Virus record (IMG/VR): IMGVR_UViG_3300037047_000312
Coordinates: 1 to 25,152 of that record
Direction: 5' to 3' (one strand)
Length of the DNA: 25,152 nucleotides
DNA from: a virus
Taxonomy: Duplodnaviria > Caudoviricetes
Below, in pieces: positions 1-25,152 of this stretch (position 1 is the first letter of the stretch; every line of letters starts with the position of its first letter). The position numbers and the translations under genes are program-made. Under the pieces are notes generated by a model. It ran no database searches and was not told where the DNA came from. It worked only from the letters and a program-made list of their open reading frames with translations.

Positions 1-603
1 GTGGTCACTTTTAGCGAACTCATTCACGACCTTCGGCGCGGATCGGGTCTTGGCCTTCGCGAGCTTTGTCGCCAGACCGAGAAGCCCGGCAGCCTGTCGC
101 TGCCGATCTCAATCGCTTACCTTTCGCGGATTGAGAATGGTGGCGTCCACAACGATCTGTCGAAGGTCACTATTGACAAGCTCTGGGCAATTGGCGTTGC
201 TCTGTCTGTCGATCCACTCCTCCTCTTTGTCCTCAAGGCCGACCTCCCGGCGAAGTATCTCAACCCTTCTGTCCGGCTGGCTCTCTTTTCCGTTTACGAT
301 GTTCCCAACATGCGCTTCGGCGAGTACGTCCGCAATCTACGGCATGCGCTCGATCTGTCGCTGTCGGAAGTATCGGAAGCGGCGAAGGTTGACCCGGCTC
401 ACTTCGGCATCTCTCCCGGCTATCTGTCGCAGGTCGAAACGGGGGGCGACGACCTCGTCGCCAAGGTGACCGGCGAACGTCTGTGGGCTTTGGGCTGCAT
501 CTATCGCGTTGACCCGCTGGCGCTCTTCTGTCTGTCTCGTGGAATGACGTCGCTGCTCGACTCCAAGACCCGCAACTCCTTGTTCGGTAAATTTTCGCTT
601 TGA
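1..603 (+). CDS. Tandem XRE/HTH transcriptional regulator (two duplicated domains); true start may lie upstream
   Basis: Two aligned halves: LRRGSGLGLRELC..ISIAYLSRIENGG..KVTIDKLWAIG..VDPLLLF and LRHALDLSLSEVS..ISPGYLSQVETGG..KVTGERLWALG..VDPLALF. Confidence 0.85.
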   Translation: MVTFSELIHDLRRGSGLGLRELCRQTEKPGSLSLPISIAYLSRIENGGVHNDLSKVTIDKLWAIGVALSVDPLLLFVLKADLPAKYLNPSVRLALFSVYDVPNMRFGEYVRNLRHALDLSLSEVSEAAKVDPAHFGISPGYLSQVETGGDDLVAKVTGERLWALGCIYRVDPLALFCLSRGMTSLLDSKTRNSLFGKFSL

Positions 604-633
604 TATAGGAAACGGCTGTGATATTCTCCGGGC
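598..633 (+). promoter_or_regulatory. Sigma70-like promoter (likely leaderless transcript) overlapping motif B
   Basis: TTGATA 600-605, 16-nt spacer, TGn-TATTCT 619-627, 6 nt then ATG 634; no Shine-Dalgarno. Confidence 0.6.
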
Positions 634-897
634 ATGAGTGATCGTGACCCGGCGTACCTTGCTTTTATCCAGCGGCAGAAGTGCCTTTGCTGTCCATCCC
701 TTGCCTCTGTTCATCATCACCAGCCGCGTCGTTTTCATGGCTCTGTCGGCATGAAGTGCTCCGACTATCGGTGTGTCCCTCTCTGTTTCATCCATCACGA
801 CGAGTTCCATCGCACCAGCTGGCCGTTTTATGCCAAGTACGGCATTGACGTCGAGGCCGAGATTTCCCGGCTCAACTCTCTCTATTTTTTTCCCTGA
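634..897 (+). CDS. DUF968-like / HNH-like zinc-binding phage protein
   Basis: YLAFIQRQKCLCC..HH..G.G.K.SD..CVPLCFIHHDEFH pattern. Confidence 0.75.
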   Translation: MSDRDPAYLAFIQRQKCLCCPSLASVHHHQPRRFHGSVGMKCSDYRCVPLCFIHHDEFHRTSWPFYAKYGIDVEAEISRLNSLYFFP

Positions 898-898
898 T

Positions 899-916
899 GT
901 GTTCCCCATATCGAAA
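899..916 (+). repeat. Motif B copy GTGTTCCCCATATCGAAA
   Basis: Matches consensus GYGTTHCCTATAYCRAAR seen at 598, 2719, 6917, 20403, 24756. Confidence 0.65.
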
Positions 917-950
917 CCACCAGTTAACGTCGGTTTCTTTTCATGATTGA
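913..950 (+). promoter_or_regulatory. Motif A copy 1 (GAAACCACCAGTTA-N7-TTTCTTTTC), putative phage-specific promoter
   Basis: Near-identical copies at 2642, 7468, 10805, all at gene boundaries in the same orientation. Confidence 0.7.
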
Positions 951-986
951 GCAGCTTTGACTGCCATCATCCAACAGGAGGTTCCT

Positions 987-1355
987 ATGCAGCAACCAGA
1001 GAAAGTGTCCCTTGCCACCCTACGCGGTGGCGCCGCCGTCGAGCAGTTTGATGCCGAATTGCTTCGCGTCCTTGAGAACGTCATCGATATCAATACCGAC
1101 GGGAAGACGCGCACCGTGACTCTTGCCGTCAAGATTACCCCGGACAAGAACCGCAGCTTCTGTGCCGTCGAGGTGTGTGTCTCTTCCAAGCTCCGCCCGA
1201 ACGAGTCCTTCGAGACGCAGATGTATCTCGGCGTGCAGAATGGTCTGCCGTTTGCGATGGAGCACAATCCGGAGCAAATGACGCTGGAGCTTAATTCGCA
1301 GGTGACGAGATCGTCACTCCCCGTTATTCAATTTCCTGTCTCCAAGGAGGGCTAA
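987..1355 (+). CDS. Conserved phage hypothetical protein
   Basis: GGAGG RBS before ATG 987; GGAAVEQFDAEL..VLENVIDINTD..RTVTL pattern recalled from phage early genes. Confidence 0.7.
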   Translation: MQQPEKVSLATLRGGAAVEQFDAELLRVLENVIDINTDGKTRTVTLAVKITPDKNRSFCAVEVCVSSKLRPNESFETQMYLGVQNGLPFAMEHNPEQMTLELNSQVTRSSLPVIQFPVSKEG

Positions 1356-1360
1356 TCGCC

Positions 1361-2083
1361 ATGATCAAGGAAGCTATCGAGAAAGTGTTGTCTCTTGCTG
1401 TGCCGGTCAATGTTGAAGTTGGTGGTCGCCAATACTCGACCGTGAAGTTGGAGCCCTGCAAGGCACCTCTTCCGCCGAAGGTCGTCTTTCATTCGCTCTC
1501 TGGCCTGCGCGATTACCTCCTCACCTTCCGGACACGCGATGCTGCTTTTTCCAATCGCGATTTCCATGTCTCGGTCGACTCCCCGACCTGCGTCTCAGTG
1601 ATCAGTACCTGTGAGGGTGTGTTCAACGAGCGTGTGGTTTTGGCGCAGACTTCGACCACTCATGACGAGTTCCCTTTTGGTCGCTACTTGGATCAGGAGG
1701 AGTTCGTCATCGCTCTGCAGACGCAGTTCGTGCAGGACGATATGCTCCGGGCGGTCCTCGGTGTCGCTGGCAACCTTTCGGCGGCCTCTGACGTCAATGT
1801 TGCCGATGATGGCTTGACTCAGAAAGTGACAATTCAGCTCGGCGTCGTGCAGAAATCGACCGTCGCTGTCACCAACCCGGTCACGCTGAAACCGTATCGC
1901 ACCTTCCTTGAAGTTGATCAGGCTCCGTGCCAGTTGGTCCTGCGCTTCCGCAAGGGGGGCAAGGACGGCGGTGCTCCTCAGTGTGCTCTCTTTGAGGCCG
2001 ACGGTGGTTTGTGGAAGATCAAGGCGATGGAGAACTGTGCGGCGTGGCTTTCGGGCAATGGCGTTGCTGACGTTCTTTGCTAG
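1361..2083 (+). CDS. Conserved phage hypothetical protein (DUF2303-like, tentative)
   Basis: AAGGAGG RBS; DDGLTQKVT..NPVTLKPYRTFLEVDQ..ALFEADGGLWK motifs. Confidence 0.7.
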   Translation: MIKEAIEKVLSLAVPVNVEVGGRQYSTVKLEPCKAPLPPKVVFHSLSGLRDYLLTFRTRDAAFSNRDFHVSVDSPTCVSVISTCEGVFNERVVLAQTSTTHDEFPFGRYLDQEEFVIALQTQFVQDDMLRAVLGVAGNLSAASDVNVADDGLTQKVTIQLGVVQKSTVAVTNPVTLKPYRTFLEVDQAPCQLVLRFRKGGKDGGAPQCALFEADGGLWKIKAMENCAAWLSGNGVADVLC

Positions 2084-2104
2084 TCGTTCTCGTAGTTTTT
2101 AACC

Positions 2105-2136
2105 GGAGCTGGTGTCGTTTGGCATCAGCTCCTTTT
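2105..2136 (+). terminator. Hairpin plus short T run just upstream of the ssb RBS
   Basis: GGAGCTGGTGTC-GTTT-GGCATCAGCTCC followed by TTTT. Confidence 0.55.
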
Positions 2137-2149
2137 CTGGAGGTGTTCT

Positions 2150-2608
2150 ATGTCGGTGAACAAAGCAATAATCGTGGGGCATCTTGGTAAGGATGCAGAG
2201 ATTCGTTATACCCCGTCCGGGGATGCTGTTTGCACGTTCAGCGTGGCGACGTCGGAGAAGTTCAAGGGCCGGGACGGGCAACCGCAGGAGAAGACCGAGT
2301 GGCACAACATCGTGACGTGGCGGAAACTGGCGGAGATTTGTGGCGAGCACTTGAAGAAGGGGGCACTGGTCTACCTTGAAGGCAAGATCACCAATCGTTC
2401 CTACGATGACCGCGATGGCAACAAACGCTACATCACGGAAATCGTCTGCGACCAGATGCGGATGCTCGACCGCAAGGGTGCCGGCGATCGCCCGGCTTCG
2501 GATCGGACCGCTCCGGCCTCTTCTGCTCCGGCGGGTGGGTACGAGGAGCCGCCGTTCAATGCGGACGATGAAATTCCTTTTAGCTCCGGTTCGGCTGCAG
2601 CTGATTAA
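2150..2608 (+). CDS. ssb: Single-stranded DNA-binding protein
   Basis: MSVNKAIIVGHLGKDAEIRYT..EKTEWHNIV..VYLEGKI; acidic DDEIPF tail. Confidence 0.97.
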   Translation: MSVNKAIIVGHLGKDAEIRYTPSGDAVCTFSVATSEKFKGRDGQPQEKTEWHNIVTWRKLAEICGEHLKKGALVYLEGKITNRSYDDRDGNKRYITEIVCDQMRMLDRKGAGDRPASDRTAPASSAPAGGYEEPPFNADDEIPFSSGSAAAD

Positions 2609-2641
2609 ATTTGCGTGAACGCAAAGCCACCATCGCTTGTT

Positions 2642-2679
2642 GAAACCACCAGTTACCGCCGGCTTCTTTTCCCTTGTGA
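2642..2679 (+). promoter_or_regulatory. Motif A copy 2
   Basis: GAAACCACCAGTTA-CCGCCGG-CTTCTTTTC. Confidence 0.7.
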
Positions 2680-2700
2680 AGCGGAACAGTTTTATCACTC

Positions 2701-2736
2701 TTGACAGGGAAAGGATTATTTTGGTATAGGGAACAC
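2701..2736 (+). promoter_or_regulatory. Candidate sigma70 promoter overlapped by a motif B copy (2719-2736, reverse strand)
   Basis: Perfect TTGACA 2701-2706; TG-n-TATAGG at 18-nt spacing (imperfect -10); reverse strand reads GTGTTCCCTATACCAAAA. Confidence 0.5.
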
Positions 2737-2745
2737 TGTAAATAA

Positions 2746-2853
2746 CGCTGTAGGGAGTCACGGCCCGAGACAGCGATAAGGTTTCGGGAGGTTTTCTTCC
2801 CGAAAAGCCCCGACTCTTCAGCGCCCGTGACCGCTGGAGGGTCGGGGTTTTTC
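2746..2853 (+). ncRNA. Structured leader RNA with three hairpins, complementary loops and a terminator (C4/CI-RNA-like attenuator, tentative)
   Basis: Hairpin 1 loop GTCACGG (2757-2763) is the reverse complement of CCGTGAC (2825-2831) in the loop of a 19-bp stem ending in a T run. Confidence 0.65.
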
Positions 2854-2894
2854 TATTATGGAGGTTTTTATGGCGTATTCAAAGGAGAGGGGGT

Positions 2895-3650
2895 GTGGCG
2901 ATGGCAAGAATTCGAACAATTAAGCCAGAAATGGCTCGACACGGCCTTCTCTTCGACCTTGAGAAAGAGACTGGTCTCCCTATCAGGTTTGCGTGGGCGA
3001 TACTGCCCACTGTCTGCTGCCGGGAAGGCCGTTTCAAATGGCGGCCTAGAGAATTGAAGTTGGAAGTCCTTCCCCATGACGAATTGGATTTTTCACGCGT
3101 GCTTGACGCGTTCTTGACGCGTGGCTTTGTCGTGAAGTACCGCGTCGATAACGAGTGGTATGGTGTTATCCCCACCTTCAAAAAACATCAGGTCATAAAT
3201 AACCGCGAACAGGAGAGTGGTCTCCCTGATATTTCCCTTGCAGACGAGGTAGTTAGTCACGCGTCGGGCACGCGTGCTTGTCGCGTGGATGACGCGGCTT
3301 GTGCAAGTCAAAGGGGAAGGGAAGAGGAAGGGAAGGGAAAAGGAAAGGAAGGGGAAGGAGTTAGTGTTCGTCGCTTCGCTCCTCCTTCGCCCGACGAGGT
3401 CAAGGCTTACTGTCTGGAGCGGAAGAATACCGTCGACGTCAATCGCTGGTTCTCTCACTACGAGTCGAACGGTTGGAAGGTCGGCAGAAATCCGATGAAG
3501 GATTGGCGTGCGGCCATTCGGACGTGGGAGGCTTCTTCTGTCCCCTCCGGATTTTCGGTCTCAGGGAAGGGCGGCAAGAAGGAAACTCCCTCGGAACGTC
3601 TGCAGCGGACGATCCATACCCAAGACGAGGCGGTGGTCCATGAATACTGA
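2895..3650 (+). CDS. Phage replication initiator protein (start GTG 2895 or ATG 2901)
   Basis: MARIRTIKPE N-terminus, GKGKGKE linker, C-terminal PPSPDEVKAYC..YESNGWKVGRNPMKDWRAAIRTW; directly upstream of a DnaC-like gene. Confidence 0.85.
   Translation: MAMARIRTIKPEMARHGLLFDLEKETGLPIRFAWAILPTVCCREGRFKWRPRELKLEVLPHDELDFSRVLDAFLTRGFVVKYRVDNEWYGVIPTFKKHQVINNREQESGLPDISLADEVVSHASGTRACRVDDAACASQRGREEEGKGKGKEGEGVSVRRFAPPSPDEVKAYCLERKNTVDVNRWFSHYESNGWKVGRNPMKDWRAAIRTWEASSVPSGFSVSGKGGKKETPSERLQRTIHTQDEAVVHEY
3094..3360. repeat. Iteron-like 11-bp-period ACGCGT arrays plus purine tract; candidate replication origin
   Basis: ACGCGT at 3095, 3106, 3117 and 3259, 3270, with variants at 3281 (TCGCGT) and 3292 (ACGCGG); A/G-only tract 3310-3360. 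Confidence 0.6.
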
Positions 3651-4428
3651 AATCTGTCCCAAGCATAACGAGGTGATGGTTATCCCGACCAAGGTCATCA
3701 TCGGTACTCTGATCGATGCGGCCTTTCTGAAACCCTATTGCCCGACCTGCGTTGCTGAGGCCAAGAAGCAACAGGACGTCGAGGAGCGCCAACAAGACAT
3801 CGACCGGCATGCGCAGCGTCGTCTCCTTGCCGAGGCCACGAAATACCGGCATCTACAGATCGGGCGCCGGTTTGAATCGGCGACCTTCGACGGCTTCATC
3901 GCCACCTCGCGGGAACAGCGGCTGGTCAAGGAAACCTGCCAGCGCTATGCCACCACCTTCCCGGATCGGTTGCGCGAGGGCGACAGCCTGATCCTTTCGG
4001 GGAATCCCGGTACCGGCAAGAATCATCTGGCAGCGGCGATTGCCAAGGCGGTCGTCGACCAAGGCCATGTCGTCGTCCATACCACCGCTTCCCGGTTGCT
4101 GCGGGAGATCAAGGAGACGTGGGGCGGGCGGGGCGATAAGACCGAGCGGGAAGTGATCGCCTCGTTTGTGAAGCCGGACCTTCTGATCATCGACGAGGTC
4201 GGCATGATGTTCGGGTCGACGGCGGAACAGATTCTGTTTATGGAAGTGATCAACTCCCGGTATGCCGATATGCGGCCTACCATCCTAATCTCGATGGACC
4301 AGATCGAAGACCTCGCGAAGTCGGTCGGGGCACAGATCATCGACCGCTTCTGTGAAGGAAAGTCGTCGATCTTGAAATTTACATGGAGCAGCCATCGCGT
4401 CACGGGGCGCTCGATCCATGCTGTTTAA
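3640..4428 (+). CDS. DnaC/IstB-like AAA+ helicase loader
   Basis: CPKH..CPTC N-terminal motif, Walker A GNPGTGKNH, Walker B LLIIDEVG; GAGG RBS before ATG 3640. Confidence 0.92.
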   Translation: MNTEICPKHNEVMVIPTKVIIGTLIDAAFLKPYCPTCVAEAKKQQDVEERQQDIDRHAQRRLLAEATKYRHLQIGRRFESATFDGFIATSREQRLVKETCQRYATTFPDRLREGDSLILSGNPGTGKNHLAAAIAKAVVDQGHVVVHTTASRLLREIKETWGGRGDKTEREVIASFVKPDLLIIDEVGMMFGSTAEQILFMEVINSRYADMRPTILISMDQIEDLAKSVGAQIIDRFCEGKSSILKFTWSSHRVTGRSIHAV

Positions 4429-4442
4429 TCGGAGTATTCCCT

Positions 4443-4859
4443 ATGGCAACCATTAAGGCACCGGTACCGAAAGAAGACGACGAGCAGGCATCTGTTATCT
4501 CCTACCTGCTGTTCCGCAAGAATAATCTCGGCGATCGGCTGCGCTGGCACCATAGTCCAAACGGTGATGGGCGCGAGAAGAAGGTTGGCCGAGACGGTAA
4601 GCGCTACTGTCCGTCCGGGCAGCGGCTTGCTGCCCAAGGGACGTCTCCGGGCTTCCCTGATCTGGTCGTGTTCCTTGATGGTCCCGGCGACGTGGTCTTT
4701 CAGGTCGCCATCGAAATGAAGCGCCGCAACGGGCGGCCATCGGATGTGAAGCTGGAGCAGCGGGAGTGGTTGTCGTTCCTTGCTCTCTGCGGCTGGCAGA
4801 CGCGGGCGTGTTTTGGTGCCCAAGAAGCTATTAATTTTCTCCGCGAGTGCGGAATTTGA
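4443..4859 (+). CDS. VRR-NUC domain nuclease
   Basis: EDDEQ..HHSPNG..GTSPGFPDL..IEMK..Q.EW (PD-(D/E)xK). Confidence 0.88.
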   Translation: MATIKAPVPKEDDEQASVISYLLFRKNNLGDRLRWHHSPNGDGREKKVGRDGKRYCPSGQRLAAQGTSPGFPDLVVFLDGPGDVVFQVAIEMKRRNGRPSDVKLEQREWLSFLALCGWQTRACFGAQEAINFLRECGI

Positions 4860-4873
4860 AAGGACTTTGCGTC

Positions 4874-5980
4874 ATGAGTAAAAAAATCGAAGACCGTCGC
4901 GCCAAGGGATTATTTTGGGATGCGGCGTGGAAGTTGATCGAGGGTTGCACAAAGGTTTCGCCCGGCTGCGACAACTGTTGGTCAGAGACGGAGACGATGA
5001 TGCGATCCGCCCATCCGAATGGTGCAATTCGTCTCCGTGCGCGTGAGGTTATCGTCTGCTCTGGTGGAGAAGGATTTGATGGCCGAGTCCTTCTTCGCCA
5101 TGACAACCTCGACCTGCCGCTGCGGACGAAGAAGCCGACGGTCTACGCTGTCTGGAACGATCTTTATCACGAGGACGTACCGGACGACTTCCGGGATCGT
5201 GCCTATGCGGTGATGGCTCTGTGTCCGCAGCATACGTTTCTGGTTTTGACGAAACGGGCGGAGCGGATGGCGGCGTATATGACTGGCAGAGGGAACTCTC
5301 CAGTTTATCCTTCGGCTTGTAGTGACGAGATACCGGCAGAGGAAAACGTGCCAGTCATGGTTCGCGTGCAGCGGGCAACTATCTCTTATTGGCGGGGGAC
5401 TGGTCGCTGTGGATGGATTCGTCCTGACGAAATGCAATGGCCTCTTTCTAATGTCTGGCACGGCGTCACCTGCGAAGACCAGCAGCGGGCGGACGAGCGC
5501 ATCCCGCACCTACTCCGGGTGCCGGGGAATCGCTTCTTGTCGCTGGAGCCTCTTCTTGGCCGGGTGGACTTGATGAACCTGAGCGGTCCGGGGAACGGCT
5601 ACTATCAGTGCCTTACTCCTATAATCAACGACAATGATTCCGCAAGGGGGAGCATCCATGCCGTTCTGCTCGGCGGTGAGTCTGGGCCGAACGCAAGGCC
5701 GATGCATCCGGCATGGGTCAAGCTTGTTCGAGATCAATGCGATGCGGCTTATGTTCCCTTCTTTTTTAAACAGTGGGGAGAGTGGTTCCCAATGGGGCTG
5801 CTTCGCGCTAATGGCCGCGACTTATATCTTGACCTTGATGGAAGCACTGTCGCTGTTAACGACTATGTCGAAGGGAAAGGGAAAGATCCTGTGCGGATGG
5901 TCCGCATCGGAAAGAAGACCGCTGGTCGTCATTTACAGGGCTGCACTCACGACTCCCTTCCGTGGGGAGGTGCCAAATGA
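4874..5980 (+). CDS. DUF5131 / Gp37Gp68 family protein
   Basis: GCTKVSPGCDNCW, HTFLVLTKRAERM, FLSLEPLLG, GGESGPNARPMHPAW, VPFFFKQWGEW. Confidence 0.93.
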   Translation: MSKKIEDRRAKGLFWDAAWKLIEGCTKVSPGCDNCWSETETMMRSAHPNGAIRLRAREVIVCSGGEGFDGRVLLRHDNLDLPLRTKKPTVYAVWNDLYHEDVPDDFRDRAYAVMALCPQHTFLVLTKRAERMAAYMTGRGNSPVYPSACSDEIPAEENVPVMVRVQRATISYWRGTGRCGWIRPDEMQWPLSNVWHGVTCEDQQRADERIPHLLRVPGNRFLSLEPLLGRVDLMNLSGPGNGYYQCLTPIINDNDSARGSIHAVLLGGESGPNARPMHPAWVKLVRDQCDAAYVPFFFKQWGEWFPMGLLRANGRDLYLDLDGSTVAVNDYVEGKGKDPVRMVRIGKKTAGRHLQGCTHDSLPWGGAK

Positions 5981-6264
5981 TCCACGTCAACACCGCCTCC
6001 GGCCACAGTCTGCTCTCCCGCGAGGAGTTCGAGAAGCAATTTGGCCGCCTGCCGTCGTCCTCCGGTCCCCATATCGAGGAAGGCCAGCGCCTCTCTGCCG
6101 CCCGCAACAATGCCGATATCTCCATGCGCGAGCTGTCCAAGGCCGTCTCTGGCTGGACGATACTCACTGTTTCCGATATCGAGCATGGCCGCACCGAGAT
6201 CACGCCGATGATCCGGGCGGCTTATCAGAAGACAATATCGGCGAAGAAAGTCGGTGCCCGATGA
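5977..6264 (+). CDS. XRE-family HTH protein
   Basis: GQRLSAARNNADISMRELSK..VSDIEHGR; ATGA overlap and GGAGG RBS. Confidence 0.75.
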   Translation: MIHVNTASGHSLLSREEFEKQFGRLPSSSGPHIEEGQRLSAARNNADISMRELSKAVSGWTILTVSDIEHGRTEITPMIRAAYQKTISAKKVGAR

Positions 6265-6503
6265 ATCTATCTGCAATCATCCGTCGCTATTCTCCTCTGC
6301 AACGAATCAACCTTTTCCTTTGGAGTCTGTGGCTGTTCGTTCTGTCAGCCTGCTTGCTTGTTTCCTCCCCCCTGATCGTCTTGTGGTCTCTGGTTGATGC
6401 GATCACGGCCAGTGAATTCGTCTCAGGGGCGGTTGATTATATCCGGGGTGAAATCAAGTCAGGCCGCGAGACTAAGCGGCTTCTGGGTCGGAGGCATCTA
6501 TGA
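6261..6503 (+). CDS. Small membrane protein
   Basis: ATGA overlaps at both ends; long hydrophobic segment LFLWSLWLFVLSACLLVSSPLIVLWSLV. Confidence 0.65.
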   Translation: MNLSAIIRRYSPLQRINLFLWSLWLFVLSACLLVSSPLIVLWSLVDAITASEFVSGAVDYIRGEIKSGRETKRLLGRRHL

Positions 6504-6916
6504 CCATCGCCGATTCTTGTCGCCACTATGCTCCGATGGGGATGTCGATGTCGGCGACCGCTGCCGTCCTCGGCATCCCGGCGCACAAGTTCCGTCTGGC
6601 TGTGAAGGACGAAGGCTTGCGGCATCTGTTCGACGCCAGCCGTTATGCCCGCGACTGCCGTGGTGGTGGTCGTGGCTGGGTCAAGGGCCGGCTGCGTCCC
6701 TACCGTGTCCGTGTCCCTGCCCGCTTCATCCTGTCCGAGCTGCGCCGCTATCCTGATTTGACTCTGTTCCAGTCGATGGCCGATGTCGATATCGCCACCG
6801 TTCATCGCCGCTTTGGCTGCGCTTCGGCGGCTCACCGTTTCGCCCGTTTGACGTCCCCGTCCGATCCGATGTGGCATTTTGTTGCCGATGTCGCCGACGG
6901 CTGCCGTTTGCCTTGA
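6500..6916 (+). CDS. Hypothetical protein, possibly DNA-binding
   Basis: GGAGG RBS, ATGA overlap; GMSMSATAAVLGI HTH-like stretch. Confidence 0.65.
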   Translation: MTIADSCRHYAPMGMSMSATAAVLGIPAHKFRLAVKDEGLRHLFDASRYARDCRGGGRGWVKGRLRPYRVRVPARFILSELRRYPDLTLFQSMADVDIATVHRRFGCASAAHRFARLTSPSDPMWHFVADVADGCRLP

Positions 6917-6934
6917 GTGTTACCTATATCGAAA
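6917..6934 (+). repeat. Motif B copy GTGTTACCTATATCGAAA
   Basis: Fills the gap between the stop at 6916 and the next RBS. Confidence 0.65.
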
Positions 6935-6945
6935 GGAGTCCTGCC

Positions 6946-7308
6946 ATGACGCAGCCTGATTTGTTCTCCGCTCCGGTCCTCACTGACGACCAATCCGCTG
7001 TCTATCGCTGCATCGAATCCCGCCGGGGGAAGGCGCAGGCGGTCTCTGCTGCCGAGATCGTCCGCCACACTGGCATTGCCGACCGTCGCGCCCGTGCGCT
7101 GGTCAAGGAACTTGTCGAGGACCACGGTCTGCCGATTGTCTCCTGCCCGTCCGGGTTCTTTGTCCCGGCGACCGAGGAGGAGATTACCGCTGCCTATCGC
7201 CAGTCGGTGTCGTGGGCTCTGTCGCTGCTGCATCGGGCCAGCTGCTTGAAGCGGTCGTCTGATCTGCAGCGGATCGTCGGCCAGTTGCGGCTGGAGGTGG
7301 CGGCATGA
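6946..7308 (+). CDS. Winged-helix/HTH phage protein
   Basis: AAGGAG RBS; GKAQAVSAAEIVRHTGIADRRARALVKELVEDHGLPIVS..GFF. Confidence 0.75.
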   Translation: MTQPDLFSAPVLTDDQSAVYRCIESRRGKAQAVSAAEIVRHTGIADRRARALVKELVEDHGLPIVSCPSGFFVPATEEEITAAYRQSVSWALSLLHRASCLKRSSDLQRIVGQLRLEVAA

Positions 7309-7469
7309 AGTGGCCGGTCGGGAGATATAACGGCAGGCGCATTGTCGGGCTGGAGCTGGAGCTGAAGTTTCGCGTCAACGTGTGGTACTGGCGGCCTCGC
7401 TGGGTGCGCTATTCCAACCGAGTCGCGTGGCTCTGTTTCATCGTTGCGATCAATTGCGTCTACGACTGA
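7305..7469 (+). CDS. Small hypothetical protein (54 aa, MKWPVGRYNG..CVYD), not in ORF track
   Basis: GGAGG RBS, ATGA overlap with the previous stop, open frame to TGA 7467-7469. Confidence 0.65.
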   Translation: MKWPVGRYNGRRIVGLELELKFRVNVWYWRPRWVRYSNRVAWLCFIVAINCVYD

Positions 7470-7505
7470 AACCACCAGTTAAGCCCGGTTTCTTTTCATA
7501 CATGA
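7468..7505 (+). promoter_or_regulatory. Motif A copy 3
   Basis: GAAACCACCAGTTA-AGCCCGG-TTTCTTTTC; small hairpin GGGAC..GTCCC follows. Confidence 0.7.
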
Positions 7506-7556
7506 AGGGACGGCTGTCCCCATTCTCTCTTGCCTGCTGGCAGAAAGGTTTTGCCT

Positions 7557-7790
7557 ATGACCATCCCCGAAGTCCTCCGCGAAATCAACTCGCAGCTTGC
7601 TCCGACCGAGATCATCGGTGTGCGCTATGCCGAGTTCCCCGATGAGGAGATGGAGTGCCTTCGTCGTCGCTGGACTCTGGTGACGACGAAGGGCGCCTAT
7701 CCTGCGAAGGTTCGGCCTATCGATCATTTCTTTGATCGCTTCCACTGCATCTCGGCCCTGCGGGCTATCAATTCTTTCCTCGACCGTTAA
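7557..7790 (+). CDS. Hypothetical protein
   Basis: AAAGG RBS before ATG 7557; codon style matches neighbours. Confidence 0.65.
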   Translation: MTIPEVLREINSQLAPTEIIGVRYAEFPDEEMECLRRRWTLVTTKGAYPAKVRPIDHFFDRFHCISALRAINSFLDR

Positions 7791-7864
7791 CCTCTCGCCG
7801 CTCTCCGGGGCGGCTTATTCCCACCACTAGACGCCGGATGCTTCCGGCACGAAAGGCCATTGCC

Positions 7865-9184
7865 ATGTCTGAAAATCAAGAAGACCTCGACCACAACTCG
7901 TCCATGCAGAACCTCATTGAGACCGGCGATGCCGAACAGGTCGCCATGATCCTCGGCCACAAGGATCGGCTCCGCTGCGGCGGCGTCATCCGTACCGGCA
8001 TCCAGTTTCCGAACAGCAAATGTACTCCGGCGGAGAAGGCGATCTATGCCGAGATGGATGCGCAGGGGATCGGTTACGACGCGATCAACCGGGCGATGGG
8101 GGGCGAGCCCAAGACGCGCACCTCAAAGCTGGTACCGAAGAACGTGGACTATTTTGTTGTCCGCGAGTGTGACTTTACCCGGCCCTCGGACGCCAAGTTT
8201 ATCCGCGACAATTTTGCCGACGCGGATGGCAAGGTACGGCGCTTCCCGGTTTGGTTCTCTGTCGGCGAGATCGAGAGGGTGATTCCGCATCGGTTCAACT
8301 GCTTCTCTGGGAGCATGTTGGTGGCGACGTCCTTTTATGACAAAAATGATCCGACCCTTAAGGTGAAGTGCTTGCCGAAAGACTTTAAGGGATACGCTCC
8401 GAAGCGGGAGGATTACTCGAATGTTATCCCCGTAGACGACGCCAACCCGGTCGACAAATTCGGAAGGAAGCTGCAGTTCGGTGGATTCTTCCGATTCAAC
8501 ATTCCCGGCCTTCGTGGCTTTGACGAGATCATCATCCCGACGCGCAGTTGGTTTGGGATGGGCTATTCGGTCGCCTTGCTGCGCCGGGTTCGCTCCATCC
8601 TTGGTCGCTTCGATGGCGTCTTGAACGGGCAACACCTATTCGAGATGGTGAAGTCCCCGGAGGAAATGACGCACGACGGCAAGCGCATGACGCAGTTCAT
8701 CCCGGTTCTGGAGTTGGCCGGGCATCTGGACCCGATTGCACTGGCTCAGTACGCCGAACCGCAGGCCGTCGTCTCCCGTGCCCGCAATGCTATGTCGGCT
8801 CTGTCTGGTCACCGTCCTGCTCCTGCTATCTGTGCACCTGTCACAGAGGAGGCGGAGGTGGCTCCTCCTGTCACCTCTGTAGATGAATTACTGGAACGTT
8901 CGGGAGACGGAGATCAGCAAGACCCGTTCTTCGGCCAGCCCGATCCGGCGCGTGTCCGGGCCAATGAGTACCTGCACGGCGCCGCCAAGCAGTGCCGCGT
9001 GACGTGGCCGCAGTTCGCGGCGTGGGCGTGCATGGAAGTGACCGAGGGTGTCGCACTGGAAGATTGCAGCCTTGAGGAGTTGCGGAAGGTTGCCGAGGTC
9101 GTCAAGGCCGGTCTTGCCAGTCCGGAGCGCGAGGCGTTCGGGGCGAAGGTTAAAGAGATCGCCCTTTCTTTCGGCGTCGAGTAG
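7865..9184 (+). CDS. Gp3-like (recombination directionality factor-like) protein, probably recombination-related
   Basis: RLRCGGVIRTG..PKNVDYFV N-terminal pattern; directly upstream of sbcD. Confidence 0.6.
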   Translation: MSENQEDLDHNSSMQNLIETGDAEQVAMILGHKDRLRCGGVIRTGIQFPNSKCTPAEKAIYAEMDAQGIGYDAINRAMGGEPKTRTSKLVPKNVDYFVVRECDFTRPSDAKFIRDNFADADGKVRRFPVWFSVGEIERVIPHRFNCFSGSMLVATSFYDKNDPTLKVKCLPKDFKGYAPKREDYSNVIPVDDANPVDKFGRKLQFGGFFRFNIPGLRGFDEIIIPTRSWFGMGYSVALLRRVRSILGRFDGVLNGQHLFEMVKSPEEMTHDGKRMTQFIPVLELAGHLDPIALAQYAEPQAVVSRARNAMSALSGHRPAPAICAPVTEEAEVAPPVTSVDELLERSGDGDQQDPFFGQPDPARVRANEYLHGAAKQCRVTWPQFAAWACMEVTEGVALEDCSLEELRKVAEVVKAGLASPEREAFGAKVKEIALSFGVE

Positions 9185-9193
9185 TCAATCCCA

Positions 9194-9218
9194 GCGGGGG
9201 CTTCGGTCCCCGCCTTTT
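9194..9218 (+). terminator. UUCG-tetraloop hairpin with short T run before the sbcD RBS
   Basis: GCGGGGGC-TTCG-GTCCCCGC-CTTTT. Confidence 0.6.
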
Positions 9219-9230
9219 CCGGAGGATATT

Positions 9231-10448
9231 ATGTCAATTCGTGTACTTCACCTTGCGGATACGCACTACCAGAACAATTCAGAGATTCTTACCGAGGTCT
9301 GCCGTGTGGCCGACTATGTTGTTGAGGTCGCCATCCGGGAACAGCCGGACGCGGTTGTTCTTGCTGGGGACACTCTTGATAATTACAACTCGCATATCCG
9401 CATTGACTCTGATGCCGCCCGTGCCGCGATCCGCTTCGTCACCGCTTTGGCCGATGTCGCTCCGGTCGTGATCGTTCGTGGTACCCGTTCTCATGATCGT
9501 GACTCGACGTATCTCTTCAGGCATCTGCGGACGCGGCATCCGGTCCATGTTTCGACCGAGCCGGAAATGGTCGGCCTCTATCGTTCCTTCGATGGCGCGG
9601 CCAAGTTCTCGTTTGAGTTCGAGACGGCTCCTGACGGCTACCAGCTGCAGGCGGCGTTCACTCTTGTCCCCTCCCTCGACAAGTCGTTTCTGGAGGCCGA
9701 GTCGATTCGGCAGGGCAACCGCGACTTCCGCGAGCTGTTCCATGACCTCTGCGCTGGCTTCGGTGTCGTCAATGCCGCCATCACGGCGCCGCGTGTCTTC
9801 GTCGGTCACGGCATGGTGACGGGCTCGGTCTTCTCCTCTGGCCAGCAGGCGATTGGTGAGGACTTGGAAATGTCGCTTGATGCGCTACGGGCGGCGGGTA
9901 CTGATGTGGTTTGTCTCGGTCACGTCCATAAATTTCAGCAGTTCGGCAGCGTCATTTACTCCGGATCTCCCGGTCGTCTCAATTTTGGCGAACCGGAGGA
10001 GAAGGGCGTTTGCCTGATCGATGTGGGTTATGCTGAGTTTCCGCTCGTCACCTTTGTCCCGACACCGGCTCGGCGCTTCATATTCATCGACTGCGAGTTC
10101 GATGCTCTGGCTGACGAGTTGTCGGTCGCTCGCAGCAACGGCGTTGATGGTGCCCATGTCCGGGTGCGCTTTACGATCCCGGAGGAGCGCCGGCACGAAG
10201 TCGATAAGGCTGCTGTCGAGGCGTTCCTGACGGATGCCGGGGCGTTGCTGGTCAAGGTCGAGTCGCAGATTCTTCCGACGGTGCGATCGCGGGCCGCCGG
10301 GATATCGCAGGCGTCGTCGCTGGCAGCCAAGGTGCAGCGCTGGGCGGATGTGACGGCTGTTGTCTTGCCGTCGCGGGTGCTGGAGATCGCCGGGCGCATC
10401 GAGGGGCAGGAGGTGGATGAGTTGCTGCGGGAGGTGGCAAATGGCTAA
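9231..10448 (+). CDS. sbcD: SbcD/Mre11-like metallophosphoesterase nuclease
   Basis: LADTH, LAGD, GTRSHD, VGHG, LGHVH, YSGSP..FGE motifs; GGAGG RBS. Confidence 0.9.
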   Translation: MSIRVLHLADTHYQNNSEILTEVCRVADYVVEVAIREQPDAVVLAGDTLDNYNSHIRIDSDAARAAIRFVTALADVAPVVIVRGTRSHDRDSTYLFRHLRTRHPVHVSTEPEMVGLYRSFDGAAKFSFEFETAPDGYQLQAAFTLVPSLDKSFLEAESIRQGNRDFRELFHDLCAGFGVVNAAITAPRVFVGHGMVTGSVFSSGQQAIGEDLEMSLDALRAAGTDVVCLGHVHKFQQFGSVIYSGSPGRLNFGEPEEKGVCLIDVGYAEFPLVTFVPTPARRFIFIDCEFDALADELSVARSNGVDGAHVRVRFTIPEERRHEVDKAAVEAFLTDAGALLVKVESQILPTVRSRAAGISQASSLAAKVQRWADVTAVVLPSRVLEIAGRIEGQEVDELLREVANG

Positions 10449-10806
10449 AATAAAAATGGACGCTAGCGCATTTAGAAAAGAACTTGTGAAAATAATGCCC
10501 GGCTATACGTGGACTGTTCACAAATCGAGTGCGCCGGAAACCTGCCAGACGGCCACAGGCATCCAGTCCAGCGGATCGAATCGACTCTCGACGGTTTTCG
10601 TGACTTGGCGGGATCACCCCACCACAATTCCGTGGTACGAGGTGAAAAGTTCTGGGTTTGGCACGAAATCTCCTTGGTTGGCGGAGCGTGGTGGCAAGAC
10701 TCTGGCGCAGGCGTTTCGTTCTTTGCAAAACTACTACGAAAACATGGCGCGTACCTACGCCGGTCATGCCAGAGACTTGCAGGGGGCGCGGACGGTGGCC
10801 TCATAA
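10441..10806 (+). CDS. Hypothetical protein between sbcD and sbcC
   Basis: GGAGG RBS, overlaps the sbcD stop; 121-aa open frame. Confidence 0.75.
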   Translation: MAKIKMDASAFRKELVKIMPGYTWTVHKSSAPETCQTATGIQSSGSNRLSTVFVTWRDHPTTIPWYEVKSSGFGTKSPWLAERGGKTLAQAFRSLQNYYENMARTYAGHARDLQGARTVAS

Positions 10807-10842
10807 CCACCAGTTACCCTCTCCCTTTCTTTTCCTATGTAA
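10805..10842 (+). promoter_or_regulatory. Motif A copy 4 (9-nt spacer)
   Basis: AACCACCAGTTA-CCCTCTCCC-TTTCTTTTC; hairpin GGGCGG-TCCG-CCGCCC follows. Confidence 0.65.
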
Positions 10843-10887
10843 CAGGGGCGGTCCGCCGCCCTTCAATTCCTTTCTCGGAGGTTCCTT

Positions 10888-11268
10888 ATGTCTACCCACT
10901 GTCTCATTGCCAAGAAAACTGATGCCGGCTTCCTCGCCATCTACTGCCACCACGACGGCTATCTTGCTGTTGTCGGCAAGACGCTGGCGCTCTATCACGA
11001 CACGGTAGAGAAAGTTGATGCCCTCCTTGCCCTTGGCGACCTTTCGTCGGTCGGTGTCACGCTGGAGCCCGGCTACACTGTGTCTTATTCCCGCGACCGG
11101 GACGAGCCCTTGGCCGACAACGCACCGAAGGAGTACCACAGCCTGTTCAATTTGCGGAATGCTGCCCGCGCTGTCGATGCCGAGTTCCTTTATGTCTTCG
11201 CCGACGGCGTCTGGTCCTATCTCGATCCCAGCCGGGACGATCTCACTCTTCTGGAGGTGCCGAAATGA
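10888..11268 (+). CDS. Conserved phage hypothetical protein (IYCHxDGY motif)
   Basis: GGAGG RBS; MSTHCLI..IYCHHDGY..VG..L..LGDLSS..YSRDRDE..EFLYVF pattern. Confidence 0.75.
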   Translation: MSTHCLIAKKTDAGFLAIYCHHDGYLAVVGKTLALYHDTVEKVDALLALGDLSSVGVTLEPGYTVSYSRDRDEPLADNAPKEYHSLFNLRNAARAVDAEFLYVFADGVWSYLDPSRDDLTLLEVPK

Positions 11269-13676
11269 TTTTGCATTCGCTCACTCTTAAAAACTTCAAG
11301 GGGCTTCTGGCCGGCGTCGGTCTGGCCGAGGTCACCATCGACTTCGACAAACTACCAAACGGCCTCATTGCCGTCGTCGGCAGTAACGGCATGGGAAAAA
11401 CTACTTTGCTTGATAATTTTCATCCATTCAGATTAATGCCGTACAAGCTCCGCAAGGCTGCCGGCTGGTCCCCGGCGGCGTTCAGCTACTACGACGAATG
11501 CGTCGGCGAGGCCAAGAAGGAGCTGATCTTCTCCGTCGGCGATGTCCGCTACAAGTCAGTGCTGCTGATCGACGCCGATCGCCGGAAGCAGGAGGCGACT
11601 CTGTATCATCTCGGCGACGAGGCGATGTATGGCGGTGCGGCTCGCTCTGGCCTTCACTGGATTCCCCTCAACGACGGAAAAGTAAAAACTTACGATGAAT
11701 CCGTCGAGAAGGTCTGCGGCTCCCCTTCCCTCTTCTTTACCTCTGTCTTCCGGGCGCAGGGGGCTCGCAACCTCTCCGACTATACGCGGGGCGATATCAT
11801 GTCCGTCGTCGCCGAGCTGCTCAACATCGACCATATCAAGGAGCAGGGAGAGAAGGCCCGCAAGGTCGCGGCGGCTCTCAACCTGCAAGTCGATACTCTG
11901 CAGCGCGATCGATCGGCCCTTGCCGGCGATGACCTCCCTGCTCTGCGCGACGAGTTGAGTCGTGTCGTTGCCGAGGCCGATACATCATCCTCCCATATCG
12001 CCGCCTATCGCCATGACCTGACGACCATCGAGGCTAACCGGCGGGAGCTGGAGATTGCCAGCGCCGCCGAGGCGTCGACCCGGCAGCGGATCGCCGACAA
12101 GCAAATCCTCCTGCAGCGCCTGCGGGCAGAGTTGGCGGCTGGTCATCTGCTGGGGCAGCGGGATTCGCTCGTTGCTGATCTGGCGACTGTCACCAACTCC
12201 CGGTCTCCTCTGCTGCTCCGTCACTCAGCAGACATTGACCGGTTGACGACGAAGTGCGCCGAGACCAAGAAGATTCTGGAGCGCGAGCCGGCCATCCGCA
12301 GCGCCGTGACGGATCTCCCTTTGCGGCAGGCGGCGCTGGACGAGTCCCGTGTTGCTGTGCAGGCCGTCCGGGATCGGTATGCCTCGGTCCGGGAGCAGGC
12401 GGCAGTCTTGTCATCGCTGCCGGGCGAAATCGCCAACCACGAGCGACAGCTTGCCTCGCTCCAGCTCCGCACGTCGGCTCTGGCTGGTCTGGATTGCAAC
12501 GGCGGTGGTTCCGGGTGGATTAACGAGTCGTGTCCTCTCCTGCGCGATGCTGTGGCGGCACAGAGCGAGATTGCACCGACGCAGGCAGCGATTGCCGGAT
12601 GCAAAGATCGCTTGTCTGCGAAGGTGGGCTTGGACGAGAAGTTGGCGGCGCTGAAAGCCTCCGGCGAGAAGTTGGCAGCAGAGGTTGCTACTGGCGAGGG
12701 TGGCGTGCGGGAGACGCAGGCGCTGGCGAACCTCCTCCCGCAACTGGAAGGTGCGATCGTTCAGTGCTCCGGCCTTGAAGATGAGATCGTTCGGCTCAGG
12801 TCGGATCATGCTGTGGCGCTAGCGGATATTGACGGGCGCATGGCTGATCTCCGCTCCCGCATCGAGCAGGTTAATGCCGATATCGATACGTTCCGTGGCG
12901 CGAAGGCGCAGGAGGTCGCTGCTGCGGAGGAAGAGATTCGGCGGCTGTCGGCGTCTGTTGGTGACGGTCTGGCCTCGGAGTTGTCCGGCCTCGACCAGAA
13001 AGCAGCGGAGGTACGGTCTGTGATCGAGCGGGCCGAGGCTGGTCTCCGTTTGAAGCAGGAGGAGTCCGGTCGGCTGCGGGCTCGTATTGAGTCGGCAGAA
13101 GCTGCTGCGGCGAAGGTGGAGGAGATCGACGGCAAGGTGGCGGCTCTGAACGAGGAGATCGCCAACTGGAACCTGCTGGTGAAAGCCTGCGGCAATGATG
13201 GTGTGGTGGCTCTGGAGATTGATGATGCCGGGCCGTCGATTGCTGCGATCTGTAATGATTTACTGCGGACCTGCTATGGCCCTCGATTCTCGATCCGGCT
13301 GGAGACACAGTCAATGAAGGTCGATGGCGGTGCCAAGGAGGATTTCGATATCACCGTGTTCGACTCTGAGACCGGCGAGCAGAAGTCTATCACCTCTATG
13401 TCCGGCGGGCAGTGTACTTGGATCGAGGACGCGCTGACTCGCTCCATCTGTCTTTACAACATCGACCGCTCGTCGCGGGTGTTCGGCACTCTGTATTCGG
13501 ATGAAAAGGACGGCGCTCTGGACCCGGCGAAGAAGGTCGAGTTCATGGCGGTGAAGCGGCAGTCGATGGAGGTCGGGAGTCACACGCGGGAACTGTTTAT
13601 TACTCAGGCTGCCGATCTGGTCGATATGGCCGACGGCGTTATCCGGCTGCTGCCGGGGGAAGTGAGGGTGTCATGA
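11265..13676 (+). CDS. sbcC: SbcC/Rad50-like SMC ATPase
   Basis: Walker A GSNGMGKTT, FRAQG Q-loop, long coiled coil, MSGGQ signature, SDEKDGALD Walker B/D-loop. Confidence 0.92.
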   Translation: MILHSLTLKNFKGLLAGVGLAEVTIDFDKLPNGLIAVVGSNGMGKTTLLDNFHPFRLMPYKLRKAAGWSPAAFSYYDECVGEAKKELIFSVGDVRYKSVLLIDADRRKQEATLYHLGDEAMYGGAARSGLHWIPLNDGKVKTYDESVEKVCGSPSLFFTSVFRAQGARNLSDYTRGDIMSVVAELLNIDHIKEQGEKARKVAAALNLQVDTLQRDRSALAGDDLPALRDELSRVVAEADTSSSHIAAYRHDLTTIEANRRELEIASAAEASTRQRIADKQILLQRLRAELAAGHLLGQRDSLVADLATVTNSRSPLLLRHSADIDRLTTKCAETKKILEREPAIRSAVTDLPLRQAALDESRVAVQAVRDRYASVREQAAVLSSLPGEIANHERQLASLQLRTSALAGLDCNGGGSGWINESCPLLRDAVAAQSEIAPTQAAIAGCKDRLSAKVGLDEKLAALKASGEKLAAEVATGEGGVRETQALANLLPQLEGAIVQCSGLEDEIVRLRSDHAVALADIDGRMADLRSRIEQVNADIDTFRGAKAQEVAAAEEEIRRLSASVGDGLASELSGLDQKAAEVRSVIERAEAGLRLKQEESGRLRARIESAEAAAAKVEEIDGKVAALNEEIANWNLLVKACGNDGVVALEIDDAGPSIAAICNDLLRTCYGPRFSIRLETQSMKVDGGAKEDFDITVFDSETGEQKSITSMSGGQCTWIEDALTRSICLYNIDRSSRVFGTLYSDEKDGALDPAKKVEFMAVKRQSMEVGSHTRELFITQAADLVDMADGVIRLLPGEVRVS

Positions 13677-13819
13677 GGAGTCTGGAGTTCTGTGTTCGCC
13701 AGTGCTCTCCGGTGCGGCATGGCAAGATTGACTTGGTGGAGGTGAACTGGCTGGCGGCTCTGGCTGGGACATCGTGGCAGGAGGCGTTGCAGTTCGTCAA
13801 ACGGCGCTTTTTGCGGTAA
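13673..13819 (+). CDS. Small hypothetical protein (48 aa, MRSLEFCV..RRFLR), not in ORF track
   Basis: ATGA overlap with the sbcC stop, GAGG RBS, ends just before the terminator. Confidence 0.55.
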   Translation: MRSLEFCVRQCSPVRHGKIDLVEVNWLAALAGTSWQEALQFVKRRFLR

Positions 13820-13822
13820 TGG

Positions 13823-13857
13823 AAAGGGGACGGCCTTTATGGGTCGTCCCCTTTTTT
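13823..13857. terminator. Intrinsic terminator between the convergent arms, probably bidirectional
   Basis: AAAGGGGACGGCC-loop-GGTCGTCCCC-TTTTTT. Confidence 0.85.
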
Positions 13858-14032
13858 ATGGCATGCGTCCGTCACGGCAGAAAGCGCAGCGGCCAGCGAT
13901 CAGACGCGGCCTCGGCTCTCCGCAGTCGCTGCATTCTCCGGCAACTCCCAGTGGAATCTCGTAGCGGATGCTGTGGATCATGGCATCGTCTTTGAGCATT
14001 CTGTCCCCAACAATATCTGCATCATCTGCCAT
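13856..14032 (-). CDS. TraR/DksA-type C4 zinc-finger protein (58 aa), not in ORF track
   Basis: Translated by hand: MADDADIVGDRMLKDDAMIHSIRYEIPLGVAGECSDCGEPRPRLIAGRCAFCRDGRMP; GGAG RBS. Confidence 0.8.
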   Translation of the reverse strand: MADDADIVGDRMLKDDAMIHSIRYEIPLGVAGECSDCGEPRPRLIAGRCAFCRDGRMP

Positions 14033-14036
14033 TATC

Positions 14037-14273
14037 TTAAGCTCCTATACTTCTCTCACAATGTCCCGGCCATCTCCGCTCCAGCTCTTCATAAATCCAC
14101 CTTGCCACTGGCTTACGATGCCATGTCAAGCGCCCCTCAGCCTTGGCTCGTCCGAGACGACTGGAGATGGTTTCATCGATAACGGCCTTGGGGAATAGGC
14201 AGTTGATGAACTGGTCGAAACCAATCAGGACGCCTAGCCAATAAGGTATTTCTACGCCGCGATGGATTGCCAT
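14037..14273 (-). CDS. Conserved small phage protein (DQ..N..DETISSR..HC motif)
   Basis: GAGGAG RBS; motif recalled from small genes next to tail/lysis modules. Confidence 0.75.
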   Translation of the reverse strand: MAIHRGVEIPYWLGVLIGFDQFINCLFPKAVIDETISSRLGRAKAEGRLTWHRKPVARWIYEELERRWPGHCERSIGA

Positions 14274-14278
14274 AGTTG

Positions 14279-14677
14279 TTACTCCTCATATAAACTGACG
14301 CCACCCTCAATCATCAGCTCACTTGCGGTATGTGGTTTGGGGAACATTGAGAAATCAGTCAGTGAGTCGTCCCAGTCAATCACACCCGCCTCAAGTTTCC
14401 CCTGCCGAAGTGAGCTGGTAATTCCGAGGGTCTTGCACCACTGCAGGGTGGCGAGTCCTTTGGGGAGTCCGGATTGTGCGTTGGAGTTGGCGAGAATAAG
14501 GCCATCGGGGTCAAGAGACTGATCGAGCCAAGCGCGGCGTCCTTGCTGTATTTTGGTGAGGCGCTGAGAAAGTCCTTCCGCTATTTTGGCGGCTTCTGAT
14601 TGGACAACCTCCACCTCCTCCCCAGTGGCTACTCTTTCAAATAACTCATCCCCTATCATGTAGTGAATTATTCTCAT
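14279..14677 (-). CDS. Hypothetical protein, possible fibre chaperone
   Basis: GAGGTGG RBS; directly follows a fibre-like gene. Confidence 0.6.
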   Translation of the reverse strand: MRIIHYMIGDELFERVATGEEVEVVQSEAAKIAEGLSQRLTKIQQGRRAWLDQSLDPDGLILANSNAQSGLPKGLATLQWCKTLGITSSLRQGKLEAGVIDWDDSLTDFSMFPKPHTASELMIEGGVSLYEE

Positions 14678-14678
14678 A

Positions 14679-15479
14679 TTACCACCTCTTTGTTTTATGT
14701 ATTGAAACGTGAGAGCCAGAAGTAAGAGCTGTAGAACCCCCTCCGCCCATAATTTTAAGGAAACTTAGTTGCTCATTAAAAGGAAAATAACCAGCCAGAT
14801 GCCAGTAGATGCCCCATACACTCCCTGAATGGCCAGTCATGTAGGCTCGGAAATGGATGTAACCTGTGGTTGGACTTCTCCAAATTTCCGCTCTGAGACG
14901 GAAATTACCATTAAACCCAAAATTCGCTTTATTTATTACAACAGCTTCAACGCCTGCTGAAATCCAATCATTATGCGCACCTTCTTGATATTGTCCTTTG
15001 AAATATCCGTACCTGAAATAATTACAACTTCTACCATTCACACCCCAGTAGACGTTGAAATCAGGGAGAGTACCTTCAATATTAAGTACCAGCATCTCAT
15101 CAGCAGCAAGGTTTAAATTTGCAGTTGACTGCCACGATACAATATCCACACTTGGAGATACAGTTTCTAGTAATGTAGTTCCCCCTCCACTAGCCACCCA
15201 TGCAGGTTCATCTGCGCCCATTGTGAGAATTGTGCCTGCGGCTCCTTTTGGCAATCTGGTTACTGCTGTGGCATTACGGAAAAGTAAATCACCGTGAGTG
15301 GTTAGGATCGATCCAAGTTTCGCCGTAATAGCCAACCATATACCCTCAATAGACCAGCTTTTAATGGCGGTCCCACTCCCCAATTGGATCTCTTCAGGAG
15401 TCGCCTCAGGGGGTAACGGCACAGCTCCCCCGCTCAATCGCTGGAACCCTGTGGCTGTTTTCTTTTTAAGTGTTGCCAT
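14679..15479 (-). CDS. Short tail-fibre-like / receptor-binding protein
   Basis: TTHGDLLFRNATAVTRLPKGAAGTILTMGADEPAW fibre-shaft motif, aromatic beta-rich C-terminus. Confidence 0.6.
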   Translation of the reverse strand: MATLKKKTATGFQRLSGGAVPLPPEATPEEIQLGSGTAIKSWSIEGIWLAITAKLGSILTTHGDLLFRNATAVTRLPKGAAGTILTMGADEPAWVASGGGTTLLETVSPSVDIVSWQSTANLNLAADEMLVLNIEGTLPDFNVYWGVNGRSCNYFRYGYFKGQYQEGAHNDWISAGVEAVVINKANFGFNGNFRLRAEIWRSPTTGYIHFRAYMTGHSGSVWGIYWHLAGYFPFNEQLSFLKIMGGGGSTALTSGSHVSIHKTKRW

Positions 15480-15488
15480 GATGGGCTC

Positions 15489-15983
15489 CTAGAAATAACT
15501 GGCTTCATAGAACATAATGCGAAGTTGCGTCAGGGTGATGCCTGCTTGTTGTGTGATGCTTACAAGCAGCGGGTTGTCAATGCGGTAGCTGGCCGCTCTG
15601 TTCGCCTCAATTTGCTGAATCTTCGGGAGAGTCGCGATGACATCCTGCACAGCGTCGTAGAGGTGGTAAGTCTCTAGCATCACATCGCCTTGGCGAGTGG
15701 AGATTTCAGTAACGTTGTAAGTCTGCTCAAAGATTTCCTCCGGTGTTTTATCCTCAATCCCTCTAACGACCGTCCCGTTCTCTTCATCCCAGATAAACTC
15801 ATCGGTGAACTTTTGCAAAACAGTAGGCTGCTCTGCAACGTCGAGGTAGTAACCAGCGGCGAACATCTGCGTATCGGTGTATTGGTCGTGAATCGATTTC
15901 ATAACCATCGAGGTGCCGATGATGAGCGTTGGGGGTTGGTAGTGGGGAATTAAAGGGTTATCTTTTTTGCGGTACGTTTTCAT
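15489..15983 (-). CDS. Hypothetical tail-associated protein (chaperone-like)
   Basis: ISTRQ..R.DNPLL..LRIMFYEA C-terminal pattern; GAGGG RBS. Confidence 0.6.
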   Translation of the reverse strand: MKTYRKKDNPLIPHYQPPTLIIGTSMVMKSIHDQYTDTQMFAAGYYLDVAEQPTVLQKFTDEFIWDEENGTVVRGIEDKTPEEIFEQTYNVTEISTRQGDVMLETYHLYDAVQDVIATLPKIQQIEANRAASYRIDNPLLVSITQQAGITLTQLRIMFYEASYF

Positions 15984-16699
15984 CAGAATAGTCCCTCATC
16001 ATTGCGGAGGTTGTAAAGTTCAGTAACTTGCGCCTGCGAGAGTGCGTAGTTATACACACGCACAAAATCGCACTTACCATCAAATTGGTTGTCTGTTCGA
16101 TCTCGACCAAAAAGGACACTAACATTTGATGTATTGGCGAAACCACCGGCAGACACAATCGGCGAATTATTTCCCGATCTATATAGTTTAAAACTACTCG
16201 CAACCGTCGCGCTGCCACCATTGTACGTTAACACGGCGTGAAGGTATCCTTGTGTAATGGGAACATTATCCCTACCTAGATACCATTCACCATCAGCCCC
16301 ACCAAACAGCAAACCAACATAGCCGCCAACATTACCACAATCAAATTGAAAACCATTACTCTTATTTGTTTTTAATCTGAAAATTGAAGGATATAGGTCT
16401 GTCACTGCGTCAACATACACATAAAATTCAAGAGAAAACGGAACCCCTGTGGAGCAAATAACATCAGAACCACTAATTACGGCACCTGTAGCTGTGGGTG
16501 AGCAATCAACAACCCTCTTACCGTCAAACTCTGCAAAGTTAATCCCTGTCGAGAGTGACGCTGTGCGACCTGCTCCGCTTGTACCAGTATCATACGCAGT
16601 CGTCCCCGTGGTTTCGGAAAACTCAAAAGCCATAATTGGAGCGGCGCCGTTGTATTTACCACTCCACGCAACTACTTCATCATCCGCCGCGCCGCTCAT
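15983..16699 (-). CDS. LamG / concanavalin-A-like lectin domain protein
   Basis: FSETTGTTAYD..FSLEFYV..HAVLTYNG..FDGKCDFVRVYNYALSQAQVTELY. Confidence 0.85.
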   Translation of the reverse strand: MSGAADDEVVAWSGKYNGAAPIMAFEFSETTGTTAYDTGTSGAGRTASLSTGINFAEFDGKRVVDCSPTATGAVISGSDVICSTGVPFSLEFYVYVDAVTDLYPSIFRLKTNKSNGFQFDCGNVGGYVGLLFGGADGEWYLGRDNVPITQGYLHAVLTYNGGSATVASSFKLYRSGNNSPIVSAGGFANTSNVSVLFGRDRTDNQFDGKCDFVRVYNYALSQAQVTELYNLRNDEGLF

Positions 16700-18858
16700 T
16701 ATTTCGACTCCACTAATTTGATGAAATACTTACCAGGATTAAGCAATGAAGGGCGAAGAGAGAGACGATCGACACCCCCTGAGGTTCCCTTGAGAGTCGG
16801 TGCCGTGGCACTTGGATCGAGCTGAGAAGCAAGTAATCCAAGAGTCCGAACACCACCAGCGTGTCTGAATTCAATCGTTAGCCAGCTAGAGCCGTCCGTA
16901 GGGATGTTGGTGAATCCTCCCGTAAGATTGGTATTCCCCGCATAGTTGATCGCCACATGACCAAGGCTCCAGTCGATGGAGGTGACGGCGGTGGTGATAA
17001 TCTGCTGGTTGGCTTCCCGGAGTCCGGTAGCGAGGCCGTTGGTTTTATCGAGCTTCTCACTATCCAGTTCAGCCAACTGACTCGCCGCTGTACCTGCCTC
17101 TAATCCAGCTGTCGCCTGTGCCGTAACGTTGGTCGCTGCTATCGTCGTAATCCCACCACCGACAGCAGGGCCTGTAGCCACAGTGCGGTAGTCTTCGCTG
17201 ATCGGGATGGCCTGAAATCCGGCCACACCAGCGATGTTCTTGTAGATAAGTCGATAAGCAAACTTCCACTCAGCGACTGAGCGATTCGGCAATGCCGGCT
17301 TGGCTTCTGCCTTGGCAAGGGCCTCAGTTAAGTAACTTCCCCGCCCAAAGATAACAGCCACCGGAGCAGATCGATCGTTCGTAAAATACAACCAGTAATT
17401 ACAGAAGGCATTCAGTGCAGCATCGATCGGGGTGCCGCTGCCATTATCGTATTGGGCTGATTCACTTGCGGCATTAAGACGATACAATCGTGCACCAAGA
17501 GCACTAGCAAAGGTGATGTCACTGCTCCCGTTCTTACGGAAGTAATGGCGGCAGATTGTGACGTTGCTGGATGTAGCGTGTTCGATGTCTTCGTCGAAAG
17601 TGGCAAAGGGAGTGACTCGGAATGTGCTGTCAGTTGGGGCAGAGAAGACTCCACCACCGTTATTCTTGTACTGCGTTCCGTAGGTATTGTGCGCTGATTC
17701 GTGCCAATCAAGATTGCGGGTATGGCTGTGCAGTTCATAGCCGCAATCGTAACCAGTTGCGCCATTCCAGACCACAGTGGCGAGAGTAATGTCGTCCGTG
17801 AGCGACCATGGCGTTGTTGATACAGCGGAGGTTGCTATTGCGTCGTTGAAGTAAACGAAGTAGGTCGTGTCGGCTATGAGGGTCCCGAGAGGGATGCTGA
17901 TCTCTTCCGTGGTGACGTAGCGAGTGCCGTTGAACCAGTAGCTGATTTCACCATTAAGCAAGGGGAGGATGAGGCTGCCAGCGGAGACGTAAGGGATGCC
18001 GGCGGCTTCAATACCGTGTAAGGCTTTCTTGCCTGATAATGATGTGAGGATTTCACTAAACCCGTCAGCAACGTTCTCTGCTGCAATTCCTTCGACGACC
18101 AAAGCCGTCTCAGCAGCGTTAGCAAGATAAAACTCTTCATCCTCATCAACCCAAAGGACACCTTCAGGAACGCCGTCTGGATATTTGAGTGCCAGCTCTT
18201 CAGCAGTACCGGCGAAGGCTTGAGGAATACCTCCTCCGTTCTTGATCGCGTCCGGATCACCAAGAGTCAAGGTATCGACGGCATCGGCAACGGCTTGTAG
18301 ATTAGGCGCAACGCCGAGGAGATTCTTGGCCCACGAGGCGGCGTCAGCAGTAACTCCCATCGCGTCCTGATTCCCGCCGATGGCCGCTCCATCGTAAGTC
18401 AGGGTACCCTCTGCGTCCGTCCCGAACTTGTCCAGCACCGGCTTGTTCTCGTGCTGGTGGTGGATAGCGAGGTCATTGATGTGGGCCTGAAACGCCGTCA
18501 GCTCCGCCGGGACAATCCCGACGCCGGACGCATAGAAGTCGTACCATGCGATGGCCGTGAGATCGCCCGATAGCAGCGGTGCCGCAAAGGCCGGGTTTCC
18601 CGCGACCGAGCAAAGGTATTCGACGCCGATCTCGCCACGGTCCGTCGGCCAGAGGGTGATCGTAAAGAGTCCGGCGGCGTCCGTCACCGCTTCGTGCTTG
18701 CGGCTGATCACTCGCTCCCCGCTGGTCGTGTCGAACGAGTCGGTCGGGATCATCTTCTTGGTCAGTTGGAAGGCGATCTTGGCGCCAGCCACCGGGTTCC
18801 CTTGCGCGTCAAGGATCGGCTGCCCGGCGTTGTTAATTTCTCTGGTAACGAGCGGCAT
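16699..18858 (-). CDS. Large accessory fibre / virion appendage protein
   Basis: 719 aa; Ig/prealbumin-like N-terminus (TDAAGLFTITLWPTDRG), HQHENKPVLD motif, beta-rich body. Confidence 0.65.
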   Translation of the reverse strand: MPLVTREINNAGQPILDAQGNPVAGAKIAFQLTKKMIPTDSFDTTSGERVISRKHEAVTDAAGLFTITLWPTDRGEIGVEYLCSVAGNPAFAAPLLSGDLTAIAWYDFYASGVGIVPAELTAFQAHINDLAIHHQHENKPVLDKFGTDAEGTLTYDGAAIGGNQDAMGVTADAASWAKNLLGVAPNLQAVADAVDTLTLGDPDAIKNGGGIPQAFAGTAEELALKYPDGVPEGVLWVDEDEEFYLANAAETALVVEGIAAENVADGFSEILTSLSGKKALHGIEAAGIPYVSAGSLILPLLNGEISYWFNGTRYVTTEEISIPLGTLIADTTYFVYFNDAIATSAVSTTPWSLTDDITLATVVWNGATGYDCGYELHSHTRNLDWHESAHNTYGTQYKNNGGGVFSAPTDSTFRVTPFATFDEDIEHATSSNVTICRHYFRKNGSSDITFASALGARLYRLNAASESAQYDNGSGTPIDAALNAFCNYWLYFTNDRSAPVAVIFGRGSYLTEALAKAEAKPALPNRSVAEWKFAYRLIYKNIAGVAGFQAIPISEDYRTVATGPAVGGGITTIAATNVTAQATAGLEAGTAASQLAELDSEKLDKTNGLATGLREANQQIITTAVTSIDWSLGHVAINYAGNTNLTGGFTNIPTDGSSWLTIEFRHAGGVRTLGLLASQLDPSATAPTLKGTSGGVDRLSLRPSLLNPGKYFIKLVESK

Positions 18859-18860
18859 CG

Positions 18861-19169
18861 TTAGACCTCACAAAAGTCTTTCCATTGGATGGCGGCCCCG
18901 GTCGGGAGCGGCTTCTGGAACGTCCTGCCGCTGTCGATCTGGCACAGGTAGGCGTTGGACTCTGGGCCTCGGTCTGTCGGCCACAGGGCCACAGAGAAAA
19001 TGCCGGCGGCGTCCGTTTGAACGACCACCGGCAGCGCGTAGATGTATTCCCCGGTCTCTGTATCGAATCCGTCCTTGAGCAGCGTGAACGTCACTCTGGC
19101 TCCGGCCCGGATATTTCCGGCGGCATCCACGAGCGGATCACCGCTATTGGTAATGGTTCGCGTCACCAT
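18861..19169 (-). CDS. Stand-alone paralog of the N-terminal domain of the 719-aa protein
   Basis: Aligns by eye: VTR.I.N.G.P..DA.GN..AGA, D.FDT..GE, TDAAG.F...LWPTDRG, YLC. Confidence 0.75.
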   Translation of the reverse strand: MVTRTITNSGDPLVDAAGNIRAGARVTFTLLKDGFDTETGEYIYALPVVVQTDAAGIFSVALWPTDRGPESNAYLCQIDSGRTFQKPLPTGAAIQWKDFCEV

Positions 19170-19405
19170 TGCTTGCAGACCTCGACGGCCCGGATCAGCT
19201 TTTCGTTATCGGCGTAGAGCTGGTCCAGTGTCGCCTTGCGGACCAGTATCTTCTCCTCGCCGTTAATCACGATTAATCCGTCCTTGTAGGTGTCCCGGCA
19301 GAGCCAGCCGCAGCCGGTCACGTTGAGCAGCAGCCAGAGCGTCAAAGCTATCGCCGTCATCCTCTGCCAGCGCTTTGCGGGCGCGTTGTATGCGTTCTTC
19401 GACAT
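19163..19405 (-). CDS. Outer-membrane lipoprotein, o-spanin (Rz1-like); alternative start 19360
   Basis: Basic N-terminus, hydrophobic core and lipobox VTG-C; overlaps the i-spanin gene in another frame. Confidence 0.7.
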   Translation of the reverse strand: MSKNAYNAPAKRWQRMTAIALTLWLLLNVTGCGWLCRDTYKDGLIVINGEEKILVRKATLDQLYADNEKLIRAVEVCKQW

Positions 19406-19487
19406 CGGCGGTCCCTTTCGGCTTTCCGATCCATTCCAGCAGCACCGGCAGCAGCGCCGCGATGATGGAGAGAATGGTTGCGGTCAT
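19263..19487 (-). CDS. Inner-membrane i-spanin (Rz-like)
   Basis: N-terminal TM segment then helical region; ATGA overlap with the holin stop. Confidence 0.7.
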   Translation of the reverse strand: MTATILSIIAALLPVLLEWIGKPKGTADVEERIQRARKALAEDDGDSFDALAAAQRDRLRLALPGHLQGRINRD

Positions 19488-19933
19488 TTGCTCACGGCCT
19501 TCTCGCCGCTGGCACCAAGTCCCTTGACTTGGCCGAGGACGCTGTTGACGATGGCTTCCGCTTGGCGGTCGCTGATCTTCGGCATGGCGGTGAGGATGTG
19601 GGCGACGGCGATATCAAGCTTGTCGCTGCCGGTCAGCGTCTTGGCTTTATTCTTGGCGTAGTCGCTGGCCTTCTCCTCGGCATAGGCGATCCCTCGCAGC
19701 GCTAGGGATTCGAGTTGTGACTGCTTCTCTGCGCTGATATCGAGGTTGTATTTGATGCGGACCTTGTTGATCACGATCCCGACGAGGCCGAGGAGGAAAG
19801 CGGTGACCACCGGAAAGACGACGCCTTCGAGGAGACTGGCGACGGCTTGGCCGCCTGCGGTGGTTTCTTCTGCCAGCGCCACAAACGGTAAAACGATAAT
19901 TGCGGTGATGATGGTAAATATGAGCTTTTTCAT
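19484..19933 (-). CDS. Holin (LL-H-like)
   Basis: Hydrophobic segments plus AYAEEKA..GSDKLDIAV..IVNSVL; between endolysin and spanins. Confidence 0.7.
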   Translation of the reverse strand: MKKLIFTIITAIIVLPFVALAEETTAGGQAVASLLEGVVFPVVTAFLLGLVGIVINKVRIKYNLDISAEKQSQLESLALRGIAYAEEKASDYAKNKAKTLTGSDKLDIAVAHILTAMPKISDRQAEAIVNSVLGQVKGLGASGEKAVSK

Positions 19934-19949
19934 GATTTTCTCCTGTTGG

Positions 19950-20411
19950 TTACGAGACGAATCCCGGTTTATAGACGGTCTTGCCGTTCTCTTTCACGGC
20001 GGATAAATTCTGCTTGCGCGGGGCGGTTCCTTCAGGCGACAGGCTGACGTGACACCAGCCTGCGGACGGATCGTCCTTGGAGCCGAACTCGAAGATGATT
20101 TTGTCGTACTCCGTCAGTTCCTTTGCGAGCTTCTGGCAGACGGCGAGGTTGCTCATACCGGCCTTCTCGCAGTCCAAGGCGAGGCAGAGGCAGTGCGCCG
20201 AGGTCTTGCTGCCACCGACGGCTTTGTTGAGCGCCGGGGAGCGGTAGCCGGAGGTCAGGGTGATGTCGCCGCCGAGGATCGTCTGGATGCGCTCGGCCAG
20301 CGCCAGCAGCCGTGGCAGGTTCTTGCGGTGCTCAGGCGCGATGGCGTTGTCGATGCCGCGTCTGGTGGCGGTCATGCTTTTGGTGATGTCGGCTTCCGTT
20401 ATTTTCGGCAT
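19950..20411 (-). CDS. Endolysin, peptidase M15 family
   Basis: TSGYRSPALNKAVGGSKTSAH..ALD..WCHVS zinc motifs; GGAG RBS before ATG 20411. Confidence 0.92.
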   Translation of the reverse strand: MPKITEADITKSMTATRRGIDNAIAPEHRKNLPRLLALAERIQTILGGDITLTSGYRSPALNKAVGGSKTSAHCLCLALDCEKAGMSNLAVCQKLAKELTEYDKIIFEFGSKDDPSAGWCHVSLSPEGTAPRKQNLSAVKENGKTVYKPGFVS

Positions 20412-20433
20412 AGGGAACACTCCGGGCGCAGGT

Positions 20434-20970
20434 TTACCAGCCTGTCTCAATGTCGTAAGCGTCGACTGCAGCAATCGTCGTCAGCGCGTTGATCGCTTCC
20501 GAGTGAGCGTATTCATTGTCGAAGCATGTCTGAACGTGGTCGGAGACGGCATCGACTAATGCTTCGATTTCGGCCTTGCCGACTGTCACCCAGCCGTCCC
20601 GACCTTTCCAGCGGATAGACGCGGAAGGCTTCCGCTGGACCCGGAGCCATGCGCCAGTCAGCTTGGCTTGGCTCACGGCGTCGGACATGATGGTCATACC
20701 GCCAACGGTGACACCGCCTGTTTCAACTTCATAGCGTTTGGCGGCTAGAGCGGTGAGTTTGGCAGTTTTTGCGTCTGAAAAAGTACGTGCCGCTGGTTCT
20801 TCGTTGTAAGGTCGTCCGTTGGCACCGGCCTTGATCGGCTTGCCTTGGGCTTGTCCGGAAAGGAGCGCGGTGTGTTCTTCGGCGGTGATCTCTACCGCGT
20901 CTACGGGGATATTTTCATCGTGCAATTCGGAATTATAAAATCCACCTGTCGTCTTCGCAAAATAAAGCAT
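20434..20970 (-). CDS. Tail fibre assembly protein (DUF4376-like C-terminus)
   Basis: YFAKTTGGFY..IPVDAVEIT..LLSGQAQGK; RYEVETGG..WK..HVQTCF. Confidence 0.85.
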   Translation of the reverse strand: MLYFAKTTGGFYNSELHDENIPVDAVEITAEEHTALLSGQAQGKPIKAGANGRPYNEEPAARTFSDAKTAKLTALAAKRYEVETGGVTVGGMTIMSDAVSQAKLTGAWLRVQRKPSASIRWKGRDGWVTVGKAEIEALVDAVSDHVQTCFDNEYAHSEAINALTTIAAVDAYDIETGW

Positions 20971-20981
20971 CTAATTCCTCC

Positions 20982-22163
20982 TTAGTAACCTATTGCCAAA
21001 AACTGAACGTGGCGCGACCCTGCGACCGTTGATGTCACCGCTTCACCTCTAAGTGTCGCGCCGGATTGGTTGTATGAAATTGTCCGTGTAAACACGTCAT
21101 CATTACCCGTTGCGGTACTTAACATGGCAGATAACACATGGAGACAAATGTTGGGAAAGGTGGTAGCAAAGGTTACATTCACGTTCGCGTCTGCGTTTAC
21201 AGCAATGGAACCCCATTGAAGGATTAGACCGCTAGGCAACTTCTGATAACCGCTTGATGCTAAGGACTGTGCAAACCCCGCAACGGACCCAGCACTATTC
21301 GCGTAGTTAACAGACATAGCCGATCTATTTGCAAGGAACGCCTGCCCATTGGCATTAGCTCCCCACAGGTATGTCGGATTGTTGTCACTATTCGCCCAAC
21401 TAAAGTGCTGCCCGTCCACGGTGTCCGCGTTGCCAACCCAACCATTGCCGTTGAAATAACCCCGCTCCACTCCGTTCGTAGTCACATTCAGATTACCATC
21501 TGTATTCCAAAAGAACCCCGTGTCTTTTATTCCGTCCGAGTTGAACGCGATAGCAGGGTTACTTGCCGACCCGTTGGGGAGGAGTACTTTTCCACTGAAG
21601 TATTTCTCCCCCGCTATAGTCTGGTTCCCCGTCAGTTGCACAGCCCTTGTGGTGATCTCCTGCTGCGTGAAGGCGGTCGTGGCAAGGCTGGTGTCGCTGT
21701 CGCCAGCGGCAGGCGTTGGTGCGGTCGGGTTGCCGGTAAATACAGGGGAGTCGGTGAAGGCGAGAGCCCTCCATGCGGTCCAAACGCCGTTGCCCCCGAC
21801 GTCCGATGGATTACCACTGCGCGTCCAGAGGGTGCCGGTTGAGTAGTTCCCTAGGATCTGGGTTATCGTATCAGAACCCCCGTGCATGACGATCATTTGG
21901 TTGAAGTCGACCTCGGATGGGCCGTTAGTGTTGCCTGTGTTGAGACAGTAGAAACCGCTCGTCGTCACCGTGTTGAGGTTCGTGCCTCCGGGGAGGGTGG
22001 TCTCGTTCTTGGTACGCTTCTCAATCTCGAACTTAGCGTACTCGGTCCTATTCGCTAACGCCTGAACCATCGACTGGAATACGGATTCCTTCAGCTCGTC
22101 CGTTCCATCCTGAATACAAGGGACGGGTGCCGTAAATTCATTTAATGCGACCAGATTCTTCAT
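20982..22163 (-). CDS. Main tail fibre protein (pyocin-knob-like and gp53-like domains)
   Basis: QALANRT, NLNTVTTSGFY, SPVFTGNPTAPT..LATTAF, GYQKLPSGLILQWG..AIGY; GGAGG RBS. Confidence 0.9.
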   Translation of the reverse strand: MKNLVALNEFTAPVPCIQDGTDELKESVFQSMVQALANRTEYAKFEIEKRTKNETTLPGGTNLNTVTTSGFYCLNTGNTNGPSEVDFNQMIVMHGGSDTITQILGNYSTGTLWTRSGNPSDVGGNGVWTAWRALAFTDSPVFTGNPTAPTPAAGDSDTSLATTAFTQQEITTRAVQLTGNQTIAGEKYFSGKVLLPNGSASNPAIAFNSDGIKDTGFFWNTDGNLNVTTNGVERGYFNGNGWVGNADTVDGQHFSWANSDNNPTYLWGANANGQAFLANRSAMSVNYANSAGSVAGFAQSLASSGYQKLPSGLILQWGSIAVNADANVNVTFATTFPNICLHVLSAMLSTATGNDDVFTRTISYNQSGATLRGEAVTSTVAGSRHVQFLAIGY

Positions 22164-22171
22164 TTTACCTC

Positions 22172-22627
22172 CTACTGGATCGAGATCGTCCACTCGACAG
22201 TGATCTTGTACAGCGTCGACTTGGTGATCGGGGTAATAATGACTCGTGAGAATAGGATCTCGGTGGCGTCTGACTTGAGGCCGAGTTCTTGGTAGGTGAA
22301 GCTACCGCCTTCGTTCCCTTCCATCGTCGTCGTGAACATGACCTTGTTGTAGGCCGGGTACGAGACGGCGACAGCCTTCTCGTACTGTTCAGCGCCAAGA
22401 GCGGTATTAGCAGCAGCGGCGGCGGTGCTCGATGTGCCGAACGCTATCTTGGTGATGTGCTCAATGTTTTTATAGCTGGCATCGCCGCCAAGGAGCTTGG
22501 CAACCAGTGTCTTGCCGCCATTGACGATCAGGTTTTGCACCTCTCGCTCCTCGACCAGTGTGCCGTCAAGTTCCCGCACAAAAATCTTTAAATCTCCCCG
22601 CAGGGTCATCATTTCACCGACATTCAT
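22172..22627 (-). CDS. Baseplate / tail-collar-like protein
   Basis: NLIVNGGK..IAFGT..ELGL..LFSR..ITK..WTI pattern; GGAGG RBS before ATG 22627. Confidence 0.75.
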   Translation of the reverse strand: MNVGEMMTLRGDLKIFVRELDGTLVEEREVQNLIVNGGKTLVAKLLGGDASYKNIEHITKIAFGTSSTAAAAANTALGAEQYEKAVAVSYPAYNKVMFTTTMEGNEGGSFTYQELGLKSDATEILFSRVIITPITKSTLYKITVEWTISIQ

Positions 22628-22628
22628 C

Positions 22629-23636
22629 TTATCCTCCGTAAAGTCCAGTCGCGACGATACTGCCGTCGGCGACAAGAATGGTTTTAACAACAATCTGTTC
22701 CTTGATCGCTTCATTGGTTCCGCACAATAATCCCGGTGTGCCGCAAACCCATCCCGTTCCACAGATGATAGCGCCCGGAATGAATGTTTCGTTGATCCCG
22801 GCGGTGATCGTGACGCCAATCGTTTCGGTTAGCGTCATATCCTCATTGACGATGTTCAGCTTCCGCAGCACGGTTTGCAGGAAGTCGGTTCCAGCCGCTT
22901 TGCTCTTTCGCACCGTCGCCTTCATGCGATCGATTAGGATCTGCGCCTCTTCCGGAGTCAGATTATTGGGGATCGCAAGGTCAAGCAAGAAGCGTCCAGC
23001 GGCGCCGGCTTGTTCCTCTGGCGGAAGTTCTGCGACGTTAGGCAGAGCATCGCGTATCGTGCAGGTCAGGCCGTAGGCTTCCTGTAGAATGTTTTCTAGG
23101 GCGACATTGTTGCTGCGGGGACGAATCGCCTCGGCAATCGCCCGTCCGAGGAACGCATCATCGCTCTCTCCGGTTACACGGTAGGTGCCGAAGAGGTCGC
23201 CCCATTCGTCCGCCCATGATCCTGTCGCCGAATGGAGGTATAGCTGTCTGTTGGCATCGTCGATTCGGGACCGTTGATCGTCGAGTTCCCATGCACAGGT
23301 TTTGAGTTCTGACCAAAGGAGCGACTGGTGGTAGCCGATAGAGTCCCCTGATTGCGCCAGTCCCTGCTCAATGATCCCGCGTGCCAGCATGGTGCCGTAT
23401 TCTGTCGCGGCAAGAACGGTCGTGAAGCCTTTGGCTTGCAGCGCATCGAGGAAATCGTTGACCGTCCCGGTTTCGAGACTGATCGTCGTCGTCCCGTTTT
23501 CGTCTGTTGCCAGACACCGTAGGCCGACAATGCGGAAGGTCGAACCGGTCTTAGTGATCGTCGCGATCTCGACCCGCTTTGGATCTTTATTCCAGATCGA
23601 GTTCAGGCGGGCAAGGGCTCGTTCGAAGGCTCCCAT
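22629..23636 (-). CDS. Baseplate wedge-associated protein
   Basis: SATGSWADEWGDLFG..R..GESD..R..SNNVALE; KAAGT; follows baseplate J. Confidence 0.75.
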   Translation of the reverse strand: MGAFERALARLNSIWNKDPKRVEIATITKTGSTFRIVGLRCLATDENGTTTISLETGTVNDFLDALQAKGFTTVLAATEYGTMLARGIIEQGLAQSGDSIGYHQSLLWSELKTCAWELDDQRSRIDDANRQLYLHSATGSWADEWGDLFGTYRVTGESDDAFLGRAIAEAIRPRSNNVALENILQEAYGLTCTIRDALPNVAELPPEEQAGAAGRFLLDLAIPNNLTPEEAQILIDRMKATVRKSKAAGTDFLQTVLRKLNIVNEDMTLTETIGVTITAGINETFIPGAIICGTGWVCGTPGLLCGTNEAIKEQIVVKTILVADGSIVATGLYGG

Positions 23637-24736
23637 TATGTCACCGTAATTGTGCCGGGGATGAGTACCTGCCTATCGGTGACATCGACGTCAACCGTCG
23701 GAACCGAGACCTCGCAGTTGGTGACGCCATCGACGGCCATTGCCAATTGCACCAGCTCGGCCCAGATCAAGCTGTCCCCAACCTTGAGCGTGGAAAAGTA
23801 CGCCAAGACCGCCTCTTCGATAGCGTCTGCGACTCCACTGGCGCTGGCTGCCTGCGTCGTCGCGATGGTCACATCCTGTTCAACCGGTGTTGCGGAGACG
23901 GCAGTAACGACGACGCCTGCGGCTTTGTATCCGGCGATCTTTACACCGTTGTTGTCTGTGTAGCCATCGATGATCTTCTGCGCTTCGGCGATCAATCCCT
24001 CCGAGGCCGTTCCGACGCCGTTATAGATGATGCAGTCGGCAATCGCTTGCCCGGTCAGGATCGTCTTGGCCGAGACGACCTGCTCGGTGACGACTCCCCC
24101 CACCGATAGCCGAGCGGTCGTTGCTCCGTATTCGATGGCGCTGTCGGTGGCGCGAGACAGGTTGAGGACATAAGTCGCGAATCTCTCCCGACGGCTGGAT
24201 TCGGTTTCTCGCTCGGCGCCGTTGGTGAACGTTACGGGATTGCTGACAGCTGTAACGCCGGGGATCGTGGTTTTGATAACGGTAATTGTGGCAGCTCCCG
24301 TGTTGCCGGTGGTTCCCGCTGACGTGCAGGCGGCATTGATGCTGACCGTTGCTTGTCCGGCCAAGATCGTCCCTGCGTCTGTGGTGACGTAAATCTTCTC
24401 TGGATTGGCCGTGGTTCCTGTTGTCGCCACTCGCGTCCCGGCAGGGATAACGATGTCGTTTCCTGATACCGGGTTGGCGGTAAAGACTACAGCGCCAGCC
24501 GCTTTAGTCGCCGGCAAAAGCGCGAATGAAAAGGCTTGATAGACCGCGACCGGGATCGCCTTCTTGACCGCCGCGTAGAACTGGTAATCCTGCTCCTCCA
24601 TCTCGACGGCCAGCGCCTCGAATTTGGTGCGGAGCTTGGACCCGACGACGAGGTCGGTCACGGTGCTGCAAATACCCGTGAACCATCCGATCATGCGGGA
24701 AACTCTGACGTCTGCTTTGATGATTTCGAATGCCAT
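23636..24736 (-). CDS. Baseplate J / gp47-like protein
   Basis: ATKAAGAVVF..IPAGTRV..G.TGN..NP..FTNG..RE..R.RF; GYKAAGV. Confidence 0.9.
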   Translation of the reverse strand: MAFEIIKADVRVSRMIGWFTGICSTVTDLVVGSKLRTKFEALAVEMEEQDYQFYAAVKKAIPVAVYQAFSFALLPATKAAGAVVFTANPVSGNDIVIPAGTRVATTGTTANPEKIYVTTDAGTILAGQATVSINAACTSAGTTGNTGAATITVIKTTIPGVTAVSNPVTFTNGAERETESSRRERFATYVLNLSRATDSAIEYGATTARLSVGGVVTEQVVSAKTILTGQAIADCIIYNGVGTASEGLIAEAQKIIDGYTDNNGVKIAGYKAAGVVVTAVSATPVEQDVTIATTQAASASGVADAIEEAVLAYFSTLKVGDSLIWAELVQLAMAVDGVTNCEVSVPTVDVDVTDRQVLIPGTITVT

Positions 24737-24773
24737 GCCGGTATCTTAACCTCTCGCGTTTCCTATATCAAAG
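24737..24773 (-). promoter_or_regulatory. Sigma70-like promoter (likely leaderless) overlapping motif B
   Basis: Minus strand: TTGATA, 17 nt, TAAGAT, 6 nt, ATG of baseplate J; 17 bp identical to 598-614. Confidence 0.6.
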
Positions 24774-24780
24774 AATTTGC

Positions 24781-25152
24781 TCATGCGACCAGCAGCCGCA
24801 TTTGTTCCGGATTTGATCTGCCCACCAGCTTGCAGCGCACGTCGATATAAAGGCTGATGCCCTCGGTCTGGAACGAGGATTCCAGCACGCTCTCGACACG
24901 CGGGTCTTGCATGACCGCCAGTTCAGCCTCGAACAATGCCCGCTCCTGCCACATCTCGTTGCTGATCTTCCCGACGATTTCCGGCAGGCGCGAGCCGTAG
25001 TTTTCGTGGTCCAGCTGCTTCAGCTCGCCGCGTGTGGTGGCGATGCGGTGGCGGATTGCCATTTCCAGATTGGCTATGCCGCCGACCGTGGCGATGTCTC
25101 CCGATGAAGTGGCGACCATGAAGCCGTCGGCGTCAAGCAGTTCGTCGATGCC
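24781..25152 (-). CDS. gp25/GPW-like baseplate wedge protein, 5'-truncated by window edge
   Basis: GDIATVGGIANLEMAIRHRIAT.RGEL..H.NYGSRL..QDPRV; frame stays open to position 25152. Confidence 0.85.
   Translation of the reverse strand, partial: GIDELLDADGFMVATSSGDIATVGGIANLEMAIRHRIATTRGELKQLDHENYGSRLPEIVGKISNEMWQERALFEAELAVMQDPRVESVLESSFQTEGISLYIDVRCKLVGRSNPEQMRLLVA

What the first reader, a model, noticed from the sequence alone, without database searches (positions are those of the whole stretch)
2746..2853. Three-hairpin RNA with complementary loops gating the replication genes
Seen: hairpin 1 (CGCTGT..GGG-AGTCACGG-CCC..ACAGCG), hairpin 2 (TTTCGGGAGG-TTTT-CTTCCCGAAA) and a 19-bp stem with several G-U pairs ending in a T run whose loop CCCGTGAC pairs over 7 nt with the hairpin 1 loop. 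The G-U pairs favour + strand RNA structure. Known: P1 C4, P4 CI and N15 CA RNAs use exposed loops to pair with short targets and control termination. Inference: a kissing-loop attenuator or immunity RNA controlling initiator/loader expression, fed by motif A and a motif-B-covered promoter.
Basis: partly seen in the sequence, partly recalled or inferred. Interest (0 to 1): 0.8.

Follow-up and report, generated by a model that had tools for sequence, protein, structure and literature searches.

The report
Kissing-loop terminator gating phage replication genes
Just ahead of its DNA-replication genes this uncultured phage encodes a predicted ~115-base RNA whose first hairpin loop matches, letter for letter, the loop of its own stop-signal hairpin; other phages keep the match with different letters, so it is likely a self-contained RNA switch of an apparently undescribed design that limits replication-gene expression.

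Summary
Three hairpins (2746-2852) fold far better than shuffles, prefer the + strand, and lie between an operator-covered sigma-70-like promoter and the replication initiator plus DnaC-like loader of a probably temperate phage. No Rfam family matches.

The loop 1/loop 3 pairing is conserved, not chance. The one close homolog swaps a C-G pair to G-C. Six more phage leaders keep the design with four other codes, each matching only its own partner. Chance is about 0.7% per strong hairpin. Seven of the eight leaders precede replication modules.

This pairing is not significant in the distant relatives.

Best model (inferred, about 45%): loop 1 is the control point. Its pairings within the nascent RNA hold the long terminator open. 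Released terminated RNA caps loop 1 of new transcripts with its loop 3 and restores termination.

Expression, cis versus trans, and direction of effect are untested. It is not C4, CI or a classical antisense system. Motif A is not required.

The parts
1..603 (+). Tandem-HTH XRE-type regulator, candidate binder of motif B (inferred); an integrase lies beside it in the close relative G003
   Evidence: Pfam HTH_31/HTH_3, phrog_8; 83% identical in L088; integrase phrog_1
2150..2608 (+). Single-stranded DNA-binding protein, last gene before the leader
   Evidence: PF00436, phrog_44
2642..2685 (+). Motif A, a repeated sequence element upstream of the promoter; not part of the RNA and not required in relatives
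   Evidence: 4 copies in the window, 8 in G003; no consensus fold, -0.38 kcal/mol; 0 copies in G824 and G825
2701..2730 (+). Sigma-70-like promoter TTGACA-18-(TG)-TATAGG; predicted start about 2737
   Evidence: Sequence; identical hexamers in L088; function not tested
2723..2736 (-). Motif B, a non-palindromic operator-like site covering -10/+1
   Evidence: 5 loose matches in the window and 19 in G003, several overlapping sigma-70-like promoters as read by eye
2746..2775 (+). Hairpin 1 with an interior loop 3 bp below the apex; loop 1 = 2756-2763; its 5' strand is also the antiterminator strand
   Evidence: compensatory T2751C with A2770G in run X2 record 11
2782..2805 (+). Hairpin 2 (10 bp), core on which the antiterminator zipper stacks; absent in L072
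2807..2852 (+). Hairpin 3: long intrinsic-terminator-like stem (17-22 bp), loop 3 = 2824-2831, T5 tail
   Evidence: 4 of 17 pairs changed on both sides in L088 and all 17 kept
2757..2831 (+). Kissing helix, 7 bp: 2757-2763 with 2825-2831
   Evidence: 7 of 7 pairs kept in L088, one changed on both sides; cross-pairing matrix
2746..2823 (+). Predicted transient antiterminator: 2746-50 with 2819-23, 2753-59 with 2812-18, 2762-64 with 2807-09
   Evidence: -33.2 versus -29.1 kcal/mol before the 3' arm exists; 3 of 200 arm shuffles as good
2855..2882 (-). Antisense promoter-like site TTGAAT-16-CATAAT; not conserved, probably incidental
   Evidence: absent in L088
2860..2923 (+). GGAGG plus a 17-codon ORF (2870-2923) overlapping the rep start; peptide not conserved
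   Evidence: Sequence; different peptide in L088; rep follows the RBS directly in X2 record 11
2901..3650 (+). Replication initiation protein
   Evidence: phrog_16167, E 3.5e-33
3640..4428 (+). DnaC/IstB-like helicase loader
   Evidence: phrog_50, PF01695

Best explanation
This is a conserved three-hairpin leader with a terminator-type third hairpin whose loop is complementary to loop 1, and it likely works as a self-antisense transcription attenuator that limits expression of the replication initiator and loader. SHOWN by sequence and comparison: promoter-like site, H1-H2-H3 fold, 7-bp loop 1/loop 3 complementarity kept with different codes, position ahead of replication genes. PREDICTED by folding: before the terminator's 3' arm exists, H1's 5' strand can zip onto the terminator's 5' arm, entering through loop 1. 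INFERRED: (1) On a lone nascent RNA, loop 1 pairs in cis, either with the 5' arm (this lineage) or with loop 3 as it emerges. The kiss would close a ring that the polymerase-tethered 3' arm cannot wind about two turns through, so the long terminator is late and rep is read. (2) Transcripts that do terminate release a stable ~115-nt RNA with loop 3 exposed. (3) That RNA caps loop 1 of later nascent transcripts before their own 5' arm or loop 3 is made, removing both cis escapes, so they terminate. The result would be code-specific negative feedback on initiator synthesis after the promoter is derepressed, with pT181 logic but the antisense loop built into the terminator.
For: Fold and strand bias. 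Compensatory swap in the kiss, and the same position co-varies with the antiterminator and terminator pairs. Four distant leaders were picked by a covariance model that holds no pseudoknot (R1) and all four showed a 6-bp cognate kiss. Two more lie before Rep homologs (L011, L072). Cognate pairing is 6-7 bp and non-cognate 4 or less, except L223/L224a, which share a code; the two copies in G825 have different codes. Seven of 8 leaders head replication modules with different initiators. The antiterminator is favoured transiently in the window (-4.1 kcal/mol; 3 of 200 shuffles) and L088 (-6.0; 5 of 200). Partial variants fit it: C2764T with G2807A (X2 record 11), and G2757A with a T at the 2814-equivalent (X3 record 12) (paired by hand). 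H1 has the sub-apical interior loop that functional kissing regulators need (PMC4878617 passages). In L072 a cis kiss cannot reach a fully zipped terminator in my rough geometry (43 A reach versus 77 A or more), so there it must act on nascent RNA or in trans. IsrK shows that a terminated prophage RNA can act in trans on its own read-through (PMC4825925 section 21).
Against: No expression, termination or binding data. The zipper antiterminator is not better than shuffles in L223, L224a, L224b or L220 (32 to 200 of 200), and with two sequences its own covariation is not significant (128 of 500). The finished terminator fold is far more stable (-62 versus -33 kcal/mol), so antitermination must be kinetic. 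Rough geometry allows a cis kiss in the finished RNA in 5 of 8 leaders and is marginal here (80 A reach versus 69-95 A), which could hide loop 3 from trans action. The L220 hairpin has no T-run (GTAGTTGT). One G825 copy precedes a DNA methyltransferase, not rep. Covariation cannot tell cis from trans or the sign of the effect. The topological block is my inference, with no precedent found.
Confidence: 0.45

Rival explanations
1. Cis-only switch: the kiss forms within one molecule, locks H1 and the terminator apex (or delays the terminator), and sets a fixed or protein-tuned leak into rep. The released RNA is a by-product.
For: Covariation is equally expected in cis. Rough geometry permits a cis kiss in L223, L224a, L224b, L220 and L011 and is marginal in the window. 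pLS20's zipper attenuator works in cis and stabilising its first hairpin favours termination (PMC13401043 sections 25 and 28).
Against: Codes diversify, and two copies in one genome are orthogonal, which cis action does not require, though drift could give it. The L072 geometry forbids a cis kiss on the finished hairpin.
Confidence: 0.27
2. Stand-alone small RNA plus insulator: the ~115-nt RNA has its own function, with the kiss as a tertiary or dimer contact or a protein-binding fold. Its terminator shields rep from upstream read-through, and rep is reached by a separate antitermination system.
For: Own promoter and a very strong terminator. The upstream regulator-to-ssb genes run in the same direction and need insulation. 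Long stems resist processive antitermination (PMC10325885 abstract). One copy precedes a methyltransferase.
Against: Almost no primary sequence is conserved across the family (2 invariant columns); H2 can be missing (L072); the position directly before a ribosome site or start codon is kept; no conserved trans target was found; a P-AT-resistant stem would argue for a local switch.
Confidence: 0.18
3. Classical countertranscript control: an antisense RNA from the minus-strand promoter-like site (2882-2855) binds the leader as in pT181/pIP501.
For: TTGAAT-16-CATAAT, 9 of 12 matches, would start near 2848; H1 holds an antiterminator strand as in pT181.
Against: The site is absent in L088, and no relative scores above 8. 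The scan finds 7 such sites against 5.2 expected by chance. A fully complementary antisense RNA would not need loop 3 to match loop 1. G-U pairs favour the + strand.
Confidence: 0.07
4. Ordinary terminator with a chance loop match.
For: GC-rich 6-7-mers are common; 1 of 3 hits (L024) and L045 look incidental.
Against: Compensatory swap, six codes in eight leaders, null rate 0.7%, 0 of 71 controls.
Confidence: 0.03

Closest known systems
pT181/pIP501 antisense-driven transcription attenuators (PMC4878617, passages)
   Same: Leader of a replication-initiator gene. The 5' hairpin holds the antiterminator, which sequesters the terminator's 5' arm. A kissing interaction at that hairpin's loop is the control point, and the upper stem has an interior loop.
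   Different: No conserved opposite-strand RNA. The partner loop is the terminator's own loop on the same strand and pairs over only 6-7 nt. It occurs in phages.
Zipper-type attenuator cATT of plasmid pLS20 (PMC13401043: abstract, sections 23, 25 and 28 read)
   Same: Three segments: weak first hairpin, middle stem, terminator. The antiterminator extends the middle stem. The trigger is unknown there, and the authors suggest negative feedback by stabilising the first hairpin.
   Different: There the 3' stem of SL-2 pairs with the terminator, the two folds are near-equal in energy, and antitermination is the measured default. The main text has 0 hits for kissing, loop-loop, pseudoknot or in trans. 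It controls conjugation genes. Here the conserved feature is the loop-loop match, and the zipper is lineage-limited.
Satellite phage P4 CI RNA with seqA/seqC (as summarised in PMC4825925 section 21)
   Same: A same-strand RNA derived from the leader pairs with its own nascent leader and causes premature termination ahead of replication genes.
   Different: CI is a processed internal RNA with targets on both sides and maintains lysogeny. Here effector and target would be two loops of one primary terminated RNA, with an intrinsic terminator and an operator-covered promoter. No Rfam similarity.
P1/P7 C4 RNA and Rfam C4 (RF01695), c4-a1b1, c4-2
   Same: Short exposed loops are used as a phage-specific pairing code (recalled; RF01695 seen in the PMC2864571 table).
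   Different: No covariance-model hit. C4 acts on icd-ant translation (recalled), not on a terminator before rep.
Gifsy-1 IsrK (PMC4825925 section 21)
   Same: A terminated short prophage RNA acts in trans on the read-through form of its own transcript.
   Different: IsrK activates translation of the long mRNA. The model here is promotion of termination by a loop-loop contact.
ColIb-P9/IncB repZ pseudoknot versus Inc RNA (titles only, in the reference list of PMC10724649)
   Same: A cis pairing and a trans RNA compete for the same loop to control an initiator.
   Different: That system controls translation and uses a true antisense RNA and a leader peptide (recalled). Here the RBS lies outside the hairpins and the short ORF is not conserved.

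Membership tests
Rfam C4 / c4-a1b1 / c4-2 or any Rfam family | Covariance-model match | tested here: not met
   0 hits at E<=5 in the window; only 4 chance eukaryotic hits far below gathering at E<=10 locally; 0 at gathering in G003; none over the leaders of L223, L224, L220, L011, L072
P4 CI immunity | Same-strand, leader-derived RNA complementary to its own leader ahead of replication genes | tested here: met
   Loop 3 matches loop 1 on the + strand ahead of rep and loader; pairing in trans is inferred
P4 CI immunity | Processed internal RNA with targets both upstream and downstream (seqA, seqC) | tested here: not met
   No downstream partner near the leader: next GTCACGG at 4399, next CCGTGAC at 12304; processing not testable
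P4 CI immunity | Expressed in the lysogen and confers immunity | not testable with these tools
   No host or RNA data; an operator-like motif covers the promoter
pT181/pIP501 attenuator | 5' hairpin contains an antiterminator that sequesters the terminator's 5' arm | tested here: met
   In silico for the window and L088 (3 of 200 and 5 of 200 shuffles); not for 4 of 4 distant leaders tested
pT181/pIP501 attenuator | Fully complementary countertranscript from its own conserved promoter | tested here: not met
   Promoter-like site in the window only; absent in L088, none above 8 in 7 other leaders
pLS20 zipper-type attenuator | Weak first hairpin, middle stem and terminator, with the antiterminator extending the middle stem | tested here: met
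   Transient fold stacks on H2 in the window and L088; H2 is absent in L072
pLS20 zipper-type attenuator | Terminator and antiterminator folds of similar stability, antitermination by default | tested here: not met
   -62 versus -33 kcal/mol in silico; the default state itself needs an experiment
ColIb-P9/IncB rep pseudoknot | Translational control: RBS sequestered and a conserved leader peptide (recalled) | tested here: not met
   GGAGG at 2860 lies outside H3; the short ORF differs in L088 and is absent in X2 record 11. L072 is an exception: its likely SD lies in the 3' arm

The most novel reading that the evidence does not exclude
A widespread, undescribed class of self-antisense attenuators in phages: the terminated leader is its own regulator, using a 6-7-nt code in the terminator loop to cap the first hairpin of new transcripts, while the same kiss in cis blocks a two-turn terminator topologically. 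The codes diversify like plasmid incompatibility groups and would give phage-specific feedback on replication initiators, and exclusion of phages that share a code, with no separate antisense gene or protein.
Probability: 0.35. Interest if true: 0.88.

Novelty: new variant of a known kind. Interest (0 to 1): 0.72.

Why it matters
If the model holds, phages control replication initiators with a one-piece RNA circuit that merges sensor, terminator and antisense effector. It would be a new way to regulate intrinsic termination (through the terminator loop) and a possible RNA incompatibility code between co-infecting phages. It offers a testable answer to what can trigger zipper-type attenuators, which the pLS20 paper leaves open. 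Engineering orthogonal pT181 attenuators has been hard (PMC4878617), and the natural codes found here are mostly orthogonal on paper. Because almost no primary sequence is conserved, standard motif searches would miss the class. Even under the cis-only rival it is a real, unannotated RNA element.

Tried and rejected
Homolog searches that found nothing new:
- BLAST of 2600-2950 against phages and plasmids gave only short chance matches.
- The exact two-loop pattern in viral contigs gave 7 loci, none with the fold.
- Motif A in genome contigs gave 6 chance loci.
- The promoter pattern gave 31 metagenome and 18 viral loci, of which only the L088 contig was real.
- The leader was in 0 of 401 genomes of the class of G001. 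The regulator was in 0 of 233 (order) and 0 of 401 (phylum). G001 came from a chance hit and the host is unidentified.
- Model R1 found nothing in 80 Rep-homolog loci or in 43 of 56 loci of the neighbour gene, and its genome-mode filter missed the distant copies.

Other dead ends:
- No RNA holder listed among sequencing runs.
- A trans target in the gene at 957-1355: CCGTGAC at 1114 becomes CCGTCAC in L088, matching the loop swap. It ranks only 46 of 1430 and 264 of 2262 sites, 3 of 19 comparable G-ending codons change to C anyway, and L220 and L224 lack it. Rejected as probably chance.
- Motif A as a structured RNA: no consensus fold.
- The short ORF as a leader peptide: not conserved.
- My first descriptor scan flagged only the G003 copy among 32 hairpins and missed the window's own; I did not trace why. 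The second missed the G824 copy, probably because of its bulged apex.
- L024 reads like coding sequence and is not counted; L045 was not followed up.
- MAFFT could not align the distant leaders, so no family-wide pair count was made.
- No protein-complex or structure job was run; the question is RNA-RNA.

Full report
1. Observation. H1 spans 2746-2775 with loop AGTCACGG, H2 spans 2782-2805, and H3 has a 17-bp core (2807-2848, three G-U pairs, up to 22 bp with the flanking A and T runs), loop CCCGTGAC and a T5 tail. The + strand folds at -62.1 kcal/mol (z -6.5; 0 of 200 shuffles) and the - strand at -47.7 (z -4.0). GTCACGG and CCGTGAC pair over 7 bp (about -11 kcal/mol as a duplex), and both loops are predicted to be open. 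Rfam gives no hit at E<=5 in the window and only four chance eukaryotic hits locally at E<=10.

2. Context. The element lies in a phage early region: tandem-HTH regulator, DUF968/HNH, two phrog_997/1029 genes, SSB, the leader, replication initiator (phrog_16167) and DnaC-like loader. The closest relative, G003 (L088), is a complete 89.9-kb record with an integrase beside the regulator, so the group is probably temperate. The host is unknown. A sigma-70-like promoter (TTGACA-18-TG-TATAGG, 2701-2730) would start near 2737 and give a ~115-nt terminated RNA; the scanner did not list it because the -10 lacks its last T. Motif B covers its -10/+1 and recurs over other promoter-like sites, which suggests an operator. 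Motif A sits upstream of the -35, has 8 copies in G003 and no consensus fold.

3. Covariation in close relatives. L088 carries the same leader at 81% identity, ahead of a different initiator and a DnaB-like helicase. Of 43 pairs in the H1-H2-H3-plus-kiss structure, 96.5% of cells pair and 6 pairs change on both sides; 14 of 500 shuffles reach this, and slid controls pair at 44-55%. All 7 kissing pairs are kept, and one swaps C-G to G-C. Two partial variants from other runs fit as well (paired by hand). X2 record 11 has T2751C with A2770G in H1 and keeps 6 complementary loop bases despite three small deletions. X3 record 12 has G2757A, but its loop 3 is not visible.

4. Distant relatives. An alignment of regulator homologs fetched four more records (L220 and L221 are near-identical). 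Model R1, which contains no pseudoknot, hit L224:6739-6854 (E 6e-7), L224:2192-2321 (1.5e-4), L223:11958-12090 (0.02) and L220/L221:14371-14474 (0.023). Its other hits, a repeat region inside the L220 rep gene and matches at E>1, were not examined for a kiss. All four intergenic hits have a first-hairpin loop complementary to the last-hairpin loop: TGTCGG/CCGACA, TGGCAG/CTGCCA (twice) and ATGCCG/CGGCAT. A scan of the five related records found 5 kissing hits among 127 strong hairpins, all of them these leaders (the G824 copy was missed by the filter). The swapped-pair null is 693 of 95,790 (0.7%). In 136 other loci 2 of 183 hit. Upstream of 80 Rep homologs, 3 of 30 terminator-like hairpins had a kiss of 6 bp or more versus 0 of 71 controls. 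L011 and L072 have promoter-leader-terminator layouts; L024 reads like coding sequence and is dropped. Across the 8 leaders, cognate loops pair over 6-7 bp and non-cognate over 4 or less, except L223 and L224a, which share a code. Seven of 8 precede replication modules with different initiators, two of them with one unassigned gene in between; the eighth precedes a DNA methyltransferase. G824 and G825 lack motif A and use another operator-like repeat over the leader promoters. L220 lacks a T-run and a clear sigma-70 promoter. L072 lacks H2.

5. In stepwise folding, once the terminator's 5' arm exists but not its 3' arm, H1 is predicted to open and its 5' strand to pair with that arm (15 bp, stacked on H2): -33.2 versus -29.1 kcal/mol in the window, and -34.0 versus about -28 to -30 in L088. 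Against shuffled arms this is unusual in both (3 and 5 of 200), but not when loop 3 is included in the shuffle (21 and 71 of 200), and not in four distant leaders. Its two-sequence covariation is not significant on its own (128 of 500), although X2 (C2764T with G2807A) and X3 (G2757A with T at the 2814-equivalent) fit it. Loop 1 is the entry point for this zipper and also the partner of loop 3, so the two pairings exclude each other. The finished terminator fold is far more stable, so any antitermination is kinetic.

6. Mechanism. The conserved core is a first hairpin whose loop matches the loop of a long (14-22 bp) terminator. I infer that loop 1 is the switch. On a lone nascent transcript it pairs in cis, with the 5' arm in this lineage or with loop 3 as it emerges. 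A cis kiss closes the 5' arm into a ring, and a 3' arm still held by polymerase cannot wind about two turns through that ring, so the terminator would be late and rep would be read. Terminated RNA accumulates with loop 3 exposed and can cap loop 1 of later transcripts some 50 nt before their own arm or loop is made, restoring termination. Rough geometry with hand-entered stem lengths forbids a cis kiss on the finished RNA in L072, is marginal here and in L088, and allows it in five leaders, so it does not settle the matter. The operator over the promoter suggests the circuit acts after derepression and not as the lysogen's immunity RNA. I give this model 0.45, a cis-only switch 0.27, a stand-alone sRNA with an insulating terminator 0.18, a countertranscript 0.07 (its promoter-like site at 2882-2855 is not conserved) and chance 0.03. 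A possible trans target at 1114 was tested and is chance-level.

7. Comparison. It works most like pT181 attenuation, where a kiss at the 5' hairpin sequesters the antiterminator (PMC4878617, passages), but has no conserved antisense gene. Its three-part layout resembles the pLS20 zipper attenuator (PMC13401043: abstract and sections 23, 25, 28), whose main text never mentions kissing, loop-loop, pseudoknot or in trans. Its same-strand logic resembles P4 CI and Gifsy-1 IsrK (PMC4825925 section 21). ColIb-P9 was seen only as reference titles, and long-stem resistance to antitermination only as an abstract (PMC10325885). C4 details are recalled. It fails a defining test for each of these families.

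8. Novelty. Nine full-text searches and passages of three motif catalogues (PMC5737381, PMC10690425, PMC2864571) showed no description of a terminator loop kissing an upstream leader loop before phage initiators. The library lacks most subscription papers. The supplement of PMC5737381 was unreadable, and three of the files of PMC10690425 were not searched; that paper lists unannotated candidates before replication genes, so the design could be among them. Unchecked notes from this scan describe similar leaders in other phages; they are leads, and my conclusions rest on my own calls. Verdict: a real, conserved RNA element; a new variant of RNA-controlled attenuation, with about a one-in-three chance of being a distinct self-antisense class. 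Interest 0.72.

Noticed in passing
window 913-944, 2642-2685, 7468-7499, 10803-10840; 8 copies in G003 (3303, 6836, 11621, 14924, 35779, 37462, 43793, 84708): Motif A, about 45 nt, always on the + strand ahead of genes; several copies continue into two small hairpins and an RBS. No consensus fold in its core. Could be a phage-specific promoter or a protein or antitermination site. Its reverse complement contains ACTGGTGG, one base from E. coli Chi (recalled).
   Followed up: partly
window 899-912, 2723-2736, 6917-6930, 20407-20420, 24756-24769; 19 loose matches in G003: Motif B, a non-palindromic operator-like site overlapping -35 or -10/+1 of many sigma-70-like promoters in either orientation; a candidate regulon of the tandem-HTH protein at 1-603.
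   Followed up: partly
L223:11899-11940; L224:2101-2142 and 6678-6700: G824 and G825 use a different repeated operator-like word (TGTAGCGTATGG-type; 4 and 8 matches), as an inverted pair over the promoters of their replication leaders.
   Followed up: partly
L224:6739-6854: A second copy of the kissing leader, with a different code, in front of a DNA methyltransferase in the same genome as the replication copy.
   Followed up: partly
L072:2914-3001: Two-hairpin minimal version: no middle hairpin, 22-bp terminator ending at the rep start codon, with the likely SD inside the 3' arm.
   Followed up: partly
window 1114-1121 / L088:3756-3762: A synonymous Val codon change mirrors the loop-code swap; chance-level on testing.
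   Followed up: yes
window 2105-2132: 12-bp terminator-like hairpin before ssb, identical in L088 although the ssb genes differ.
   Followed up: no
window 3094-3121, 3258-3296, 3305-3371: CACGCG-type repeats and a purine-rich run inside the initiator gene, as expected for an iteron-type origin; L220:14729-14834 and L088:5640-5920 have their own repeats at the same place.
   Followed up: no
window 2901-4428 versus L088, L223, L224, L220: The initiator and loader/helicase module is swapped among relatives (DnaC-like versus DnaB-like partners) while the leader stays.
   Followed up: partly
L220:12062-12364: Small acidic ORF resembling an acyl carrier protein (by eye) in a phage early region.
   Followed up: no
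L223:9762-9843: tRNA gene directly upstream of the regulator.
   Followed up: no
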